From positions 87,074 through 151,073 of the IMG/VR virus record IMGVR_UViG_2974725113_000001: 64,000 bases of DNA; one strand, given 5' to 3'. Positions within the stretch are counted from its first letter, which is position 1; the number at the start of each line of letters is the position of its first letter. Under the pieces are notes generated by a model. The model was given only the letters and a program-made list of their open reading frames with translations. It was not told where the DNA came from and did no database searches. The stretch comes from Oliverocinquevirus OLIVR5. Taxonomy: Duplodnaviria > Heunggongvirae > Uroviricota > Caudoviricetes. This document shows, one piece after another, positions 1 through 64,000 of this stretch. The translations under genes and the position numbers were made by a program.

Positions 1-98
1 GAAGCAGGAAAATTCAATTTCCAGGAGACGAAGGATATCTTGACAGATATCAGTGTTTCTGCTCTCGAATGCAACGCCGATCCTGACAATGGTCGTAT

Positions 99-398
99 GT
101 GGATCGAAAACTGGAAATTCGAAAGGGTCCAGAAATGAAGATGATTGATAAAACCTCAAAAGTTTTCATAGTATCTGCGGTAACAACCGATGACGAAGAC
201 AAAGTCTATTCAATCGGAAAGCGGACTCCTCGTTTCCATTTTAATGGAACGAGTCTTCGGATGACTAACATCGACAAAGCAGAGAGGCTTACATTCGATG
301 ACGCCTGGGCAACGCTCAAGGTCATCCAAATGAAACACGAACAAGGCGATATCCTCTGGATCAAAGATTGGAAAATGGAGAGAGTCAATGACGTATGA
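99..398 (+). CDS. hypothetical protein
   Basis: 99-aa ORF codirectional with downstream genes; its 3' end overlaps the next start; no recognisable motif. Confidence 0.35.
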   Translation: MDRKLEIRKGPEMKMIDKTSKVFIVSAVTTDDEDKVYSIGKRTPRFHFNGTSLRMTNIDKAERLTFDDAWATLKVIQMKHEQGDILWIKDWKMERVNDV

Positions 399-915
399 AC
401 ATAAAGCTGTAGAATTCCTCGACGAACGAAATGCTCTCACTAAAGAGAAGCTCGCCAATCTTCGGAAGCTCGCCGATTATCTTTATGAGAAAGGTGAGCT
501 CCTTGAAGATTTCGACATGGGCACATATAACGTCGATTATCAGGTGAAGCCTCATGCTCTGAATACCGAAAACGAGTGCGGAACAGCAGGATGTGCAGTG
601 GGTCATGGCCCATTCGCCGGGATAAAAGCTCTTCGAAATGAAGACTGGGTTGGATATTTCGAACGCGTCTTTATCGACGACTCGAGTTCTATCCTTTTTG
701 ACTGGCTTTTCACGGGTTCCTGGGAAACGATCGATAACTCTCCAATCGGTGCCGCAAAGAGGATTTATATCTTCCTAGATGACCACGAGAAGATCGTCGA
801 CGTCCTAAAGGAAAAAGGCTATTTCTTCGATAGCGGATATCATGCCAATGGTGAATGGTATACCCATTTGACATTCGACTACGCCAGCCTTCTTCAGAAC
901 TTCAAAAGGAAATAA
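388..915 (+). CDS. hypothetical protein, paralog family A (copy 1)
   Basis: 175-aa ORF; shares conserved blocks (MxTYNxD, CGTxGCAxGxxPFAGI, W..., DNSxxGAAxRI) with ORF 1211..1732, so the two are tandem paralogs. Confidence 0.6.
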   Translation: MTYEHKAVEFLDERNALTKEKLANLRKLADYLYEKGELLEDFDMGTYNVDYQVKPHALNTENECGTAGCAVGHGPFAGIKALRNEDWVGYFERVFIDDSSSILFDWLFTGSWETIDNSPIGAAKRIYIFLDDHEKIVDVLKEKGYFFDSGYHANGEWYTHLTFDYASLLQNFKRK

Positions 916-1149
916 CTCTTGTTTTATCTCGCACTAGCACTTGCTTCTGTTCCACTTCTTCTGGCACTCCTCGTTCCTCTCAAGTTCACCTTGATGATCA
1001 TCAGCCACAAAGAGACGAGTATCGTCTTTAAGATTTACATCTGCATCCTGATGCTTCTGACTACGATTATGGGCGGAGACCTCTATGTCAAGTACTTCGC
1101 CAATGACGTTCTCAACTTCATTCTTTTCCTCTTTTCTGGCATTTAATCG

Positions 1150-1178
1150 TTTACAAACGAGAATTTGTTAGATACGGT
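1150..1178 (+). promoter_or_regulatory. early-type promoter candidate (TTTACA-N17-TACGGT)
   Basis: TTTACA -35-like hexamer, 17-nt spacer, TAnnnT -10-like; lies between the two paralogs upstream of an AAAGGAAAA Shine-Dalgarno and the ATG at 1211. Confidence 0.35.
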
Positions 1179-1210
1179 AATCTCAACTTAAACCTTAAAA
1201 GGAAAATACG

Positions 1211-1732
1211 ATGTCATACGATCCTGAAAGACTTACGCCTATTGAGGTCTTCGAAAATATCACGAACGAGTCTCGAGAAAATCTCAAGATGCTTTCGGCT
1301 TTTCTGAAAGCTAATGCGAATGCCCTCAAATTCGATATGACCACTTACAACGGCGACGAATTATTGCCTAATCAACTCGATACGAGTAATCATTGTGGAA
1401 CAGTTGGATGCGCACTCGGATTCGCTCCTTTTGCAGGAATTCCTTTTGATGAAGGAGACTCCTGGCCTTCATATTCCAAGAGGTTCTCAAAGATCGACAA
1501 TCCTGAATACAAAATCCCAGGCGATTTCATTTACGATTGGTGTTTCTCCTGCGATTGGGAACACATTGACAATTCTGCCCTCGGCGCCGCAAGACGGATC
1601 GACGATCTCCTCGAACGTCCACAGTATGTGGCAGACCATTTTGTCGAAAATGGCGTATTCTATAGGCTTTTTGCCTGGGACGCTCAGAATGCGGTAAATG
1701 TTCTCGCTATTCATCGTAAAGATGAAGACTGA
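1211..1732 (+). CDS. hypothetical protein, paralog family A (copy 2)
   Basis: 173-aa ORF preceded by RBS AAAGGAAAA; same motif blocks as 388..915 (CGTVGCALGFAPFAGI, DNSALGAARRI). Confidence 0.6.
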   Translation: MSYDPERLTPIEVFENITNESRENLKMLSAFLKANANALKFDMTTYNGDELLPNQLDTSNHCGTVGCALGFAPFAGIPFDEGDSWPSYSKRFSKIDNPEYKIPGDFIYDWCFSCDWEHIDNSALGAARRIDDLLERPQYVADHFVENGVFYRLFAWDAQNAVNVLAIHRKDED

Positions 1733-1989
1733 TGAAGTTCATCATCCACGTGAACCGAGGTCATATCGGTAGCAATGCCAAGGATGGTGGAAATCGTCCT
1801 GTCTACACCATCAAGGAAAGAGGCAGGACGAAGCCCAGGTACGCTCGAGAGGTTCACATTGATGGACCATCGAAACTCATTTACGACGGACGCCAGCTCT
1901 CATGTGGTGCCCGTGCATGGATAGAAACTGAAGGTCCTCTAAATCTAATTGATGAGATGGACTATGAACAAGCAAGGAAGTTTCAGTAA
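1732..1989 (+). CDS. hypothetical protein
   Basis: 85-aa ORF with ATGA stop/start overlap to the upstream gene; basic. Confidence 0.4.
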   Translation: MKFIIHVNRGHIGSNAKDGGNRPVYTIKERGRTKPRYAREVHIDGPSKLIYDGRQLSCGARAWIETEGPLNLIDEMDYEQARKFQ

Positions 1990-2288
1990 TGTGGCATATC
2001 GAATACGAAGCTGAAGTGCATTCTCGAGTCAATCGATATTTCCGTTCGATTACGACTTGCCGCTTCTCCACAGACGATCCTTATCTTTGGTGGTGCTACG
2101 ATAAGAAAAAGTTCGTTCCTATTGAAGAGACGAGCGGACAATATTCGAACCATAGCGAAGGTCCGAGGACGATCAAGGCTTTCAAGCGATTTCTTCGAAA
2201 GCATCCGGAGCTCAAAGGCTATGAGGTCATCTTTGTGAACCGATACGCAGGTCTTGGAGCTACTGCAGTCTGGATTGAAGAAAAATAA
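1989..2288 (+). CDS. hypothetical protein
   Basis: 99-aa ORF with start/stop overlap to the upstream gene. Confidence 0.4.
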   Translation: MWHIEYEAEVHSRVNRYFRSITTCRFSTDDPYLWWCYDKKKFVPIEETSGQYSNHSEGPRTIKAFKRFLRKHPELKGYEVIFVNRYAGLGATAVWIEEK

Positions 2289-2311
2289 TTCGATCTCTCG
2301 TCATTTTCTTG

Positions 2312-2340
2312 TTTACATCAAGGTTTAAGTGTTGTAGAAA
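2312..2340 (+). promoter_or_regulatory. early-type promoter (TTTACA-N17-TAGAAA)
   Basis: TTTACA followed by conserved spacer tcAAGGTTTAAGtg; a GGAG Shine-Dalgarno and the ATG at 2382 lie downstream. Confidence 0.45.
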
Positions 2341-2381
2341 TAATTCATCAACAACACAACAACCTCTACGGAGACAAGACA

Positions 2382-2777
2382 ATGACCGAGAACAAATCCA
2401 AGATCATCGTATCCTACCCTGCATACACGATCATCTCTCCGGCTCATAACAAACTTCGCCACGGTGAGTCTATCATGGTAGAATTCGATGCTATCCGTGG
2501 TGGAAAACTCTGGAGAGAATTCTGTGTTGGTACAGTCGCTTCTTACGCCATTGAATATTTCGAATGTCCGATCAAGGCAGTAGAACGTGCAAAGGCAAAT
2601 GGCCACGAACTCCACTATGCATTCGGATGTGGTGCAACGATCACCTCCCACAAACGTGACCACGAATTCAAGAAAGGTTTCCGATTCGGAGATGAAATCA
2701 TCCTCGAAGGTTACGTCTTCGAAATCGTCAAAGCTCCGAACTCCAACATCGCCCTGAAAATGGTTCGTGAAGCTTAA
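2382..2777 (+). CDS. hypothetical protein
   Basis: 131-aa ORF with GGAG RBS 8 nt upstream; downstream of an early-type promoter. Confidence 0.5.
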   Translation: MTENKSKIIVSYPAYTIISPAHNKLRHGESIMVEFDAIRGGKLWREFCVGTVASYAIEYFECPIKAVERAKANGHELHYAFGCGATITSHKRDHEFKKGFRFGDEIILEGYVFEIVKAPNSNIALKMVREA

Positions 2778-2919
2778 TTCCAACGAGGTGGACAGAAATG
2801 TCCACCTCCTTCCATGGAGAATAAAATGGAAATCTTTCTTCAAATCTCCCTCACCATCCTCTTCGGTTCCTTCTTCTTTGGCTTGAGCTTGCTCGCCCTC
2901 ACCAAGCAGGAACTCTGAA

Positions 2920-3141
2920 ATGTCAATTTCAATCGCAAGTCTTTTTCTCCTTTCGGCACTCTCATCCGGTCAAGTTGAGAAAGAGGTTGAAGCGAAATTC
3001 GAATATCGATCTGAAGAACATTGTCTCCTGATCATATCGATCGTCGAAGAAGAACTCAGGATCAACAAACTCCTCGGAAACATCAGCGATAAGGCTGTCG
3101 TTTTCGAATGTGGAAAAATCAAGAAGGTGATAAAGCAATGA
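2920..3141 (+). CDS. hypothetical small protein
   Basis: 73-aa ORF with N-terminal hydrophobic segment; ATGA overlap with the next gene. Confidence 0.3.
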   Translation: MSISIASLFLLSALSSGQVEKEVEAKFEYRSEEHCLLIISIVEEELRINKLLGNISDKAVVFECGKIKKVIKQ

Positions 3142-3677
3142 CACGATCTCCGAAGCTTGAAATGAAGGCAATGCTTTTCGCAGCAGATGCTCACGAGAAC
3201 CAGGTCCGGAAGTACACTGGCGAACCTTACATCCGTCATCCGATCGAGGTTACTTCTATCCTCTCGACGTATTTTCCAGATGACTCTATCATCCTGGCTG
3301 CTGCAGCTCTCCATGACGTTATCGAAGATTGTGGTGTGATTCGAGAAACACTCGAAGATGTTTTCGGCCACGAAGTTGCTCATCTCGTCGACGAGGTCTC
3401 TGACAAGTTCTCCGATCCTGTCCACGGCAATCGTGCAAAGAGGAAGGCTCTCGAAGCTCATCGCCTCTCACATTGCTCTATCCGAGCCCAGAACATCAAG
3501 CTCGCAGATTTCCTCTCGAATTTTCCTTCGATCCTTTTCCACGACGAGTCTTTCGCTAAGCTCTACGCTAAGGAAAAGAGATACCTCATTAACCTCATCG
3601 ATCCGAAGGTTAATCCTCTCCTTCTGACTCGCGTGAAGAATATGATCGAAGATGCAGAAAAGCGGTTTACAAACTAA
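3138..3677 (+). CDS. HD-domain (p)ppGpp hydrolase, SpoT/RelA N-terminal hydrolase-like (Mesh1-type small alarmone hydrolase)
   Basis: Matches the SpoT hydrolase domain: AADAHxxQxRKxxGEPYIxHPxEV, AAALHDVIEDCG, LVDEVSDK, RAKRK...EAHR, IKLADxLSN. The in-frame ATG at 3138 has RBS GAAGGTGA; the track start at 3108 is upstream. Confidence 0.7.
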   Translation: MTRSPKLEMKAMLFAADAHENQVRKYTGEPYIRHPIEVTSILSTYFPDDSIILAAAALHDVIEDCGVIRETLEDVFGHEVAHLVDEVSDKFSDPVHGNRAKRKALEAHRLSHCSIRAQNIKLADFLSNFPSILFHDESFAKLYAKEKRYLINLIDPKVNPLLLTRVKNMIEDAEKRFTN

Positions 3678-3694
3678 TCCTTCTGGTCTATAAA
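3666..3694 (+). promoter_or_regulatory. sigma70-like early promoter (TTTACA-N17-TATAAA)
   Basis: Near-consensus hexamers at 17-nt spacing, overlapping the stop of the hydrolase gene and upstream of 3726. Confidence 0.5.
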
Positions 3695-3725
3695 GAAATC
3701 CCAAGCATGAAACAAGGAATTCGTA

Positions 3726-4292
3726 ATGCATAACTACATCACCATCCGCAACAACTTCCTCCGTCACGTTGAAAAGAATGTTCGCGGAATTCCTTTTGAC
3801 CAGAAGGTTACTTACGTCAAGGAAAACTTCAATTCTCTCTTCGCGTCTTTCGAACAGAAGAGCTTCTTGAACTCCAACGCTGCAATCCTCCTCAAGCAGA
3901 AGACCGTTCTCGAATTCCGCACTCTCGAACGGAAGGTGACTGAAGACATCGCGAAGCATCAGGAACAGATCGACCTCACTCGACGCATGGATATCATTCG
4001 TGCATCCGATCGTGAAGACATCAAGAAGCGCGAAGATCGAATTGCGTACCTGAAGTTTAAGTACAATGCGAAGACCACCCAAGTTGATCGCGATTTCATT
4101 CCTGGAGAATTCTTCGACGAGAAGACCAGGTCGCTGAATATTTTCAAAAAGGATATTCACAATGCCGTAGAAACACGGTATAAAATAGATAAGATCGCCG
4201 ACAGCTTCTTCATTTATCCAGAAAAGGAAAAGATCGAAGAAGAGACGAATGAAATTGTCAATGTCGTTGAGTCCCGCTACTATCGAGCGTAA
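3726..4292 (+). CDS. hypothetical protein
   Basis: 188-aa ORF immediately upstream of the gp32-like gene; no motif recognised. Confidence 0.45.
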   Translation: MHNYITIRNNFLRHVEKNVRGIPFDQKVTYVKENFNSLFASFEQKSFLNSNAAILLKQKTVLEFRTLERKVTEDIAKHQEQIDLTRRMDIIRASDREDIKKREDRIAYLKFKYNAKTTQVDRDFIPGEFFDEKTRSLNIFKKDIHNAVETRYKIDKIADSFFIYPEKEKIEEETNEIVNVVESRYYRA

Positions 4293-4352
4293 TCGGTAGA
4301 ACACCAAAGAAACCCAAAACAGACTACCCCAGAAAAACCCAAGGAAATCCCA

Positions 4353-5312
4353 ATGTCTTTTGCAAGTCTCCGTGAACGCGCCAAGAATATCGAAGAAGTC
4401 CGTGATGAAGTCGCTCCTAACGAAGGTGAAGGTGGCGATCGTTATCTCCAGATTGGTATCGATAAGACCGGCGTAGCATATGTTCGTGGTCGTTTCATGC
4501 CAGCTCCCGACGGCGAGCGCTCCTCGATCGTCACGTCCGAACGTTTCAAGTTCCAGAATGACTCTGGCACCAAGGAATACTACGGACTCTCCCTCCGAAA
4601 TCTCCCCGATCCTGACAATCCTTCCAAGCGCCAGCTTGATCCTGTTCAGCCTTACCTCGATGCTCTCTGGAAGGCAGGCGACAAGGACCTCTATCGCAAG
4701 CGCAAGAAGAAGACTCCGACCTACGTCAACTTCTACGTCGAAGAAGACAAGGTCAACCCGGAAAACAACGGCAAGGTTTTCCTTTGGCGTATTCCGTACG
4801 AAATCCACGACATGGTCAAGGTTGCACTGAAGCCTGTCGAAGACAAGTACGATCCGTCGAAGACTCCGAAAGCTTTCAATCCGTTCGACCTATTCGGCGA
4901 AGCAGGTGGTCGTGACTTCATTATCCGCATCAAGGATAAGGATGGCAAGAACGACTACAGCGGTTCTCATTTCGCTGACAAGCCGAATGCTTTCCTCGAC
5001 GGTGACGAAGAAAAGATGGAAGCAGCCTGGAAGTCCTGCCACTCGCTCTTCCACTTCGTTGATCCGTCTCGTCACAAGACTCGTGAAGAACTGATCAAGA
5101 TGCTGATCGACGTTGTTGGTCCTCGCGACAAGTATCTCTCGGAAATCTATCCGGAAGAGTGCGAAGAATTCCTCTCCAAGGGTCGTGGCTCTAAGTCTGA
5201 AGAGAAATCTGAAGGCAAGCGTGAAGAACGCGAGGAAAAGAAGTCAGAACCGAAGAAGGAAGAAAAAGCTCCGAAGTCTTCAGCTGCCGAAGACCTCGAC
5301 ATCGACTTCTAA
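4353..5312 (+). CDS. 32: ssDNA-binding protein, T4 gp32-like
   Basis: Block YVNFYVEEDKVNPENNGKVFLWRIPYEIHDMVKVAL matches T4 gp32 [37 protein letters not shown]; a Cys/His cluster follows (WKSCHSLFHF); the C-terminal tail is acidic (DLDIDF); 319 aa. Confidence 0.75.
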   Translation: MSFASLRERAKNIEEVRDEVAPNEGEGGDRYLQIGIDKTGVAYVRGRFMPAPDGERSSIVTSERFKFQNDSGTKEYYGLSLRNLPDPDNPSKRQLDPVQPYLDALWKAGDKDLYRKRKKKTPTYVNFYVEEDKVNPENNGKVFLWRIPYEIHDMVKVALKPVEDKYDPSKTPKAFNPFDLFGEAGGRDFIIRIKDKDGKNDYSGSHFADKPNAFLDGDEEKMEAAWKSCHSLFHFVDPSRHKTREELIKMLIDVVGPRDKYLSEIYPEECEEFLSKGRGSKSEEKSEGKREEREEKKSEPKKEEKAPKSSAAEDLDIDF

Positions 5313-5330
5313 GATTTCGAATTATCCCCT

Positions 5331-5358
5331 CCAAGGCCAGATTTTACTCTGGCCTTGG
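5331..5358. terminator. bidirectional stem-loop between convergent genes
   Basis: CCAAGGCCAGA-ttttac-TCTGGCCTTGG, an 11-bp perfect stem, preceded by ATCCCCTC as in the PeSL hairpins. Confidence 0.5.
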
Positions 5359-5364
5359 GTAGGG

Positions 5365-7293
5365 TTATGGCAGGACCATCATGCCGTTCACACCCATGTA
5401 ATCACGAGCGGAAACAGGATCACGGTCACGGACAGAAAGTCCGGAATCATAGTAAGCATTGTTCTCTACCTTTGTGGTCTTCACGGAGTTGACATTCGTA
5501 TTCGAAGCCTTGTCAAGAGCGGCAGCAAGAGAATCGTTAATGGCTGAAAACGCGGCTTCAGCATTAGCATTCTGAGATGCAGCATTCTCTCGAATCCTCG
5601 AAGAAGTTTCGATCGAAGACATTCGCTGGCCGATTCGTTCAGCGTACGAAGGACCTTCGGCGAACGGATTGAAATCAGAGAACGAAATCTCCTCATACAT
5701 TACAGAACCGAGGTTCTTCGCATAGTCGAAAGACTCCTTCAACTTGTTCTTCATCCCAGTGATGATGCTCGTGATAGTATCGGGAATTTCTTCCGTGAGC
5801 ATATTCATGAACGAATCCCAAGTCTCGGTGATCTTCGTCTCAACAATCCCGTAAGCGAGACCGCTCAACTTCTCCACATTGGACCACCATTTCTCGATAG
5901 GCTTAGCGATGTTCTCATCGTACGCACCGACGATAGAATCTACAGTGCCCATGAAAGCGGCTTCCACCCTCAATGCTGCGGCCGATGTCCAATTACTGAG
6001 AGCTCTTTCCTTCTCTGCAAACCATTGGACGACAGAGTTCGGAACGAGTGCAAGAAGAGCACGGTCCATGGAGCTCGAGACTTCTCCAGCCCAGTTACCG
6101 AATTTCTCGAAGAAGCTGGCATCAGCAAGAGCCATTTCCTTTTTGAAGCTTTCTTCCTTCTGTTGGATTTTCTCCAACTGCACTTTGCCATCGGCGATGA
6201 TCTTTTCGTTCGTGTTGATTTTCCTTCGAAGGATATCAGCAGTGGCGCTATTTCCAGACAATTCAGCCTGAGTCAACTGAACACGAAGTTCGGAGATTGC
6301 CAGGATGGATTTCTCAATAGCCTCGTTGATAGAAGAGGATTTCTTCTTCATATCGTCGATACGACCTTGGAGACGATCCTTGTCCGTGCCGAAGACAGAC
6401 TCAGCCAATTGATAAGTTCCGTCTACCATCGTGTCCAGAGCGCTCTGGATATAATCGCCGAATAGATAATCAACAGCGAGGGCTGCTGCTCCCAGGGCTG
6501 CTCCCACGGTGCCACCAGCAATGATCCCTGGAATTCCGAGAGGAAGACCAAGTGCTGCACCAGCTGCAGTCCATCGGCCGAGAGCATGGAACTTCGACAT
6601 GATATCGTTTTCCACACCTACGAGAAGAGCTTTGATGCCACCAGCAATTTGATTATCTCCGGACTCCGAAGCGTTCAGTGCACCCTTCGTGTAATCGGCG
6701 ATCGAGTATACGAGACCTTCGATAGCCGTGCCGATGATCGATACGAGAGCGATGCCTTTCAGAGCGATAGGAATGGCAGCCAGGATTCGAGTCTTCAGAC
6801 CCAAGAACATCGCCTTGAAGATTTCATCGGCAGACTTCTTAGGATTGACTTCTTCGACAGGATCAGAGGTCGGTTCTTGGAACTTCTCTTTTTCCTCTTT
6901 CTCCTGCTGGCGATTCTCCTTCTCGGTGTCCTTGAAGAATTGCTCGATCTTCTCAAGAGCGTCGACGGTCTCAGAAAAACCTTGCTCCGTCTTCTCCGTC
7001 AGGATTTCGAGCTGATCCTTCCTGCGAGGAGTATTCGTGGCCTTATGGAGAGCGTCACCAATCTTCCGTTGAGCAGCAGCGAATGCTTTCCCAACAGAGT
7101 TGATTTTCGCTGCGTCATAAAGAGTCATGAAGGGCTCTTTGAGCTGATCTAAGACCTGCTCACTTTTGCCCATCATGCTTTTCGCTACGGAGTCGAATTG
7201 GTCAGTGAGTTTCCTCACAGCCTTGTCGACTGTTTCCTGAACAACGCCGGCCACTTCCTTCTCGAAATTTGCGATCTTAGGAAGTGCTGCCAT
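5365..7293 (-). CDS. tape-measure-like protein (T4 gp29-like size), glycine-zipper hydrophobic core
   Basis: 642 aa; coiled-coil-prone N-terminal region; central Ala/Gly-rich hydrophobic segments (GAALGLPLGIPGIIAGGTVGAALGAAALAV); sits in a minus-strand tail/baseplate cluster beside a tube-family gene. Confidence 0.35.
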   Translation of the reverse strand: MAALPKIANFEKEVAGVVQETVDKAVRKLTDQFDSVAKSMMGKSEQVLDQLKEPFMTLYDAAKINSVGKAFAAAQRKIGDALHKATNTPRRKDQLEILTEKTEQGFSETVDALEKIEQFFKDTEKENRQQEKEEKEKFQEPTSDPVEEVNPKKSADEIFKAMFLGLKTRILAAIPIALKGIALVSIIGTAIEGLVYSIADYTKGALNASESGDNQIAGGIKALLVGVENDIMSKFHALGRWTAAGAALGLPLGIPGIIAGGTVGAALGAAALAVDYLFGDYIQSALDTMVDGTYQLAESVFGTDKDRLQGRIDDMKKKSSSINEAIEKSILAISELRVQLTQAELSGNSATADILRRKINTNEKIIADGKVQLEKIQQKEESFKKEMALADASFFEKFGNWAGEVSSSMDRALLALVPNSVVQWFAEKERALSNWTSAAALRVEAAFMGTVDSIVGAYDENIAKPIEKWWSNVEKLSGLAYGIVETKITETWDSFMNMLTEEIPDTITSIITGMKNKLKESFDYAKNLGSVMYEEISFSDFNPFAEGPSYAERIGQRMSSIETSSRIRENAASQNANAEAAFSAINDSLAAALDKASNTNVNSVKTTKVENNAYYDSGLSVRDRDPVSARDYMGVNGMMVLP

Positions 7294-7294
7294 A

Positions 7295-7660
7295 TTAACC
7301 TACCTCTCCGTCTTTTCCGGACTTCAGTTTGTTTGCGAGTTCCTTGATTTGGATGAACTCGTCGAATACCTTCTTCCGATCCATGCCGAGTTCTTCAACT
7401 GTCGATCCGCCGAAGTAAGCTGCAATAATACCACCGCAGAACAGAGAAATCTGAACGAAGAGAGCGGTGTACATTTCAACGTCTCGAGCTTCCACCTTGA
7501 TCAGGAGAACGGTTCCGACGAAGAAGTAGAAGAACAGGGTCAGGAAAGCGATCCATCGACGGTAAGTCCATTTCCTGTTCTGATACGTGACGAATTCCTC
7601 AGGTGAGATGCGTCCGTCATGGTTGGTATCGATAGCGTCGATTTCCCTTTCGCTAGCCAT
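7295..7660 (-). CDS. EF-hand-containing small membrane protein
   Basis: 121 aa; canonical EF-hand loop DTNHDGRISPEEF near the N-terminus followed by two predicted TM helices; its stop is 1 nt from the start of the tape-measure-like gene. Confidence 0.5.
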   Translation of the reverse strand: MASEREIDAIDTNHDGRISPEEFVTYQNRKWTYRRWIAFLTLFFYFFVGTVLLIKVEARDVEMYTALFVQISLFCGGIIAAYFGGSTVEELGMDRKKVFDEFIQIKELANKLKSGKDGEVG

Positions 7661-7831
7661 GTAGTTTCCTTTGCTGGTTCTTCTTTTCTACAAACTCTCG
7701 AGCTATTGCGAGGTAGGCTTCCCGTTCCAACGGTGGCAGGCTTTCAATCTCATCGATCGTCCAGTTCATATCCGGAAGGAGCTTGAAAGCCATGTTGGTT
7801 TTAATGTGGACGGCTAGGGAAGAATAAGCCG

Positions 7832-8533
7832 TCAGGAGGAGAAAAAATCCTTGAGGTCCTTGACCACAACTTCATTATCTTCACCGCATTCGATGCACTT
7901 GAACTTGTTCTCGTATGTGATCTTCGGATAGTCGAGCACGAATGCAAGAGCACGAGTGTAGACGTTCTTGAGAGACATGAAGAAGGCTTCAAACTCTTCG
8001 AGCGTGAACTCTTCATCGATCAGGTCTTCACCGACGTAAATCTCTTCGACGCAAGCCATGATAAGACGGATTTCAGAACTGTCATCATCAGGAGTTCCGC
8101 TGAACATATCCTTCGATTTCGGAGTCCTGAGGACGATCGTCACAGGAGAACCTTCATGATGAGAGTCGAGTACCAATTCGTCCGTAAACTTCTCAGGGAT
8201 GTTCAGCTGATGAGTGCCGATCTTGACAGGATGAGCTTTTCCGCACGACTGGCATGCGATAGAAAACTCGATAACGTTCGAGTGGGACACAGAACGGATT
8301 TCTGTGAATAGATACTGAACAGCACCGATTGGAAGCTCCCTGGCGTCAACGTCGGTACAAGAAGTGACGATATCGAGGACTGCGTTGATAAGAGAGTCAC
8401 GATCCTTCTTCAATCTGGCTGTCAGGAGGACTTTCTCCTCTCGACCCGTGAACTGCTTCAGTTTGATTTTCTTGCCTTCGAAATCGATCGTAGAGACCGA
8501 GACGTCGGACTTCTTAGATGGTAGCTTTGCCAT
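7832..8533 (-). CDS. hypothetical protein with two CxxC pairs (zinc-ribbon-like)
   Basis: 233 aa; CQSCGKAH and CIECGEDNE motifs; lies in the tail/baseplate cluster. Confidence 0.45.
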   Translation of the reverse strand: MAKLPSKKSDVSVSTIDFEGKKIKLKQFTGREEKVLLTARLKKDRDSLINAVLDIVTSCTDVDARELPIGAVQYLFTEIRSVSHSNVIEFSIACQSCGKAHPVKIGTHQLNIPEKFTDELVLDSHHEGSPVTIVLRTPKSKDMFSGTPDDDSSEIRLIMACVEEIYVGEDLIDEEFTLEEFEAFFMSLKNVYTRALAFVLDYPKITYENKFKCIECGEDNEVVVKDLKDFFSS

Positions 8534-8553
8534 TTCTTTTCCTTTGTACTAAC

Positions 8554-9075
8554 TTACACGAATGTGGTATAACGAACAGGGACATTAATCGTAGCGATCT
8601 GATTTCCTTCTTCGTATCCGAGAGTCACGGGTCCAACGGACTCTGGAAATGCTTTGATCAGAATGATCTCTTGGATGATGTTTCCTTCACCAGCCATTCG
8701 ACCCATAGGATAGAGTCTGAACTGACCTACGAAATCATCCTCATATCCAACGAGCTTCGATTCGTGATCGACTGCCAGACGAGTCCAATCATTGAAGAGC
8801 TCTCGAACGATCAGGTTCTTTCCGATATAGAATTTGAAATCTGTCGTCGTGACGTTGGATGTATGAGGTCGATAAATCGAGTTCGACCTTTCGTATTCTT
8901 TGACCTCGAGAGAGAAGCCAGGAAGTGATGCGGAAGAACACGTAAGACCAATCAGCCGCATGTGTTCTTGATACTCTTCCTGGAGACCTTGAGGCAAATC
9001 GATCTCTACGCGATATCGGTTTGGTCTGAAGAAACCTCCGGTATTCTCGATCATGTACATCAGCTCATCATGCAT
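8554..9075 (-). CDS. tail-tube family protein (gp19/gp48/gp54-like)
   Basis: FFRPNRYRVEI, CSSASLPG, FNDWTRL and the C-terminal block FPESVGPVTLGYEEGNQIATINV align with T4 gp19 FARPNLFQVEI, CKATALPAG, FDDWTV, WPTNVGELQLDWDSNNEIQTF. The chosen start ATG at 9075 leaves a 2-nt gap to the upstream gene; the track start at 9171 would overlap it. Confidence 0.55.
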   Translation of the reverse strand: MHDELMYMIENTGGFFRPNRYRVEIDLPQGLQEEYQEHMRLIGLTCSSASLPGFSLEVKEYERSNSIYRPHTSNVTTTDFKFYIGKNLIVRELFNDWTRLAVDHESKLVGYEDDFVGQFRLYPMGRMAGEGNIIQEIILIKAFPESVGPVTLGYEEGNQIATINVPVRYTTFV

Positions 9076-9077
9076 CT

Positions 9078-9713
9078 TTAATCTCCAAATCTCTTTCTTG
9101 CTTCTTTCCAGATCGACTCTTGAGATTTGCCGACGAAGAGCTGTGACGGGAAAACTACCGCCTTGTCCCAATCTTGTGGTTGGATACGGACGACCTTTCC
9201 TGCCACATGACTCGGGATATAGCTCTTGATCGCGAAGCCGAGAGGCTTGTAAGCTGCGATCTCCTTCACCATCCCGTAGGTGATTTTCATTTGCGTGTCA
9301 TGACGCATAGTGTTCGAACCAACCGTCGAAATGATCTTACCGAGGATTCGAGATCGGATGACGGGGTTCAAGTAATGGAGGTTCAAAGCCAAAAGGTTTC
9401 CATTCTTCTGGACATCCAGGAAAAGGATCAGAGGGAACCGGTCGTAGTAAGGCAGAGTCTCAGCATGCTTCGGATGATAGCTGAATGTGAAAATCTGACC
9501 AGGTAGATAATCAGATGCTGTCCTCTGTCCTTTCGTCATTAACGAAATGTTGGCACGTCCTGTGTCCACGAACTTAGCACTGTTCTTCTCAGCGAAGTAC
9601 TTTACCGATTCGCGAATACGCTTGTTGATGTTTCCCTGGTTGGCCTTCTCAAGGTCTTTAGCCATTTGAGAAAATCTCTTCTGTGCTTCAGACTCTTCAT
9701 TCTTTCTGGCCAT
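9078..9713 (-). CDS. hypothetical protein (tail/baseplate cluster)
   Basis: 211-aa ORF; no motif recognised. Confidence 0.4.
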   Translation of the reverse strand: MARKNEESEAQKRFSQMAKDLEKANQGNINKRIRESVKYFAEKNSAKFVDTGRANISLMTKGQRTASDYLPGQIFTFSYHPKHAETLPYYDRFPLILFLDVQKNGNLLALNLHYLNPVIRSRILGKIISTVGSNTMRHDTQMKITYGMVKEIAAYKPLGFAIKSYIPSHVAGKVVRIQPQDWDKAVVFPSQLFVGKSQESIWKEARKRFGD

Positions 9714-9780
9714 CGAATACTCCTTTGTTTCACTCTATTTTATTCGTAAAATACGAAGATATCTATGAAAGGGCCCTCAC

Positions 9781-10215
9781 ATGATTTATCAGATGGCAGA
9801 AGGACTTCTGGAAGCCCAGAAGATCGAGTCGGAACACAACATCCGCAAGAAGAAATTTGACGAAGCTTTCTTCGAAGTCGTGACAGGAAACAAGGTGGAT
9901 GAGTCCGCTTTCCTCGGCACGCTCGAAGGCGATGGCATCGTTGCACTTATCGAAAAGAATCGCGGTCGATCTGCAGGTTCTCCTCTCCTCGATACGGAAG
10001 GTTCTCCGTTCGATAATCGAGTCATCGCTGAACCATTCACCTCAGGTTCGCTGACTGCTTTATCTCGCACAGAGAACTCGATCATCATCCATGTCTATCG
10101 TCTCGACATCCAGAAGGAAATCGTTACGGTTGTGGATTTCCAGAACTTCACGGACGCTTTGTTCTCTCTGAAGAATCCTGTAGCCACCCCTGGTCCTGTA
10201 GCTCCGAGATACTAA
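9781..10215 (+). CDS. hypothetical protein
   Basis: 144-aa ORF on the plus strand between minus-strand clusters. Confidence 0.35.
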   Translation: MIYQMAEGLLEAQKIESEHNIRKKKFDEAFFEVVTGNKVDESAFLGTLEGDGIVALIEKNRGRSAGSPLLDTEGSPFDNRVIAEPFTSGSLTALSRTENSIIIHVYRLDIQKEIVTVVDFQNFTDALFSLKNPVATPGPVAPRY

Positions 10216-10223
10216 AATCTCTG

Positions 10224-10252
10224 TTTACAACAAACTTAAACCGTGATACTAA
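10224..10252 (+). promoter_or_regulatory. early-type promoter (TTTACA-N17-TACTAA)
   Basis: TTTACA plus spacer containing ACTTAAACC; upstream of the ATG at 10286 with RBS AAAGGGA. Confidence 0.4.
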
Positions 10253-10285
10253 AAGAACAACGTCAAAGAAAAAGGGAATTTGACA

Positions 10286-10702
10286 ATGAAACTCATCCTC
10301 GAAGGCGTAGTAGACGTCTTGAAAGAAAATGCAGAAATCAAGAACGAAGCCAGCGAAACTCCTGTAGGTCCTTTCGTCAAGCCGTTCTCCGATATGGAAA
10401 AAGCCTTTAACTCTGTCGAGCGTGACGTTAAGAAGGCTCAAGACGAAACTGCTGCCAAAGTTGGAAAGGCTCTCGGCGAGAAACACACGAAAATCCAGGA
10501 TTATGGCGATCCGGTGAAATTCGGTTTCGACAATCGCGGTCGTCCTGTCATGACTGTTGCTTTCGCTATCCATTTTCCGGAAGCTGAAAATAACGAAGAG
10601 TTTTACAAGAAGCTCAAGGCAGCTGGCATCGATTATACTTTTGCAAGCGGTAAAGCCGCAGGCAAATCTGTAGTCCAGTTCGAATACAAGAAGACATTCT
10701 GA
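10286..10702 (+). CDS. hypothetical protein
   Basis: In-frame ATG with RBS; the track start at 10280 is TTG; 138 aa. Confidence 0.45.
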   Translation: MKLILEGVVDVLKENAEIKNEASETPVGPFVKPFSDMEKAFNSVERDVKKAQDETAAKVGKALGEKHTKIQDYGDPVKFGFDNRGRPVMTVAFAIHFPEAENNEEFYKKLKAAGIDYTFASGKAAGKSVVQFEYKKTF

Positions 10703-10710
10703 TCCCTCAA

Positions 10711-10736
10711 ATGGGCCATGAAATCAATCATGGCCC
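10711..10736 (+). terminator. stem-loop TGGGCCATGA-aatcaa-TCATGGCCCA
   Basis: 10-bp perfect inverted repeat just after the stop of 10286..10702. Confidence 0.45.
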
Positions 10737-10816
10737 ACTCTTTACGAAAGGAATTTAAATGAAAAAGAATCCTGTTGCGAAAGCTCTCGCATCTCCTCAT
10801 CTCCGCAAACAGATCG

Positions 10817-11125
10817 TCACTTCGAAGAAGGTTTATTCTCGGAAGAAGAAGGTTCACCTTGAGGGGGAATGCTCTTCTGAAGCTCTCGGACAGCTCGTGC
10901 ATTAGCAGCACATTCCGAAATCCGTTTGTCCATCTTCACGATGAGCTTTGCTGTCTCCTTGTCTTTCAAAGAATCCGGCTTAGGATATTCGCTCTTTTTC
11001 AACTCCGTACACGTGAGATACCGTTCAGGAATCTTCTGATGGACAGGTTGAAGGACGATTTCCTTCTGGACAGATGCACAGGAAGTCAGAGCCAGGAGAG
11101 CGATCATAAATAAGAAGGTCTTCAT
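10817..11125 (-). CDS. o-spanin (outer-membrane lipoprotein spanin subunit)
   Basis: N-terminal lipoprotein signal MKTFLFMIALLALTS-C (lipobox LTSC); Pro-rich C-terminus with additional Cys; 4-nt overlap with the upstream i-spanin gene. Confidence 0.55.
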   Translation of the reverse strand: MKTFLFMIALLALTSCASVQKEIVLQPVHQKIPERYLTCTELKKSEYPKPDSLKDKETAKLIVKMDKRISECAANARAVRELQKSIPPQGEPSSSENKPSSK

Positions 11126-11469
11126 TGTGCTTTCTCCTGGAGTTTACGAACAGTATTCTTCAAGACGTCGGACGAATCCTGATCTTCGAACTCGCTGAAC
11201 GAATCTAGGATTTCATCGACTTTCGTCTGGTCGATGGCATTCTGGATGGCCAAGTTCTTGTCGACCTCTTCCTGGGCCTCGATCCAATCGAACAGACCTT
11301 CGGCAGAATTCTTCCAAAGATCACGAGAAATCGTGAGTCCTTTCACTTCGTTCTGAAGCAGAGCGATCTCGGTCGTCTTGGAGTCGAGCGTCATTTTCGT
11401 CGCGATCCCGCCGATGACCAGGGCGGCCATGAGAATAACGACCACCCATGTAAGCAATTTCGTAGTCAT
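11122..11469 (-). CDS. i-spanin (inner-membrane spanin subunit)
   Basis: N-terminal TM helix (LTWVVVILMAALVIGGIA) followed by predicted coiled-coil; directly precedes and overlaps the lipoprotein gene. Confidence 0.55.
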   Translation of the reverse strand: MTTKLLTWVVVILMAALVIGGIATKMTLDSKTTEIALLQNEVKGLTISRDLWKNSAEGLFDWIEAQEEVDKNLAIQNAIDQTKVDEILDSFSEFEDQDSSDVLKNTVRKLQEKAQ

Positions 11470-11473
11470 GATA

Positions 11474-12097
11474 TTATACCTCGAAACCTTTCTTCGCTTC
11501 AGGCACGTCCTTGTCTTTCAGTGGGACGGCATATGTTGCAATACCGGCAGTCGAAGTCGTTGGCATATCCTCCTTGCAGAGAACATCCTCGAGGGCTTCG
11601 ATCAGCATCACGTTCGACCAGAAGTCGTCCTTCTGTGGCTGAGGAGGAAGATGAGGACGGTAGTCGATATCCTGGTATTGAAACCTCGAATATTCGGAGT
11701 CGAGAACATCCTGAAGAATCGAAGTCGACACGTCAGGCTTATAGGCCATCGTTGGATCGAAAGCGTTCTCGTCGAACTGGACGTCGGAGTCTTCGACACA
11801 CTTTTTCAAATGGATCATAAACTCGTCGTACTGCTTGTCCTCGAGATAAGTCAGAGCAACAGCCATCTGAGCCACGCCATGGTTCTTCAGAACTCGACGA
11901 ACCCAGATACAAATCTTCTCGAAAGGACCGAACGAATCCTTCTGTTGTTGGGTCATATCTCGAGTCTTTACAATCTGCTTACCGGAAGCATCGATAACAC
12001 CGAGTTTGAAGGCCTGGAGCTTGTCGATATCCTTCGTCAAAAACAGGAGGAGACGCTTGGCCGCATAAATTTTCGTGATATTTCCTACAAGACTCAT
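11474..12097 (-). CDS. hypothetical protein
   Basis: 207-aa ORF immediately upstream of the spanin pair; no lysozyme motif recognised. Confidence 0.4.
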   Translation of the reverse strand: MSLVGNITKIYAAKRLLLFLTKDIDKLQAFKLGVIDASGKQIVKTRDMTQQQKDSFGPFEKICIWVRRVLKNHGVAQMAVALTYLEDKQYDEFMIHLKKCVEDSDVQFDENAFDPTMAYKPDVSTSILQDVLDSEYSRFQYQDIDYRPHLPPQPQKDDFWSNVMLIEALEDVLCKEDMPTTSTAGIATYAVPLKDKDVPEAKKGFEV

Positions 12098-12098
12098 C

Positions 12099-12455
12099 TC
12101 AGATTCCTCTACTGTTTCGAAGGATTTCGGCCTCTAGCCTTACCCTGAATTGGACGTTGTGTGGTATTTTTTTATTTTTCTCTCGGACGGCTCTGCAGGA
12201 CCCATAAATCAAGCGATGCTCTTTTTCGAACCTCGACTCGAGCATATGGTCGATGAATTCTCGACAGAAAGTGTTCTCGATCCCGATGACGAGATTGTAA
12301 ATCACGTGAGCATCCGACGTGCCTTTGTCGAACTTTCTGAACCTGCGAAGGAGCGTGATGAAATCGGCCATGGCCTTCTCTGCGTACGCTCGAGATGTGA
12401 AATTCTGATCGAGATAATTTTCGACGTCCATTAGAAACTCTTCTTCGAATAGCAT
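12099..12455 (-). CDS. hypothetical protein
   Basis: 118-aa ORF whose stop abuts the start of 11474..12097. Confidence 0.4.
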   Translation of the reverse strand: MLFEEEFLMDVENYLDQNFTSRAYAEKAMADFITLLRRFRKFDKGTSDAHVIYNLVIGIENTFCREFIDHMLESRFEKEHRLIYGSCRAVREKNKKIPHNVQFRVRLEAEILRNSRGI

Positions 12456-12487
12456 TTTTCTATTTTACTTCTGCAGCTACCGGTGAT

Positions 12488-13576
12488 ATGCTGATATCTA
12501 TGTCAAACGAACGCGATTCCATTAACAGAATTTCTTACAAGATTGAAGGCTTCGAGTGGGTAACTTCTTCGAAAGCTATCTTCAGGTGTCCAGTGTGTGG
12601 AGACTCGAAGAAGGATCAGAATAAGAGACGAGGTTCTTTCTTCTCGAACGGTGGTCCGTTTATGTTCGGATGTTTCAACTGCGACGATGACGGAAATGGA
12701 ACAACATCGTATCGGAAGTTTCTCGAGTTCTTCGATCATTCCGAATATGAATACCTCCGTCTCGGTCGTCTTCGAGACTCACTCTCGTCATTGAACATGT
12801 CGAACAAACCTGTCGAACAGAAGAAAATCCATGACAAGGTCGGATCGATCAACTCTCTCTTTGACGAGGAGAAGCACTCGATTTTCAAAACTCTTCGAAG
12901 TCTCGACTCTCTCCACGAGTCTCATGAGGCACGAGAATATGTTCGAGGTCGTCGAATTCCTAAGAAGGATTTGTCTCGCCTCTATTACGTTCATGACTTC
13001 GCCCAATGGGCTATCGAGGTCAATCCGAACTTGATGGAGCAAGACAAGAAGTCAGGTGAAGGAATTGTCATTCCTCTCATCTCTCCTGATGGGACGGAGT
13101 TCGGATATCAGTGCCGCTTCATGCAAGGCAAGTTCCGATACATGACTCACATCATGAACCAGACGGACATCAAGTCTTTCGGGCTCGACAAGATCGACGT
13201 TGAGAAGGATATCAACGTCACCGAAGGAACATTCGACTCTTTCTATCTACCGAACGCGATCGCGTCTCTCGACGGCAGTCTCCACGGAACATGCACGAAA
13301 CTCACGGAGAGGTACGGAATTCCGAAGGAGAAGTTTATCCTGTGGTTCGACTTCGAGCCTGGGAACTCTCAAGTCATGAAGATGAAGAGGATGGCTGTCG
13401 AGGAAGGATATCGTGTTGCGTTCGTGCGGAAGCAGGATGCACCTTTTAAGGATATCAATAAGATCATTCAAGAGGCTGACGATCCGATCAAGGCGCACCG
13501 TGCTCTTCGAGAAAACGCTGTGATCCTTTCGGGAATTCACGCTCGTCTCCAATTTCAATCAACAACTTACATGTGA
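12488..13576 (+). CDS. 61: DNA primase (T4 gp61-like; zinc ribbon plus Toprim)
   Basis: N-terminal CPVCGDSKKD...CFNCDDDGNG zinc-binding motif; central Toprim-like INVTEGTFDSFYL; 362 aa. Confidence 0.55.
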   Translation: MLISMSNERDSINRISYKIEGFEWVTSSKAIFRCPVCGDSKKDQNKRRGSFFSNGGPFMFGCFNCDDDGNGTTSYRKFLEFFDHSEYEYLRLGRLRDSLSSLNMSNKPVEQKKIHDKVGSINSLFDEEKHSIFKTLRSLDSLHESHEAREYVRGRRIPKKDLSRLYYVHDFAQWAIEVNPNLMEQDKKSGEGIVIPLISPDGTEFGYQCRFMQGKFRYMTHIMNQTDIKSFGLDKIDVEKDINVTEGTFDSFYLPNAIASLDGSLHGTCTKLTERYGIPKEKFILWFDFEPGNSQVMKMKRMAVEEGYRVAFVRKQDAPFKDINKIIQEADDPIKAHRALRENAVILSGIHARLQFQSTTYM

Positions 13577-13582
13577 GGCCAA

Positions 13583-13732
13583 ATGTGGAAAGAAGTCAAA
13601 TTTGAAGACGTGAAGAATATGACTGGGAAATATGTAGAGTTCTCTAAGGACGGCGTCTCATGGTCTTACTTCCACGGAAATTCTTTCCATTTTGATCAAT
13701 TCAAATATCGCTACTTAAAGGAAATCAAATGA
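13583..13732 (+). CDS. small hypothetical protein (49 aa)
   Basis: ATG with GAGG RBS; not in the ORF track (below 60 aa). Confidence 0.2.
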   Translation: MWKEVKFEDVKNMTGKYVEFSKDGVSWSYFHGNSFHFDQFKYRYLKEIK

Positions 13733-13845
13733 TAGCAATCATACAAATACTCGAATTCCTATCGGCGTTGACGTTTTTCTTTTCTTCTTTCGTTACGATG
13801 GTAACTTTTAGGATTTATGATGACGTTAGGTCATTGGGAGAATGA
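13729..13845 (+). CDS. small hydrophobic peptide (38 aa)
   Basis: ATGA overlap with the previous small ORF; single predicted TM segment. Confidence 0.2.
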   Translation: MIAIIQILEFLSALTFFFSSFVTMVTFRIYDDVRSLGE

Positions 13846-13929
13846 CCAATTTAAAGATTTCCTTCCTCGAGGCCTTGTGGTAATGTCAATCTCAGGCCTT
13901 ATTTGGTTCATGACATATGGAGTCTATCG

Positions 13930-14241
13930 ATGAACAAACGCGAAAAAGACATGCTCCTCAGCACTCTCGTCAAATGGGAGTTCTTCACAGGAGGATCGTC
14001 ATCTGAAGCTGCAGCTCGAGCCGGATGTTTCGAAGACATCATGGAGCTATTCAAAATCTCCGAAGACGACCTCGTTTTCCACAGGACGTACGAAATCTGC
14101 ATGAACGTCGGGATCGATCCAGATGATCATGACACTTTCGATAAGCTTTATGATGCAGTGGAGGATAATTTCCGAGGTGTCCTCGACGCTTACGACGTAT
14201 CTCCTCAAAGGCTTATTGAATTTATTAACGAAAGGAATTAA
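13930..14241 (+). CDS. hypothetical protein
   Basis: In-frame ATG inside track ORF 13903..14241; acidic. Confidence 0.35.
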   Translation: MNKREKDMLLSTLVKWEFFTGGSSSEAAARAGCFEDIMELFKISEDDLVFHRTYEICMNVGIDPDDHDTFDKLYDAVEDNFRGVLDAYDVSPQRLIEFINERN

Positions 14242-14242
14242 A

Positions 14243-14521
14243 ATGGACCTCAAATCCGCACGCGATCATCTCGAATACATGATGGGAAATTTCGAGAAAT
14301 ACGCCGAGAACAATCGAGCCGTCCTCAAAGAATTGGATGGAGTTCTCGAAGCGTTCGAGAACCGAGAAGAAGGCACGAATGCGTATGTCGTTCGGATGGC
14401 GCTCGATCATAAGAACTCTCTCCGTCGGGATGAGGCAGACATAGCAGCTATCAAGACTGTTCTCGATTTCCTGAACAAATTGGACGAACCTGTGAAATTC
14501 GAGTTTACAAGCTCTATCTAA
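14243..14521 (+). CDS. hypothetical protein
   Basis: ATG preceded by AAAGGAA; in frame within track ORF 14123..14521. Confidence 0.4.
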   Translation: MDLKSARDHLEYMMGNFEKYAENNRAVLKELDGVLEAFENREEGTNAYVVRMALDHKNSLRRDEADIAAIKTVLDFLNKLDEPVKFEFTSSI

Positions 14522-14566
14522 TGTGATTTATAGAAGACCATCCTATAAATCAAGAAAGGAATTTTG

Positions 14567-14845
14567 ATGTCAAGAGGTATTTATCGTTTCTCCTGGGACT
14601 GCGGTCGTAATGGAGACATCGACGGAATTTTCTCGGCCGAGGAAAACGAAGTCAAGGAAGCTATCGGAAAGAATGTGAATTTCGGCGAGGCTCTCGGCAA
14701 GCACTCTGAAGTCTACGGAGTCATTGAAGAAGGTGAAATCGTTCTCGTCACGGACGACGTGGATGCTGTCAAGATTTTCGATACTTACGATTTCAGCAGC
14801 GGCTACAATCCTCTCTTCTATATCCGCAGCGACGAGGAAGAATAA
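14567..14845 (+). CDS. hypothetical protein
   Basis: ATG with RBS AAAGGAA; the track start is TTG at 14564. Confidence 0.4.
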   Translation: MSRGIYRFSWDCGRNGDIDGIFSAEENEVKEAIGKNVNFGEALGKHSEVYGVIEEGEIVLVTDDVDAVKIFDTYDFSSGYNPLFYIRSDEEE

Positions 14846-15291
14846 TGTCGAAGAGGGAAAACACGGAGAAACTCAACGAGACCCTCAGTTGGCTGAAGAA
14901 ACGAAGGAATATAGTCAAGGCGCTTCTTGACGGTGAGACGGTGGAGTTCTTTGATGATGAAGGGTATCACGTTTGTTTCGCAAGCATAGAGTCTGACGAA
15001 CTCATGAAGACTCTCCATCATTACCGATCTGTTTCGGTCGTTCAACCGGTCAATGCGGCCAATGACCTCATCTGGAAAGCATTGCCTGACGTTCGTTTCA
15101 TCGCGATGGATTTCAACAAGGATTGGTACGGCTACAAGAACAGCATCCATCCAGAAGATTTCGGCTGGATGTTGGACGATGTAAAAGAGCATCGTATTGT
15201 TCCAATTCCTGAAGAAATGTTTTGGCTCCTTCCCAAGTTCTCTGAAAACAAATGGAAGAAGTCTCTCCTTGTTCGTCCTTCGAATGTCTAA
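14845..15291 (+). CDS. hypothetical protein
   Basis: 148-aa ORF with ATGA overlap to the upstream gene. Confidence 0.45.
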   Translation: MSKRENTEKLNETLSWLKKRRNIVKALLDGETVEFFDDEGYHVCFASIESDELMKTLHHYRSVSVVQPVNAANDLIWKALPDVRFIAMDFNKDWYGYKNSIHPEDFGWMLDDVKEHRIVPIPEEMFWLLPKFSENKWKKSLLVRPSNV

Positions 15292-15316
15292 AATAACTCA
15301 CATCAATTCAATTCGT

Positions 15317-15345
15317 GAAAGCCCGGACTCATCCTCTGGGCTTTC
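15317..15345 (+). terminator. intrinsic terminator-like hairpin GAAAGCCC...GGGCTTTC
   Basis: 8-bp GC-rich stem followed by TTCTTGG. Confidence 0.45.
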
Positions 15346-15471
15346 TTGGTCTGTGGAAGAATCCGTTCGAAATTGTTGTTTAGAACGAACTTAGCTGTTT
15401 ACTTCCTCGGTCCTCTGGCTTAGAACCATTTAACCATCAACGCAAACCCAAAGAGGAAAAGAAAACGACTC

Positions 15472-16497
15472 ATGTCCGAAACAAACATTGTGAAAATTTT
15501 CGAACCTTGTGACGTTCGTCGTCCAAACTATTACCCGTTCGCAGAGGAACTTTCGGATAAAATCTTGAAGGGTTTCTGGAGCCATCTCCGCTTCACGTTC
15601 AAGCGCGACGTCAATGACTTCCATACGCTCTTCACTGACGAGGAACGAGACATCATCGTCCGTGACCTTTCAATGATCGGTCAGGTCGAGATCAACGTCA
15701 AGCGCTACTGGGCCAACATCGGCAATATCTTTCCTCATCCGTTTATCGAGGAAGCAGGCTTCATTTTCTCCCAGAATGAAGTCGTCCACAACCGCGCATA
15801 CGAGAAGCTTCTCCGTGTCTTGAACATGGAAGATATCTTCCAGGAAAACCTCAAGCTTCCGTTCGTTGCCGATCGCGTCAAGTACCTGAAGAAGCATACC
15901 GAGAAGACTTACGAAAACGATCGTCAGCAACAGCTTTATTCGCTGGTTCTGTTCACTCTCTTCGTCGAAAACGTTTCGCTGTTCTCGCAGTTCTACATTA
16001 TGCGATGGTTCAACCGTTGGCATCCAGAACACCAGAACAACAATCCTCTTTCGGAAACGGCTGTCCAAATCCAGTACACGCGAAACGAAGAGACTCTCCA
16101 TGCTCAGTTCGGCATCAAGCTCTTCAATACGGCTCGTGAACAATATCCTGAGCTGGTGACGGATGACTTCATCGAGAAAATTCGCAAGGAAGCCATGTCG
16201 GCTTACATCGCGGAATGTAACGTCCTCGATTGGATTTTGGATGGATACGATAAGCCGAAGCTTTCGTCTAAAATCCTCAAGTCCTTCATCCAGAAGCGCA
16301 TCGATGACTCGCTGATCCAGATCAACATCGATCCGCTTTTCACAGAGCACAAGTTCCGAGCTCTCGACTCTGAACACAAGTGGTTCTTTGACGAGGAAGT
16401 CTCCGAACTCGATGCAGATAATTTCGATGCCCACAACGACGCGTACACTCGCGACGACCGTGAATATGACATCGACACAGACATCATCTCATTCTGA
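15472..16497 (+). CDS. nrdB: ribonucleotide reductase small subunit NrdB
   Basis: Di-iron ligand pattern: E-x-x-H (NEVVHNRAY), FVENVSLFSQFY, EETLH; 341 aa; upstream RBS AAAGAGGAAAAG. Confidence 0.75.
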   Translation: MSETNIVKIFEPCDVRRPNYYPFAEELSDKILKGFWSHLRFTFKRDVNDFHTLFTDEERDIIVRDLSMIGQVEINVKRYWANIGNIFPHPFIEEAGFIFSQNEVVHNRAYEKLLRVLNMEDIFQENLKLPFVADRVKYLKKHTEKTYENDRQQQLYSLVLFTLFVENVSLFSQFYIMRWFNRWHPEHQNNNPLSETAVQIQYTRNEETLHAQFGIKLFNTAREQYPELVTDDFIEKIRKEAMSAYIAECNVLDWILDGYDKPKLSSKILKSFIQKRIDDSLIQINIDPLFTEHKFRALDSEHKWFFDEEVSELDADNFDAHNDAYTRDDREYDIDTDIISF

Positions 16498-16502
16498 AAC
16501 AA

Positions 16503-16518
16503 GGGAGCTTCGGCTCCC
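16503..16518 (+). other. C(UUCG)G tetraloop hairpin between nrdB and nrdA
   Basis: GGGAGC-TTCG-GCTCCC; no U-run follows, so more likely an RNA stability or processing element than a terminator. Confidence 0.4.
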
Positions 16519-16544
16519 ACTCTGAACATATCCCAAGGAATACA

Positions 16545-18365
16545 ATGACTGACATCAATCAACTTCTCGATCCGAATCGTCCGGATTGGGTCTGGGTCAC
16601 CGACGACACCAACCGCTTCCTCTCCGGCGGCTATCTTGAAGATGGAGAAACCGTTCAGAAGCGTTTCGAAGATATCGGCCTCATGGTAGAGGACCGCATG
16701 GGTGAACCCGGTCTTGCAGAACAATTTATCCATGCTGGTGCTCGCGGATGGTTCTCACCCTCCTCTCCTGTATGGGCCTCTGCTGCTCGGAAGACCGGTC
16801 TGCCTATTTCCTGCAACAACTCTAACTTCGGTGACTCTATCGAACAGTTCGCAGACAAGTTGGCCGAGATGATGGTCATGACCAAGCACGGTGCTGGTAC
16901 CTCGGCCTGGATTGGTGACATGCGCCAACGCGGTTCTGTGATTTCTACAGGCGGTATCGCTCTTGGTCCATCGCACTATTCTCCTATGATCGAATCGGTC
17001 GTGAAGACCACTTCGCAGAAGGGATATCGTCGAGGCTCTTGGGCTGCCTATTTCCCTGTCTTCCATCCGGATGCTCCTGAACTCATCGAACGTTTCCAGA
17101 ACGATAACGATGCTGATCTCGGCGATACACCATTCGGTGTCACGATTCCTGATTGGTGGTTCGAGCGTGTCATCTCGTACGCTCTCGAAGGCAAGAAGGA
17201 ATACGAACCTGAAGCGCGGATGTGGCTCACACTTCTGAAGAAGAAGATCGAGACCGGATATCCTTACTTCATCTATCACGACAACGCGAATAACTATTCT
17301 CCTGAGATTTTCCAGCTCCTGGGTCTGGCCATCCTCGGTTCGAACCTGTGTACGGAAATCTTCCTTCCGTCGAATGCCAAGGAATCGTTCGTGTGTAACC
17401 TTTCTTCGGAAAATCTCCTTTACTGGAGAGAGTTCCGCGATAAGGGTCTTCATACTCTAGGCATCAAGGTTCTCGACGCTGTCATGAGCGAATACATCGA
17501 GAAGACAGCTTCGATCAAGCATATGGAAGCCGCAAACCGTTTCGCCGTTCGTCATCGTGCCGTAGGTCTCGGCATTCTCGGTCTCCATTCGCTTTATCAG
17601 CGTGAAGGTCTCGCATTCGCTTCGGCTGGTGCATACGACCTGAACAAGACTATCTTCCGGGAGATGGACGCTGAAACGAAACAGGCATCTCTCGATCTGG
17701 CTGAGAAGCTTGGCCCTGCGCCGATCTTCAATGAAATCGAAGACTATGATGGTCCGAAATACCGGAACTCGACTCGTCTCGCGATTGCTCCTACGAAGTC
17801 TTCTTGCTCTATCATGGGCATCCATCTTTCGCAGGGTATTCAGCCTTTCACGAACAACGTCTCTTTGAACCGTCGTGCCAAGGGTTGGTATGAGTTTAAG
17901 AACCCGTTCCTGGAAATCGAGCTCGAGAAGGAAGGACTGAACACGGAAGAAGTATGGGACGAAATCCGTTTCGCCTCTGGTTCTGTACAGACTGTGGAAG
18001 GTCTTTCGAAGCGCGTAAAGGACATCTACAAGACCTTCCGTGAAATCGACCAGGAAGACCTTATCATCCAGGCAGCTCATCGTCAATTGTGGATTGACCA
18101 GGGCCAGTCTCTGAACACGTCCTACAACAACGACGAGAAGAACATCAAGATTTCGATGGACTATATTTACGGTTGGCGATTAGGGATCAAAAGTTCATAT
18201 TACCAGAACAGTAAAAAACTGACTCTCGACGCAAACCAGGAGTCAGCCAGAAATCTCCACGAGCTTAAGAAAGCCCGTAAAAACGGTGAAGCGAAAGACG
18301 AAAAGATTTTCGTTCAAAATGCAGCAGACGACTTCGGCGTTGACTGTATTGCTTGCTCTGCCTAA
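16545..18365 (+). CDS. nrdA: ribonucleotide reductase large subunit NrdA (no ATP-cone)
   Basis: Active-site GSNLCTEI (E. coli NrdA SNLCLEI); C-terminal redox pair CIACSA; 606 aa, short because an N-terminal ATP-cone is absent. Confidence 0.7.
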   Translation: MTDINQLLDPNRPDWVWVTDDTNRFLSGGYLEDGETVQKRFEDIGLMVEDRMGEPGLAEQFIHAGARGWFSPSSPVWASAARKTGLPISCNNSNFGDSIEQFADKLAEMMVMTKHGAGTSAWIGDMRQRGSVISTGGIALGPSHYSPMIESVVKTTSQKGYRRGSWAAYFPVFHPDAPELIERFQNDNDADLGDTPFGVTIPDWWFERVISYALEGKKEYEPEARMWLTLLKKKIETGYPYFIYHDNANNYSPEIFQLLGLAILGSNLCTEIFLPSNAKESFVCNLSSENLLYWREFRDKGLHTLGIKVLDAVMSEYIEKTASIKHMEAANRFAVRHRAVGLGILGLHSLYQREGLAFASAGAYDLNKTIFREMDAETKQASLDLAEKLGPAPIFNEIEDYDGPKYRNSTRLAIAPTKSSCSIMGIHLSQGIQPFTNNVSLNRRAKGWYEFKNPFLEIELEKEGLNTEEVWDEIRFASGSVQTVEGLSKRVKDIYKTFREIDQEDLIIQAAHRQLWIDQGQSLNTSYNNDEKNIKISMDYIYGWRLGIKSSYYQNSKKLTLDANQESARNLHELKKARKNGEAKDEKIFVQNAADDFGVDCIACSA

Positions 18366-18375
18366 TTCCCCTAAA

Positions 18376-18398
18376 GGAGCAGGATTTATTCCTGCTCC
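18376..18398. terminator. bidirectional stem-loop GGAGCAGGA-tttat-TCCTGCTCC
   Basis: 9-bp perfect stem between convergent nrdA and the homing-endonuclease gene. Confidence 0.45.
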
Positions 18399-19141
18399 AC
18401 CTTTCTCCACCCTTTGAATTCGTCTCTTTTACCTTTAATTACGGCTGTTGCTCCAGCATATCCTAGACCGTATTTCTGACAAAATTCCCAATATCCTTCG
18501 ACTTCAACAATCTCTCCGGAAGGAGACATGATGAGTCCTTTCTTCCTGATAGCTTTCGACATTTTATCTCTAATTTCTGGATCATTCCATTGAGACTTAG
18601 CGTTGTCTTTTTGTCCCTTCGATCTTTCAGGATTGGCGTCGTAATTCGCTTTCTGTGATTTCGCTAGCTTTCTTTTCCTCTCAGGATTCGTAGCATAATC
18701 TTTCAAAGCCGCATCGCTAATATGCCTCGTCGTTCTTTCTCGATACCCGAGGTCTTCCCAATTTTTGATACTTCCTTCGCTTATTTTCCTTCTTGCAGAA
18801 GCTGAGTGTTTCCCTCCGGCGAAATTGAATTTTTCACCGTTGATTGTCATATTAATAAAGAGAGGAGATTTATGAGCGTCAAAGTGTTCTAGCATCGATT
18901 TCTCGTACGCGTAAGCGTCGTCTTCGATCTCGAAAGTCTTATGAATTTTGATCTTGAACAAATGAGGATTATTTCTCTTCTCCTCATTCCAAATTCTTTT
19001 ATACCTTCCAGAGCCTACAGACCCGCGATAACCTTTCTCGATTTTAGAGATGGTTCCTTTTCCGATATAAAATGGTGGGAGTTTGTCGCCGGTATAGATG
19101 GTAATATAAACACAATACGGTTTATTACATTTGCTGGACAT
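18386..19141 (-). CDS. GIY-YIG homing endonuclease (Seg-like) with NUMOD3-type repeats
   Basis: N-terminal YCVYITIYTG...FYIGKG (GIY-YIG); C-terminal repeated basic helix motifs (ARRKISEG, RKRKLAKSQKA, RSKGQKDNAK); paralogous to 40113..40811 and 41556..42161 (shared HFDAHKSxLFINM). Confidence 0.65.
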   Translation of the reverse strand: MSSKCNKPYCVYITIYTGDKLPPFYIGKGTISKIEKGYRGSVGSGRYKRIWNEEKRNNPHLFKIKIHKTFEIEDDAYAYEKSMLEHFDAHKSPLFINMTINGEKFNFAGGKHSASARRKISEGSIKNWEDLGYRERTTRHISDAALKDYATNPERKRKLAKSQKANYDANPERSKGQKDNAKSQWNDPEIRDKMSKAIRKKGLIMSPSGEIVEVEGYWEFCQKYGLGYAGATAVIKGKRDEFKGWRKVEQE

Positions 19142-19272
19142 CGTTAGGTTCCTTCCTAGTCTAGAGACCTCGGATATTGGCGTATCGCGGAGGTCACTTG
19201 ATATTTTAACTTTTCGATGTTTACGTCTTCATTCATTTGATGTATGTTTCAACTTTACTGAAAGGAAGTCTC

Positions 19273-19521
19273 TTGAAAATCGATATCTACACTATCGCAG
19301 ATTGTGTATTCTGCGCCAAGGCGAAAGCCGCTCTCGAATGCCGTCGACGTGAATTCACCGTGAAAGATGTCACGGAAAACAAGAAGGAATTCATGGACGA
19401 ACTCCAAGCGAGGTTCGGTTTTCCTGATTCCGAAAGGACATTCCCTAAACTCTTCATCGATGGCGAACTTGTCATGGGTTACACAGCGCTCAAAAAGAAA
19501 ATTCTCATTGGAGCCGTGTGA
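19273..19521 (+). CDS. glutaredoxin (NrdH/T4 NrdC-like)
   Basis: KIDIYTIADCVFCAKAKAAL (CxxC), TFPKLFIDGELV; probable TTG start with RBS AAAGGAAG 5 nt upstream; the track ORF begins at 19237. Confidence 0.65.
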   Translation: MKIDIYTIADCVFCAKAKAALECRRREFTVKDVTENKKEFMDELQARFGFPDSERTFPKLFIDGELVMGYTALKKKILIGAV

Positions 19522-19781
19522 TGTATGATTTGATGTTTCACAGGATAGGACTGAAGAACGAAGACAAACTCACTATTGATCTTCGCATCGACTCTATTCT
19601 AGAAGCACACGGTTTCGAATTTGTCGGAGCTGGTGGCTTCGCGGGTGAACACGGGCGAGATTATCATTATGAGAGGTCAGACTCCGTGGTCGATGTCTCT
19701 GGACTCCTCGAAGAATTGCAGAACGCAATCGGTGGAGAATACGAGAATTTCGAACTCGAACCTTCTACATGGCGAGATTAA
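19518..19781 (+). CDS. hypothetical protein
   Basis: 87-aa ORF with GTG/ATG start overlapping the glutaredoxin stop. Confidence 0.4.
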   Translation: MMYDLMFHRIGLKNEDKLTIDLRIDSILEAHGFEFVGAGGFAGEHGRDYHYERSDSVVDVSGLLEELQNAIGGEYENFELEPSTWRD

Positions 19782-19789
19782 CATTTGAA

Positions 19790-19855
19790 TGGGTCAGAAG
19801 AAAAATTCTTCTAGCCCATTTTTGTATTTACAAGACTTAAAGCTTGATGTATGAA
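19790..19855 (+). promoter_or_regulatory. hairpin plus early promoter (PeSL-like variant)
   Basis: Imperfect stem AATGGGTCAGAAG...CTTCTAGCCCATT, T-run, then TTTACA-N17-TATGAA with spacer AGACTTAAAGCTTG. Confidence 0.4.
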
Positions 19856-19886
19856 TAATCCATCAACGAAAAATGGAGTTTTCGAA

Positions 19887-20144
19887 ATGTCTTCTCGTCA
19901 TTCGGTTTATATTCCTCACAAAATGAAGTTTGGTTCTTTTTCAGGTACACTCCGTGATCCGAAAGAGAATTTCTCAAAATGGGCATATTGGAATTTCGTC
20001 AAGTCAGGATGGGTATCTTCTCCTATTACGACAGGAGAATTAATCGAATGGAAATCGGAATTAGAGAAAATGAATTCGCCTGATTTTCTCTACAAAAAGG
20101 AGCTCGATAGAGCTTTAGAATGGTTTAAAAAGAAAGGATATTGA
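19887..20144 (+). CDS. hypothetical protein
   Basis: Second in-frame ATG with GGAG RBS; the track start at 19851 overlaps the putative -10. Confidence 0.35.
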   Translation: MSSRHSVYIPHKMKFGSFSGTLRDPKENFSKWAYWNFVKSGWVSSPITTGELIEWKSELEKMNSPDFLYKKELDRALEWFKKKGY

Positions 20145-20145
20145 A

Positions 20146-20337
20146 ATGACCGAGAAAGAAATCCTCAACCTCGAAGTTCGTGGTCACAAAGTCTCCGCAA
20201 TCATCGATGCTCTTTGCACCATTCTCGACGGTGAAACTGCTCACGATATCCACAACATGACAGGTCTCGATCGTGAACACGTCGAAGAAATCGTCGACAT
20301 GAAATCTGCTCTTTCACCTGTATGGATGGAGATATAA
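20146..20337 (+). CDS. hypothetical small protein
   Basis: 63-aa ORF with RBS AAAGGA. Confidence 0.4.
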   Translation: MTEKEILNLEVRGHKVSAIIDALCTILDGETAHDIHNMTGLDREHVEEIVDMKSALSPVWMEI

Positions 20338-20340
20338 TCC

Positions 20341-20562
20341 ATGGACGACCTTATAGAAGCTCTCACCATCTTCAAGAAGTATGTTGATAAAGGCTCCTAC
20401 GCCTACAACAATCCGTTTCATTGCGAACCTGATGTTCTCTCTATCAATGGACTTCAACTCGATCTCATGGCCGAAGAAGATGTGTCTCGTTTGAATGAAC
20501 TCGGTTTCTTCTACGACCATCATTCTGACTCCTTCCAATCCTATCGCTTCGGCTCCTGCTAA
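20341..20562 (+). CDS. hypothetical small protein
   Basis: 73-aa acidic ORF. Confidence 0.4.
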   Translation: MDDLIEALTIFKKYVDKGSYAYNNPFHCEPDVLSINGLQLDLMAEEDVSRLNELGFFYDHHSDSFQSYRFGSC

Positions 20563-20572
20563 GGAATTCCAA

Positions 20573-20875
20573 ATGATCACGAAACATCAGGTAGTTCTCT
20601 TCGACATTGATCCTCGTGGACTCAAGGTCACCGTCGAATGCACAACACGCCATAAAGGTATCAAGTTCCCTGGCTCCTCGATCAAATCTCTGATCGTCTC
20701 CGGATGGAACAAGGAAGTTTCTAATTCTCTCATTGGAGCTCTTCGGAAAGACATGGAAGGTTGCGATCAGCTCGCCATCGAAATGCACGACATCCACAAG
20801 CGTGAATTTCCCGAATATGACCAACTCGATTTCGATCACATCTTCTTCAAGATCGGCGAACGGATTGCGGCATGA
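20573..20875 (+). CDS. hypothetical protein
   Basis: In-frame ATG with RBS AAGGAA inside track ORF 20495..20875. Confidence 0.4.
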   Translation: MITKHQVVLFDIDPRGLKVTVECTTRHKGIKFPGSSIKSLIVSGWNKEVSNSLIGALRKDMEGCDQLAIEMHDIHKREFPEYDQLDFDHIFFKIGERIAA

Positions 20876-21108
20876 CCAGACTCGTACGCTTCGCTACTCC
20901 ACTCACTAAGGACACAGCCGATTTCTGTGAGCGAATGACAGAGTTCATGATCGGCTACAATCCGAAGCTTTCTGTTTACGACAAAGGACTCAACGGAAGT
21001 CATATCGAAATCATTTTCGAAGGTCCTCTCACCGATTGTGATATCAAGTATCTTCCGCTGTGTCTTGAATATATGGCGCCGGTGAAAGTGAGATTGCTCG
21101 AGGAGTAA
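20872..21108 (+). CDS. hypothetical small protein
   Basis: 78-aa ORF with ATGA overlap. Confidence 0.4.
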   Translation: MTRLVRFATPLTKDTADFCERMTEFMIGYNPKLSVYDKGLNGSHIEIIFEGPLTDCDIKYLPLCLEYMAPVKVRLLEE

Positions 21109-21140
21109 AATAACTCGTCCATCATTTCTTTTCCTTTCAA

Positions 21141-21170
21141 GGAGGAGAGAAGCTTCGGTTTCTCTCCTCT
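21141..21170 (+). terminator. long C(UUCG)G tetraloop hairpin
   Basis: GGAGGAGAGAAG-C-TTCG-G-TTTCTCTCCTC, about 13 bp including wobble pairs; followed by GAGGGGAT and a late-type motif. Confidence 0.5.
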
Positions 21171-21183
21171 GAGGGGATCGACT

Positions 21184-21191
21184 TAAAATAA
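21184..21191 (+). promoter_or_regulatory. late-promoter-like motif TAAAATAA, 6 nt upstream of an ATG (leaderless candidate)
   Basis: TTAAAATAAATCACTATG; no Shine-Dalgarno before the ATG at 21198; the same arrangement recurs at 37481. Confidence 0.4.
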
Positions 21192-21197
21192 ATCACT

Positions 21198-21659
21198 ATG
21201 GCACATACGAAGACTCTTAAGTCCAAATTCGAACCGAAGAATCTGACGAAATACATGGGAGATTCTACCAACATCATCACTCGATCGAGTTGGGAATACT
21301 TCTTCGCGTCCTGGTGTGATAATTCCCCTATCGTCGAACGATGGGCTTCTGAAGAAGTCGTCGTCCAATACATATCACCAAAGGACGGAAGAGAACACCG
21401 ATATTTCATCGATTTCTTTGTCATCTTCAAGGACGGAAAGAAAGTCCTTTTCGAAATCAAGCCTCACGCTCAAACGCTTCCTCCTGTCTGGAACGGAAAG
21501 AAGACTCGTAAAGCCGAGACTCGATATATGGAAGATATGGTCACGTATCAGATCAACCAAGCGAAGTGGGCATATGCTCGAAGATTCGCCGAAAGGAATG
21601 GACTCCATTTTGAAGTCTTCACAGAACACCATCTCCGGAAACTCGGTATGCCGATTTGA
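21198..21659 (+). CDS. hypothetical protein with a possible PD-(D/E)XK nuclease-like motif
   Basis: 153 aa; YFIDFFV...LFEIKP resembles a D...(E)xK catalytic core. Confidence 0.3.
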   Translation: MAHTKTLKSKFEPKNLTKYMGDSTNIITRSSWEYFFASWCDNSPIVERWASEEVVVQYISPKDGREHRYFIDFFVIFKDGKKVLFEIKPHAQTLPPVWNGKKTRKAETRYMEDMVTYQINQAKWAYARRFAERNGLHFEVFTEHHLRKLGMPI

Positions 21660-21667
21660 CGCGTGGA

Positions 21668-21675
21668 TAAAATAA
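21668..21675 (+). promoter_or_regulatory. late-promoter-like motif TAAAATAA upstream of the sheath gene
   Basis: GATAAAATAAATCGACT, about 46 nt before the ATG at 21722, with RBS AAAGGAAA in between. Confidence 0.4.
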
Positions 21676-21721
21676 ATCGACTACCGATCATCTCCTCAAA
21701 ACAACATGAAAGGAAATTAAA

Positions 21722-24241
21722 ATGACTCTCGGTCTTTCCCCGGGTGTTTACCCGTCTGAACACGCAGTTGATACGATGGTTCCTGCAGCTCAGACTCGAG
21801 CAGGCGCTACTGTCGGCTGGTACAACTGGGGTCCTGTTCTTGAGCCGGTTCTTCTCGACGGTGAGAAAAGCCAGGTTGCAAACTTCGGTCTTCCCTCTGA
21901 CAAGAACTTTAAGGATTGGTTCGTAGCGAACGAATTCCTTTCCGAATCCGGTTCTCTCCGAGCTACCCGTATCGTTGGTGCTGGTGCACAAAACGCTATC
22001 GTCGGTGGTGCAGGCTCCGGACTCACTCTGGACGTCAATTCTATCAATGGTGAAGTAGTATCGATCGCCATCGCCGCAAAAGGCCAACTGTATAATGCTG
22101 GCGACATCGTAGAGATTTCTTCGGGATTGTCCGATGGTATCGCTTCTGAAGTCCGTGTTAACAGCGTGGATGAAGCAGGCGGTGCAGTCGATGTTTCATT
22201 GCTCTCTACCGGTACCGGCATCCCTACTGCTTCTGCGGTAGCAACCGTTTCTCGCACGAAATTCTTCGTGGGTACAGACTATCAGTTCGAAGAAGGCGAC
22301 GTTGAACTTCCGCCGATCCTGGCTCGCTATCCTGGCGATCTCGGTAACAACCTTGGAGTTTCAATTGTCCGAGCAGCTGAATATTACGGATCGTTCTTCG
22401 AAGACCGTTTTCCGGTCGCTCCTGCAGCGACTGTCGTCTACCTCGAAGACCCTACTGTCGTCGCCAATGGTTCTCTTACTTATACTGTATCTCCGACTGT
22501 CCTGGCTGCACCGGACCTTACAGTCACGTATGAGAATGCCACGATTGAAGAGGGTTCCCTCCCCGGACAATGGAGCGTTACTCGCGATTCTTCTGGCGAC
22601 ATCACTACTAACGAACTCGTTTACCTCACAGATGCTAATATCGTTGCTGCATCTGGTAAAAACTACCAGTTCACAATCACCAATGACTATAAGCTCGATC
22701 TTTTCTCAGCGGTGGTAAAACTCGGTACGAAGGAATATGCTCCTCGGTTCGACGGTATCGGTAATGTTCCGAAGGGCTTCTTCGACATCGACCCTGATAC
22801 TCTTCAGCTGACGATCGGCACGGAATTCTTCGCGGTTTCCGGCGACGGTCATACGGTTGAGTACGAAATCCTGACGACGAATCTTCCTCGTCCTGAGTCG
22901 ACGATCGTTGACGTTGACGGTGTAAGCTTCACGGTTGTAACGACCGAGCCAAACTCCGGCGAAGTCAAGATCGAAGTTCTCTCGACTGGTTTCAAGATCA
23001 AGTTCGAAGCTTCAGAAGCTCCGGCTATCGGTCTTCGTAATATCCAGGTTCGTTGGGACCTTCCGGTTGGCAACATCGATGTAATCCTCGGTCGTCCTCG
23101 CCGTGCAGACTCTCTGAAGCTGTTCGCGAACATGACCGAGTGCCATGCGATCGTTTTCGATTCGACTGGCAAGCTTTCGAATGAGAAGGATTCGGTTCTC
23201 GAGCCTTTCCAGTTCCTCTCGCTTGTTCCAGGGACCTTGAACGAAGATGGCACGTCGGCATACTTCGAGGACGCGATCAACGCTCGTTCGAGCTATATCC
23301 GAGTCACTCCTTCTCTGAAGCATTTCGGTGAATGGAAACTTGGTCGTGGTTCTGATGGTGCTGAACCGACCGATGCCGATTACCTGGCCGGCTACGAACT
23401 GTACCGTTCAAAGGAAGACTACGAAGCTACCTACGTCATCGACGTTGTGAAGTCTCGTACCGTCTCTATCCGTGTCATCGATCTGATCGAGAAGCGTGCC
23501 GACGGTGTTGCCTTCACGGGTGCTCCTCTGAACCTCACGTTCGAGAATCGTCCGAACAAGGCAAAGGATGTCATCGAGTACAAGCGCTCGCTGATGCCTT
23601 CGAGCTATGGTCACTTCAACCCGACCTGGATTCGCGTGTTCGACCGGTTCAACAACAAGTACCGTTGGATTCCATCTTCTGGTACTGATGCTGGTATGTA
23701 CGCCCGTACGCATAACTCGATCAATATGTGGACTGTTCCTGCAGGCTACAACCGTGGTCATTATCGTCGTTCGGAACGCGTTTCGTATCTCCCGAACGAG
23801 ACCGAACGCGATCAGCTGCATCAGAACGGTATCAACACCGTGGTTCGTGAAAAGGGTTCCGGCTTCGTCCTTCTGTCTTGGGTAACCATGCAGGAGAAGA
23901 AAGGTCTGTTCCAGGATATGAACGTTCGTTACCTCTCCATTTACTGCAAGATCAACATTGCTGAGATGCTGAAGTACATCATCGCCGAGATCAACGACGA
24001 AATCACTCGTTCGCAGGTCCGCAATGCGATCAACCCTTTCCTGGCACGTGTCAAGGCTGGACGTGGCGTTTACGATTATCGCACGCGTTGCGATGACAAG
24101 AACAACACTCCCGAAGTCGTCGATCAGAAAATCCTGAAGGTTGATGTTTACATGAAGCCTTCTCGCTTGATCGAAGGCATCGACCTTCGCCTGATCTACA
24201 CGAAGTCTGGCATCAGCTTCGAAGAAATCGTGATGGCCTAA
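21722..24241 (+). CDS. 18: tail sheath protein (T4 gp18 position)
   Basis: 839-aa ORF immediately upstream of the tube, portal, protease, scaffold and capsid genes in T4 order; preceded by a late-type motif. Confidence 0.5.
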   Translation: MTLGLSPGVYPSEHAVDTMVPAAQTRAGATVGWYNWGPVLEPVLLDGEKSQVANFGLPSDKNFKDWFVANEFLSESGSLRATRIVGAGAQNAIVGGAGSGLTLDVNSINGEVVSIAIAAKGQLYNAGDIVEISSGLSDGIASEVRVNSVDEAGGAVDVSLLSTGTGIPTASAVATVSRTKFFVGTDYQFEEGDVELPPILARYPGDLGNNLGVSIVRAAEYYGSFFEDRFPVAPAATVVYLEDPTVVANGSLTYTVSPTVLAAPDLTVTYENATIEEGSLPGQWSVTRDSSGDITTNELVYLTDANIVAASGKNYQFTITNDYKLDLFSAVVKLGTKEYAPRFDGIGNVPKGFFDIDPDTLQLTIGTEFFAVSGDGHTVEYEILTTNLPRPESTIVDVDGVSFTVVTTEPNSGEVKIEVLSTGFKIKFEASEAPAIGLRNIQVRWDLPVGNIDVILGRPRRADSLKLFANMTECHAIVFDSTGKLSNEKDSVLEPFQFLSLVPGTLNEDGTSAYFEDAINARSSYIRVTPSLKHFGEWKLGRGSDGAEPTDADYLAGYELYRSKEDYEATYVIDVVKSRTVSIRVIDLIEKRADGVAFTGAPLNLTFENRPNKAKDVIEYKRSLMPSSYGHFNPTWIRVFDRFNNKYRWIPSSGTDAGMYARTHNSINMWTVPAGYNRGHYRRSERVSYLPNETERDQLHQNGINTVVREKGSGFVLLSWVTMQEKKGLFQDMNVRYLSIYCKINIAEMLKYIIAEINDEITRSQVRNAINPFLARVKAGRGVYDYRTRCDDKNNTPEVVDQKILKVDVYMKPSRLIEGIDLRLIYTKSGISFEEIVMA

Positions 24242-24249
24242 CCTGCCAA

Positions 24250-24279
24250 GGGCTAGTGATCAAAATAGTTCACTAGCCC
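24250..24279 (+). terminator. hairpin GGGCTAGTGA-tcaaaatagt-TCACTAGCCC
   Basis: 10-bp perfect stem after the sheath gene; the loop carries CAAAATAGTTCACTAG, related to the late motif. Confidence 0.45.
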
Positions 24280-24313
24280 ATTCACTCTAACCGCCTAAGA
24301 AAGGACATTCTCT

Positions 24314-24937
24314 ATGGCAGAAACTCGTTTCACCGGCTTCGATATGGCAGGTTTCCAGTCCCAGCTTGGGAACGTGACTCAGCTCAACCAGTTCGCAGCC
24401 AACATCACTCTTCCTCCGTTCCTGGCATCTCTGTTCTCGGAGACCGACCAGTTCAACCGTAAAGTTGCTTTCTCGATCCGTGCGGCAAACCTTCCGCCTT
24501 CTCAGATCGGCGAAATTCCGGTTCCGTTCCGTGGCGGCCAGCGCTTCCGAATTCCTGGCGACCGTGACTATTCTGGCAACTGGGAAGTCACTCTCCGATA
24601 CGACATCAAGAACATCATCGGCAACGTAATGACTAAGTGGTCGGACTCGATGGTCGGTTGGGTCAATGCCGACTCTGTCGGTTCTGACGAAAACGTTCTC
24701 GATTACATGGGAGTTGGTGAAGTTCATCAGCTTTCCCGTAATGGTCGTATCATCACGTCTTGGAGTGTTGCTAACATCTGGCCTACGACTGTTGGTCAGC
24801 CTCAGTACGACTGGACCGCGGACAACGCTATTGTTGAAATCCCTGTCACGTTCGTAATGCAGCACATGGAAACTCCTGTGACCCGAAACAACTTGATCAT
24901 GGAAGAACAGCTTCTCTCCGGCGAACTGTTCCTCTAA
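24314..24937 (+). CDS. 19: tail tube protein (T4 gp19-like)
   Basis: C-terminal ANIWPTTVGQPQYDWTADNAIVEIPVTFV matches T4 gp19 GLWPTNVGELQLDWDSNNEIQTFEVTLAL; position directly after the sheath gene. Confidence 0.6.
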   Translation: MAETRFTGFDMAGFQSQLGNVTQLNQFAANITLPPFLASLFSETDQFNRKVAFSIRAANLPPSQIGEIPVPFRGGQRFRIPGDRDYSGNWEVTLRYDIKNIIGNVMTKWSDSMVGWVNADSVGSDENVLDYMGVGEVHQLSRNGRIITSWSVANIWPTTVGQPQYDWTADNAIVEIPVTFVMQHMETPVTRNNLIMEEQLLSGELFL

Positions 24938-24980
24938 GTTTCGAGCTATAGTGGTGTTGAGAGTAAATTTCTCTTTGAAA

Positions 24981-24988
24981 TAAAATAA
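24981..24988 (+). promoter_or_regulatory. late-promoter-like motif TAAAATAA upstream of the portal gene
   Basis: ATAAAATAACTCAACACC, about 33 nt before the ATG at 25022, with RBS GGAAGGAAA. Confidence 0.4.
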
Positions 24989-25021
24989 CTCAACACCATT
25001 AGCCGCTTGGAAGGAAATTAC

Positions 25022-26656
25022 ATGGAATTTTTCGGTTTTGAAATTAAACGCCGAGCCGACAAGATTAATGACATTCCTCTTCTCGACATAGAGCAGAATG
25101 GTTCATACGTCTCGACGAACGCCGCGGCCACGTCTTACGACTTCGACTTTATTTCCTCAACTGAAGTCGACCTTATCAACTCCTACCGTCGAATCGCACA
25201 TATCCCTGAAGTAGCTTCAGCCATTGACAAGATCATCAACGAAATGGTAATCTTGGACGATGAGAGGGATGTCGTCAAACTCGAGACCTCGAAACTCGTA
25301 GATCAAAAGGTCATCTCTGAAGAGTTGGCCGATACGATCAACGATGAGTTCGTCCAAGTCTGCCGTCTCCTCGACTTCAATAATACGGCTCATACGAAGG
25401 TCCGCGATTGGTACATCGACTCCAGGATCGTTTTCCAGAAGGTCATCAATCCTAGCAAGCCTAGCGATGGCGTCCAGAGAATGGTTCAGCTCGATCCTCG
25501 TAAGATCAAGCGGATCGAGATTGTCGACGATTTGGAAAATGGTCTTCTGAAGATCAAAGATACGTTCTTCGTCTACATGACGTCGCTGTTCAATTCGGAC
25601 ATGAACAACTTCAATACGCAGAACATTCAGATGTCGCTCAATGACTATGAACAGTTCAGACGTAACGTTTCATTCCGAGTTCATCCAGACACAATCACGT
25701 ACGTCGATTCGGGGCTGGTGGATCGCACCTCTGGTATCTCTTATGGAAACATGCACAGGGCTGTCAAGATCGCTAACCAGCTTGATCTGGTGGAAACTGC
25801 GCTGCTGATTTATCGTCTCTCGCGCTCTTCTGAACGCCGTGCGATCTACGTTGACTCTGGTAACTTGCCGCCTATCAAGGCTCGTGAACTTCTCGAAGCC
25901 ACGAAGGCAGACTTCCGTAACAAAGTCTACTATGACTCTGTCCGTGGTACCGTCGAAGACAAGGCTCGTATCATGTCGATGCAGGAAGATTACTTCATGC
26001 TTCGTCGTAACGGCAAGAGCGCCACTCAAATCGAGACGCTTCAAGCTGGGGAGAACCTTGGTCAGATCGAAGATGTTATTTACTTCCGTGAGAAACTCTT
26101 CACTGCGCTCTCCGTGCCACTCTCTCGTTTCCGTGAAGACGGAGGCGGACTCTTCTCGAATAAGTCAGAAATCTCCCGAAGCGAATTGGAATTCTCGGAG
26201 TTCGTCAAACGAAACCGTCTTCAATTCTCTCACGTCTTCCTCGACGTGCTTCGAACGAACCTCATCCTGAAACGGATCATTAAGCCTGACGACTGGCCTA
26301 GGATCAAGGATGGACTGAGGATCATCTTCAACCGCGATAACTACTTCGCTGAGTTGAAGGAAATCGAAATGCTTGAACGCCGACATGCAGCCCTTGATAC
26401 TGTTAAGGAATACATCGGTGTCTATTACTCGAACAAACACGTTCGGAACACCATCCTCCAGCAAACGCAGGAACAGATGGAAGAAATGGACAAGCAGATC
26501 AAGGAAGAAGGCAGCGAATACCTCGATCGGAACCAACCGTTCCCGAACGAAGATACCGCGAAAGCCCAGGAGATTATTGACGGTGAAGACGAGCCTATCG
26601 TCACACCTTATAAGAGGAATCCTCCCAAAATCGAAACAGGAAAGGATGAGGAATGA
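25022..26656 (+). CDS. 20: portal vertex protein (T4 gp20 position)
   Basis: 544 aa from the in-frame ATG with strong RBS (track start 25007 is TTG); follows the tube gene and precedes the protease and scaffold genes as in T4. Confidence 0.5.
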   Translation: MEFFGFEIKRRADKINDIPLLDIEQNGSYVSTNAAATSYDFDFISSTEVDLINSYRRIAHIPEVASAIDKIINEMVILDDERDVVKLETSKLVDQKVISEELADTINDEFVQVCRLLDFNNTAHTKVRDWYIDSRIVFQKVINPSKPSDGVQRMVQLDPRKIKRIEIVDDLENGLLKIKDTFFVYMTSLFNSDMNNFNTQNIQMSLNDYEQFRRNVSFRVHPDTITYVDSGLVDRTSGISYGNMHRAVKIANQLDLVETALLIYRLSRSSERRAIYVDSGNLPPIKARELLEATKADFRNKVYYDSVRGTVEDKARIMSMQEDYFMLRRNGKSATQIETLQAGENLGQIEDVIYFREKLFTALSVPLSRFREDGGGLFSNKSEISRSELEFSEFVKRNRLQFSHVFLDVLRTNLILKRIIKPDDWPRIKDGLRIIFNRDNYFAELKEIEMLERRHAALDTVKEYIGVYYSNKHVRNTILQQTQEQMEEMDKQIKEEGSEYLDRNQPFPNEDTAKAQEIIDGEDEPIVTPYKRNPPKIETGKDEE

Positions 26657-26844
26657 TTTCCCATAAACTAACCGAGATTGGAGCGATTTGTTTTCTTGGC
26701 GCAGGTTATTGCGCCAGGGAATACGAGTTGATTTCTCCGATGACATTTAAATACGTGACTGCCAGCGTTTCCGTCGTAGCAATCGTCCTTCTTTGGTCAT
26801 TGTTCTTCGAACCAGGCACTAAAGAAAAAGGAGCTATTCAATGA
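26653..26844 (+). CDS. small hydrophobic protein (prohead-core gp67/gp68 position)
   Basis: 63 aa with two hydrophobic segments; ATGA overlap on both sides. Confidence 0.3.
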   Translation: MISHKLTEIGAICFLGAGYCAREYELISPMTFKYVTASVSVVAIVLLWSLFFEPGTKEKGAIQ

Positions 26845-27500
26845 CCAAAATTCGTGCACGGCTCTTCTCCGAATCTACCGGCTCTTCGCAGCTCGAGTAT
26901 ACCGCGGAGTCTATCGACGGCAAGAAGAAGTATGTCATTGAAGGCATCTTCGCTCAAGCCGAAAAGCCGAACCGGAACAAGCGTCGTTATCCTCGCGAAG
27001 TTCTTTTCGAGACGGTCGAAAACTACATCGATCAGAAAGTCTCTAAGAAATTGGCATATGGCGAACTCGACCATCCGCCTGAACGTGTCCAAGTAAAAAT
27101 GTCTGATATGTCGCACCTCATTACTGAACTTTGGTTTGAAGGCGACAACGTCATGGGTAAAGCGACGATTGCCGATACTCCGAAAGGTCGTATCGCAATG
27201 GCTGCTATGGACATCGGCGGTCAAATTTCCGTTTCCACTCGTGGTCTCGGTCAGTCTAAACCTGAACGTTCCACAGGTCTGGAAGTAATGGAAATGTTTC
27301 ATATGACGGCGATCGACATCGTCTCTTTCCCGTCCGGCATTGACTGCTTCCCTCGCGGGTTCAATGAGTCTTTGGAATTCCTCGTTGAGGAAGGTCATAT
27401 GACAAAAGTTGAAGCTCATAAAATAATTCGAGAAACAGATACGAGAGTTTCAGCTGCTGAATTCTCGAAAGCTCTGAAGCACATCATGAAAGGACTCTGA
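26841..27500 (+). CDS. 21: prohead core protease (T4 gp21-like)
   Basis: 219 aa; motif PNRNKRRYPREVL resembles the gp21-family NGRxYP; immediately upstream of the scaffold gene. Confidence 0.45.
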   Translation: MTKIRARLFSESTGSSQLEYTAESIDGKKKYVIEGIFAQAEKPNRNKRRYPREVLFETVENYIDQKVSKKLAYGELDHPPERVQVKMSDMSHLITELWFEGDNVMGKATIADTPKGRIAMAAMDIGGQISVSTRGLGQSKPERSTGLEVMEMFHMTAIDIVSFPSGIDCFPRGFNESLEFLVEEGHMTKVEAHKIIRETDTRVSAAEFSKALKHIMKGL

Positions 27501-27502
27501 AG

Positions 27503-28993
27503 ATGGCGAAGATCAGCCTGAAGTCTATCCTCGAAGCCGAGGAAAAGGAAGACAAGGTCGACGAAAACGATACCGACCAGGTAGATGAGAACGAAGATAA
27601 GATCGATGAAAATGACGATCAGGTCGACGAGAACGATGCCTGGGCAAGCAAGGTAAACGGCGAACGTACGAGCGCTTCCCGCGCCGGCGACAAGGTTTAC
27701 AAAGAAAAGGAAGACCAGGTCGACGAGAACGACGATAAGGTTGATGAGAACGACGATGAAGACAAGCTCGATGAAGCTTTCAATCAAGTTCTTCCCAAGC
27801 CTGGCGCTCTTCGCAAGGAATCTGAGTCTGAACCGAATGACGCCGCTAAGAAGCTCGACGGTGAAGGCAAGCCTGGCGAAACCGACGTCATCAACGATCG
27901 CCTTGAAAAGGAATCGAAGCCTGGCGAAACGAAACAGGCAACTGGTGGCACGACAGGTGATACCAAGGACCGTCCTAACGTAACCGAATCCGACGAAGAG
28001 AAGGTTGACGAAGACGAGAAGGAAAAGATCGAGGAAGAAGACGACGAAGACCTTCTCCTGATCGAAGACGAAGACAAGGTCGATGAAGCTAAGGGCAAGA
28101 AGCGCTCGAAGAAGGAATCGGCTGATGAGAAGACCGACGAGTCTGATGACGAGAAGGTTGATGAGTCCGATGATGAAAAGAAGGACGAGTCTGACGAAGA
28201 GAAAGTGGACGAGGAAGATTGTATCGACGTGAAGGTCGATGAAGCTGTTCTCGACCGAATGCTCAAGGTCCTCAAGGTCGACGAATCCGAACTCGCTACC
28301 TTCAAGGATGTCCTCCGTGGTGCTATCGTCGAATCCGTTCGCGTCACTTCGGCCAAGGCTGTAAAGCGTGCGCGGAAGCAGATCGTCTCTGAGGCCAATA
28401 CGCGAATTCGCCTTGCAACCGCTCGCAAGAAGGAATCAATCAAGAAGCTCAACGCTATCTCTGAACGCGCTTTCGCTCGTTTCGAAGAAGCTCATAAGAC
28501 TGAACTGAAGAAGCTCGGTCAGTATGACGAGATGGTAAAGCTGTTCAAGTCGATGAACGGTGTCATGGAAGCCTTCGGTCTCTCCACGAACCCGACGAAC
28601 AAGCGTCTTGCTGTCCAGCTCGAAGCGGCTCGTAAGGCACATGCTGTCGACGTCGCTGAACTGAAGAAGGAAAATGCTGAACTGAAGGTAGAAGCCGAAC
28701 GCGCTAAGATTCGCTCTGCCGTAGATCGCATGACCAAGACGATGACCGAATCTGAACGTTCGGAGTTTCTGACTATCGTTGCTGAAATGAAGGTTGTCGA
28801 CTCGAATGATTTCCTCCGTCGTGCAACGAAGATCAAGGATCGCCTCTACAAGGAAGACGAATCGTCCTATACCAACTTCGTAGAACGATTTACTGAATCG
28901 GCCGACCTCGTGCGTAAGCCGAAGCCGGTCAATGAAGACAAGTCTGCTCCCAAAAACATCATGGAAGCAGTATCTGAAGTTCTCCGCGGATAA
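27503..28993 (+). CDS. 22: prohead scaffold protein (gp22-like) with tandem acidic repeats
   Basis: 496 aa; N-terminal two-thirds is made of repeated D(K/Q)VDENDD and DESDDEKVDE units (21-nt DNA repeats); C-terminal third is predicted coiled-coil. Confidence 0.55.
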   Translation: MAKISLKSILEAEEKEDKVDENDTDQVDENEDKIDENDDQVDENDAWASKVNGERTSASRAGDKVYKEKEDQVDENDDKVDENDDEDKLDEAFNQVLPKPGALRKESESEPNDAAKKLDGEGKPGETDVINDRLEKESKPGETKQATGGTTGDTKDRPNVTESDEEKVDEDEKEKIEEEDDEDLLLIEDEDKVDEAKGKKRSKKESADEKTDESDDEKVDESDDEKKDESDEEKVDEEDCIDVKVDEAVLDRMLKVLKVDESELATFKDVLRGAIVESVRVTSAKAVKRARKQIVSEANTRIRLATARKKESIKKLNAISERAFARFEEAHKTELKKLGQYDEMVKLFKSMNGVMEAFGLSTNPTNKRLAVQLEAARKAHAVDVAELKKENAELKVEAERAKIRSAVDRMTKTMTESERSEFLTIVAEMKVVDSNDFLRRATKIKDRLYKEDESSYTNFVERFTESADLVRKPKPVNEDKSAPKNIMEAVSEVLRG

Positions 28994-29005
28994 CGGAGCT
29001 TGGCT

Positions 29006-29047
29006 GGAGTCAGAAACGAGCGAAAATAAACGCAAATTTCTGACTCC
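29006..29047 (+). terminator. stem-loop GGAGTCAGAAA...TTTCTGACTCC with large loop
   Basis: 11-bp stem with about 20-nt loop after the scaffold gene; a weak terminator at best. Confidence 0.25.
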
Positions 29048-29048
29048 T

Positions 29049-29056
29049 TAAAATAA
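29049..29056 (+). promoter_or_regulatory. late-promoter-like motif TAAAATAA upstream of the major capsid gene
   Basis: TTAAAATAAAACGAAC, about 40 nt before the ATG at 29096, with RBS GGAGAAAAG. Confidence 0.4.
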
Positions 29057-29095
29057 AACGAACATTCCAACAACCATCCGATTGGAGAAAAGAAA

Positions 29096-30454
29096 ATGGA
29101 ATTTAACCAGTACGGTATCTACAACGAACAGGATATGGAACTCGAGAAGAAGTGGAAGAAGGTCATCGACGCCGACGGCGCACCGAAGATCGCTTCTGAA
29201 GACCTCAACATGCGTTATGGCATGGCTCGTCTCCTGGAAAACACTTTCACTGAAATCAAGCTCGAGCGCGAATCCGGCGTCGGCATGTTTGCTGAGTCTA
29301 CTCCGACCACTCAGACCGGCGGCATTGCTAAGTGGGACCCGATCCTGATCTCGATGGTACGTCGTATCGGCCAGACGATTCTTTCGAACCGTCTCGTAGG
29401 TAACCAGCCAATGACCAGTCCTTCTGGTCTTATCTTCGCTGTTCGTCCTCGTTACGAAAATCAGCAAGGTCCTGAAGTTCTTACGGGTGCTCCGAAGACC
29501 GCGTTCACCGGCTTCAACTCTGCTGGTAACCCGGGTTGGGACCTCGCCAACGAGATTCCTTCTGACGTCGCTCTCGATCCGTTCGCAAAGGCTCAGCCTG
29601 CTGATCCGTTCGGTACCGGCTTCACGACCGGTTTCGGCATGGACACGGCAACCGGCGAAGGTGATGTGAACTCTGAGCTGACCGTCACGATCGACTCTGC
29701 ACGAGTTGATGCGAAGACTCGTAGCTCTAAGGCAAGCTACTCGATGGAAACCGCTCAGGACATGGCACGTCAGCACGGCATGAATGCTGATGCGTTCCTC
29801 ACGTCCATCCTGGCTGACAACATCGCTGCTGAAACCTACTACGAAATTCTTCGTTCGATGTACATCTCTGCGAAGCTCGGCTGCACCGACACTTCGACTC
29901 CTGGCGTGTACGACTTGAACGTAGACAGCTCCGGTGGCTGGATCGCTGAAAAGGCTCGTACGCTTGCTCTGCGAATCATCTACGAAGCTTCGGAAATCAT
30001 GGCTACGACTCGTGCCGGCTACGGTACCTTCGCAGTCGTCGATCGCAAGACCTACAACCTGCTCCAGGGCGCTGGTCTGATCTCGGATTACGGTCCGTCG
30101 AACAACATGATGACTGGTGCTGACCCGATCATCCGGAACAACGTTCCGAACTCTGGTCTGCTCTTCGGTCAGCTTGAAGTTTACCGCGATGACTACGCAC
30201 AGTTTGGTGCACGTGAAGGCTTCTGCATGGTCGGCTTCAAGGGTTCCAACGAAGCTGATGCTGCTATGTATCACTGCCCGTACATCCCCGTCTGGACCGT
30301 ACGCGCTGTTGATCCGAAGTCCGGTCAGCCGATGATCTTCTTCAAGAAGCGTTACGGCGTTGCTGCCAACCCGCTCGCTGACACTGAAGGTAAGATCGTT
30401 CCGCGCTCGAACCCGCTGCTCCGCATCTTCAAAATCCAGAACATCGAAATCTAA
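29096..30454 (+). CDS. 23: major capsid protein (gp23-like position)
   Basis: 452-aa ORF directly after the scaffold gene; strong RBS; high-expression codon usage. Confidence 0.5.
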   Translation: MEFNQYGIYNEQDMELEKKWKKVIDADGAPKIASEDLNMRYGMARLLENTFTEIKLERESGVGMFAESTPTTQTGGIAKWDPILISMVRRIGQTILSNRLVGNQPMTSPSGLIFAVRPRYENQQGPEVLTGAPKTAFTGFNSAGNPGWDLANEIPSDVALDPFAKAQPADPFGTGFTTGFGMDTATGEGDVNSELTVTIDSARVDAKTRSSKASYSMETAQDMARQHGMNADAFLTSILADNIAAETYYEILRSMYISAKLGCTDTSTPGVYDLNVDSSGGWIAEKARTLALRIIYEASEIMATTRAGYGTFAVVDRKTYNLLQGAGLISDYGPSNNMMTGADPIIRNNVPNSGLLFGQLEVYRDDYAQFGAREGFCMVGFKGSNEADAAMYHCPYIPVWTVRAVDPKSGQPMIFFKKRYGVAANPLADTEGKIVPRSNPLLRIFKIQNIEI

Positions 30455-30466
30455 TCGATTCCTTAG

Positions 30467-30488
30467 AACCCAGGATTTTTCCTGGGTT
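30467..30488 (+). terminator. intrinsic terminator AACCCAGGA-tttt-TCCTGGGTT
   Basis: 9-bp stem followed by TTGGGGG, just after the capsid gene stop. Confidence 0.5.
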
Positions 30489-30568
30489 TTGGGGGAGCTG
30501 TGGCGATTTATCTATCGAGCTGATATATCATTCATCTTTCTTCTTTAACTCTCCCATGCTCATCCCCT

Positions 30569-30592
30569 CAGACCCAGGCAAATACCTGGGTC
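30569..30592 (-). terminator. hairpin AGACCCAGG-caaata-CCTGGGTCT
   Basis: 9-bp stem sharing the CCCAGG/CCTGGG core with the hairpin at 30467; on the minus strand it is followed by GAGGGGAT. Confidence 0.4.
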
Positions 30593-30623
30593 TTGTCTGA
30601 TTTCAAATGATATTATGTCCTGT

Positions 30624-31505
30624 TTAAATCTCGGCGTTTGAATCAATAAACGATTTGAGGAATTTCATCGCTTCGATTGCCTGGTTTCGAGACTTGATGT
30701 TGATCAACATGCGACCTTCTTGAACATCGATGTTTCGAGATTCGCCGTATTCACCTCTTTCAATGATCGTTCGAGTCTTGAAAGGTGGTTCAATTTCTGT
30801 ATCTGAGCATTCGACTTTTACCTTCCTGAGGTCCACGATGTAATGCTGAGAAAGATCGAAACCGTACTTCACGTTCTCAAACATTTCTCCAGTCTTCGTA
30901 TCATACTCTCGTCTGGAGTTAATAAGAGGACCTGTAGCTGACTCTACTTCGATGGCATAATTTCCCTGATCCCAGGTGATGAAGTCGCCTTTCTCTAGCG
31001 AGAAGACGAAGTCTTCGAACTCTTCATTGACTTCAACGAATTGCATTCCAGATCGAAGGATTATTTCTAGGTCTTCTCCGCCATTTCGGAATTCGTCAGT
31101 CTTCATCTGAAATCCGGTGCTTCCAGGAGAAGTTCTAGCCGATCCTTCTTTGAAAATGATGATTTTTTCTTCTTCGGAAATACCGAAGCCTTCGATGACT
31201 GCAGAGAGAAATCTAATTCCCCATGTGATTCGTTTTCCAATAACGAGAGACAGCGCCTTCTTGAGCTCGATCTCTGTCGGAGCTCGGACTTCATCCAGAG
31301 CGAATGTCCTAAATTTGTCCGTCTCGTAAAGAGTCGACATTTGAATATCTGAAATGTCGCCGAATTCGTCGATACCTATAAAGTGGCTTTCGTCTGTTCC
31401 GAGAGGATCAGTCACAAAGTAGTGGTCAATCCCGATGCCTTTCACGATCCCAATGCCTGACGTGTTACAGTCTTTGAAGTATACAATTTCGCCGAGTCTT
31501 ACCAT
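30624..31505 (-). CDS. hypothetical protein, paralog family B
   Basis: 293 aa; N-terminus MVRLGEIVYFKD...GIDHYFV...IGIDEFGDI resembles the N-terminus of 57634..58305; both genes sit directly downstream of a PeSL-like element. Confidence 0.45.
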   Translation of the reverse strand: MVRLGEIVYFKDCNTSGIGIVKGIGIDHYFVTDPLGTDESHFIGIDEFGDISDIQMSTLYETDKFRTFALDEVRAPTEIELKKALSLVIGKRITWGIRFLSAVIEGFGISEEEKIIIFKEGSARTSPGSTGFQMKTDEFRNGGEDLEIILRSGMQFVEVNEEFEDFVFSLEKGDFITWDQGNYAIEVESATGPLINSRREYDTKTGEMFENVKYGFDLSQHYIVDLRKVKVECSDTEIEPPFKTRTIIERGEYGESRNIDVQEGRMLINIKSRNQAIEAMKFLKSFIDSNAEI

Positions 31506-31536
31506 TCGACTTCTCCGTCTGAGTTTTGATGTTCGA

Positions 31537-31605
31537 CTAATATCCTACGACTTAGTCCTTGTAAATAGCTAAATCCCCTCCAAGGCGAAATTAATTTCGC
31601 CTCGG
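31537..31605 (-). promoter_or_regulatory. PeSL-like element (hairpin with TTAATT loop, then GGAGGGGATTTAGCTATTTACA-N17-TATTAG)
   Basis: Hairpin CCAAGGCGAAA-TTAATT-TCGCCTCGG at 31580..31605; minus-strand -35 TTTACA at 31560..31565 and -10 at 31537..31542. Confidence 0.5.
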
Positions 31606-31611
31606 AAAGAT

Positions 31612-31899
31612 TTAAAGAATTCCTACCCAGACACAAATGCCATGGATGATCCCGATAGGGAATATAATGGCTCCAAAAGCGAGCAGAATCCACGAGGACG
31701 TCTTGATGCATACTACCACGTGAGTGATCCATGCCAGCGCTGGAATCAGGACAGGTGCTGCCACCGATACGATGAAAAGGAGAAACAGCGAGATCGCTTT
31801 AATCCAACCGAAGAAGATTTCCAACATTTCAATACCTTTCTTCAAAAACTTTGTTCTTGCTTGCGACGTCAGGAACAGGAACAACACTCCATCTGTCAC
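31612..31899 (-). CDS. small membrane protein
   Basis: 95 aa with three hydrophobic segments. Confidence 0.4.
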   Translation of the reverse strand: MTDGVLFLFLTSQARTKFLKKGIEMLEIFFGWIKAISLFLLFIVSVAAPVLIPALAWITHVVVCIKTSSWILLAFGAIIFPIGIIHGICVWVGIL

Positions 31900-32059
31900 G
31901 ATAAAGAGATGACCTCTCTAGGACACCTTTGTCGAAACGGAATGCTGCACAGTTCTCGTCTTTATAGACTTTAATCTTTCCTGGTTCGTTTGTAAACCAG
32001 GTAATGCAAGCCGCGACGGCATAATATTTGTTTTCATCTTCGAGGAAAATCGAAATCAT
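31829..32059 (-). CDS. hypothetical small protein
   Basis: 76-aa ORF overlapping the downstream gene by 71 nt; the start is uncertain. Confidence 0.3.
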   Translation of the reverse strand: MISIFLEDENKYYAVAACITWFTNEPGKIKVYKDENCAAFRFDKGVLERSSLYRDRWSVVPVPDVASKNKVFEERY

Positions 32060-32595
32060 TTGTTGAGACCTGCCTTGAACTTTTCGTTGTCGAGAATTCC
32101 GTTGATCCTGAAAGACCGAGTGTTGATCTGCTTCAGGATTTCTTCGAGTGCCGCCTTCGAGTCTTTCGCCGATCGAACACGTTTCCGAAGAGTTCGAATA
32201 GGAATGTTCGCATTGAGATAAAGGTTCAGCTCATCTTTCGTATTGATAATCAGATTGTGCGGACGACGCTTGTATTCGTCTTCATGAGCACGACCTTTGA
32301 GATAGAGAGATTCCTTCGTCTCTGCCTCTTCGAGCTCATCTTCCAGCTCAGACAATCGCATATTCACACGAATGAGCTGATTGAAGTACTTCGAATGCAG
32401 CTTCGAGATTCGTCGCTGTTCCGAAGATAAGTCGTTTCCGATTTCTGCATCTGCTTCCCAGGAGTCTAGGAGCTTTTCGAGAAACGACTTCTTATCGTTT
32501 TCTTCATGGTCTGACAAGATTTTCACTGTCCTCATAAACGTTGCCGTTGATAGTGTCCACCTCGATATTCGATAGACCGAACGTCGCGATGCCAT
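32056..32595 (-). CDS. hypothetical protein
   Basis: 179-aa ORF; an alternative start at 32535 would remove the overlap with the upstream gene. Confidence 0.4.
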   Translation of the reverse strand: MASRRSVYRISRWTLSTATFMRTVKILSDHEENDKKSFLEKLLDSWEADAEIGNDLSSEQRRISKLHSKYFNQLIRVNMRLSELEDELEEAETKESLYLKGRAHEDEYKRRPHNLIINTKDELNLYLNANIPIRTLRKRVRSAKDSKAALEEILKQINTRSFRINGILDNEKFKAGLNK

Positions 32596-33022
32596 ACACT
32601 ACAGGTGCTACACCAGAATTCGAGGAAAAGGAAATAGAATTTACGCCTCGAGGGAAAAGAGACGTATATCGAAGACCTACAACTCCTCGACCATGATTGT
32701 CAAGGATCGTGAGTGATGCGTTCGATACGAGAGACGGGATTTCAGTTTCATCAGAAGTCTTGATCTTAAGAGTCCAAGAAAGCACTTCCATGTATGTTTC
32801 CCATTTCTCATCCATGATCCATGTCAGAACAAGATCGTCTGGCCGCCAGACCGCGCCAGGTAGCCGTTCGATGATCTGTCCAATAGGAATATCAGTGGTG
32901 TCAAGACTGATCCCTGGCATGATAATATCGACCGCTCGAAGAGATGTCTTCGGAAGCTTCGGACAAGTGAATACGAAATTATCAGTATGCGAATTGTTTA
33001 GTTTGTCTTTATTTTCTGCCAT
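32504..33022 (-). CDS. hypothetical protein
   Basis: 172-aa ORF. Confidence 0.4.
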   Translation of the reverse strand: MAENKDKLNNSHTDNFVFTCPKLPKTSLRAVDIIMPGISLDTTDIPIGQIIERLPGAVWRPDDLVLTWIMDEKWETYMEVLSWTLKIKTSDETEIPSLVSNASLTILDNHGRGVVGLRYTSLFPRGVNSISFSSNSGVAPVVYGIATFGLSNIEVDTINGNVYEDSENLVRP

Positions 33023-33030
33023 ATCGATCC

Positions 33031-33429
33031 TCAGTATTCGAGTTCGAGTTCTAGCATCTCCTGTGCGACTCTCTTCACTTCATCCATATCCTTGTACGAA
33101 TGAGCCATAAGATTGAGCGCACAGGAAAAGAAGAACCGTGCTTGTTTCTGGACGAATTCTTCAGAGGTGTTTTGAACCATCTCGTTGAATTCGTCTTCCA
33201 TTCCTTCTACGACGTGGATATCGACAACATCCTCGTGATAGACCTTTTCTTCAAAGATTCGCTGCTTCAAAGAAGAGACGGATTTCTCCGTCTTCTTCAT
33301 TTTCTTGATGTCGTTCGAATTCCTTTTAGATCGGAAATATGACTGAGAGCATACAACGACAAGAACCACGAAGAACGCGAAAGTCGTTGATGCGCCGATG
33401 CCTGTAAGGATTGAAAGGAACAAATCCAT
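33031..33429 (-). CDS. type II membrane protein (N-terminal TM)
   Basis: 132 aa; TM helix in residues 5-27 followed by a charged domain. Confidence 0.4.
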   Translation of the reverse strand: MDLFLSILTGIGASTTFAFFVVLVVVCSQSYFRSKRNSNDIKKMKKTEKSVSSLKQRIFEEKVYHEDVVDIHVVEGMEDEFNEMVQNTSEEFVQKQARFFFSCALNLMAHSYKDMDEVKRVAQEMLELELEY

Positions 33430-33465
33430 GTTTATGCTTTCGTGTTCGAGAGGAAAGAGTAATCC

Positions 33466-34188
33466 TTAGCTAGAAGCTTTCGGAGTGCGAGTTTTCCTGA
33501 CTGGGCGTTCCTTTTTAGGCGCTGCCACCTTCTCTTTGGACTTGTCCACAGCAGGCTTGCGTCGAGCAGGAGTAGCAGAAGCCACATTATCCACTGCGTC
33601 GACCTCATCTTCCAGGCCGTCAATCGATAGCGGATCGTGACCGGAACCTGCTTGAGAAGCGCTTTTAGAAACTTCCACAGGCTTGGCAGGAGCCGCTTTT
33701 TTCTCTTGAGATTTGAACGCAACATATTCGTCGCGCCGAAAGATAAGGGCTCCGTTGGCGAACCTCCGGTTTCCAGCATAACGCTCCAGGTGGTCAGGAT
33801 CGAGATTGATTTCGCCGAGAGTTGCAGCGTAAACGATCTTGACGTCTTCTGCAGTCATCTGGTTCGTGAACTTGACGTAGAGTTCTTCGAGCTTCGGTCG
33901 ATCGAAATCCTGGCGGAAGAAGTACTGGAGATAGTCAGAGAAGAACTTCTCGAGCGATGCTGCTGGCCTTTCCATCCGATTGACGAGGGACTCAGGGACT
34001 TCGCCAGAAATCAGGATTTTCTTGTAGCCACCGCCGACGAGCCAGACGAAGTTGTCGAGGACCGTCGAGTGCTGCACTGGTCGTCCGTCCATGAAGGCAC
34101 GGATTTGAGAGTATGCTGCCTGGCCCTGGAAACGAAGGCTCTCCTGACGAGCTACCTTGCTTTGAAATTGTTCGTGTGAATTCTGCAT
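33466..34188 (-). CDS. hypothetical protein with Lys/Ala/Pro-rich histone-H1-like C-terminal tail
   Basis: 240 aa; C-terminal roughly 70 residues KKAAPAKPVEVSK...KEKVAAPKKERPVRKTRTPKASS. Confidence 0.4.
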   Translation of the reverse strand: MQNSHEQFQSKVARQESLRFQGQAAYSQIRAFMDGRPVQHSTVLDNFVWLVGGGYKKILISGEVPESLVNRMERPAASLEKFFSDYLQYFFRQDFDRPKLEELYVKFTNQMTAEDVKIVYAATLGEINLDPDHLERYAGNRRFANGALIFRRDEYVAFKSQEKKAAPAKPVEVSKSASQAGSGHDPLSIDGLEDEVDAVDNVASATPARRKPAVDKSKEKVAAPKKERPVRKTRTPKASS

Positions 34189-34228
34189 TGAATGCTCCGT
34201 TCGTTTATTCTTATGTAGTCTATTTTGA

Positions 34229-35140
34229 TCAGAAGAGGTCCAGGTCGGAAACAGTCTTCAGCTCTGGATAGAAGTCTTCGGCTTTCTGGACGTACTGACC
34301 TTGACGCAAACGAATGAGCATATTGTTTACATCGCCGCGACGAATTTCCTTGTTGTATTCGGTCATGATCCGATCCTTGACTTCTTTAGGAGTCTGAGTC
34401 AGATCGACGAGAGCCTTGTTGCGCTTGTAGTTGCGGAGAACTTCAGAAGCCGGAAGGTGTTTGAAATTCGTACGAAGGATTTCGTCTTCGACATCGACAG
34501 CAGCCATAAGTTGAGCTTTCATCTTAGCTGAAAGAGTGCGCTGCTTTTTGTTAGGATCGACGAAGGTATCGTCGTCAGAAAGAATATTTGGCACGTCGTC
34601 GCCAGGGTCGCCAGTCAGAGTCAGCAAACGATAGTAGTCCTTGCCGTTATCGGTCATGACTTTCTTGATCGGATTGTAGACCTGGATGTGCTTGAAACGA
34701 GTGAGCTGAGCCATGTCTTTATCAGCAGAGCAGACGAGGTTTGGACCAGGAGTTTCTTGAGCGAGAACAGCCATGACATCGTCACCTTCAGCGCCATAGC
34801 ACTTGATGGTACGATAGACCTGTTCGTCATGAAGAATATCCCACATGGAGTGGATTTCTTCGAAGACCTGCTGGATGATAGAACCTTCGAGGACTTCTTC
34901 AGCTTCGCGCTTTTTACGGCGACGGTACTTGTATTCTGGGAATACGTCGAAGCGGAAAGAACGATGGTCTGCACAAAGAATGAGCTCGCCGTATTTGCCA
35001 CGGAATTCCGTGTTGATTTGGCGAAGCTTGCCGAGAAGCAAGCTTGCCGGAGTAGTTTCTTGATCGTCCAACTCGTTGAGCTGGATTGCTTTCATGGTAA
35101 CTGCAGAAGCAATATTACTCCAATCGGCCAAGATTGCCAT
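34229..35140 (-). CDS. rnh: RNase H / flap endonuclease (T4 rnh-like 5'-3' exonuclease)
   Basis: 5'-nuclease motifs YGAEGDDVMAVLAQ (GxEADD-like) and SADKDMAQL (SxDKD); 303 aa (T4 RNase H is 305 aa). Confidence 0.6.
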   Translation of the reverse strand: MAILADWSNIASAVTMKAIQLNELDDQETTPASLLLGKLRQINTEFRGKYGELILCADHRSFRFDVFPEYKYRRRKKREAEEVLEGSIIQQVFEEIHSMWDILHDEQVYRTIKCYGAEGDDVMAVLAQETPGPNLVCSADKDMAQLTRFKHIQVYNPIKKVMTDNGKDYYRLLTLTGDPGDDVPNILSDDDTFVDPNKKQRTLSAKMKAQLMAAVDVEDEILRTNFKHLPASEVLRNYKRNKALVDLTQTPKEVKDRIMTEYNKEIRRGDVNNMLIRLRQGQYVQKAEDFYPELKTVSDLDLF

Positions 35141-35179
35141 GTTTTAGTCCTTTCGATTTAATTTAAGAGGACCATATCA

Positions 35180-35404
35180 TCAATAAATATCGATGTAAAT
35201 CTCTTTTTCTGCAAGTTCTTTCTGAATTTGTCTTTTAGCCTCCGAGACGGCCGAGTCGATGAGATACTTAATGAGCTCTACAGCATCATTTGCATCGGGC
35301 ATGCCGTGAACTCCGCCAAGACTCACGATGTTCAGGAGACTTTCTTCAAGTGATGTTGAAGCATCCTCGACTGTGTTGATTTGTGTGAAATCATTCAGCT
35401 TCAT
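35180..35404 (-). CDS. small hypothetical protein, paralog family C (copy 1)
   Basis: 74 aa; LGGVHGMPDANDAVELIKYLIDSAV parallels LGGYHGTGAADDVSKLVRYIIDESI in the adjacent ORF. Confidence 0.45.
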   Translation of the reverse strand: MKLNDFTQINTVEDASTSLEESLLNIVSLGGVHGMPDANDAVELIKYLIDSAVSEAKRQIQKELAEKEIYIDIY

Positions 35405-35405
35405 G

Positions 35406-35663
35406 TCATACTCCTTCGTCGAGGTCTTCGAAATTAGATTCGCCTGGAGGAAGGAGACGAACTCCTACTTCACGGAGGCGTTCTTCCAGAGACGTTTCGA
35501 ATTTCTTAATTGACTCGTCTATGATATAGCGGACGAGTTTCGAAACGTCGTCTGCCGCTCCTGTTCCGTGATATCCGCCGAGAGAAGCCAATGTGCAAAG
35601 TCGATTCTTGAGGATATTTTCCGCATGTTCGACGTTGACGATCTTTCTACCTTCAATAATCAT
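35406..35663 (-). CDS. small hypothetical protein, paralog family C (copy 2)
   Basis: 85 aa; tandem paralog of 35180..35404. Confidence 0.45.
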   Translation of the reverse strand: MIIEGRKIVNVEHAENILKNRLCTLASLGGYHGTGAADDVSKLVRYIIDESIKKFETSLEERLREVGVRLLPPGESNFEDLDEGV

Positions 35664-35667
35664 CTCA

Positions 35668-36048
35668 TTACACTTTCGGTGCGCGTTCGGCTATGCGTTC
35701 GCGATTGATTTTGATGTCGTATGCGTTTGGTTCCCATTCACCGAGCCATTCTGTGCCTATACCTTTGATGGTGTTGGCGTCTGGCCAGAAATTGACCTTG
35801 AACCCGCGTTTGTCCATTTCGAGACAAAGTTGAATTTGCCTCGAATAGAGATAGCCGAGTTTGTTGTAAAAGAAACGGACATGACCAGGACCGAGAGTGT
35901 AAAACTTCGGATTGCGCTTGTCGTCAGGTTTTTCTTTGCGCTCGATAGCTTTACGAACGAGATTGAAAACACGAGGAAGCTCGCGATACTCGGCCACGAG
36001 ATGCTTGTCGTGAAGTTCAGAAGGAGGGACGACATTTATGCGAGTCAT
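35668..36048 (-). CDS. denV: pyrimidine-dimer DNA glycosylase (T4 endonuclease V, DenV)
   Basis: [33 protein letters not shown]...[23 protein letters not shown]...KRGF is near-collinear with T4 EndoV [33 protein letters not shown]...[22 protein letters not shown]...KRGF. Confidence 0.9.
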   Translation of the reverse strand: [126 protein letters not shown]

Positions 36049-36074
36049 GATATGCTCCGTTATTGACTTAGACC

Positions 36075-36103
36075 CTTATAGCAAAGGTCTAAGCCTTTGT
36101 AAA
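36075..36103 (-). promoter_or_regulatory. early-type promoter on minus strand (TTTACA-N17-TATAAG) upstream of denV
   Basis: Minus-strand sequence TTTACAAAGGCTTAGACCTTTGCTATAAG; a GGAG RBS follows. Confidence 0.45.
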
Positions 36104-36106
36104 CAA

Positions 36107-36340
36107 CTAAATCAGGCAATCGTGAAGATTTTCGACGGCTTCGAGTTTCTCCGACATGTATTCGAACTGATCGAAGTAACGGACGAGACGCTTAGCCTGA
36201 TCTTCTTTGACAATTCTTTTGAAGAGTTCTTCGACGTCTTCGTCGAACCTCGCACACGCTTCCTTCTCGACAGTGTCCATACGGACCTTATGAGCGTCGA
36301 CGGCTTTGATGTAATTCTCCCACTCTTCGAGCCGCTCCAC
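36107..36340 (-). CDS. hypothetical small protein
   Basis: 77-aa ORF with GTG start in the track; acidic coiled-coil-like. Confidence 0.3.
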   Translation of the reverse strand: MERLEEWENYIKAVDAHKVRMDTVEKEACARFDEDVEELFKRIVKEDQAKRLVRYFDQFEYMSEKLEAVENLHDCLI

Positions 36341-36475
36341 ATAGACCTTAGCTTCTTCGAGAGTCGCATTGGCTTACATCGATCCACGGCTTGGTCTTCG
36401 GCCCGTTAGGAGAAGGACCAATATTGTCCGGTTCGTAGTAATTGCCGTAGAACCGATTTCTGAATTTCACGAGGT

Positions 36476-37036
36476 TCATTTTTCATTCTCCAATGTTTGA
36501 CGGATTTCAGCCTCACTGAACAATCCGTACTTCGCCGCTGATTTGGTTGCTTTCGTTACAAAGCCGCTATCCAGGAAACCTTTCCAGACGGAGAGCTTCC
36601 GCTTTCTGAATTTCTTATCGAGTTCGAACTTCATGGTCTTGGCAATATTTCCTTCGACGATGTTGATGTCGCGAAGAGCCTTTCGACCGAACTCCATTAC
36701 GTCAGCCTTGAACTCTTTGAAATCCTTCGTCGTCCGAAGGTTGTTGCATTCGAAACAAGATATGGCATAATTCGAAGGTGCGTCCTCTCCACCTTTGGCT
36801 TTCGGGACACAGTGTTCGATCGTCGCTAGATCGTTGTTGTTCGGAGGACTTTCGAGGAACGTCAAGCACTCGCAGAAGCAGCATTTCCCTTTCTGAGCCA
36901 GATACAAAATCCTTTTGACGATCTGGAGATTGAGAGCCTTCTCGGTATACTCGTGTTCCTCTTTGAGGTAAGAGAGCTCGAGCTTCGCTATCCGTTTGGC
37001 ATGGAGAGCTAGAGTCTCTTCAATGGTCATCGTCAT
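36476..37036 (-). CDS. HNH endonuclease
   Basis: CCFCECLTF...IEHCVPKAKGGEDAPSNYAISCFECNNLR shows HNH/zinc-finger architecture (C..C...H...GG...N....C..CN). Confidence 0.55.
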   Translation of the reverse strand: MTMTIEETLALHAKRIAKLELSYLKEEHEYTEKALNLQIVKRILYLAQKGKCCFCECLTFLESPPNNNDLATIEHCVPKAKGGEDAPSNYAISCFECNNLRTTKDFKEFKADVMEFGRKALRDINIVEGNIAKTMKFELDKKFRKRKLSVWKGFLDSGFVTKATKSAAKYGLFSEAEIRQTLENEK

Positions 37037-37404
37037 TCTCCGAATACGGTGTAAAGGTCATTGATAAATGAGACTCGACCGTCGATTTCTTCATGACTTT
37101 CGTTAATGAGCATAACGAAGTTCCGGAATTTCCTGGCATCCTTTTCTTCGCTGATGCCGAAGATCGAGGCGGAATCGATGAAGAATTGGTTTGACGCCGT
37201 TGTGCTTATTCGACGATTCTCGTCTCGAGCGGTTTCGAATTCAGCTTTCTCGAGGTTGTAAGCCTTGAGCGCTTCGGCGTAAACGATGACGTCTTCAGGA
37301 GTATGATTAGCCTTAAGACTCGGTTTCGTCGGTCTCGAAATTTCCTTCAAGACCGGAGAGTATTTACCTTTGTCTACGTTGATATCGAAATAGAAAATGT
37401 TCAT
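37033..37404 (-). CDS. hypothetical protein
   Basis: 123-aa ORF with ATGA overlap to the HNH gene; AGGAG RBS. Confidence 0.4.
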   Translation of the reverse strand: MNIFYFDINVDKGKYSPVLKEISRPTKPSLKANHTPEDVIVYAEALKAYNLEKAEFETARDENRRISTTASNQFFIDSASIFGISEEKDARKFRNFVMLINESHEEIDGRVSFINDLYTVFGE

Positions 37405-37430
37405 TTTAGTCTCCTATTGAATTTGGATTT

Positions 37431-37459
37431 CTTATATTCAAGGTCTAAGTGATTGTAAA
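37431..37459 (-). promoter_or_regulatory. early-type promoter on minus strand (TTTACA-N17-TATAAG)
   Basis: Minus-strand sequence TTTACAATCACTTAGACCTTGAATATAAG, upstream of the gene starting at 37404. Confidence 0.45.
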
Positions 37460-37480
37460 TAGAAAAGTGCCATCTCCTCT

Positions 37481-37488
37481 TAAAATAG
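37481..37488 (+). promoter_or_regulatory. late-promoter-like motif TAAAATAG, 6 nt upstream of an ATG (leaderless candidate)
   Basis: TTAAAATAGTTCACTATG, same architecture as 21184; no Shine-Dalgarno. Confidence 0.4.
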
Positions 37489-37494
37489 TTCACT

Positions 37495-38841
37495 ATGAGC
37501 GAAATCCAGTTTTACGAGAAAAGAAAGCATGATCCTGACAAGGCTCTCAATTTCCCTGGGGAATACGAGCTTGAGTCGGCTGAGGTCGCTGGCGAAGACT
37601 TTCTTGCAAAGGTCGGCTCCATTGTGATCTTCGAAGATATGAATCTCCCGTACGTCACGGGGGAAATCAACGCGATCGACACGCAGAACATGGCCTCTCT
37701 TAAGCCTTTTATAGGCGGCGAGAAGGTAAAGTTCACAATCCGAGACTGCTACCGTCAAAAACTCGAGTTCGATTTTGTCCTGATTCGAGTTTCTGACCGT
37801 CGACCGATTTCATTGAGCTCCACTGCTTACACGATCAAATTCGCGTCGAAGTCCTACATCAATTCGAAGGCGAAGAAAATTTCGAAAGCCTACGCCAAGA
37901 TGAAAACTGAGGCGGCTTTCGCAGATGTCTGTATGAATTACATGAACATCCCGGCAGAAAAGCTTCAATGGGTCGAGACCGAAGCTCCTATCTCTTGCAT
38001 CATTCCAAACTGGCGTCCTGGCCATTCTGTCAAGTGGTTGGCGTCTCGATCAGTAGCATCTCGTGCAGAGTTCGCGAAGTCTCCATATACCGTCTTCGAA
38101 GAGAAGGATGGGAAGATGAATTTCCTTCCTCTCGATTTCCTTTATAACGAAGAGACAAACATCGAACGAGGAGAAATCCTTCTGAAGTTCGGCCGTCATA
38201 CGATGGATGACAATGCTTCTATCGCTCTTCATGAAAGGATGGGTGTCCATCAGCTTTCGATGGAGAGATTCGAGATCGTTAAGACTACCGACTTTGGTGA
38301 GAACCTCGAGCACGGCATGTATAATAATGCTGTCCAGGAAATTGATCTGTTCGCTCGTGATACGGAAATTCGAGAATACTCCTATAAGGAAGACTTCGAA
38401 GATTCGCAGCACCTGAACAAATATCCTTTCCTTCGACCGAACGGAATCGAAGCTCAGAATGATATGTCCTACTGGCAGACCGTGCCTAAGAACGACGCTC
38501 TCTTCTCTGACATGGACTCACGCGCCATGATCAACCCGTCTCTCTACTCTTTTATTTCGAAATGGCAGCAGACAGAGCAGATGGTTGTGAGAGGACTTCT
38601 TCCAGGATCGTTCGAGCTCAGAGTCGGTCAGAAGTATCGACTGAACATTCCTGCGTTCAGTTCGGCTACGGTCACCGGAGTCCAGTCAATAGATGGTTAC
38701 TTCTCTGGCAATTACATCGTCGAAGCGATCAAGCACGAATTCACACCAAACAACAAGTATTTCGCAACCGTCCAACTCTTCACGGATTCGGTCTCTCAGG
38801 AGATTAAACCTATCCTGGAAGTTGAAGGAAGAACAGGCTAA
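37495..38841 (+). CDS. 27: baseplate hub protein (T4 gp27-like)
   Basis: C-terminal NYIVEAIKHEFTPNNKYFATVQLFTD matches T4 gp27 [24 protein letters not shown]; immediately upstream of the gp5-like spike gene; 448 aa. Confidence 0.5.
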   Translation: MSEIQFYEKRKHDPDKALNFPGEYELESAEVAGEDFLAKVGSIVIFEDMNLPYVTGEINAIDTQNMASLKPFIGGEKVKFTIRDCYRQKLEFDFVLIRVSDRRPISLSSTAYTIKFASKSYINSKAKKISKAYAKMKTEAAFADVCMNYMNIPAEKLQWVETEAPISCIIPNWRPGHSVKWLASRSVASRAEFAKSPYTVFEEKDGKMNFLPLDFLYNEETNIERGEILLKFGRHTMDDNASIALHERMGVHQLSMERFEIVKTTDFGENLEHGMYNNAVQEIDLFARDTEIREYSYKEDFEDSQHLNKYPFLRPNGIEAQNDMSYWQTVPKNDALFSDMDSRAMINPSLYSFISKWQQTEQMVVRGLLPGSFELRVGQKYRLNIPAFSSATVTGVQSIDGYFSGNYIVEAIKHEFTPNNKYFATVQLFTDSVSQEIKPILEVEGRTG

Positions 38842-38843
38842 AG

Positions 38844-39758
38844 ATGATCGGAATTATTCCATCTGAGTTCGGCAAGAACTTGCAATTCTGGACTGGCATC
38901 GTTGAGGATCGAGGTGATCCTCTGCAGCAGGGCAGGGTACGCGTGAGGATTTTCGGACGTCACACTCTAGATACATCACTCATCCCTACGACTTCGCTCC
39001 CATGGGCGCAGGTCATGCAAGGAGTGACTTCTGCTGCCATCGGTGGTGTTGGTCAATCTCCAACTGGGATTATGATTGGAACACTCGTCCTTGGTTTCTT
39101 CATGGACGGAAATGACATGCAGCAGCCTTGCGTACTCGGGACTCTTGGCCCTATTGAAGGCGTCACGTCTGCAAACGGATCAGAAGGAAACGGCGTAGTG
39201 AACTCCGGCGGCATCGAAGATTCGAATCACAATCTACCTGGAAACGTGAAGTTCTCCGAGTCCGAACCTCCGTGGCTTTCTATTGCCCGCGGAGAGATTG
39301 GTCAAAAGGAATTCTCTGGTCCTTCAGACAATCCTCGGATTCTCGAGTATCACAAGACCGTAGGCATCTCCGGAAGCGAGACGATCCCTTGGTGTTCGTC
39401 TTTCGTGGCATGGTGCCTGAAGAAGTCTGGTCAGTCTATCCAGGGAGCTAATGCCATGGCTCGTTCATGGGAGAAGGCTCAGTGCATGGAGAAACTCGAT
39501 ACGCCTATTCGTGGATGTATCGCTGTATTCTCTCGTCCTCCGAATCCTAACTCTGGCCACGTCGGTTTCGTCGATGCTATCCAAGGTGGTTCCATCGTCA
39601 TGGTCCACGGAAATACGCAGGACTCTGTCGCTCGATCCGGTAAAAGTGCCCAAAGACTCGTTGGTTTCTTTTGGCCACGCGGATATCCGAAGGAAGCGTA
39701 TGCCATTAAGGAAGACACCGGCCCTGCGGCACCTGCGGCAAGCGATCGCGAGTCTTGA
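38844..39758 (+). CDS. baseplate central spike (gp5-like N-terminal OB domain) fused to a CHAP peptidoglycan-hydrolase domain
   Basis: N-terminus FWTGIVEDRGDPLQQGRVRVRIFGRHT...LPWAQVMQGVTSAAIGGVGQSP matches the gp5 N-terminal OB fold; C-terminus has Cys and His motifs (CSSFVAWCL, GHVGFVD) typical of CHAP amidase/peptidase; 304 aa, with no beta-helix region. Confidence 0.55.
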   Translation: MIGIIPSEFGKNLQFWTGIVEDRGDPLQQGRVRVRIFGRHTLDTSLIPTTSLPWAQVMQGVTSAAIGGVGQSPTGIMIGTLVLGFFMDGNDMQQPCVLGTLGPIEGVTSANGSEGNGVVNSGGIEDSNHNLPGNVKFSESEPPWLSIARGEIGQKEFSGPSDNPRILEYHKTVGISGSETIPWCSSFVAWCLKKSGQSIQGANAMARSWEKAQCMEKLDTPIRGCIAVFSRPPNPNSGHVGFVDAIQGGSIVMVHGNTQDSVARSGKSAQRLVGFFWPRGYPKEAYAIKEDTGPAAPAASDRES

Positions 39759-39807
39759 TCAAAATAGATAAACAGACATAGACGTCTGGCTATCAAGGAA
39801 TAGGACA

Positions 39808-40116
39808 ATGACAAAGCATGTTACAAAGAACCTCATAAAGAAAACAACGTTCTTCCAGGACTTTATCCAGGACGTGGAAATTGGCACGATTGAAGACATC
39901 GAAGATATCTCGGTGTCTGCATATGATCAATTCGATTTCGAGAATTTCCTCGAGTTCGTAGAGTTCATCAAGAAGGACGAAAAGACTATCACGATCAAGG
40001 TTCCGGTAGAACACGTGAAACGATTCGAGCGAGGCCAGATGATTATCGTGGTCATTGCCCTTCAAAATGGTGAGGTCACTAATCCCGCAAACCTTTGCGT
40101 CGAGATATCTAGATGA
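39808..40116 (+). CDS. hypothetical protein
   Basis: 102-aa acidic ORF. Confidence 0.35.
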   Translation: MTKHVTKNLIKKTTFFQDFIQDVEIGTIEDIEDISVSAYDQFDFENFLEFVEFIKKDEKTITIKVPVEHVKRFERGQMIIVVIALQNGEVTNPANLCVEISR

Positions 40117-40811
40117 GGTACTCGAAAGGCGTCGATCCGTCTAAGGAATTTTGTGTCTATCTAATCGTGAATTCTTCTGAAATTTTGGCGCCTTTCTATA
40201 TCGGACAGACTTCGACTTCGAAATTCCTAGGAGATTATTTCGGTTCTGTGGCGTCGAGGAAGTGGCGGAAACTCTACAATGAAGAACTTTCGAAGGATTC
40301 CTCACGATTTAGAAAGAAAGTTCTTTATACTTTCGATTCTAAGAAAGAAGCTATTGATAAAGAGACCGAAATCTTAAAACATTTCGATGCACATAAGTCT
40401 CGTCTCTTCATCAATATGAATATCGGCGGATCGGAATTTTTCGGAGGTCCTAAAGACGAGAATGTAAGGAAACGAATTTCTGCCGCATTAAGAGGAAGGA
40501 AACTTACAAAGGAACATGTTGTTGCTGCCACTAAGCACCTAACGGGTTCTAAACGCAGCGAAGAGACTAAAAGGAAAATCTCTGAAGGAAATAAACTAGC
40601 CGTCACAGATGAACTCCGTGCTCTCCGACGTGAGATAGGAGGAAGGCCTAAGTCTGAAGAAACCCGTCTTAAGATCGCAGCTAGTCAGAAAGCCAGAATC
40701 GCTAGGAAACTCGCATCAGGAGAGATTATAGTCTCTCCAATGAAAGGAAAGAAACATTCCGAAGAGACAAAGGCGAAAATGTCTAAACCTAAACGAAGGA
40801 TTAATAAATGA
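40113..40811 (+). CDS. GIY-YIG homing endonuclease (Seg-like), paralog 2
   Basis: FCVYLIVNS...FYIGQTS (GIY-YIG); HFDAHKSRLFINMNIGG; NUMOD3-like repeats (RKRISAAL, EETKRKISEG, EETRLKIAAS, EETKAKMSKP); ATGA overlaps both neighbours. Confidence 0.65.
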   Translation: MRYSKGVDPSKEFCVYLIVNSSEILAPFYIGQTSTSKFLGDYFGSVASRKWRKLYNEELSKDSSRFRKKVLYTFDSKKEAIDKETEILKHFDAHKSRLFINMNIGGSEFFGGPKDENVRKRISAALRGRKLTKEHVVAATKHLTGSKRSEETKRKISEGNKLAVTDELRALRREIGGRPKSEETRLKIAASQKARIARKLASGEIIVSPMKGKKHSEETKAKMSKPKRRINK

Positions 40812-41563
40812 GCACGGTGAAACCCATCTCGAGAGACCAATTGATCAAGACCGTCTTGGAAAGGATGGGTCACCCTGACATTCATATTCCGGTGACTGGA
40901 CCTCAGCTCCAGCACCTTGCTCAGGAAGCGATCACGAGGTTTGTCGAATTCCACTACCAGTCTACGACGAAAGCCTACCTGGATTTCGAAATCACTGAGG
41001 AGCTGAAGGCCTCTAAGACCATCAAGATGCCTAACTTCGTTGTCGGCGTCGACACGATCCTTTCGTACAAAATCAACGACTTCCTTTATCGGACGGACGC
41101 GTACGGAGCTTCGATGTGGTCGATGCTTTCAAAGAACCATTTCGGTCAGTCAACATCTCTTTCGAAGGTCGACATTTATCTCTACGAACGAGAGCTATCT
41201 GAATGGGAAGCTATCTTCCAGACGATGCCGAAATTCGTCTTCTCGAAAACCAACCATGAGCTCGTCATCGAAGGCGGCTCGTATCGAATGAACCTCGGCT
41301 CTAAGCTCCTCGTGCGCTGTTCGATTTCGCTTGAAGACTTCGAAGGAGAGTTCTTCTCGAACTCTTGGCTTATCCGTTACATGGAAGCTCTCGTCCGCAT
41401 TAAGATGGGTGAAAACCTTTCGAACTGGTCAGACTTAGGCCTTCCTGGCGGCGTGAAGTACAACGGTCCTCAAATCCTTGACAGAGGCGAAAAGATGAAG
41501 GCTGAGCTCGAAGAAGAAATGCTCGATATGGCCTACTTCGAATCGGGGATAGTCATTGGTTAA
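40808..41563 (+). CDS. hypothetical structural protein (baseplate region)
   Basis: 251-aa ORF flanked on both sides by GIY-YIG endonuclease genes. Confidence 0.4.
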   Translation: MSTVKPISRDQLIKTVLERMGHPDIHIPVTGPQLQHLAQEAITRFVEFHYQSTTKAYLDFEITEELKASKTIKMPNFVVGVDTILSYKINDFLYRTDAYGASMWSMLSKNHFGQSTSLSKVDIYLYERELSEWEAIFQTMPKFVFSKTNHELVIEGGSYRMNLGSKLLVRCSISLEDFEGEFFSNSWLIRYMEALVRIKMGENLSNWSDLGLPGGVKYNGPQILDRGEKMKAELEEEMLDMAYFESGIVIG

Positions 41564-42161
41564 AGATTGGTGCACATACTTAATTGTGTATAACGGACGA
41601 GAGTTTCCTCCGTTTTACATAGGGTATTCTTCTAAAGTCAAAATCGAAAATGGTTACAGAGGATCAGTTTCTTCTAAAAAGTATAAGGCTCTTTGGAAGA
41701 AAGAACTTTCCTCTAATCCTCATCTTTTCAGGATTAAAATCCTGAAGTCCTTTGACACTAAGGAAGAAGCCATCAAATACGAAACCGAAATCCAGACGCA
41801 TTTTGCCGTTCATAAATCCAAACTTTTCGTGAATATGGCTATCGCCGGAGAAAAGTTCATGGGTCCTGAAATTATGGACCCTAAGGTGAAAGCGAAAATC
41901 TGCCGTTTCGGTAAGAAACATTCTGAAGAAACTAAAAGGAAAATCGGAGAAGCTCATAAAGGCCTAAAACAAAGCGAAGAGGCCAAAGCGAAGATTTCCG
42001 TTTCGAATAAAGGTAAGAAACATTCTGTAGAGACTAGGGTAAAAATGTCTAAGTCTCACACCGGATCGAAGAGGCCTCCAGATATCCGTAAAAGAATGTC
42101 GGAGAGCGCAAAATTGGCTTGGGAGAAAAGGAAAAATGGCAAACAAACTATTCTCACATAG
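41556..42161 (+). CDS. GIY-YIG homing endonuclease (Seg-like), paralog 3
   Basis: CTYLIVYNGREFPPFYIGYSS; HFAVHKSKLFVNMAIAGEKF; repeats (KHSEETKRKIGEAHKG, KHSVETRVKMSKSHTG). Confidence 0.65.
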   Translation: MVKDWCTYLIVYNGREFPPFYIGYSSKVKIENGYRGSVSSKKYKALWKKELSSNPHLFRIKILKSFDTKEEAIKYETEIQTHFAVHKSKLFVNMAIAGEKFMGPEIMDPKVKAKICRFGKKHSEETKRKIGEAHKGLKQSEEAKAKISVSNKGKKHSVETRVKMSKSHTGSKRPPDIRKRMSESAKLAWEKRKNGKQTILT

Positions 42162-42834
42162 TCTGTTCTCGAATGACGCGAAGTTCATTCAGTCGATCCA
42201 TGACCGTTTCATTTTCGACAACGGGATTGATGCTGAATATCTGCCGCGGAAAATCATGAATCGTGATCCTATCCTGAATGAGCCTCTATCGTCGGTTTTC
42301 GATGATGCCATTTCTCTGGACATGTACATTCATAATACCGAAATGTTCTTCGGTGGAAACCAGACTCTCGGCATGAACGGTTTCAGCTTCTCTTTTGGAG
42401 CTGCTTCTGTTCTCGTCTCTCGAAACGAGTTCATCGCCAAGGTGAAGATCGATTCTCCGCATGAAGGCGATCTGATTTTCCTCCATCCAAACAAGATGCT
42501 TTTCGAAATCATCAACGTGAACTCGAAGGACGCTATCATTTCGGGCGGTCGTCTGTTCACTTTCGAAATCTTCATCAAGCCTTACAGCTGGGGTGAAGGA
42601 TATGCCTCGTTCGATAATCTCAATGACGGAAACACCTCGTCTCCTGCTATTGACATCATCAAGGATATGGTCAACAAGGTCGACGAATCTAAGTGGGACG
42701 ATGGCTGTAAGGACGACCAAACATCCATGCTCGATATGAAGGAGAACCTCGGTCTCCAATCGCAGAACGCCGATTTCGAATGTGACAGCGCAGACAAGAT
42801 ACACCGCGATGTGAAGTCGTTCGGATTTAGCTAA
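42136..42834 (+). CDS. hypothetical protein (baseplate/structural region)
   Basis: 232-aa ORF overlapping the 3' end of the endonuclease gene by 26 nt. Confidence 0.4.
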   Translation: MANKLFSHSLFSNDAKFIQSIHDRFIFDNGIDAEYLPRKIMNRDPILNEPLSSVFDDAISLDMYIHNTEMFFGGNQTLGMNGFSFSFGAASVLVSRNEFIAKVKIDSPHEGDLIFLHPNKMLFEIINVNSKDAIISGGRLFTFEIFIKPYSWGEGYASFDNLNDGNTSSPAIDIIKDMVNKVDESKWDDGCKDDQTSMLDMKENLGLQSQNADFECDSADKIHRDVKSFGFS

Positions 42835-42845
42835 GGAGTAATTCA

Positions 42846-43685
42846 TTGAGAAGCGTATTCTTCTCCCACGCCCACGTGCGGACCGCCATCGGTCTATTTG
42901 GAGCAGTCTTCAATCGAATTTACATTGCTAGGTTCGATCGGACTGGCACGAAGATCGACAAGCTCTGTCACGTTCCAATTCTCTACGTTCCGAGGTCCAG
43001 GATTTTCACGAAGGACTGGATTTCGAACGAAGAGTCCAACAAGGACATCTACGAAAAATTCTATGGCGTCTATCCTCGAATCTGCTTCGAGTTTGAAGGC
43101 ATGTCATATCGTCAAGCTGTCCAGCTCCAGAAGACTGCCAAGATTCGAGTCGGAAGCCAGTTCGGATTTACACCGACGCCATACACTCTCGGATTCTCTA
43201 TGCACATCGTGGCTCGAGATCAGAACACCGCACTCCAGGTCGTAGAGCAAATCATCCCTCGCTTCAAACCGTCTATGACTATAGAATGCGATCATGAAGT
43301 TTTCGACAACATCAACAAGGACGTGAGGATCAATCTGATCGATATCTCTCTTGAGGACAATGCGACGGATTATGACGAGAAACGTATTGTCGTCTACACC
43401 TTGAACTTCGAGATGGAAATCGACTTCTACGGTTACGTCAAAGGAGCAGATATCGAAATTGCCAAGACCGGCGAATGTGGTATCGACGTCGAAATCCCGA
43501 TCATGGAACTTTGCCCTGACGACGGTGGCGGAAACGAACTCGGCGAGCAGATCGAAAAGATCATCGTCGACTATCACGACCTCAAGGTTTGGCCGAAGTT
43601 CTGGCCTACTCTCGAACGCGATATCATCACAAAAGATGGAGTGGAGACCGTTCAGGCGACACATCCTATTCCATTGGAAGACTAA
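42846..43685 (+). CDS. hypothetical protein (baseplate/structural region)
   Basis: 279-aa ORF. Confidence 0.45.
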   Translation: MRSVFFSHAHVRTAIGLFGAVFNRIYIARFDRTGTKIDKLCHVPILYVPRSRIFTKDWISNEESNKDIYEKFYGVYPRICFEFEGMSYRQAVQLQKTAKIRVGSQFGFTPTPYTLGFSMHIVARDQNTALQVVEQIIPRFKPSMTIECDHEVFDNINKDVRINLIDISLEDNATDYDEKRIVVYTLNFEMEIDFYGYVKGADIEIAKTGECGIDVEIPIMELCPDDGGGNELGEQIEKIIVDYHDLKVWPKFWPTLERDIITKDGVETVQATHPIPLED

Positions 43686-43687
43686 AT

Positions 43688-43725
43688 ATGATAATAGAGG
43701 TCAGATTCGAAAGTCTCTGGCCTCT
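43688..43725 (+). terminator. stem-loop AGAGGTCAGA...TCTCTGGCCTCTTTT
   Basis: Imperfect stem followed by a T-run, after the stop of 42846..43685. Confidence 0.4.
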
Positions 43726-43780
43726 TTTAGGGTTAAGTTTCAATGACTTGTAAAATAAATAACTCGACGTCATTTTTCGT

Positions 43781-43810
43781 ATTTACTTAAAGCCGGATTT
43801 CTCGTTATAA
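43781..43810 (+). promoter_or_regulatory. near-consensus sigma70-like promoter (TTTACT-N18-TATAAT)
   Basis: Within the roughly 400-bp intergenic region. Confidence 0.45.
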
Positions 43811-44085
43811 TTGCGATAGCACATTCCCCTACACCCTACCTTACTCTATCCGGTGGATGGAGATTATATAGGATAGTATACAAATTTAGTGTACTAACGT
43901 CTGGTCTTGAAGTCCGGTTCTAACCGCGAAGCGGCCGACGTGTCGGAAACCGAGGTTACTGGTCAAAGTTTGTATATAATTATTGACCAGTAGGCCTTTT
44001 AAGGTTCTCTTTGAAAATGGTTTGTGATATTGATAATCCATAAAGAAATCCTAAGAGGATAATGCAATGAAGAAGGTTTAATCCA

Positions 44086-44346
44086 ATGTCTGAAACTCCT
44101 AACCCGTTCAATCGTAATTTCGAAGCTGTTGCTCGACCTGATGGCAAGATCGATATCGTTCCGATTGGTCCTGATTCGATCATCTCTATCGAAGAAGCAG
44201 CAGAAGCCATCGAGATCGCCGTGGCAGAACTCATGGGCCGACTGACTGAACGGGCAAAGATTAACACCTTCCAGACGGCTACGCTTGTCGCAGTTTCCGA
44301 TCTGATCAAGGAATCGTTTGAAATCCTCGCTAATTCCAAGGAATGA
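44086..44346 (+). CDS. hypothetical protein
   Basis: 86-aa acidic ORF. Confidence 0.4.
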   Translation: MSETPNPFNRNFEAVARPDGKIDIVPIGPDSIISIEEAAEAIEIAVAELMGRLTERAKINTFQTATLVAVSDLIKESFEILANSKE

Positions 44347-44347
44347 A

Positions 44348-44746
44348 ATGTCTAAATTCGAGACGATAACTCGCGACGTTATCAGCATGGAAGACGAGAT
44401 CAAGAAGTATCTCGCTGTCACCGTGGTGTATGATCCCGAGACTGGCGATTCGGAAGGAACTTTCTCCTTCCATGAAGCGGCTCCTGAAATTGCTCGGCAT
44501 TATGCTAATGAGCAATTCTCAGAGGATTATGCTTACCTTATCGGTAGGCATTTCTCTCGCCATGTCAATAAGGATGGATTCCTTTGTGACTTCGTTTTCA
44601 TACCGTTTAACGAAAAGGACCTTGACGAATATGTCGAAGGCAAAATCAAAGACGAAGACATTCTGCGATCTATCAAGCGAATCACAGCAAGATACCGCGG
44701 GACAGGTCTGGACCGTCTTCTTCAGGTCTCTATTGGTCGTGGCTAG
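44348..44746 (+). CDS. hypothetical protein
   Basis: In-frame ATG with RBS AAGGAA; the track start is 44318. Confidence 0.4.
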   Translation: MSKFETITRDVISMEDEIKKYLAVTVVYDPETGDSEGTFSFHEAAPEIARHYANEQFSEDYAYLIGRHFSRHVNKDGFLCDFVFIPFNEKDLDEYVEGKIKDEDILRSIKRITARYRGTGLDRLLQVSIGRG

Positions 44747-44856
44747 TCTTTACTTTCTAAGTAAAGTTTTTCTAAATTGATCTACTAATTCACTCTCCTT
44801 GGTCAGGTAAAATACCAAAAGTTAAAAGGACCAAGGAGAGACAGGGATTTAGTGTC

Positions 44857-45210
44857 ATGTCGGAAGAAAATAAGAACAGTGGCCCGATTTCCAAAGAGAA
44901 GGCCGTTTCTTTCGTTTCAGCCGTTTCAATCATCGGAATGTGCTTTGCACTCTATACCGGGGTCTTCGATAGAGGAACCTCGACGGGTTCGTTCAACGAG
45001 AAGCTCATCTTCATCGAGAAACAGTTGACGAGGTCAGAAATGGTTCTGGCCGACCTTACGAAGAAACTTGAATCTAATTCAGCAGCTGACAACGAGATCA
45101 GAATCGAAGTCATCAAGCTTACAGGGATCGTCGAACAACTCAGATACGAACAAAAGGAAACGAAGAGAGAAATGGAACTCCTTCGTGGCGGCGGGAGGAT
45201 TGACCGATGA
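44857..45210 (+). CDS. membrane-anchored coiled-coil protein
   Basis: 117 aa; one TM helix (AVSFVSAVSIIGMCFALYTGVF) then heptad-like region. Confidence 0.4.
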   Translation: MSEENKNSGPISKEKAVSFVSAVSIIGMCFALYTGVFDRGTSTGSFNEKLIFIEKQLTRSEMVLADLTKKLESNSAADNEIRIEVIKLTGIVEQLRYEQKETKREMELLRGGGRIDR

Positions 45211-45398
45211 ATAGCGGCGTGAAGTTTTACTCGTTCCGTGTCCGTCTTCCTTCTGGCCGAACCGGAGCAACTGGGGTCTATGCGGACAACTATACGGCCG
45301 CGGTCGAGATAGCCAATTTCCTCTTTCCGAAGATGGTTATCACTGTCCCGACTCAAGAAGGGAAAGATGACAATTACGAGGAGAATGTAAATGGCTAA
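45207..45398 (+). CDS. hypothetical small protein
   Basis: 63-aa ORF with ATGA overlap. Confidence 0.35.
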   Translation: MNSGVKFYSFRVRLPSGRTGATGVYADNYTAAVEIANFLFPKMVITVPTQEGKDDNYEENVNG

Positions 45399-46206
45399 AA
45401 CGGCATCTGAAATCGCTGGAACGAAAGCTCTCTCCTTCGATTTCTCGATTCCTGACAAGAACGGAATGAGCATTCCGAAAATCCAGATTCGCGCATATCG
45501 AATCACGTCTAATCTCATGACCGGGATGGATAACGGAACCATCGATATCACGTCTCCGACATCGATCATCAATTCGGCTAAAAGGTCTCGTGAGCATTCG
45601 TGCACAGCGACTCTTCCAATCCCTGACAACCTTCGTTTCTCGACGGATTTCAATTGGAACGCTGAAGAGAAAAACCTTCTCGCGACTTTCGTCGGATCGT
45701 TGAACGCTCCTGAATCGTCTCGACAAGAAATCCAGTCTCCGAACGCGATCGGTATTGCGGTCGCTCGAGCAATCGAATCCGTCGATATGTTCGGCGGTGA
45801 TATGATTATCCGAAACATGGGTCTCTACTCTGATGCTCTTCGTGAGCTGTTCTTCAGAGGTCAAGAGTATCGAAAGTTCACCTGGAATTGGGAATTGGTT
45901 CCGAGGAATGCGATCGAAGCAGAACAGATGATGCTTTGCGTTCGTAAGCTCAATCTTGACTCTCATCCAGAGAAGCTCTCGCATGGTATCAACATTCTTC
46001 CTGGAGAATTCGAAGTCTCCTGGGTTGACGCCAAATTGCCAGCGATCGGAAAGCTCGTATGTACCAACTTCGAAGCGGACTACGGTGACGGCAGTCCTGT
46101 CCCTCGGTTCACACGTGACAAATATCCGTCTGCGATCAAGTTCACCATGAGTTTCATGGAGCTCGAACGCCAGGATAGGAAACAGCTCGAGAGGAGTCAA
46201 TATTAA
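45391..46206 (+). CDS. hypothetical protein
   Basis: 271-aa ORF. Confidence 0.45.
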   Translation: MAKTASEIAGTKALSFDFSIPDKNGMSIPKIQIRAYRITSNLMTGMDNGTIDITSPTSIINSAKRSREHSCTATLPIPDNLRFSTDFNWNAEEKNLLATFVGSLNAPESSRQEIQSPNAIGIAVARAIESVDMFGGDMIIRNMGLYSDALRELFFRGQEYRKFTWNWELVPRNAIEAEQMMLCVRKLNLDSHPEKLSHGINILPGEFEVSWVDAKLPAIGKLVCTNFEADYGDGSPVPRFTRDKYPSAIKFTMSFMELERQDRKQLERSQY

Positions 46207-46799
46207 TGGCTATTGGATTTTTCCGAAATTTCCCTATCGAAGTTTTCGAATTCGATGGCGAAAGGTATTCTCTCGAAGACCTGACGAGAAAGGTAGCATA
46301 CCGAGGAGAGGATTTTGACAACGGAGTCCTAGTGGAAGAGCTTCTCCTTACAGGAGAGCGTCCAGACACCCTGGCTCATATTCTCTACAATGACTCAAAC
46401 CTTTGGTGGACATTCTTCGTGGTGAACAACATCACGATCAACGAATGGCCCATGGAAGACAACGAGCTCGATCGGATGATGTATTCGAAATACACGGAAT
46501 GGCAGCTGATGCAGCCTTACGAATATCTCGATTCTGATGGCAAATCGATTCCTCCGGCAGGATGGTATTCATTTGAGGCCGATGGAAAGGAAATCTTCTA
46601 CGGTTTCGACAAAACTCAATTCAAGTCTGATATGCCTATCAGGAAGATCACAGGTTCGAATGGAGAGATGATCACTCTTCGAGAACACATCATCCGTGAG
46701 AATGAGGCGAAGAAAAAGATTTGGATCATTCGTCAGCAGTTCATTGGTGAATTCCGAGACGACTTCATCAAGAGAATTTCTGGTCAAAGAGACTACTAA
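46206..46799 (+). CDS. hypothetical protein
   Basis: 197-aa ORF. Confidence 0.45.
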   Translation: MAIGFFRNFPIEVFEFDGERYSLEDLTRKVAYRGEDFDNGVLVEELLLTGERPDTLAHILYNDSNLWWTFFVVNNITINEWPMEDNELDRMMYSKYTEWQLMQPYEYLDSDGKSIPPAGWYSFEADGKEIFYGFDKTQFKSDMPIRKITGSNGEMITLREHIIRENEAKKKIWIIRQQFIGEFRDDFIKRISGQRDY

Positions 46800-46801
46800 A
46801 A

Positions 46802-46869
46802 CCCTGAGGCGATTAATTTCGCCTCTGAGGGATTTAGCTGTTTACATCCACATCGAGATAGCGTATAAA
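46802..46869 (+). promoter_or_regulatory. PeSL-like element (hairpin GAGGCGA-TTAATT-TCGCCTC, then GAGGGATTTAGCTGTTTACA-N17-TATAAA)
   Basis: Hairpin at 46806..46825; -35 TTTACA at 46841..46846; -10 TATAAA at 46864..46869. Confidence 0.5.
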
Positions 46870-46929
46870 TAAATTGTCTGAACCAAACCGGTTCATTTCC
46901 CTCAACTCTAACCCATAAGGGTACAATAC

Positions 46930-47298
46930 ATGTCTATCGCAATTACCGGCTACTTCATCGTCAACTCTCGCGGTTACAAGACTGCAATCGCTCTTTCTGC
47001 CGGTCTCGCCGAAGGTATGATGTTCGTTGCAAATCCTGTTCGCAATCGTTCGATCACTACTCTTCGTGAAATGCATCATTTCGTTTCCAACCGTCTGGCT
47101 GCCGATCCTCAGGCACGCATCGAAGACTCTGAAGGCAATGTCCTGGAACAGCGCGAACTCTTCGACTTCGCTGCATACTCCCGCTACCGTACGACTGCTT
47201 CTGCTCGCAAGATCGTCGTCGACAAGGACAGCTTCAAGTTCGCTCATCTGACGCAACCAGAAATGAACGAAGTTTATTCGTCGATCTTCAACGCGTAA
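46930..47298 (+). CDS. hypothetical protein
   Basis: 122-aa ORF downstream of a PeSL-like element. Confidence 0.45.
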   Translation: MSIAITGYFIVNSRGYKTAIALSAGLAEGMMFVANPVRNRSITTLREMHHFVSNRLAADPQARIEDSEGNVLEQRELFDFAAYSRYRTTASARKIVVDKDSFKFAHLTQPEMNEVYSSIFNA

Positions 47299-47389
47299 TT
47301 CTTCTAACACGAAAACCTCCAGTTTTGAGACTCCTGCTGATCCACCGGCAGGAGTCTTCGCACGTTATAACTCCTACGAAAGGTAATGC

Positions 47390-48592
47390 ATGGCAAATGC
47401 TCTTTTAGATAAACTGAAGAAAGTCTCGGCTAACAAGATCAAGTCGAAGACTCTAGCAGACACGGATTTCTTCAATTCGAAGAAGTACGGCGCAGCTTTC
47501 GACACTCATCTTTTCAACCTGGCCGTATCTGGCAAGTTCAAGGATGGCGGCGTGACTCCTGGTGTTACGGTTCTCGCAGGTCCTTCTCGATCGCTCAAAA
47601 CCGTTTTTGGCATCTATGGTGTCAAGGCATTTCTAGACAAGTTCGAAGAAGGTATTTGTCTATTCTACGACTCGGAGTTCGGTGGTCCTGGTTACTGGGA
47701 AACTGCTGGCGTCGACATGGATCGTGTTCTCCATATTCCTATCAAGAATATCGAAGACCTCAAGTTCGACGTTCAGAACAAGCTCAACGAATTGACCGAC
47801 AAGGACAAGGTCATTATCTTCATCGACTCGATCGGCATGCTCGCATCGAAGAAGGAAGCTAATGACGCTCTCGAAGAGAATTCTGCAGCTGACATGACTC
47901 GAGCGAAGGAAATCAAATCCTTCTTCCGAATTGTCACTCCGACTCTGAACCAGTATCACATTCCTCTCCTGGCTATCAACTCTGTCCATGCGTCGTTCGA
48001 CAAGTATGCTCCGGTAGCTATGGGCGGCGGTACCGGCATTCTCCTGGCAGCCAACACCGTTCTGTTCTTCGCGAAGTCAAAGCTCAAGGATGAACGTTCG
48101 GACAAGGAAAAGAAGGCAGATACTTCTGGTCGTACGACGGATGACGGTCGCTTCGGTAACAAGTTCCGTATCACGATCGAGAAATCTCGTTTCATCAAGG
48201 AAGGCTCGAAATTCGAATTCGAAGTCGTCTACGGTGAACGTGGTCCAAATCGATACACTGGTCTCTACGAGATGGCTCTGAAGACTGGCGATATCTATTC
48301 TCCTTCGAACGGATGGCGTGCAGCCAGGACGATCGACAAGGACGGCAATATCCTTCCTGAAGACCAGCATCCGAAGTTCCGTGAGAAGGACAAGCGTCTC
48401 GATCCTGATTTCTGGGAAAAGACGATGTTCAAGCAGACCAACTTCGCTCAGAACGTTGAGAACCGAATTTCTCTCCAGTTTGTCGGTGGCGATGCTGCAG
48501 ACTTTACGGACGATGCTGACAATGCTTCTTACATTCCTCCGGATGACGATTTGCCTCCGCACGATCCTGTTACAGGCGAACTCGAAGACTGA
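47390..48592 (+). CDS. uvsX: RecA-like recombinase UvsX
   Basis: Walker A GPSRSLKT (T4 UvsX GPSKHFKS); FYDSEFGGP; VIIFIDSIGMLASKKE; 400 aa (T4 UvsX is 391 aa). Confidence 0.75.
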   Translation: MANALLDKLKKVSANKIKSKTLADTDFFNSKKYGAAFDTHLFNLAVSGKFKDGGVTPGVTVLAGPSRSLKTVFGIYGVKAFLDKFEEGICLFYDSEFGGPGYWETAGVDMDRVLHIPIKNIEDLKFDVQNKLNELTDKDKVIIFIDSIGMLASKKEANDALEENSAADMTRAKEIKSFFRIVTPTLNQYHIPLLAINSVHASFDKYAPVAMGGGTGILLAANTVLFFAKSKLKDERSDKEKKADTSGRTTDDGRFGNKFRITIEKSRFIKEGSKFEFEVVYGERGPNRYTGLYEMALKTGDIYSPSNGWRAARTIDKDGNILPEDQHPKFREKDKRLDPDFWEKTMFKQTNFAQNVENRISLQFVGGDAADFTDDADNASYIPPDDDLPPHDPVTGELED

Positions 48593-48597
48593 TATGG

Positions 48598-48662
48598 GAG
48601 GCCGGGAGATTAATTTCTCTCGGCCTTTTCTCATTTACAACTCCATTTTCCTGTGGTAAAAT
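48598..48662 (+). promoter_or_regulatory. PeSL-like element (terminator hairpin with TTAATT loop plus TTTACA-N17-TAAAAT)
   Basis: GGCCGGGAGA-TTAATT-TCTCTCGGCC then TTTT; -35 at 48634..48639; -10 at 48657..48662; lies between uvsX and the helicase gene. Confidence 0.5.
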
Positions 48663-48689
48663 TTCCACCTCTGAAACAGAAGGTAAAAC

Positions 48690-50087
48690 ATGCGCATTTC
48701 TACAGAACGACTAATCATCAACTCGCTCTTTGCGAATGATGAATATTTCCGGATGGCAGGTCAGTTCCTGAAGCCGGAATATTTCGAGGAGCAGGAAACT
48801 CGAACTATCTTCACTGTGATGAATGAGTACATAACGAAATACTCCGAACGTCCTTCGATCGTCGAAGTCCTCGGAATGGTTTCTGAGCTCTCGATCAATC
48901 CGGAGTCATCCGATCTTATCGAGGAAATCCTTCGATATGAGCCTGACGACGAAATATCCACAGAGTGGATGACCGACGTTTCTGAGGACTATTGCAAGCG
49001 CCGTGCCATGAAGATAGCTCTCATGGAGTCGTTGGATATCATCGAAGGGAAATCGAAAGCTCCTCTACACGCGGTTTCCGATCTGATGGACAGGGCAGTG
49101 AATTTCAAATTCGATCCTGACCTCGGTCTTAACTTCTATGAGGACATCGACAGGAAAATCGAGTCGTACGATGAGAACCTCACGAAAATCCCATTCAAGC
49201 TTGGTCTCCTCAACAAGATCACAAATGGTGGTATGGAGCGTAAGACGGTTAACGTCGTTGCAGCTCCGTCAGGTTTCGGTAAATCGATCTGGCTCGGCGA
49301 CGAAGCTGTTTTCCAATCGAAGCAAGGTCTGAACACGGTCTATGTCACTTTCGAAATGTCGGACACTCGTATTGGCAAGCGAATGGACGCTACTGCCAAC
49401 GAGAAGACTCTCGAAGAAATGCGGAAAATGTCCGAAGAAAGTCTTCGATCTACTTTCGAAGGTCTTCGGAATAAGAAACACGGATATCTGATCGTCAAGG
49501 AGTACGGCCCAGGCGAAATCACAGCTGCGAAGCTGAGACTATACCTGAAGGAAGTCGAGATGCACATGGGTGAGCCTGTGGACGTACTCGTTCTCGACTA
49601 CTTGAACCTCATGGTATCAGCTCGTGGAACGAAGGACAACAGCCTCTTCTTGAACGGCAAGTACGTTTCTGAAGACCTCGTTTCTCTCGCGAAGAAGTTG
49701 AACCTTGCAATTCTCACAGCTGTTCAGTTTGGTCGTGGAGGTCAGAAGAATTCTTCTCCTGAAGTTTCTGATATCGCGGAGTCTCAAGCCATCACGAATA
49801 CCGTCGATTTCCTTTTGGCAATGTTCGACACTGATGAGATGGCTGCAGCCAAACGAGCTATCGGTAAAATCCTCAAGAATAGATACGGGTCAAAGGACGA
49901 ACTGAAGACTTTCATCGTTGGTATCGAACGAGCGATGATGAGGTTCTTCGACGTTTCTGAAAACGAGTCTAAAGACCTTGCCGACAACGTGCGTGATAAC
50001 GGTCCGACAGACATTCATCGTGCACCGAAATTCGAAAAGAACGGAAAGATAGACAATGACGACTTTGGAACATTCTCGTTCGAGTGA
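48690..50087 (+). CDS. 41: replicative DNA helicase, DnaB-family (T4 gp41-like)
   Basis: Walker A VVAAPSGFGKS; RecA-fold motifs (VLVLDYLNLM, TAVQFGRGG); 465 aa; follows uvsX as in T4. Confidence 0.65.
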   Translation: MRISTERLIINSLFANDEYFRMAGQFLKPEYFEEQETRTIFTVMNEYITKYSERPSIVEVLGMVSELSINPESSDLIEEILRYEPDDEISTEWMTDVSEDYCKRRAMKIALMESLDIIEGKSKAPLHAVSDLMDRAVNFKFDPDLGLNFYEDIDRKIESYDENLTKIPFKLGLLNKITNGGMERKTVNVVAAPSGFGKSIWLGDEAVFQSKQGLNTVYVTFEMSDTRIGKRMDATANEKTLEEMRKMSEESLRSTFEGLRNKKHGYLIVKEYGPGEITAAKLRLYLKEVEMHMGEPVDVLVLDYLNLMVSARGTKDNSLFLNGKYVSEDLVSLAKKLNLAILTAVQFGRGGQKNSSPEVSDIAESQAITNTVDFLLAMFDTDEMAAAKRAIGKILKNRYGSKDELKTFIVGIERAMMRFFDVSENESKDLADNVRDNGPTDIHRAPKFEKNGKIDNDDFGTFSFE

Positions 50088-50445
50088 TTATAATCTCATC
50101 TCGGATATCCGAAAGGAAATAGACGACGGATGGAGTAAAGGAAGGACCCTGTATCGATATAGGGTTCCAGCCAGCGGAGTGCCAGCGCTGATCTCAGATT
50201 TGCTTGATGGTTCTACAATTCCTTCCGTCGAGGTCATCAGTCTGCGCCTGGCTCAGTTTAACAAGCCTCAATATCCTCTAACAACGAAGTTCAATGTTTT
50301 TGAAACTTCAGATTATCGAATCCGTCCTGGAACGGACAAGATGGTCATCTTCGACGGAGCCAACGAAATAATGCTAGAGGATATCCTGGCTATCAAAACA
50401 CAAGCGGCGAGCCATGTTGTCGTTCTCATTTTCGAATGGAGCTGA
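50056..50445 (+). CDS. hypothetical protein
   Basis: 129-aa ORF overlapping the helicase 3' end by 32 nt. Confidence 0.35.
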   Translation: MTTLEHSRSSDYNLISDIRKEIDDGWSKGRTLYRYRVPASGVPALISDLLDGSTIPSVEVISLRLAQFNKPQYPLTTKFNVFETSDYRIRPGTDKMVIFDGANEIMLEDILAIKTQAASHVVVLIFEWS

Positions 50446-50446
50446 A

Positions 50447-50722
50447 ATGGAAGAGTCAATTTTCGAAGAAGATGAAGACGTCCGTGTCATCATCAACGCA
50501 GGAAGAGTCCCTGATGGGTGGAGAGTCACGAAACTCAAAGGGACGAAGGAATATCGGATCGTGAAGACGATCAAAGTCTGGAATGAGAATAAGGTTCAGC
50601 AGAAGATCGAAGGTCTCTTCATTATAGACGGAAGTGCCAACATCAATTCGATCGATCCAGACACAGAGGTCGTTATGATTCTGCATCCGTACAATCTCCT
50701 TCAGATCATGGGAGAAGTGTAG
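50447..50722 (+). CDS. hypothetical protein
   Basis: In-frame ATG with GGAG RBS inside track ORF 50414..50722; acidic N-terminus. Confidence 0.4.
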   Translation: MEESIFEEDEDVRVIINAGRVPDGWRVTKLKGTKEYRIVKTIKVWNENKVQQKIEGLFIIDGSANINSIDPDTEVVMILHPYNLLQIMGEV

Positions 50723-50748
50723 CAAAATAATCCGAAAGGAATTTTGCT

Positions 50749-51336
50749 ATGATCGGATTCGACTACAGTATGAGCAGTCCCGCTATGTGCGTGACTCATA
50801 AAGGAATATTTGAAATCCACTTTGTGACCGCCAAGAAGAAATTCAAAGACTTCTTCGCTGAACAGAGTGGATTTCGCGTATACGGCCACTACTATGATCA
50901 TAAACGTGAAGGGCATGAGGACATCCAGCGATTTGGAACAATCGCAGGTAAATTCCTCGAAATCCTTCGTCACCACCATTTCGACACTGACCCTGTAGGT
51001 CTGGCATACTTCGAAGCATACGCGTTCGGAGCAAAAGGGATGTTGGCAAATATCGGCGAATGTACGGGCATCATGAAGCACGAGCTCGCGAAGATGGGAT
51101 TCAGGATCGAGACTATCTCTCCAACGTCCGTCAAGAAATATGCCTCCGGTGCTGGCAATGCCAAGAAGGAAGATATGGCTGAAGCCTTCAAGAACCAGAA
51201 TGGGTTCTATATCCATGACCTTCTTGGTTGCAAAATCGGCGATTCTCCAGCATCAGATGTCGTCGACGCATATTATGTCTACCTCTCCGGCAAGATGGAC
51301 CACCTCTCAAATGGATTGTTAAGAAATCCAAAATAG
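50749..51336 (+). CDS. RuvC-like Holliday-junction resolvase
   Basis: N-terminal MIGFDYSMSSPAMCV (RuvC MIILGIDPGSRVTGYGV with catalytic Asp); AYFEAYAFG (catalytic Glu); TISPTSVKKYASGAGNAKKEDMAEAF (RuvC [25 protein letters not shown]). Confidence 0.45.
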   Translation: MIGFDYSMSSPAMCVTHKGIFEIHFVTAKKKFKDFFAEQSGFRVYGHYYDHKREGHEDIQRFGTIAGKFLEILRHHHFDTDPVGLAYFEAYAFGAKGMLANIGECTGIMKHELAKMGFRIETISPTSVKKYASGAGNAKKEDMAEAFKNQNGFYIHDLLGCKIGDSPASDVVDAYYVYLSGKMDHLSNGLLRNPK

Positions 51337-51399
51337 TCTAAAAGAAGTATTCCACTCCGTCGAAAGCTGTGGTATAAGACAACTGTACGGGAAACTCCG

Positions 51400-51888
51400 A
51401 TGCCTTACAACCCTAATAAATATCCTAAAGCGAGGAACATCTCACGAAGCTTTGCCACTGACAGAAATTTCAATCTTGCTTTCTCACAGTTCGTTTACGG
51501 ACTAGGAAAGAATGGTTCTGGTAATACGCATTTCAGTTTCACGTCCTACGTGTCTTCGACTGAAGCTTATCCGGTAGCCTTTACTCCAGAAATCGCTGTT
51601 AAGTACGAAGTCGATCTGATCTTCATCGGTAATCTTCAGAATGAGTCGTGGATGATGTTCCACGTTTCTGAATTTAGACCGACTGACGATGGAACAGGAG
51701 AACCGAAAGCGAAGTATCTATCTTCGTTCAAGGTGCCTGTGAGTTTTGATCTTGAAGCGATCAGACGTTCTTACTTTGAAAGGCCAGCTGTCATCGACGG
51801 CGAAAACATTAGGTTCGAGTCTGGTCTCGGAGGTTCCCTGTTTGTCATCAACAAAACAGGACTTTCGAAAATTGACGAAGTTACTTAG
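51400..51888 (+). CDS. hypothetical protein
   Basis: 162-aa ORF. Confidence 0.4.
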   Translation: MPYNPNKYPKARNISRSFATDRNFNLAFSQFVYGLGKNGSGNTHFSFTSYVSSTEAYPVAFTPEIAVKYEVDLIFIGNLQNESWMMFHVSEFRPTDDGTGEPKAKYLSSFKVPVSFDLEAIRRSYFERPAVIDGENIRFESGLGGSLFVINKTGLSKIDEVT

Positions 51889-52466
51889 GTAATGTCCAAC
51901 CTTTGTACGATGCAGATTTTCCTAGGAGCAATTGGCTAATAGCTCCCTTGTTGAGGCCGTGTTCGAGACAGAATTCGGCCCTTCCAACAAACTCGTGTAA
52001 TATCCCATCTGGAGAAATCAATTTTCCTGATTTCATTCTTTTCGTAGTTCGATTTGCTCTTTGAATCGCAAACGTTTCTCGAAGTCTTCTTCTAGTTTCT
52101 TCTGAATTTTTTCGGAATTCCTGATTCTTTCCTTTTACGATTGATTTCCTCATGCTTCAATCGAGTTTCAGGGGACCATTTCCTAGCTCCTCCGAATCCT
52201 CCGGGAGCTAAATTGTAAAAGTCTTTAGACTCTATGGCGTCGTACTTAATAATGAAGTGTGCTTCCATAACAGAACACTCTTCCCTAGATTCGTATTCTC
52301 CTAAGATTTTGCATGAGAAGTTTTCAATTCCGTATTTCTTTATTGCTCTAGAGATTAATTTCCCTGAACCTCGATAATTGTCTTTTAGAGGATTAACGTT
52401 GTGCTGACCTATGTATTTCTTGCCGTTTAAGATATTCTCGGTCATATAGACATAAAACATTTCCAT
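51881..52466 (-). pseudogene. GIY-YIG homing endonuclease split by a frameshift
   Basis: ORF 52092..52466 carries the GIY-YIG core (FYVYMTENILNGKKYIGQ, NLAPGGFGG); the overlapping ORF 51881..52153 in another frame carries the basic C-terminal region (KNSEETRRRLRETF); the two halves overlap by about 60 nt. Confidence 0.5.
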
Positions 52467-52529
52467 TCTCCTTTAAGTTGTGTTATTTAAGAAAGGTACA
52501 CCGTTCGTGTAATCTCAAAAGGAAATTTA

Positions 52530-53129
52530 ATGACGCTACTAGAGAAATCAGACGCTGACTTATTAATGAAGCAGCTCGAAGTCGTTCGCATATCTTCAGG
52601 GATCATCAGAAATCATACTACGATGGTTTCGAACGGTTCTGCTTATTCGAACGGGGCCCATATCGGGAACTGTATTCAGCTCCTTCTCCTCGTTCTTCCT
52701 ACAGCATCTCCTGCACTTATTCGACACACGGTTTTCCACGACTATCCTGAGTTCGTGACCGGTGACATCGTCGGGGACGCCAAGGTCAAGTTCCCAGAGC
52801 TCAAAGCTGTTGTGGACATCATCGAAGAAAAGATCGACAAGGAGTTTATTATCCTTGACGGTTATGATATGAACGAGGCTGAACAGAAATTCTTGAAAGC
52901 ACTCGATCGTCTTGAGCTCTACATTTGGTGCCTCGAGCAATACCAGCTCGGCTGCCGTTCTCCGCGATTCATGAAAATGGTAGATCGCCTGGAAATCGCA
53001 GTCGTAGATTTCATCAACGCCGGATCGAAGATTGCCAAAGGAGATGACGATCTTATCTCTATTGATGAAGGCTTTAAGAAGCTCGGTGTCATCTACCGTC
53101 GAACATACGAATCATTCTTTGATATTTGA
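52530..53129 (+). CDS. HD-domain 5'-deoxynucleotidase (YfbR-like)
   Basis: FHDYPEFVTGDI matches YfbR YHDASEVLTGDLP; upstream His and downstream KALDRLELYIWCLEQ helix pattern; 199 aa. Confidence 0.55.
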   Translation: MTLLEKSDADLLMKQLEVVRISSGIIRNHTTMVSNGSAYSNGAHIGNCIQLLLLVLPTASPALIRHTVFHDYPEFVTGDIVGDAKVKFPELKAVVDIIEEKIDKEFIILDGYDMNEAEQKFLKALDRLELYIWCLEQYQLGCRSPRFMKMVDRLEIAVVDFINAGSKIAKGDDDLISIDEGFKKLGVIYRRTYESFFDI

Positions 53130-53142
53130 ATAAGGACAACTC

Positions 53143-53763
53143 ATGGCATTCCGCGTAGGATTCGTCGGATATAAAAACTCCGGCAAAACTCACATCTCAT
53201 CGAAGCTGAAGTCTGCATCGGCTTTCGTAAAGACGATCGGTTTTTCTGATCCACTTTATGAAACGGTCGTTGCAGCCACCGGTATTCCGATGGAAGATTT
53301 CCAGAACAAGGAAATCCGAGAACTTCCTGATCCTCGTCTTGGAGGTCGGTCTATCCAATATGCTCTGAACACTCTCGGCTCTGAATGGGGTCGGAAGATG
53401 ATGTTCGAAGAGATTTGGACGAACCGCGCCTTCAAAAATGAAGAAGACGACATGATCAACATTTTCGACAATGTTCGGTTTACAAACGAACTCGAAGGTG
53501 TTAGAAAAGGTTCGAAGAGTGTTCTCTTCGCTATCAAAAATCGAGACGTCAAAAACGACGGATCGTATCCAGAGAAGGAAATCGCTAAGCTCCAGAAGCA
53601 GTGCGATTTCGTGATCGATAACACAGGTCAACAGTTCGCGATGGACACTCACGCTATGACCTTGTTCCTCGATTATCTCCACGTCATATCCGCCAACAAT
53701 CTATCCATCGAAGAGGCAGCATATTGCCTTCACGGTGTGAAATATATTCTGCAGAAATTCTGA
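53143..53763 (+). CDS. 1: deoxynucleoside monophosphate kinase (T4 gp1-like)
   Basis: P-loop VGFVGYKNSGKTH matches gp1 LIFLSGVKRSGKDT; IGFSDPLYE matches LAGPIKDAL; RSIQYALNTLGSE matches RRLMQALGTD; 206 aa. Confidence 0.55.
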   Translation: MAFRVGFVGYKNSGKTHISSKLKSASAFVKTIGFSDPLYETVVAATGIPMEDFQNKEIRELPDPRLGGRSIQYALNTLGSEWGRKMMFEEIWTNRAFKNEEDDMINIFDNVRFTNELEGVRKGSKSVLFAIKNRDVKNDGSYPEKEIAKLQKQCDFVIDNTGQQFAMDTHAMTLFLDYLHVISANNLSIEEAAYCLHGVKYILQKF

Positions 53764-53773
53764 AAGGACTGAA

Positions 53774-54253
53774 ATGAAACCTGAACAAACCAAAACCGAA
53801 CACAACGCCGATATCCTCTTTGACAAAGTGCGCTCCATGCACGCGAAGTTCGGTTTCCACGACTCTGCCGACGCTATGAGCAATGAGGTATTCTGGGAAT
53901 TCATGAAGTTCCGAGTCAACGTCCAGATGCGTGAAGAACTCGAAGAAATCCTCACCGCCATCGAAAACCGTGATGCTGAAGAACTGTTCGACGGCTTGAT
54001 CGACATCGACGTTTTCCAGAAGGGCACTGTCGACTTCCTGGTCTCGAAGGAAAAGTATCTGGAAGGCTACGCTCGCGTGATGGATGCAAACCTGGCCAAG
54101 GAACGAGGCATCAAGCCAGGTCGTCCGAACCCTTTCAGACTTCCTGATCTTCTGAAGCCTGAAGGCTGGACAGCTCCGACCCATGAAGGTCTTTTCGACG
54201 AAATCCAGGCGCATTTTGATCGACCAGGTGTTTACAACGACGAAGCCGCGTGA
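53774..54253 (+). CDS. MazG-like all-alpha NTP pyrophosphohydrolase (candidate dCTPase/dUTPase, gp56 analogue)
   Basis: MREELEEILTAIENRDAEELFDGLIDIDVF fits the MazG ExxE...E...D metal-binding helix pattern; 159 aa. Confidence 0.5.
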   Translation: MKPEQTKTEHNADILFDKVRSMHAKFGFHDSADAMSNEVFWEFMKFRVNVQMREELEEILTAIENRDAEELFDGLIDIDVFQKGTVDFLVSKEKYLEGYARVMDANLAKERGIKPGRPNPFRLPDLLKPEGWTAPTHEGLFDEIQAHFDRPGVYNDEAA

Positions 54254-54287
54254 TAAGCTGAATTCGTAATCTGAAAAAGGAAAAGAA

Positions 54288-55052
54288 ATGACAAACGCCT
54301 ATCACACATTTGAAGATGCTTATGCTGACGTCTTGGACCAGATCGTCAACTTCGGCAATACTCGAGAATCGTCTTTCGGTTCTTCGAAGGAGCTTCGGAA
54401 CTTCGTCTACGAGATTGCCAATCCGAGCACATTTGTTGAAACTTGGCCGACTGAGCGAAAGCCATCTGAAGAATATGCAAAGGCTTTCGCCGATTGGGTT
54501 CTCTCAGGTTCTGACGTCATGCCGAAATCTTTGATCGAACTCAATCCGATTGCAGACAAGTTCAACTATCGTCGTGAAGACCTGGAAGCTTTCGAACTCC
54601 CATCGTCGTTCTCGGTCTTCTACGGTCCTCGTATCGCTCAGCAGTACGACAACGTCAAGAATGAACTTCGTGCATTCCCTGAGACTCGTCGAGCAGTCAT
54701 TTCTGTTCTCGATGGCATCAACGACAACAAGATGCTTTCAGCGCTCCGTGACGATCTTCTCCAGAAGGTCGAATATCCTTGTACGGTAGCTCTGATCTTT
54801 GATATCACGAAGGACACGGATGGAATTTCCTATCTGAACGTGACGTCGATGATGCGTTCGCAGAACATGGTCTCTGTATGGCCATATGACTTCTTCATCG
54901 CCAAAACTCTTCTCGAGAAAATGGCAAAGGATATCGGAGTCCAGGTCGGAACCGTCTCCGGCATTATTTCGTCTGCTCACATCTACGGTCGTGATGTAGA
55001 GTACGCGAAGTCTTTCGTAGAAGCCTACGATAATATTCCTTACGGAGGTTAA
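54288..55052 (+). CDS. 42: thymidylate-synthase-family enzyme, probably dCMP hydroxymethylase (T4 gp42-like)
   Basis: ETRRAV (TS DSRRII); catalytic YPCTVAL (TS APCH, gp42 MCTNTV); MRSQNMVSVWPYDFFIAKTLL (TS [20 protein letters not shown]). The residue aligned to TS Asn177 is Asp, as at gp42 Asp179; 254 aa (gp42 is 246 aa). Confidence 0.6.
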   Translation: MTNAYHTFEDAYADVLDQIVNFGNTRESSFGSSKELRNFVYEIANPSTFVETWPTERKPSEEYAKAFADWVLSGSDVMPKSLIELNPIADKFNYRREDLEAFELPSSFSVFYGPRIAQQYDNVKNELRAFPETRRAVISVLDGINDNKMLSALRDDLLQKVEYPCTVALIFDITKDTDGISYLNVTSMMRSQNMVSVWPYDFFIAKTLLEKMAKDIGVQVGTVSGIISSAHIYGRDVEYAKSFVEAYDNIPYGG

Positions 55053-55053
55053 T

Positions 55054-56160
55054 TTGGCAATTCGAGTACCAACAAAAAACATCGGAAAGAGCATAGGTGA
55101 CTATGCTTCTCTCCATAGCCTCAAAGAGATTTGCGTTTTCCAGCAATACTCAATGAGGTCTTACGAGACAGGTCTCTATGACGTTCTCACTGATGGCAAT
55201 GTCAATTCGATGGTCAAGATCATCACTGCGGCATGTGCAACGGCGAAGAAGAACGGAAATCCGATCAAAGCGGTTTCGGTCTCGTGTCCTGATCCGTCTT
55301 TCGTGAAAGGTGGAGACGATGCTCTCGAAGCTCTTCGGAAGAAGTTCTCTGTCTGTGGAGCTGACATCTTCTTGTTCGATGTCGACTACGGTTCGAATGC
55401 AAAGGAAAACCGATACGTCGTTTCCGGTCAACCTCTCGACTATGAAGCTCTCAACATCACGTACTTCAAGCACAATCGCGAAGAAAATGAACACACGATC
55501 TTCGTATGTCCAGGTTCTCCTCGACCTGAAAATCCGTTGTACGACGAGTCTGAATTCGATTACTTCCAAGAAGCGATCTTGAATTCTGATATGACATTCT
55601 TCTACAACTGGAACCAGGCAAGGTTCGGTGCATATCATCGGTGCTTCGAAGCGGCTGGAGTGACTTTCGAGATGTCTCGAAATCGTGTCATCGATGATCC
55701 TCTTCCGAGGTTCCATTACTATTTCCCGTATCGACTGACGGACAAGGACTATCTCTTCGATGAGTTCATCTCCGATCTTCCGAACGGAACGGTGGTAGCT
55801 GTGACCGATCCGAACGAATCTCTCGGTCGCATGAATGCTCTCTCTGTCGTCCAGAGTGAGAAAAATCCTGGTGTGACTCTCATGAAGATCGATCCTCGGA
55901 CTCATCTCGATATCGTCCGTTCGATCATTATTGACAACGAGATTGCTTTCAACTCTGGCAAGAAGTACAAGCCTCTTCGTCAGATCGTGATCACGTCTCG
56001 TCTCTCGAAGACTCTTCACATGGGTCCTGCTGAGATGTTCTCCATCGCGTATCCGAAAGGTGCCACGAGGAAGAAGGACATCAACCACTTCAAGTTCATC
56101 GAAGCCGGCACGACCGAATTCGAATTCGAAACAGAGAGCGAACGAGCTCTAGGAAGGTAA
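55054..56160 (+). CDS. hypothetical protein (candidate DNA-modification enzyme by position)
   Basis: 368-aa ORF whose ATG overlaps the stop of the hydroxymethylase-like gene; no glycosyltransferase motif confidently recognised. Confidence 0.4.
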   Translation: MAIRVPTKNIGKSIGDYASLHSLKEICVFQQYSMRSYETGLYDVLTDGNVNSMVKIITAACATAKKNGNPIKAVSVSCPDPSFVKGGDDALEALRKKFSVCGADIFLFDVDYGSNAKENRYVVSGQPLDYEALNITYFKHNREENEHTIFVCPGSPRPENPLYDESEFDYFQEAILNSDMTFFYNWNQARFGAYHRCFEAAGVTFEMSRNRVIDDPLPRFHYYFPYRLTDKDYLFDEFISDLPNGTVVAVTDPNESLGRMNALSVVQSEKNPGVTLMKIDPRTHLDIVRSIIIDNEIAFNSGKKYKPLRQIVITSRLSKTLHMGPAEMFSIAYPKGATRKKDINHFKFIEAGTTEFEFETESERALGR

Positions 56161-56165
56161 ATGAC

Positions 56166-56363
56166 ATGATACTTCGTCCTGAAGACGTTGAGATTAACAC
56201 ATACAGCTCCAGGCCGTCAGGGTTAGTCAATGTTGCTCCGGATGGAGTATCTATTGTCCATCTCCCTACCGGCACTGTGGCACGGTTCCACGGCTACAAG
56301 AGTCAACACAAGAACCGTTCCGTAGCCATGGAAATGATTTCTGTAGCTATCAGAAATTTGTAA
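56166..56363 (+). CDS. hypothetical small protein
   Basis: 65-aa ORF. Confidence 0.3.
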   Translation: MILRPEDVEINTYSSRPSGLVNVAPDGVSIVHLPTGTVARFHGYKSQHKNRSVAMEMISVAIRNL

Positions 56364-56370
56364 TTTTTCT

Positions 56371-56413
56371 GTTTACATCCGTTTCATTTTTGTGTAGAGT
56401 AACGGATGTAAAC
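56371..56413 (+). promoter_or_regulatory. early-type promoter embedded in a 13-bp perfect inverted repeat (operator-like)
   Basis: GTTTACATCCGTT...AACGGATGTAAAC arms at 56371..56383 and 56401..56413; TTTACA at 56372..56377; -10 TAGAGT at 56395..56400 lies between the arms. Confidence 0.45.
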
Positions 56414-56437
56414 TCAACCTCTAACGAAAGAAATCAA

Positions 56438-56641
56438 GTGAATCATCAACGGAACTTTTCCATTATCGCTCTTGTAGCGGTCGTGGTATTCTTCTTCGGA
56501 TATCTTGGTCCGGCACTCATTTCTGCAAAGAACACGATCCTCAACCTCGGCGGTGTATTCCTCGGAGTCCTGCTGATCTACGTGATCGTGACTCTGGCAT
56601 ACAACGTCATTCAGAAACTCGTCAAAGGAAAGAACTCTTGA
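56438..56641 (+). CDS. small two-TM membrane protein (holin-like or NfeD-like partner)
   Basis: In-frame GTG start (the track ORF begins with TTG at 56390; no ATG in frame); two hydrophobic helices (FSIIALVAVVVFFFGYLGPALI and LGGVFLGVLLIYVIVTLAY); basic C-terminus KLVKGKNS; stop overlaps the start of the next gene (TTGA). Confidence 0.4.
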   Translation: MNHQRNFSIIALVAVVVFFFGYLGPALISAKNTILNLGGVFLGVLLIYVIVTLAYNVIQKLVKGKNS

Positions 56642-57477
56642 AGCTATCTCGCATTATCTCCGTCGGTCTCCTGGCCGCTCTCGTCGCATCCTGTGCTCGT
56701 GTCGAAGCCGGTAACGTCGGCATCAAGGTCAAGCTCCTTGGTGACGAAAAAGGTGTAAGCAACACCGAAGTCCTCGGTCCTGGTCGATACTGGGAAGGTT
56801 GGAACGAAAAGATTTACACGTTCCCGACTTTCACCCAGAACAAAATCTGGGAAGGTGAAAAGGGTTCCGAGAAGAAGGCATTCGAATTCCAGACCAACCA
56901 GGGCATGGTCGTCTCCGTCGATATGGGTCTCTCGTACTACGTCCAGGCGGAATCTGCTGCAACTGTTTTCCAGAAGTATCGACGCGGTATCGACGAAATT
57001 ACCGACGTCTATCTGAAGAACATGATCCGCGACTCTCTTGTTGCCGAAGGTTCGAAGATCACCGTTGAAGACGCTTATGGTGCTGGCAAGGAAGCTCTCC
57101 TCGAACGTGTCCAGGAACGTGTCCGCAAGCAGGTCGAAGATATCGGCATCAAGATCGAGCGAATTTACTGGATTGGTCAGTTCCAGCTTCCTCAGGAAGT
57201 TATCGAGAAGATCAACGCGAAAATCCAGGCAGGTCAGATGACTGAGCAGCGTCTTCAGGAAGTCGAACAATCTCGAGCTGAAGCTCAGAAGCTGGAAGCT
57301 GAAGCTCTCGGTCTGAAGAACGCAGCCATTCTCAAGGCTGAAGGCGAAGCGGAAGCTAACCGACTCATCACAGAGTCGATCTCTGAAGAACTGATTCGGT
57401 ACAAGCAGATCGACACCTGGGATGGTGTACTTCCGAAGGTTACCGGTGGTGCAACTCCGATGATTAAGATCGATTGA
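56638..57477 (+). CDS. SPFH/band-7 (prohibitin/stomatin-like) lipoprotein
   Basis: TTG start with RBS AAAGGAAAG 6 nt upstream; lipoprotein signal MKLSRIISVGLLAALVAS-C; SPFH-domain body with C-terminal Ala/Glu-rich coiled coil (RLQEVEQSRAEAQKLEAEALGLKNAAILKAEGEAEANRL); 279 aa. Confidence 0.65.
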   Translation: MKLSRIISVGLLAALVASCARVEAGNVGIKVKLLGDEKGVSNTEVLGPGRYWEGWNEKIYTFPTFTQNKIWEGEKGSEKKAFEFQTNQGMVVSVDMGLSYYVQAESAATVFQKYRRGIDEITDVYLKNMIRDSLVAEGSKITVEDAYGAGKEALLERVQERVRKQVEDIGIKIERIYWIGQFQLPQEVIEKINAKIQAGQMTEQRLQEVEQSRAEAQKLEAEALGLKNAAILKAEGEAEANRLITESISEELIRYKQIDTWDGVLPKVTGGATPMIKID

Positions 57478-57487
57478 TCAAACTTTC

Positions 57488-57553
57488 CAAGGCGATTAAT
57501 TTCGCCTTGGAGGGGATTTAGACGTTTACGAAAACAATTTCCTATTATATGCT
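57488..57553 (+). promoter_or_regulatory. PeSL-like element (perfect hairpin CCAAGGCGA-TTAATT-TCGCCTTGG, then GAGGGGATTTAGACGTTTACG-N17-TATGCT)
   Basis: Hairpin at 57488..57510; -35 TTTACG at 57525..57530; -10 at 57548..57553. Confidence 0.5.
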
Positions 57554-57633
57554 AACGTTAACATCAAGCATCTTTCCGATTTAGAAGAGGCTCAAGAATT
57601 CATCGATTTCTGCATAGAGAAAGGTATTTACAA

Positions 57634-58305
57634 ATGATCTTCAAGCGCGGCGACATCGTCACAATTTCTGAGAAAGGGAAGAGGCTTCTCGGTCGCATCC
57701 ACTATATCCAAAGCGAGGTATGTTTCGTCGAGAATATCTCTATTGGTCCTGAAGGAAAAGACCAAGATGAACTCCTCTTTAGCATTGGAGCATTCGACGA
57801 GATTCCTAGCCTCAAGAAGAATGTGAAGACTTTTTATCGGAGCGTACACGAAGTGTCACACGCTTCCGTCTCTGCTCTCGTCGACTTCCTCGTGGACGAA
57901 CGTGTCACATGGGGCTCTAAGAGCGTTTCTTATGTAGTCAGAGGAGTCTCTTTAGGAGAAGGTGATATCGTCATTTACTTCAAAAGCAAATCTGGCAAAA
58001 GGATCGATCCTGAAGGAACATTTGAAGAGTCTCCGCCTCCGCATTTCTTGCAAGACTTGGAAAACCTCGAAATCCTGAGAGAGTACGAGCCAGAACTCCA
58101 AAAACTCCCTGTGGCCGTGCAGGAACCAGTTCTTCCTGAGGCTGAAGAACTACGTTTCGAAGTCAAGAAGAAGATCACACCCGGCTACTATGGAATCGCA
58201 GACGTTGATACCGATCAAATCACTCTTCGTCTCCGCAACCGTGAAGACTTCTTGAAAGCTCGGAACTTCCTCGATCATATTCTCAATGAAGGTATCGACC
58301 TTTAG
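57634..58305 (+). CDS. hypothetical protein, paralog family B
   Basis: 223 aa; N-terminus MIFKRGDIVTI...GRIHYIQSEVCFVE...IGAFDEIP resembles 30624..31505; downstream of a PeSL-like element. Confidence 0.45.
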   Translation: MIFKRGDIVTISEKGKRLLGRIHYIQSEVCFVENISIGPEGKDQDELLFSIGAFDEIPSLKKNVKTFYRSVHEVSHASVSALVDFLVDERVTWGSKSVSYVVRGVSLGEGDIVIYFKSKSGKRIDPEGTFEESPPPHFLQDLENLEILREYEPELQKLPVAVQEPVLPEAEELRFEVKKKITPGYYGIADVDTDQITLRLRNREDFLKARNFLDHILNEGIDL

Positions 58306-58307
58306 TA

Positions 58308-58336
58308 TTTACAAGGTCTAAATCGTGTGATAGACG
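58308..58336 (+). promoter_or_regulatory. early-type promoter (TTTACA-N17-TAGACG)
   Basis: TTTACAAGGTCTAAATCG shares the conserved spacer; starts immediately after the stop of the upstream gene. Confidence 0.4.
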
Positions 58337-58462
58337 TAAGAGAAATCTTTAACGAAAATCAGGAGCTAGTCTTGACCAGGTCTGAATTTATCTCTTTCGT
58401 CTCTTGCGTGATCGTAATTCTTGCATCCGTCCACGTAATCACGAAAATCTTCGGAGTTTAAA

Positions 58463-58930
58463 ATGGAAGACTTTTCTAAATACGAGAAACTGAACGAGCT
58501 CAAAGACAGTCTAAAAGCCGCTCTCGATCTCTTCGACTCGAATCAGTCCTATTCCGCAAGTCGAAATTTCTACCACCGAACGAGAAGTTCATATCATCGT
58601 ACTACAGGTAAGGCGTATCCGAAGCACATTAAGAGTCTTTATCACAACGTGATCGAGGCCAGGACGATCCTTGCGCACCTCAGGCATTTCAACTCTTTGA
58701 GTTGTGTTTCTCGAGACGAAATCGAGTTCGCCGAGAAGTTCACGGCTGTATACGTCGAAGATCATTTTTCAAAAGAATACGACCTCCTTCTGGAAATACT
58801 CAGAGCTAAAGAGGACTTCGAGATAGAGAAGATTACGAAGAAGAAGCGGAACCAGGATTTGGCTATGGCTTTCACTGCTGCCGCGGTCATCGTCCTGGCA
58901 GTCATTTATCGGCTTTTCCAGGATTTCTGA
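58463..58930 (+). CDS. hypothetical protein with C-terminal TM helix
   Basis: 155 aa; C-terminal LAMAFTAAAVIVLAVIYRLF. Confidence 0.4.
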   Translation: MEDFSKYEKLNELKDSLKAALDLFDSNQSYSASRNFYHRTRSSYHRTTGKAYPKHIKSLYHNVIEARTILAHLRHFNSLSCVSRDEIEFAEKFTAVYVEDHFSKEYDLLLEILRAKEDFEIEKITKKKRNQDLAMAFTAAAVIVLAVIYRLFQDF

Positions 58931-58931
58931 A

Positions 58932-59171
58932 ATGGTTAAAAAGGAAGATAGAGAACGCCTTGCTTCGTATATCGTCGGAACATGCCAGAGCATTTTCATG
59001 TGTCTGGAAATTCTGGAACTCGAAGAAGGCTACGATTGGGAAGATGAACTTCTTACAGAAAATGTTGAGCAGTGCCTCGGATGCGGATGGTGGCACTACT
59101 CTTATGAACTAGAGGTCCATGACGAATGGGCTTATTGTGACAGCTGCGCGCCAGTGGAGAGCGACGAATGA
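58932..59171 (+). CDS. small acidic zinc-ribbon-like protein
   Basis: 79 aa; CLGCGWWHY...YCDSCAP gives two CxxC pairs. Confidence 0.4.
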   Translation: MVKKEDRERLASYIVGTCQSIFMCLEILELEEGYDWEDELLTENVEQCLGCGWWHYSYELEVHDEWAYCDSCAPVESDE

Positions 59172-59452
59172 TACTACGTAAATATCCAACACTTGCCAAT
59201 GTTATCCGTCTCAAGGCAGACATCCTGGGTCTCAATGGCCAGGAAGAGATGCTGAGACTTGAACAAATTTTCGGTCTCCACTGCGCGATGTATCAAATTA
59301 AGGTGGAAGACCTTATCCTCACAGACAAATTCTTCAGGAAGACGGACGTCATGTACTGGGAAGACATCATGCGAGAAAGGTCATCAGAGCTCTTCGACCT
59401 TGAGATGAGGATCGCGGCATCTATCTTGGAAACTTTCTTCGACGATATTTGA
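59168..59452 (+). CDS. hypothetical protein
   Basis: 94-aa ORF with ATGA overlap. Confidence 0.4.
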   Translation: MILRKYPTLANVIRLKADILGLNGQEEMLRLEQIFGLHCAMYQIKVEDLILTDKFFRKTDVMYWEDIMRERSSELFDLEMRIAASILETFFDDI

Positions 59453-59461
59453 TTTTTCTTA

Positions 59462-59490
59462 TTTACAAGGCTTTAAGTCTAGGATAGGAA
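59462..59490 (+). promoter_or_regulatory. early-type promoter (TTTACA-N17-TAGGAA)
   Basis: TTTACAAGGCTTTAAGTCTAGGA shares the conserved spacer. Confidence 0.4.
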
Positions 59491-59505
59491 TAATCATAAC
59501 GAAAC

Positions 59506-59733
59506 ATGGAGACATCCAAAATGACACGTTCTGAAATCCGCGAAGAGAAAGCTCTCAACAAGTTTATCAAATCGAATGGAGGTCAACCGATCGGTTGTCT
59601 TGCTGAACGTAGTTTCATCACGAATCTCTTCGATCCGGTTATGCCAAACGGAAAAAGTCTCCTGACAGGCAAAGCTCTTAAGAAAGGTACGAAAGTGAAG
59701 CTCTTCGGAACTGGTGAAATTGTTGAAATCTGA
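59506..59733 (+). CDS. hypothetical small protein
   Basis: 75-aa ORF. Confidence 0.4.
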   Translation: METSKMTRSEIREEKALNKFIKSNGGQPIGCLAERSFITNLFDPVMPNGKSLLTGKALKKGTKVKLFGTGEIVEI

Positions 59734-60205
59734 TATGGAAGAAATACTCGTTCGATTTAACCAGGAAGGTGTTGGGAGAGTCCTTTCAAATCTCTCCAAG
59801 CACCGTTTCATTTTCAGAGGGGTCCAGTGCCAATCTACGGAAGGAATTCTTCACTCTGTTAAGGTGAATGATCCGGAGTTCCAGCGTGGATGGTGTATGA
59901 AGCACGGAGTAGAGGCCCAGAGAATTCCCTCGAAATACAAACCGGATTCCTGGAAAGAGAAGCAGACTCTGTGGTGGCAAGGAACTCCAATGATGCGGAC
60001 GTCTCGAGTCTATCGGGAGTTCGTAAAGGAAATGTATTACGAAGTCTCGCTTCATTGTCCGGACTATCGTGATGCGCTCCTCTCCACGAAAGGAAAGCGT
60101 CTCATCCATCCGATGGGTCCTATCGAACCGAACAAAACGGTTCTGACCAGACACGAATTCACATCCGCTCTAGAATGGGTCAGAGACCAATGGATTTCTG
60201 ACTAA
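59714..60205 (+). CDS. hypothetical protein
   Basis: 163-aa ORF; the start may be the internal Met of MEEILVRF. Confidence 0.4.
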   Translation: MKLLKSDMEEILVRFNQEGVGRVLSNLSKHRFIFRGVQCQSTEGILHSVKVNDPEFQRGWCMKHGVEAQRIPSKYKPDSWKEKQTLWWQGTPMMRTSRVYREFVKEMYYEVSLHCPDYRDALLSTKGKRLIHPMGPIEPNKTVLTRHEFTSALEWVRDQWISD

Positions 60206-60264
60206 ATTCTTATTTACTCTGACAATGATCTGGTGTATGTTCACCAAATCAATAAGGAAAAAGT

Positions 60265-61947
60265 ATGACAAAGAAACATCACTACGGGATGGAAATCGAC
60301 GAGCAGTTGATTTTGGAATTGTTCCCGTTCGATAAGCCTCGTGATATCCAGCTCGAAGCTATCAAGAAATCTCTTCATGAATTCAACGAGGGTGTCGAAC
60401 ACGTTATCCTCGATGGTCCTACCGGTGCAGGTAAGTCTGCCATCGCCTACACGATCGCGCGGTATATCCAGCACACGACTTATGGCGAGGAGAAGTCTCT
60501 TTTCACCACGATCACGAAATATCTCCAGGACCAGTACATTCGAGACTTTCCTGATCTTCATTCTATCCGTGGAGCTGCTGATCCTATCTACACCTGCGAT
60601 GATCTCCACAACAGGAACACCGAAGGTTGTGTCCTCCATGTGAAGGCGACTGCGAAGAAGTGCATGGGTGAATGCCCTTACAGGCGTGCCCAGCAGAAAT
60701 TCATGAAGGGTCCTTTGTCCCTCACAAATACTCACTTCGTCGCTCGTATTCCTCGATCCTGGCATTTCCTCGTTCTCGACGAGTGTCATGAAGTCGGTTC
60801 TGTCATTACCTCGGCTGCCGAAACTCCTATTTTCCATGAGGACGAAGTCAAGTTCAATCTTCTCTTCGGACCAGGTTCTTCTCAACTCGTAGAAATCTGG
60901 CGTGGCGTGCGTGAAAACCTCTCTCAGTACGAGCATGGCGAAGTCTTCGAAATGCCTGTCTTCGATGGTCTCCATGAATTCGATCTAGAGAAAGCCAAGA
61001 AGGAAGTCGAAGGAATGGCTGGTCAGACAGGTTATCGTTCTCTCGCAGGTCATCTCGCAGGTCTCACCTCTGCCATGTCTGCGTGCTGGATTATGGAAGG
61101 CAAAGAGGCCATCGCTCACCGTGATCCGAAGGAAATGGAGAAGGACCCGAAGCTGAAGCCGATGATCAAACCGGTCTATGCTGCTGACTTCGCCGACAAG
61201 CTCATTTTCTCTAAGGGTGAGAAAATTCTTCACATGTCTGCAACGGTATGTGGCGATGATGCATACAGCCGAGAGCTTGGCTTCAATGATCACAACTGGG
61301 CATCTGTCAGTGTGCGCCACCCTATCCCTGCAGACACCAGGAAGGTGTATTTCAATCCTCTCGGATGGATGTCGGCAAAGACCGAAGAGAAGGACTTCCA
61401 CAACACTGCGAAATTCGTTGATGCTCTCGACGAGAAGTACGACGCGAACATGATGATCCATACTGCCTCGTACAAGCGAGCCAATCGGATCAATGATCTG
61501 TCCTATGCTCACATCGATCTTCCGAAGTCTGCCAAGGAAGCCATCCAAATTCTCCAGGATGGTGCCAATTCCAAGAAGAAGAAAATCGTCGCTTCTCCTT
61601 CGATCATGGCCGGTGTAGATGGCAAGGATGATCTTTGCCGGATCAACGTGATTGCGAAGCTTCCATTCCCTTCATTCGGCGATCCTCGAGTTCGGTACAT
61701 TTCCCAGAAGCGTCCGTATCTCATTACTCAGCAGGTCGTTCGTCATGTTGTCCAGGCAGCAGGCCGTGGAACTCGACACGAGAACGACTTCTCTTACACG
61801 TTCATCCTCGACGGGATGTTTGACAAGCTCTACAATGATAACAAACAGATGTTCCCTGAATGGTTTAAAGAGTCCATCCAGTGGCGCTACAACGGAGTCC
61901 TTCAAAATCTGCCAGAAGGTCTTGAACTCAATAGGAAGGAAAATTAA
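60265..61947 (+). CDS. DinG/XPD(Rad3)-like Fe-S helicase
   Basis: Walker A VILDGPTGAGKSAIAY; four-Cys insertion between Walker A and B (CDDLHNRNTEGC...KKCMGECPY) typical of the Fe-S domain; DEAH-like LVLDECHE; C-terminal QAAGRGTRHEND (motif VI); 560 aa. Confidence 0.55.
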   Translation: MTKKHHYGMEIDEQLILELFPFDKPRDIQLEAIKKSLHEFNEGVEHVILDGPTGAGKSAIAYTIARYIQHTTYGEEKSLFTTITKYLQDQYIRDFPDLHSIRGAADPIYTCDDLHNRNTEGCVLHVKATAKKCMGECPYRRAQQKFMKGPLSLTNTHFVARIPRSWHFLVLDECHEVGSVITSAAETPIFHEDEVKFNLLFGPGSSQLVEIWRGVRENLSQYEHGEVFEMPVFDGLHEFDLEKAKKEVEGMAGQTGYRSLAGHLAGLTSAMSACWIMEGKEAIAHRDPKEMEKDPKLKPMIKPVYAADFADKLIFSKGEKILHMSATVCGDDAYSRELGFNDHNWASVSVRHPIPADTRKVYFNPLGWMSAKTEEKDFHNTAKFVDALDEKYDANMMIHTASYKRANRINDLSYAHIDLPKSAKEAIQILQDGANSKKKKIVASPSIMAGVDGKDDLCRINVIAKLPFPSFGDPRVRYISQKRPYLITQQVVRHVVQAAGRGTRHENDFSYTFILDGMFDKLYNDNKQMFPEWFKESIQWRYNGVLQNLPEGLELNRKEN

Positions 61948-62324
61948 TGCGTGACATTCGATTGTGGGAAATTCTTCGAGACGTCCTCGATGATCCGAAT
62001 GATGGACGAACAATTCATCAGTTCGTTTTCCCTCGTCAGAAATTCCGAGTGACGACAAACCTCATCATTTTGGCTAAGCAATACATCCAGGATGGGAAGA
62101 AAGTCATTTTCGTTACCAGACGAGGAGTTGAGGCATCTCGTCTCCGTAAAGACCATCCAGGTCTAAGAGCTGTTCCAGAAGCAGACCTCGGGAAATCCCT
62201 CGAAGGAAATTCTTTCGATTATGTCATTGCCGACAGCTACATCACATACGACACGATGGACGCCGTTGCAGAAGCTCTCGACAGCAAGACTGTCAAGAAA
62301 TTCTTGAAGGTCGAGACGAAATAA
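61947..62324 (+). CDS. hypothetical protein
   Basis: 125-aa ORF with ATGA overlap to the helicase gene. Confidence 0.4.
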   Translation: MRDIRLWEILRDVLDDPNDGRTIHQFVFPRQKFRVTTNLIILAKQYIQDGKKVIFVTRRGVEASRLRKDHPGLRAVPEADLGKSLEGNSFDYVIADSYITYDTMDAVAEALDSKTVKKFLKVETK

Positions 62325-62342
62325 ACCCTCTCAAAATACTTT

Positions 62343-62807
62343 ATGGATAGCATAACGGATACACAGTATTCGCGCTTTCCTCGAGGATATGTCTACACCG
62401 ACGGTCGACACTATAAGATTTATAGATCGATCGTCGACAAAGCTGTTTCTGAAAATCGGAACAAGAACGGTGAGATTTATTTCGAATCTCATCATATTGT
62501 TCCGAAGTCGTATGACGGAGATAATTCGAAGGAAAACCTCGTTCTCTTGACTGCACGCGAACATTACATTTGTCATCTCCTTCTAACGAGGATGTTTTCG
62601 AACATCACGATGCGAAAGAAGATGACAAGAGCTTTGGCGTACTTTAGGAGCAGAGGGAATTCTGCTTCTAGGAGTTTTGCTTTGGCAAGGACTATCCAGT
62701 CGCGAGGGATGCGCGGAAACAAGATCGGGATCGGCTACAAGCAATCTCAAGAGCATATAGACAAGAGAGTTGCCTCACTGAAGAAAACTCTCGCGTCTAA
62801 GAAATGA
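62343..62807 (+). CDS. HNH homing endonuclease
   Basis: HHIVPKSYDGDNSKENLVLLTAREHYICH shows the HNH motif H-H...N...H. Confidence 0.6.
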   Translation: MDSITDTQYSRFPRGYVYTDGRHYKIYRSIVDKAVSENRNKNGEIYFESHHIVPKSYDGDNSKENLVLLTAREHYICHLLLTRMFSNITMRKKMTRALAYFRSRGNSASRSFALARTIQSRGMRGNKIGIGYKQSQEHIDKRVASLKKTLASKK

Positions 62808-62811
62808 TTAG

Positions 62812-62883
62812 ATGGACCCATCGAATTAATTTTCGTTTGGGTCCATTTTAGGGGTTTACAAGCTTTAAGTTCGTGTGTATGGT
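62812..62883 (+). promoter_or_regulatory. PeSL-like element (hairpin ATGGACCCA...TTAATT...TGGGTCCAT, then TTTTAGGGGTTTACA-N17-TATGGT)
   Basis: Hairpin at 62812..62846; -35 at 62855..62860; -10 at 62878..62883. Confidence 0.5.
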
Positions 62884-62910
62884 CACCTTAAATCAAACGG
62901 AGTCAAAAAA

Positions 62911-63252
62911 ATGTCTACGATCTCTATCGAAAGAATTAATGAAGCGAAATTCGGAGATGTCCGGAGATTTGATCGGGTTCATACCGACCGTATCACTCTC
63001 GACATCGAATTCTACGAATGGGATTTCATCTGCGTCAAGACGATCGGAGACAAGACTCAGGTCATTCGGAATGTTCGAATTCCTGTAACGGAGCTCTGGG
63101 AGTCCATCGACGTTTTCTCTCGCCCGTCGAAAGCCATCCTCAAAGACGGCACATTCGTATGGGTGATGAGAGCCAGACTCGATCCTGAAACCGGGAAGTA
63201 CAAAGAACTCATCGCCGGAAACTCTTCAGAATTTGTAATCGCACGGAGATAG
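62911..63252 (+). CDS. hypothetical protein
   Basis: In-frame ATG with GGAG RBS; the track start is 62875. Confidence 0.4.
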   Translation: MSTISIERINEAKFGDVRRFDRVHTDRITLDIEFYEWDFICVKTIGDKTQVIRNVRIPVTELWESIDVFSRPSKAILKDGTFVWVMRARLDPETGKYKELIAGNSSEFVIARR

Positions 63253-63254
63253 AA

Positions 63255-63500
63255 ATGCACGGCACTAGCCACAATATCCTTAAAGCTCTTATAGCGTTAG
63301 GAGAAATCAAACTCACAGGAAAGATCGATGGTTATGTGATGTCTATCGAGATGGATGCCACCGCTATCCCTGTGGTCATGCGCCTCAAGACCTTCGGCGA
63401 AACAGAGACGAAGCGTTTCATGAAGATGACCGGAGCTGTCGATTGGCTCAAGGAAAATTTCACCGATATAAAAATCCTCGAAGTGGAGAAACTCGTATGA
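63255..63500 (+). CDS. hypothetical small protein
   Basis: 81-aa ORF. Confidence 0.4.
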   Translation: MHGTSHNILKALIALGEIKLTGKIDGYVMSIEMDATAIPVVMRLKTFGETETKRFMKMTGAVDWLKENFTDIKILEVEKLV

Positions 63501-63976
63501 CTTTCAAAATCTATCTCGATCCTCAGACCTGGGAAGAAGTTCTGGAAAACCGGAAGAACTGGGCAGCTTTCCTCCAATCTGGAGTCAAGAAGAGGAAGCA
63601 TGTTCTCGACGACGGAGAAGGAAATCGTTGCTGCATAGGACACGGATGCTTCATTGCAGAAGGCCTGGAAAGACACGACGCAGGAATACAGGACATCGAT
63701 GGCGCTCGAATATCTTATAACGGGTTCTCGTATTCTGCTCCAGAGTCTTTCGTCTTCGCTCTCCAGATGCGATCTGCTGGTGGCGATTTCGATGATTCCT
63801 TTAAAGTTGAGGAGAAGTTCGTTAATGAAAGGTCTGAAGTCAGCACTCTGGCAGCACTCAACGATTACACTTTAATGGAATCGAGCGATATCGGAGCTCT
63901 CATCGAAAAGATGATTGAAGGTGGTCCAGGAACTCCATTTCACGCAAAAGATCATTTCACAAAGATCGTCGGATGA
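63497..63976 (+). CDS. hypothetical protein
   Basis: In-frame ATG overlapping the upstream stop (ATGA); the track ORF starts at 63443. Confidence 0.4.
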   Translation: MTFKIYLDPQTWEEVLENRKNWAAFLQSGVKKRKHVLDDGEGNRCCIGHGCFIAEGLERHDAGIQDIDGARISYNGFSYSAPESFVFALQMRSAGGDFDDSFKVEEKFVNERSEVSTLAALNDYTLMESSDIGALIEKMIEGGPGTPFHAKDHFTKIVG

Positions 63977-64000
63977 GTTATAGTCATCTGATCTGATAAG

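Follow-up and report, generated by a model that had tools for sequence, protein, structure and literature searches.

What does the short plus-strand reading frame at positions 3138 to 3677 of the window encode, and what might its product do for a phage growing in Agrobacterium? Phage alarmone hydrolases are a recognised class, still poorly understood, that neutralise toxic alarmone synthetases on co-expression. OLIVR5, a lytic phage, is a candidate for the biocontrol of rhizogenic Agrobacterium. How well it works in hydroponic water poor in nutrients could be affected by a gene that manipulates the host's starvation signals or the toxins of abortive infection; the OLIVR phage paper makes no mention of this one. 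The window, the whole 64,000-nt stretch analysed, is the final 64 kb of Agrobacterium phage OLIVR5, at 100% identity. We consider it very probable that the gene encodes a small alarmone hydrolase (SAH) of the RelA/SpoT-homologue (RSH) family, a stand-alone protein that would be catalytically competent and that most resembles the PaSpo type of Salmonella phage SSU5.

The reading frame itself is real: the ORF list and the sequence place it exactly at 3138 to 3677 on the plus strand, with 179 amino acids and a stop codon, and it carries every block from which the original prediction had recognised a SpoT/Mesh1-type hydrolase, namely HDVIEDCG (residues 59–66, nt 3312–3335), LVDEVSDK (83–90), RAKRK (99–103), EAHR (106–109) and IKLADFLSN (120–128, nt 3495–3521). 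Pfam reports HD_4 and HD alone for this single RSH-type HD domain; HD_4 (PF13328) matches residues 11–132 with an E-value of 2.5e-16 and 60.2 bits, well above the gathering score of 27.2 bits. The match to TIGR00691 (spoT_relA) is confined to model positions 1–159 of 687, that is, the hydrolase half, and its score lies far under the full-length cut-off. The proposed collinearity with the hydrolase half of SpoT/RelA is thus borne out by both profiles, and the synthetase domain is absent from the 179 residues, as had been claimed. The protein falls in PHROG 990 (E 1.8e-35), and in the PDB the best sequence matches come from the N-terminal domains of Rel and from Mesh1 (E 4e-17 to 4e-15), together with bacterial SAHs. 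Judged by such scores the resemblance to RSH hydrolases is far beyond chance; on sequence evidence the OLIVR5 protein is a further phage small alarmone hydrolase, similar phage enzymes having already been studied.

The deposited annotation gives a different account of the locus. In the GenBank feature table the gene is an antisense shadow ORF of 163 aa, gp154c (2970–3461, minus strand), with the product name "bifunctional (p)ppGpp synthetase/...hydrolase". That gp154c is the true gene and the plus-strand ORF a by-product is what the annotation deposited for both OLIVR5 and OLIVR6 implies, and we give this next to no credence. Pfam matches nothing in the minus-strand product, whereas a complete HD_4 domain, homologues and a fold predicted with confidence all belong to the plus-strand product, and the plus strand is the one annotated in three related genomes (IC12, IG49 and LG08). 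Substitution patterns by codon position argue the same way: the adjacent miscalled gp155c has 37/0/5 substitutions at codon positions 1/2/3, with 13–23 nonsynonymous against 1–3 synonymous changes, whereas the plus-frame ORFs set against it show 0/0/20 and 2/2/29. On these data the minus-strand GenBank gene models were rejected. In the SAH gene, the catalytic half is almost invariant across four Heverleevirus genomes, none of which introduces a stop codon; its 13 variable sites in these genomes (5/0/8 by codon position) yield a weak selection signal from this ORF alone. The GenBank product name was rejected as well, since the synthetase domain is absent. The hydrolase domain of long Rel/SpoT enzymes (B. 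subtilis Rel, 8acu; M. tuberculosis Rel, 5xnx; RelSeq, 1vj7) gives the best sequence matches (E 4e-17 to 2e-14), is collinear with the OLIVR5 protein over residues 10–179 and has the same catalytic motifs; yet, unlike those enzymes, the OLIVR5 protein is without synthetase, TGS and ACT regions, and thus without reciprocal regulation, so that the "bifunctional" label is wrong. The GenBank/RefSeq records of OLIVR5 and OLIVR6 place the hydrolase and the gp32-type SSB on antisense ORFs, besides mislabelling the former, and the practical outcome is an annotation correction for both genes in these records. In record coordinates the corrected plus-strand coding sequences are 90211–90750 (hydrolase), 90799–91365 (a 188-aa ORF) and 91426–92385 (SSB).

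Two ATG codons could open the plus-strand gene. The one at 3138 lies 6 nt downstream of a Shine-Dalgarno-like AGGTGAT (3125–3131, plus strand, read from the sequence) and overlaps, as ATGA, the stop codon of a 73-aa ORF (2920–3141, plus strand), which the annotations of IC12, IG49 and LG08 place on this strand as well. The alternative at 3108 is the annotated start in these same related phages; it is without a comparable Shine-Dalgarno-like site, and the 10 extra residues that it would add are without counterpart in homologues. Given the AGGTGAT spacing, the ATGA overlap and the homologues, which lack those residues, we prefer 3138. The 73-aa ORF, for which Pfam and PHROG searches gave no match, probably shares a transcript with the SAH gene, and translation of the two is probably coupled. 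Owing to the ATGA overlap, a promoter has to be located upstream of 2920. The near-consensus promoter that had been placed in front of the gene was not recovered: a sigma-70 scan of positions 1–5600 returned 12 matches against 6.0 ± 3.2 expected, none of them on the plus strand within the 650 nt that precede the SAH gene, and between 2484 and 3264 that strand has no match of at least 9/12. The best candidate by eye, TTTACA-17-TAGAAA at about 2313–2341, upstream of gp152, is weak and was rejected as not near-consensus. The gene is one of a run of small plus-strand genes, the last of them coding for the gp32-type SSB; this place hints at early-gene status, and expression would occur within that run.

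The key residues of the six RSH hydrolase motifs, placed by HMMER alignment to Rel and Mesh1 with motif definitions from PMC9293644, are all present on the plus strand and are invariant in 33 family members. HD1 is represented by Arg24 (3207–3209), the base-stacking residue, in the place of RelSeq R44 and Mesh1 R24; HD2 by His34 (3237–3239) and HD3 by His59-Asp60 (3312–3317), all predicted Mn2+ ligands; HD4 by Glu63-Asp64 (3324–3329), proposed as the pair behind the nucleophilic attack; HD5 by Asp124, another predicted Mn2+ ligand, followed by Phe125 and not by the usual Lys/Arg (3507–3512); and HD6 by Asn128 (3519–3521). Ser131 (3528–3530) occupies the position of RelSeq T151. The Mn-binding His and Asp residues of Mesh1, which the original prediction had singled out as the point to verify, are conserved when aligned residue by residue with Mesh1 and Rel; its identity call was right, the product being a phage hydrolase-only SpoT/Mesh1-type (RSH) HD protein with metal and catalytic ligands all intact. 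An Asp-hydrophobic HD5, which may bear on activity or specificity, is a known variant among SAHs (PMC9293644); Asp-Leu is found in both SSU5 PaSpo and the SSE121 SAH, and PaSpo works in vivo. The AlphaFold (AF2) model (pLDDT 96.5, pTM 0.91, ten helices) predicts an all-helical Mesh1/RelH-like fold. Foldseek ranks Drosophila and human Mesh1 first (TM 0.84, rmsd 1.8–2.7 Å over the whole length), followed by PaSAH (TM 0.78) and RelH-Cg (TM 0.84).

Among the characterised SAHs compared, PaSpo of phage SSU5 (SSU5_099) gave the best score (37% identity over 148 aa, 85.9 bits, E 8e-26). Both proteins are phage-encoded hydrolase-only RSH HD proteins in PHROG 990, both combine an HD1 Arg with an Asp-hydrophobic HD5, and they have in common the blocks RKYTGExY(I)xHP, LHDVxED, GNRxxR, IKLAD[FL]xxNxxSI and F..IY..EK. 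PaSpo differs in its length (213 aa), with a longer C-terminus, and in its setting, a temperate phage-plasmid of Enterobacteria, whereas OLIVR5 is a 151-kb lytic Agrobacterium myovirus; neutralisation of toxic small alarmone synthetases (toxSAS) was shown in vivo for PaSpo, whereas the OLIVR5 protein is known here from sequence and predicted structure. Pairwise scores and shared motif signatures make the OLIVR5 protein a candidate member of the PaSpo subfamily in the classification of Jimmy et al. (2020).

The PbcSpo-type SAH of Salmonella phage PVP-SE1, examined through its relative SSE121, is likewise a stand-alone phage SAH in PHROG 990, and the PVP-SE1 enzyme neutralises toxSAS (PMC7229694). 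The SSE121 protein aligns with the OLIVR5 protein over the N-terminal 65 aa alone (45% identity, 45.8 bits) and has Asp, not Arg, at HD1 (NQKDKGGNPY), like the (p)ppApp-type signature; as just the N-terminal third aligns with this PVP-SE1-like protein, PbcSpo membership was rejected. The prophage-associated Aph1 (PDB 7smg), a (p)ppApp-specific hydrolase, has the HD fold in common with the OLIVR5 protein; similarity is weak, both in sequence (E 1.9e-5 over residues 1–84) and in structure (TM just 0.59 to the model). The signature of Aph1 consists of Asp at HD1 plus D116, R119, K133 and Y134, with D116 and R119 two and five residues past the HD6 Asn. At the HD1, D116 and R119 places the OLIVR5 protein has Arg24, Pro130 and Leu133, and Aph1-type (p)ppApp specificity was rejected; its HD1 Arg is like that of (p)ppGpp-hydrolysing enzymes.

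Mesh1 (MESH1, HDDC3; PDB 3nqw, 3nr1, 5vxa) has the same size and single-domain architecture and is about 30% identical to the OLIVR5 protein, with some 59–61 bits by phmmer, on a score scale that differs from that of the 85.9 bits of PaSpo. Its HD1–HD4 and HD6 residues and its HD5 Asp each have their counterpart in the OLIVR5 protein; the residue that follows this Asp differs, Mesh1 having Asp-Lys at HD5, as well as a longer loop past HD1. Mesh1 occurs in organisms without alarmone synthetases and is considered an NADPH phosphatase in vivo. The phage protein could, in the same manner, be a non-alarmone phosphatase that converts NADPH to NADH, or acts on a 3'-phosphoadenosine compound, and so remodels host redox or cofactor pools. 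The structural matches at TM 0.84 include human MESH1 with NADPH (5vxa) and with PAPS (9chy), and a bacterial orphan SAH is reported to be metabolically promiscuous (PMC9765508); yet the active site is common to enzymes that all hydrolyse alarmones, these substrates are made by bacteria and not by metazoans, and a search for a phage precedent found none, so that such a role strikes us as very improbable.

On the preferred reading, an alarmone hydrolase of PaSpo type, the gene, its strand, domain, motifs, predicted fold and relatives come from the data; what the enzyme does, on which substrates, when it is made and how the phage gains from it, we infer. By homology to Rel, Mesh1 and RelH, H34, H59, D60 and D124 would hold an Mn2+ ion and, likewise by homology, E63 and D64 would activate the attack on the 3'-pyrophosphate ester, with the purine base held by R24, N128 and S131; hydrolysis would yield the 5'-nucleotide plus pyrophosphate. 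In an infected Agrobacterium cell the enzyme would hold down the level of 3'-pyrophosphorylated nucleotides, and with less (p)ppGpp the stringent response would be dampened. What toxic alarmone synthetases make, namely (pp)pApp and tRNA pyrophosphorylated at its 3' end, may, if PaSpo is a guide, be substrates too; candidate substrates in infection are (p)ppGpp, (p)ppApp and pyrophosphorylated tRNA.

Whether the stringent response is the sole target can be weighed from the binding pocket and from what related enzymes do. The base-binding set of Arg24, Lys25, Asn128 and Ser131 is that of (p)ppGpp hydrolases, and Mesh1 and the Rel hydrolase domains are the nearest in fold as well as in sequence. 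This is consistent with the main reading of the original prediction, a dedicated breaker of the stringent response that acts on host (p)ppGpp only and restores rRNA, nucleotide and DNA synthesis during infection. We find such exclusivity somewhat doubtful. SAHs are promiscuous, and Arg-type members such as Mesh1 hydrolyse (p)ppApp, NADPH and pyrophosphorylated tRNA as well; PaSpo, the closest tested relative, was characterised as a toxSAS neutraliser and not as a modulator of the stringent response; and the literature searched shows no phage SAH lowering ppGpp during infection.

The tests on PaSpo point towards defence. This enzyme, 37% identical and with the same motifs, neutralises all five toxSAS toxins tested, tRNA-modifying ones included (PMC7229694), in a study that already proposed a counter-defence role for phage SAHs; by analogy, its results agree with the earlier suggestion that the OLIVR5 gene might counter alarmone-based defence. 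PaSpo is also reported to strip the tRNA modification made by FaRel2 and is in routine use to detoxify CapRel-SJ46 and FaRel2, while Mesh1 and ATfaRel restore the aminoacylation of pyrophosphorylated tRNA in vitro. We therefore entertain, tentatively, a primary role in counter-defence, in which the protein would reverse toxic small alarmone synthetases of CapRel, PhRel or FaRel type, whether of the host or of a prophage; the route, for which our confidence is equally guarded, would be (pp)pApp hydrolysis together with removal of the 3'-pyrophosphate from tRNA CCA ends. The literature searched, however, shows no phage SAH rescuing a phage from toxSAS in real infection, nor any phage alarmone hydrolase changing alarmone levels or beating defence there. 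Scanned with PADLOC, the SAH and the two genes beside it gave no match, although the PADLOC library is one of defence, not anti-defence, proteins, and the 64-kb window has no tRNA genes that would hint at tRNA-directed counter-defence. A stronger form of the idea, which we regard as unlikely, is that the PaSpo-like clade, marked by a retained HD1 Arg, a change of the HD5 Lys/Arg to a hydrophobic residue and invariant RKYTGEPY and GNRxxRK blocks, is specialised in removing pyrophosphate from RNA 3' ends, in this way rescuing tRNA from CapRel- or FaRel2-type toxSAS immunity, and is not an alarmone hydrolase; the OLIVR5 copy would then be a dedicated anti-defence gene against toxSAS systems in Agrobacterium.

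Homologues of the SAH occur in 359 of 50,697 phage records, and the nearest ones outside the phage's own genus are on phage-like contigs, among small genes. No conserved partner gene emerged: the neighbours differ among DLP_6, SSU5 and the metagenomic contigs, and the SAH thus looks like a stand-alone gene.

The phage OLIVR5 carries, on the plus strand at window positions 3138-3677, an intact gene whose product, a putative small alarmone hydrolase (SAH), combines a complete RelA/SpoT homologue (RSH) hydrolase active site with a Mesh1-like predicted fold. The open reading frame (ORF), 179 codons and a stop, is exactly where the original prediction had placed it, and the motif blocks then quoted are all found, in the order given. 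The Pfam search for an HD domain that had been called for returned HD_4 at 60.2 bits (E = 2.5e-16; gathering score 27.2), with the general HD model second and weaker. The protein belongs to PHROG 990, "metal-dependent phosphohydrolase" (E = 1.8e-35). Its alignment to NCBIfam TIGR00691 (spoT_relA) covers positions 1-159 of the 687 in the model only, and domain searches detected no synthetase domain, again as had been claimed. Among PDB sequences the top matches are the N-terminal catalytic regions of the Rel enzymes of B. subtilis, M. tuberculosis, and S. equisimilis, followed in turn by Mesh1 of Drosophila and human and by RelH and PaSAH, two bacterial SAHs; the match to the (p)ppApp hydrolase Aph1 is far weaker. 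At the level of sequence, the resemblance to RSH hydrolases is thus not a matter of chance. Two ATG codons, at 3108 and 3138, are candidate starts, and the annotations of the related phages IC12, LG08, and IG49 use the equivalent of the first, giving 189 aa. We favor 3138, as in the original prediction, because AGGTGAT (3125-3131) lies 6 nt 5' of it, because this ATG overlaps the TGA of a 73-aa ORF upstream (ATGA, 3138-3141), and because homologues begin within a few residues of it, leaving the ten extra residues without a counterpart.

The RSH hydrolase site has been defined by six motifs, HD1 to HD6: Arg, His, His-Asp, Glu-Asp, Asp followed by Arg or Lys, and Asn (PMC9293644). When the SAH is aligned by HMMER to Mesh1 of human and Drosophila and to three Rel enzymes, its R24, H34, H59-D60, E63-D64, D124, and N128 correspond to HD1 to HD6, and the His and Asp residues that bind Mn in Mesh1 are conserved. 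None of these residues varies between the SAH and 32 aligned homologues (32-49% identity). The sole departure from the six motifs is Phe125 after the HD5 Asp, where Lys or Arg is expected, an Asp-hydrophobic variant already recorded among SAHs (PMC9293644); Ser131 stands where RelSeq has T151, a feature also of RelH enzymes (PMC9293644). An Aph1-type specificity for (p)ppApp was also considered and rejected, since its signature of Asp at HD1, D116, and R119 (PMC10083569) is missing. The AlphaFold2 model, built from the 33-sequence alignment, has ten helices (mean pLDDT 96.5, pTM 0.91). Foldseek searches of the PDB matched it to Drosophila Mesh1 (3nqw, TM 0.84) and to human MESH1 (5vxa, 9chy, and 3nr1; TM 0.83-0.84, rmsd 1.8-2.0 Å, ~30% identity), then to the P. 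aeruginosa SAH and the RelH of C. glutamicum and L. levettii (TM 0.76-0.84), with the hydrolase domains of long Rel and SpoT forming the next tier and Aph1 reaching a TM of only ~0.59. Among predicted viral structures the top matches are HD proteins from many phages. Together, HD_4, the six motifs, and the predicted fold support the proposed phage-encoded Mesh1/SpoT-type hydrolase.

Two phage SAHs have been tested previously: the stand-alone enzymes of the Salmonella phages PVP-SE1 (PbcSpo subfamily) and SSU5 (PaSpo subfamily) each neutralize all five toxic small alarmone synthetases (toxSAS) examined, and it was proposed that phage SAHs serve to bypass alarmone-mediated defense (Jimmy et al. 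2020, PMC7229694). PaSpo (SSU5_099, taken from the SSU5 record) is the nearest to the OLIVR5 protein among characterized enzymes, with 37% identity over 148 aa (E = 8e-26) and the family's characteristic blocks in common, including the HD1 Arg and an Asp-hydrophobic HD5 (Asp-Leu in PaSpo). The PVP-SE1-like SAH of phage SSE121 aligns over the first 65 residues only and has Asp at HD1. PHROG 990 takes in all three proteins, and the OLIVR5 SAH is best described, from these comparisons, as PaSpo-like. Co-expression of PaSpo is a routine means to detoxify CapRel-SJ46 and FaRel2, and PaSpo is said to reverse FaRel2's modification of tRNA; Mesh1 and ATfaRel restored aminoacylation of pyrophosphorylated tRNA in vitro. 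In a Mn2+-dependent reaction, the OLIVR5 enzyme would strip (p)ppGpp, and probably (p)ppApp, of its 3'-pyrophosphate, and pyrophosphorylated tRNA may be a further substrate. Its HD1 Arg suggests that guanine nucleotides can be accepted, yet it does not point to them as the sole substrates, given the promiscuity of Arg-type SAHs such as Mesh1; in the same vein, the substrate preference of such an enzyme was called unpredictable in a 2025 paper on a phage genome (PMC12846349). The physiological role originally predicted is plausible: the enzyme could relieve the stringent response, counter toxSAS-based defense, or both, the two readings not being mutually exclusive. No study in the literature searched demonstrates either effect for a phage SAH during actual infection. 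Judged by sequence, the OLIVR5 protein is a putative new addition to a known and experimentally sampled class, the phage SAHs, and probably to those of PaSpo type.

Homologues are found in 359 of 50,697 phage records (tblastn, E ≤ 1e-3), including phiKZ-like and Erwinia jumbo phages, phages of Caulobacter, Rhizobium, Bradyrhizobium, and Ochrobactrum, and E. coli Sashaviruses; the nearest outside the genus in these records is that of Stenotrophomonas phage DLP_6 (48.7% identity). Their labels vary from phosphohydrolase to GTP pyrophosphokinase and ppGpp pyrophosphohydrolase. In a large protein collection, the nearest proteins outside Heverleevirus reach at most 54% identity, and each is 165-203 aa long with HD_4 as its one domain; one homologue, of 309 aa, has an N-terminal extension. 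Two of these proteins were traced to their contigs, which are phage-like (48 and 151 kb) and place the gene at the head of a run of small genes or within one. Gene neighbors differ among DLP_6, SSU5, metagenomic contigs, and OLIVR5, which argues for a stand-alone gene and not one half of a toxin-antitoxin pair.

Window positions 2000-6000 are 100% identical to 89073-93073 of the OLIVR5 record (MT234342.1/NC_055841.1, 151,073 bp; Pootjesviridae, Heverleevirus); subtracting 87,073 from a record coordinate gives the window coordinate, which makes the window the final 64 kb of that record. OLIVR6 shows no differences over this stretch and carries the same feature names, and identity to the Rhizobium phages IC12, LG08, and IG49 is 96.7-98.6%. 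In MT234342 it is gp154c, a minus-strand CDS (record 90043-90534, window 2970-3461), that bears the hydrolase label, [quoted passage not shown]. Likewise, "ssDNA binding protein" labels the minus-strand gp155c (3468-4808), followed by gp156, a truncated plus-strand single-stranded DNA-binding protein (SSB; 4812-5312). Neither minus-strand product matches Pfam, the plus-strand ORFs opposite them carry HD_4 and gp32, and IC12, IG49, and LG08 annotate these genes on the plus strand, so that gp154c and gp155c were rejected as real genes. Across the four genomes, substitutions at codon positions 1/2/3 number 5/0/8 in the SAH frame, nearly all in its C-terminal third, 0/0/20 in a 188-aa ORF (3726-4292, +), which is under strong purifying selection, and 2/2/29 in the SSB frame (4353-5312, +). 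In the minus-strand frame of gp155c they are 37/0/5, and there 13-23 codon changes are nonsynonymous and 1-3 synonymous. Substitution phase and the three related annotations thus support the plus strand, with gp153c (2840-2965, -), gp154c, and gp155c as calls antisense to real genes. The "bifunctional" label is itself wrong, since the SAH lacks a synthetase domain. Further upstream, OLIVR5 and IG49 annotate a plus-strand ORF (gp152, 2382-2777), whereas IC12 and LG08 annotate a minus-strand one (2325-2843); the plus-strand call is the better, given a phase of 9/8/32 against 35/9/11. This stretch is the most divergent of the region (92.9-96.6% identity).

The SAH gene lies within an unbroken plus-strand run that starts with small ORFs at the window start. 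It continues through gp152, a 34-aa hydrophobic ORF (MENKMEIFLQISLTILFGSFFFGLSLLALTKQEL; 2814-2918), which is annotated in IG49 and LG08 and replaced by the antisense gp153c in OLIVR5, and, directly 3' of it, the 73-aa ORF (2920-3141). Beyond the SAH gene come the 188-aa ORF, whose sole match is PHROG 33118 (unknown function) and for which no link to an SAH was found in other phages, and the 319-aa gp32-type SSB (Pfam gp32 E = 6e-16; PHROG 224 E = 2e-55), after which the run ends with a strand switch to baseplate genes. Such an arrangement would fit a replication-associated cluster of early or middle genes. The near-consensus promoter originally proposed was not confirmed, a plus-strand consensus scan of 2484-3264 yielding no site of at least 9/12; because the SAH gene overlaps the ORF before it, the two are probably co-transcribed from a point farther 5'. 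The gap after gp152 holds a perfect 8-bp hairpin, GGTGGACA-GAAA-TGTCCACC (2787-2806), in which all four loop bases (2795-2798) vary and both stems are constant among the four genomes. Having no T-run after it, it was not flagged by the terminator scan, and it could form a structure in the RNA, for instance a processing or attenuation site. Near the window start, two plus-strand genes (388-915, 175 aa; 1211-1732, 173 aa) are paralogous (36% identity, E = 5e-31), with the common blocks CGT[AV]GCA[VL]G..PFAGI and W..IDNS..GAA.RI; neither matches Pfam or PHROG. IG49 and LG08 are collinear with the window only from ~2302 onward, and upstream of that point they carry an opposite-strand HNH endonuclease gene (192-893 and 188-889 of their respective loci, L007 and L008) where OLIVR5 and IC12 have small genes of the gp150/gp151 type; this probably reflects insertion of, or replacement by, a mobile homing endonuclease.

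What the first reader, a model, noticed from the sequence alone, without database searches (positions are those of the whole stretch)
7295..7660. EF-hand calcium-binding loop on a small phage membrane protein cotranscribed with the tape-measure-like gene
DTNHDGRISPEEF fits the 12-residue EF-hand loop (D-x-[DN]-x-D-G-x-I-x-x-x-E) at every liganding position. Two TM helices follow. EF-hand proteins are uncommon in phages. One placed upstream of a tail tape-measure or hub gene could couple Ca2+ or Mg2+ sensing to tail assembly or to membrane events at infection.
Basis: seen in the sequence. Interest (0 to 1): 0.5.

Follow-up and report, generated by a model that had tools for sequence, protein, structure and literature searches.

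The report
EF-hand loop on holin-like membrane protein
The small phage gene does encode a two-helix membrane protein with a textbook calcium-binding loop, but its relatives in other phages sit beside cell-lysis genes, so it is more likely a possibly calcium-sensitive lysis-timing (holin-like) protein than a tail-assembly factor.

Summary
The window is the last 64 kb of Agrobacterium phage OLIVR5, a T4-like phage of the family Pootjesviridae. ORF 7295-7660(-) encodes 121 aa with one canonical EF-hand loop (DTNHDGRISPEE) and two transmembrane helices. It is packed tightly between a short gp51 gene and a 642-aa, all-helical, glycine-rich protein in the slot that holds the tape measure in other T4-like phages.

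The interpretation needs revising. Within Pootjesviridae the protein is always present at this position. The loop survives only in the OLIVR5 group and Ochrobactrum phage ORM_20, and it is absent or degenerate in all other orthologues.

A remotely homologous family (hhalign 82.6%, E 1e-5) keeps the loop almost invariantly (119 of 120 relatives) and has at least 8000 metagenomic clusters. It occupies the same gp51/tape-measure slot in pelagiphage HTVC008M and Methylophilales phage Melnitz. In Roseobacter and Limnohabitans phages and in several marine contigs it lies inside lysis cassettes, next to spanins, endolysins or a GTA-type holin.

Best reading (about 0.5): an N-in/C-in, class-II-like holin or holin partner whose cytoplasmic N-terminus binds Ca2+/Mg2+. 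A role in tail assembly is not supported. The protein matches no described holin family, and nothing here has been tested experimentally.

The parts
7295..7660 (-). Gene for the 121-aa EF-hand-loop, two-TM membrane protein (OLIVR5 gp243, PHROG 28953)
7595..7630 (-). 12-residue EF-hand loop, residues 11-22 (DTNHDGRISPEE). With F23 it forms the PS00018 match at 7592-7630.
7499..7555 (-). TM helix 1 (residues about 36-54). It is preceded by the conserved basic stretch RKWTYRR, which marks the cytoplasmic side.
7406..7480 (-). TM helix 2 (residues about 61-85), less hydrophobic. It carries the conserved Y64, Q70 and the small-residue face G77/A81/G85, and ends in the family motif YFGGS(S/T).EE.
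7307..7378 (-). C-terminal charged amphipathic helix (residues 95-118)
7302..7309 (-). Shine-Dalgarno (GGAGAGGT) of the downstream 642-aa gene, embedded in the last codons. This explains the conserved C-terminal 'NEVG' of the family.
7653..7793 (-). Short gp51-like baseplate hub assembly catalyst (46 aa). Its stop overlaps the start of the small gene by 8 nt.
7832..8533 (-). gp26 baseplate hub subunit (Pfam T4_baseplate, E 7e-47)
5365..7293 (-). 642-aa probable tail tape measure (T4 gp29 analogue). It is predicted all-alpha, has Gly-rich hydrophobic segments at 170-188 and 254-272, and occupies the slot held by annotated tape measures in Cr30 and HTVC008M.
10817..11469 (-). o-spanin (10817-11125, lipobox LTSC) and i-spanin (11122-11469, N-terminal TM). 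These are the nearest recognisable lysis genes, on the same strand 3.2 kb upstream.

Best explanation
The gene encodes a small inner-membrane protein with class-II-holin-like architecture: two TM helices, both ends in the cytoplasm, and a charged C-terminal tail. It most likely acts in host lysis, either as the phage's holin or as a holin partner or antiholin.

Proposed course of events:
1. It is made late, together with the baseplate-hub and tape-measure genes, and accumulates in the membrane (shown: architecture and gene coupling).
2. It oligomerises through TM2, which carries a polar and small-residue face (inferred).
3. At a set time it permeabilises or depolarises the membrane, so that endolysin and spanins can act (inferred from gene context in relatives).

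Its cytoplasmic N-terminus carries a single EF-hand loop whose exiting helix runs straight into TM1. A lone EF-hand normally needs a partner. Metal binding would therefore favour or stabilise dimers, so a rise in cytoplasmic Ca2+ (for example through the first membrane lesions) or Mg2+ occupancy could tune the timing or sharpness of triggering (inferred, untested).

The loop appears to be ancestral in a wider superfamily and decayed in most Pootjesviridae. It would then be a regulatory accessory and not the core of the function.
For: Architecture: 121 aa; TM helices at 36-54 and 61-85; net positive N-flank (RKWTYRR); charged C-tail.

Link to a loop-bearing family (Melnitz, HTVC008M, CRP-207/345/701/810, DC31):
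- hhalign of the two family alignments gives 82.6% probability, E 9.7e-6, 75 colinear columns from the loop to YFGGSSYE.
- HMMER cross-hits run both ways: family-B HMM to OLIVR5 E 0.0047, family-A HMM to DC31 E 5.4e-5, against about 2800 decoy ORFs.
- Both families hit phrog_27150 weakly.
- HTVC008M and Melnitz carry the gene in the same gp26-gp51-X-tape-measure slot.

Lysis context of that family:
- CRP-810 and CRP-701: immediately upstream of, and overlapping, a GTA_holin_3TM gene (E 2.5e-20) followed by the endolysin.
- CRP-345: X, then a spanin, then the endolysin. X is the only multi-TM protein in the cassette other than the spanin itself.
- DC31: X, then an i-spanin-like gene, then an L-Ala-D-Glu peptidase.
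- Metagenomic contig L028: endolysin, i-spanin, o-spanin, X.
- T4-like marine contigs L084 and L092: gp41, i-spanin, o-spanin, (196-aa gene in L092), X. In L084 X overlaps the o-spanin; in L092 it overlaps the 196-aa gene.
- 8 of 80 IMG/VR loci have a spanin or endolysin within about 3 kb.

Weak holin-family similarities in two different members: phrog_5871 'holin/anti-holin' E 1.7e-3, and Pfam Phage_holin_3_6 E 0.05.

The loop is under selection: 119 of 120 relatives keep ligand positions 1, 3, 5, 6, 8 and 12 while positions 7 and 9-11 vary. ORM_20 shows the same pattern.

Precedent, from my own knowledge and not tested here: the T4 holin gene t lies at the end of the late tail-fibre gene cluster, so a holin inside a late tail operon is not unprecedented.
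Against: - In OLIVR5 the gene is not next to an endolysin. The annotated amidase is about 73 kb away and the spanins are 3.2 kb upstream.
- There is no significant match to any described holin family in Pfam, PHROGs or NCBIfam.
- The link between the two families is remote homology only.
- In CRP-810 and CRP-701 a recognised holin sits next door, so the protein may be an accessory and not the hole-former.
- The commonest context in T4-like phages is the hub/tape-measure slot (36 of 80 loci plus all Pootjesviridae), with translational coupling on both sides.
- OLIVR5 has another holin candidate, gp029, with 2-3 TM helices two genes from the amidase.
- Most Pootjesviridae lack the loop.
- No experimental data exist for any member.
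Confidence: 0.5

Rival explanations
1. Membrane partner of the tape measure or hub. The protein anchors or shields the hydrophobic Gly-rich segments of the tape measure at the inner membrane during hub assembly (a functional stand-in for T4 gp28 or a membrane-bound assembly chaperone). Alternatively it is ejected with the tape measure to help form the DNA channel. The EF-hand would couple this to divalent cations.
For: - The position between gp51 and the tape-measure candidate is invariant in every Pootjesviridae genome examined and in a metagenomic relative. It recurs in HTVC008M, Melnitz and 36 of 80 IMG/VR loci.
- There is translational coupling on both sides.
- Caulobacter phage Cr30 has an unrelated 82-aa 2-TM protein in the same slot.
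- The tape-measure candidate has TM-like segments.
- In T4, gene 28 occupies the position just upstream of gene 29 and overlaps it.
Against: - Close relatives (over 70% identical to the Melnitz protein) sit elsewhere in T4-like genomes, after the spanins or after uvsX-gp41. Homologues also occur in small non-T4 phages inside lysis cassettes, far from any tape measure.
- Cyanophage P-HM2, phage C48C1, Stenotrophomonas phage Marzo and Desulfovibrio phage 7757 have gp26-gp51-tape measure with no small gene, so hub assembly does not need it.
- No similarity to gp28.
- Known tape-measure chaperones are soluble proteins (my own knowledge).
Confidence: 0.2
2. Superinfection-exclusion or immunity protein. 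It is a small inner-membrane protein that blocks tape-measure-mediated DNA entry of related phages, analogous to T4 Imm or to HK97 gp15 (the latter encoded just upstream of its tape-measure gene). Cytoplasmic Ca2+ influx at superinfection could act as a signal.
For: Small 2-TM inner-membrane protein encoded directly upstream of the probable tape measure. Its position is variable among marine relatives, as expected for an accessory gene. The precedents come from my own knowledge and were not tested here.
Against: - It is universally conserved at a fixed locus in Pootjesviridae and is better conserved (23-48% identity) than the tape-measure candidate (21-37%), unlike typical accessory ('moron') genes.
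- It is embedded in a late structural operon, whereas exclusion is normally an early function.
- The repeated adjacency to spanins and endolysins in relatives is not explained.
Confidence: 0.1
3. The loop in OLIVR5 is a relic or a purely structural feature and not a Ca2+ sensor. The membrane protein works the same way with or without it, and in vivo the loop is empty or constitutively Mg2+-bound.
For: - The loop is lost in 6 of 8 Pootjesviridae lineages and in 11 metagenomic homologues while the rest of the protein is conserved.
- ORM_20 has only two residues before the loop, so there is no entering helix.
- There is only one EF-hand per chain.
- The predicted cytoplasmic location has sub-micromolar free Ca2+ and millimolar Mg2+ (established bacterial physiology).
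- AlphaFold is unconfident in this region, with pLDDT below 50 at residues 11-14.
Against: - All liganding positions are canonical, and they are conserved between OLIVR5 and ORM_20 at 47% overall identity.
- The sister family shows the substitution pattern of a selected metal site in 119 of 120 members.
- Pfam EF-hand_5 is above its gathering score.
Confidence: 0.25

Closest known systems
Class II holins (for example phage 21 S21-68 pinholin; two TMDs, N-in/C-in)
   Same: Small size, two TM helices, both termini cytoplasmic, charged C-terminal tail, a less hydrophobic second helix with a small-residue face, late expression. Relatives lie in holin-endolysin-spanin cassettes.
   Different: No detectable sequence relationship. 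TM1 is strongly hydrophobic and not SAR-like. No dual-start motif. It carries an N-terminal EF-hand loop, which I have not seen reported for any holin (literature searches). In OLIVR5 it lies in the hub/tape-measure operon and not beside the endolysin.
T4 holin T with antiholins RI/RIII
   Same: The phage is T4-like, with lysis genes scattered around the genome. In T4 the holin gene follows late tail-fibre genes, and lysis timing is modulated through a sensory domain on a membrane protein.
   Different: T has one TMD and a large periplasmic domain. There is no homology, and the sensor here would be cytoplasmic and metal-binding.
Canonical EF-hand proteins (calmodulin, sarcoplasmic Ca-binding protein, KChIP) and bacterial DxDxDG-type loops
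   Same: 12-residue loop with D1, N3, D5, G6, I8, E12. An S-P-E-E cap starts the exiting helix. Hydrophobic residues sit at -1 and -4 of a short entering helix.
   Different: There is a single motif instead of the usual pair. The entering helix is at most 7-8 residues, and absent in ORM_20. The exiting helix continues into a transmembrane helix. Binding is untested.
EF-loop 2-TM family of Pelagibacter phage HTVC008M, Methylophilales phage Melnitz, Roseobacter phages CRP-207/345/701/810 and Limnohabitans phage DC31 (all annotated 'hypothetical')
   Same: Same order of elements (EF loop, charged helix, basic patch, TM1, short loop, TM2 ending in (A/Y)FFG..Y). Same gp51/tape-measure slot in the two T4-like isolates. 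Profile-profile E 1e-5.
   Different: About 10 residues more between loop and TM1. The C-terminus ends right after TM2 with KKK instead of an amphipathic helix. The loop is nearly invariant there but mostly lost in Pootjesviridae.
T4 gp28 (distal hub subunit) and HK97 gp15 (inner-membrane exclusion protein encoded upstream of the tape measure)
   Same: Small gene immediately upstream of the tape-measure gene.
   Different: gp28 is not a membrane protein and shows no similarity. gp15 is a prophage-expressed accessory ('moron') gene. Neither is known to carry an EF-hand.

Membership tests
EF-hand (PROSITE PS00018 / Pfam EF-hand clan) | 12-residue loop with oxygen ligands at positions 1, 3, 5 and 12, Gly at 6 and a hydrophobic residue at 8 | tested here: met
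   DTNHDGRISPEE(F). It is the only PS00018 match in the window. The nearest PDB sequences are true EF-hands.
EF-hand (PROSITE PS00018 / Pfam EF-hand clan) | Score above a curated profile threshold | tested here: met
   EF-hand_5 scores 28.1 bits against 25.9. EF-hand_1, _6, _7 and _8 are below their cut-offs.
EF-hand (PROSITE PS00018 / Pfam EF-hand clan) | Helix-loop-helix: entering and exiting helices flank the loop | tested here: inconclusive
   The exiting helix is predicted (residues 20-55, continuous with TM1). The entering helix covers only residues 4-8 at low pLDDT. ORM_20 has no room for one.
EF-hand (PROSITE PS00018 / Pfam EF-hand clan) | Motifs occur in pairs that form one domain | tested here: not met
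   One motif per chain. Pairing would require homodimerisation, which these tools cannot test.
EF-hand (PROSITE PS00018 / Pfam EF-hand clan) | Measurable Ca2+ (or Mg2+) binding | not testable with these tools
   Needs ITC, 45Ca overlay or Tb3+ luminescence on the peptide 1-33.
Holin (class II type) | Small protein with two TMDs, N-in/C-in, and a hydrophilic charged C-terminus | tested here: met
   Hydropathy, AlphaFold helices and flank charges. Topology is inferred from the positive-inside rule only.
Holin (class II type) | Gene lies in a lysis cassette next to endolysin and/or spanins | tested here: inconclusive
   Not met in OLIVR5: spanins are 3.2 kb away and the amidase about 73 kb away. 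Met for remote homologues in CRP-345/701/810, DC31, L028, L084, L092 and L109.
Holin (class II type) | Sequence membership of a described holin family | tested here: not met
   Only weak hits: phrog_5871 E 1.7e-3 in 1 of 16 members, and Phage_holin_3_6 E 0.05. Nothing in NCBIfam.
Holin (class II type) | Lethal membrane permeabilisation on expression; complements a holin-null phage | not testable with these tools
   Experiment required.
Tape-measure chaperone / hub assembly factor (lambda G/GT type, T4 gp28) | Encoded directly upstream of the tape-measure gene | tested here: met
   The tape-measure identity itself is inferred.
Tape-measure chaperone / hub assembly factor (lambda G/GT type, T4 gp28) | Homology to gp28 (PF11110) or to a known chaperone family | tested here: not met
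   No Pfam hit at E<=1 and no BLAST alignment to T4 gp28.
Tape-measure chaperone / hub assembly factor (lambda G/GT type, T4 gp28) | Co-occurs with the tape measure wherever homologues are found | tested here: not met
   Homologues lie in lysis cassettes or after uvsX-gp41, away from any tape measure. Several T4-like lineages lack the gene altogether.
PHROG 28953 (unnamed Pootjesviridae 2-TM family) | Significant full-length profile match | tested here: met
   E 1.2e-22 for the window protein. All 16 aligned members match.

The most novel reading that the evidence does not exclude
A previously unrecognised and very abundant superfamily of phage lysis proteins in which a single cytoplasmic EF-hand is fused to a two-helix holin-like membrane hairpin. 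Ca2+ entering through the first membrane lesions (or at superinfection) would bind the EF-hand, drive pairing of N-termini, and so trigger or inhibit hole formation. That would be a metal-gated holin, giving lysis timing a chemical input beyond proton-motive force. OLIVR5 and ORM_20 would be the soil and rhizosphere representatives. HTVC008M-like pelagiphages and Roseobacter phages would be the marine ones.
Probability: 0.25. Interest if true: 0.75.

Novelty: new variant of a known kind. Interest (0 to 1): 0.55.

Why it matters
What sets the moment of holin triggering is a long-standing question in phage biology. The known inputs are holin concentration, membrane potential and, in T4, a periplasmic antiholin. 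A holin-like family with a built-in calcium-binding loop would point to a new input and can be tested directly with point mutants and chelators.

The loop-bearing relatives are among the commonest small genes of SAR11, OM43 and Roseobacter phages (at least 8000 clusters). Assigning them a lysis role would fill a gap in the annotation of marine phage genomes, where holins are mostly unidentified. It could also bear on burst timing in seawater, which contains about 10 mM Ca2+.

For OLIVR5, a biocontrol candidate used in Ca-rich hydroponic solution, it suggests that lysis timing might depend on divalent cations.

More modestly, the work assigns the 642-aa neighbour as the probable tape measure of Pootjesviridae. 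It also shows that the gp26-gp51-tape-measure gene order is shared across non-enterobacterial T4-like phages.

Tried and rejected
1. Direct homology of the 642-aa protein to T4 gp29. BLASTP, hhalign with a 7-sequence profile, Pfam T4_Tape_measure and a PDB sequence search all found nothing. hhalign to the HTVC008M and Cr30 tape measures was also insignificant. The tape-measure call therefore rests on synteny and architecture.
2. Similarity of the small protein to T4 gp28: none.
3. The word-indexed protein search found only the protein itself. With the family alignment it found only 5 proteins. The exhaustive HMMER search was needed.
4. The search for related loci with the broad alignment failed for lack of a conserved stretch. 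A narrower alignment gave only 3 loci.
5. A Foldseek search of the AlphaFold model against viral structures gave no match with E<=0.001. A helical hairpin is uninformative.
6. T4-type late promoter TATAAATA: one site in the window, at chance level and not near the gene. The sigma-70 and terminator scans were at background.
7. The conserved C-terminal 'NEVG' was considered as a protein motif and rejected in favour of the embedded Shine-Dalgarno of the next gene.
8. The Cr30 slot protein was tested as a homologue and rejected.
9. Literature: no paper on Pootjesviridae, OLIVR5, phiM9 or Atu_ph04 discusses this gene or reports virion proteomics. No paper links holins with EF-hands. EF-hand mentions in the phage lysis literature appear to come from endolysin papers; I did not open them.
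10. The glycine-zipper-like face in TM2 matched a strict pattern in only 10 of 18 and 101 of 127 sequences, so I treat it as a soft feature.
Full report
IDENTITY OF THE WINDOW. The 121-aa product of ORF 7295..7660(-) is 100% identical to a 'hypothetical protein' of Agrobacterium phages OLIVR5 and OLIVR6, and 99.2% identical in Rhizobium phages LG08, IC12 and IG49. Window coordinate = record coordinate minus 87073, so the window is the last 64 kb of NC_055841 (family Pootjesviridae, genus Heverleevirus). OLIVR5 is a virulent T4-like myovirus isolated on rhizogenic Agrobacterium (PMC10132094).

THE OBSERVATION. The ORF reads MASEREIDAIDTNHDGRISPEEFVTYQNRKWTYRRWIAFLTLFFYFFVGTVLLIKVEARDVEMYTALFVQISLFCGGIIAAYFGGSTVEELGMDRKKVFDEFIQIKELANKLKSGKDGEVG.
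- Residues 11-23 are the only PS00018 match in six-frame translation of the window.
- Pfam EF-hand_5 is above its gathering score (28.1 against 25.9 bits). EF-hand_1 is just below.
- The best PDB sequence matches are authentic EF-hands. An exhaustive HMMER search retrieves about 90 multi-EF-hand proteins through residues 1-38 alone.
- Composition-preserving shuffles give 0.16 matches per 26.6 k aa, about 0.3 per phage proteome. The motif alone would therefore not be compelling. Its conservation, described below, is.
- Two hydrophobic helices follow at 36-54 and 61-85. AlphaFold, with a 13-sequence alignment and mean pLDDT 72, gives helices at 4-8, 20-55, 62-92 and 95-118. The loop itself is at low confidence because most aligned sequences lack it.
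- The flank before TM1 (EEFVTYQNRKWTYRR) is net +2 and the inter-helix loop is net -1. The positive-inside rule therefore places both termini, and the EF loop, in the cytoplasm. This is an inference.

NEIGHBOURHOOD. On the minus strand the order is gp2 (9078-9713), a gp54-like tube initiator (8554-9075), gp26 (7832-8533; Pfam T4_baseplate, E 7e-47), a 46-aa gp51 (7653-7793), the small gene, and a 642-aa ORF (5365-7293). The convergent gp32 gene follows. The small gene overlaps the gp51 stop by 8 nt. Its own stop lies 1 nt before the next ATG, and its last codons contain that gene's Shine-Dalgarno, GGAGAGGT. This fits an operon, but transcription itself was not shown. Promoter and terminator scans were uninformative.

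IS THE 642-aa PROTEIN A TAPE MEASURE? It has no detectable similarity to T4 gp29, to Pfam PF25671 or to any PDB chain. The case for a tape measure is indirect:
- In T4 the order is 26, 51, 27, 28, 29.
- In other non-enterobacterial T4-like phages the gene after the short gp51 is a large Gly-rich protein. It is annotated as a tape measure in Cr30 and HTVC008M, and the Cr30 and P-HM2 proteins hit tape-measure PHROGs.
- The OLIVR5 protein is predicted almost entirely alpha-helical. This is a single-sequence model and is confident only for residues 300-390.
- It has two TM-like Gly-rich segments and a set of invariant glycines across seven orthologues.
- No other tape measure is annotated in the genome.
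- At 1.5 A per residue (textbook value), 642 aa would span about 96 nm. Relatives with 603-620-aa orthologues have tails of 80-125 nm.
I accept it as the probable tape measure, by inference.

CONSERVATION OF THE SMALL PROTEIN AND OF THE LOOP. Every Pootjesviridae genome examined, plus a metagenomic relative, has a homologue in exactly this slot: ORM_20, phiM9, P10VF, RL38J1, Y68, N34 and Atu_ph04.
- The exhaustive search adds 11 full-length metagenomic homologues. All 16 sequences in alignment A2, which includes ten of those 11, match PHROG 28953, a family of unknown function.
- The conserved core is (E/D)F..YQ..KW..RRR, TM1 with Y45, NY.G...Q, TM2, YFGGSSYEE, an amphipathic helix and a variable charged tail.
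- The EF loop is present only in the OLIVR5 group and in ORM_20 (DLNHDGEIDMEE). It is identical at positions 1, 3, 4, 5, 6, 8, 11 and 12 and differs at 2, 7, 9 and 10, which is the pattern expected for a selected metal site.
- In ORM_20 the loop starts two residues after the initiator Met, so there is no entering helix.
- In the other lineages the N-terminus begins about where the loop would begin and retains only scattered loop-like residues and the Glu-Phe of the exiting helix.
Whatever the conserved function is, it does not need the loop.

A SISTER FAMILY THAT KEEPS THE LOOP. I examined the gp26-gp51 slot in other T4-like lineages.
- Methylophilales phage Melnitz and Pelagibacter phage HTVC008M carry a 109-110-aa protein between gp51 and the tape measure. 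It has DTNGDGKVS(D/A)EE, a charged helix, two TM helices and a C-terminal AAFFG.QA(Y/M)T.KK.
- tblastn finds homologues in Roseobacter phages CRP-207, -345, -701 and -810 and in Limnohabitans phage DC31. All five whose sequences were extracted carry a loop, and CRP-345 and CRP-701 show one in their printed N-termini.
- A profile search saturates at 8000 clusters. Of the 120 best, 119 keep D-x-[DNS]-x-[DNSG]-G-x-[ILVMC]-x-x-x-[ED], with variation concentrated at positions 7 and 9-11. One of them reads DTNGDGRVSPEE, close to the OLIVR5 DTNHDGRISPEE.
- Profile-profile comparison of the two families gives 82.6% probability and E 9.7e-6 over 75 colinear columns.
- HMMER cross-hits are reciprocal: family-B HMM to OLIVR5, E 0.0047, aligned from the loop to the FGG motif; family-A HMM to DC31, E 5.4e-5. 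Family-A members crowd the top of a list of about 2800 decoy ORFs.
I take this as probable remote homology. With this outgroup, the loop is more parsimoniously ancestral and lost in most Pootjesviridae. No rooted tree was made.

WHAT THE CONTEXTS SAY.
- CRP-810 and CRP-701: the gene overlaps the start of a GTA_holin_3TM gene (Pfam E 2.5e-20), which is followed by the endolysin.
- CRP-345: the gene is followed by a lipobox-plus-TM spanin and an M15-type endolysin. The three upstream genes have no TM helix.
- DC31: the gene is followed by an i-spanin-like protein and an L-Ala-D-Glu peptidase.
- A 52.8-kb marine contig: endolysin, i-spanin, o-spanin, X. A related contig has the same set with insertions.
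- Among 80 IMG/VR loci of close relatives, 36 are in the gp26/gp51 slot, 9 follow uvsX-gp41, 8 have spanins or an endolysin within about 3 kb, and 27 have no neighbour recognisable with my small reference set.
- At gene level, T4-like contig L084 reads gp41, i-spanin, o-spanin, X, with X overlapping the o-spanin stop. L092 and L109 show variants of the same cassette.
The same protein (over 70% identical) therefore moves between the hub/tape-measure slot and a spanin-adjacent slot in related phages. In phages with no T4-type hub it is a lysis-cassette gene. That is hard to reconcile with a dedicated tape-measure or hub function and is what one expects of a holin, antiholin or other lysis-control membrane protein. 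In addition, cyanophage P-HM2, phage C48C1, phage Marzo and a Desulfovibrio phage have gp26-gp51-tape measure with no intervening gene.

MECHANISM PROPOSED. Shown: a small protein with two TM helices, a basic cytoplasmic patch, a charged tail, a canonical single EF loop whose exiting helix is continuous with TM1, late-operon placement, and lysis-gene neighbours in relatives. Inferred:
1. It accumulates in the inner membrane late in infection.
2. It oligomerises. TM2 is the less hydrophobic helix and carries conserved Y64, Q70 and the small residues G77/A81/G85 (a soft feature).
3. It permeabilises or depolarises the membrane, or regulates a partner that does so. The endolysin (amidase gp031 is a candidate) and the spanins at 10817-11469 then finish lysis.
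4. A lone EF-hand normally needs a partner, so metal binding would favour N-terminal dimerisation. With sub-micromolar resting Ca2+ and a steep inward gradient, the first leaks could feed back on triggering. Alternatively, Mg2+ simply holds the domain together.
Step 4 is speculation that fits the anatomy.

WEAKNESSES.
- No significant match to any described holin family in Pfam, PHROGs or NCBIfam. There are only weak hits in single members.
- The OLIVR5 gene is not beside an endolysin.
- OLIVR5 has another candidate holin, gp029, near the amidase, although that protein is restricted to the OLIVR5 group and ORM_20.
- Where a recognised holin is adjacent (CRP-701 and CRP-810), the protein may be an accessory.
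- The dominant T4-like context is still the tape-measure slot, with tight coupling.
- There are no experiments or virion proteomes for any member.
I therefore give the lysis reading about 0.5, the tape-measure or hub partner about 0.2, and superinfection exclusion about 0.1. On the separate question of the loop, I give about 0.25 that it is functionally inert in OLIVR5.

NOVELTY AND VERDICT. The EF-hand call itself is already in UniRef as an automatic label. I found no published description of the following points:
- The loop belongs to a wider, very abundant family of EF-loop plus 2-TM phage proteins.
- That family is associated with lysis cassettes.
- Pootjesviridae orthologues have mostly lost the loop.
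If the protein is a holin or antiholin, it is a new variant of a known kind. The tail-assembly interpretation is not supported. Interest is moderate (0.55). It would be higher if Ca2+-dependent lysis control were demonstrated.

Noticed in passing
window 3468-5312: The RefSeq annotation of OLIVR5 appears to mis-call gp32. The full 319-aa ORF at 4353-5312(+) carries the Pfam gp32 domain. The record annotates only its last 166 aa (4812-5312), plus a 446-aa antisense ORF (3468-4808, -) that is also named 'ssDNA binding protein'.
   Followed up: partly
window 7295-7309 and the orthologous loci L003-L008, L010: The near-invariant C-terminal 'NEVG' of the small-protein family coincides with GAGGT(A/G)GG, the ribosome-binding site of the downstream tape-measure gene. 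ORM_20 lacks the tail and has a separate AAGGAG. This looks like dual coding and not a protein motif.
   Followed up: yes
window 7653-7793; L009 3480-4229: gp51 is only 46-60 aa in Pootjesviridae, Cr30 and Marzo (about 30-47 aa in cyanophages and pelagiphages) against 249 aa in T4. T4 gp51 itself matches Pfam T4_baseplate (PF12322), the family assigned to gp26.
   Followed up: no
NC_055841 19621-21361 (outside the window; L013): OLIVR5 gp029 (176 aa, 2-3 C-terminal TM helices, acidic tail) lies two genes downstream of the amidase gp031. It is an alternative holin candidate. Its TM part is found only in the OLIVR5 group and ORM_20.
   Followed up: partly
L016 4866-5114 (Caulobacter phage Cr30): An unrelated 82-aa two-TM protein occupies the same gp51/tape-measure slot in Cr30. 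Small membrane proteins may have been recruited to this position independently.
   Followed up: partly
L020 7371-7687 and L022 6047-7321: In Melnitz and HTVC008M an adenylate/guanylate cyclase gene lies convergent just downstream of the tape-measure gene.
   Followed up: no
L017 4875-6707 (cyanophage P-HM2); L019 4885-6363: The protein in the tape-measure slot of cyanomyophages is annotated 'peptidase'. In P-HM2 it combines a VanY-type peptidase domain with tape-measure-like PHROG hits, which suggests a tape measure with a built-in cell-wall hydrolase.
   Followed up: no
window 56638-57477: A 279-aa SPFH/QmcA-like 'lipoprotein' (membrane quality-control family) is encoded by the phage.
   Followed up: no
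window 5365-5480 and orthologues (alignment A4): The C-termini of the tape-measure candidates share an Asn-rich stretch followed by D(P/x)(T/x)SR...G..(V/I).P. This loosely recalls the Asn/Thr-rich C-terminus of T4 gp29, but there is no statistical support.
   Followed up: partly
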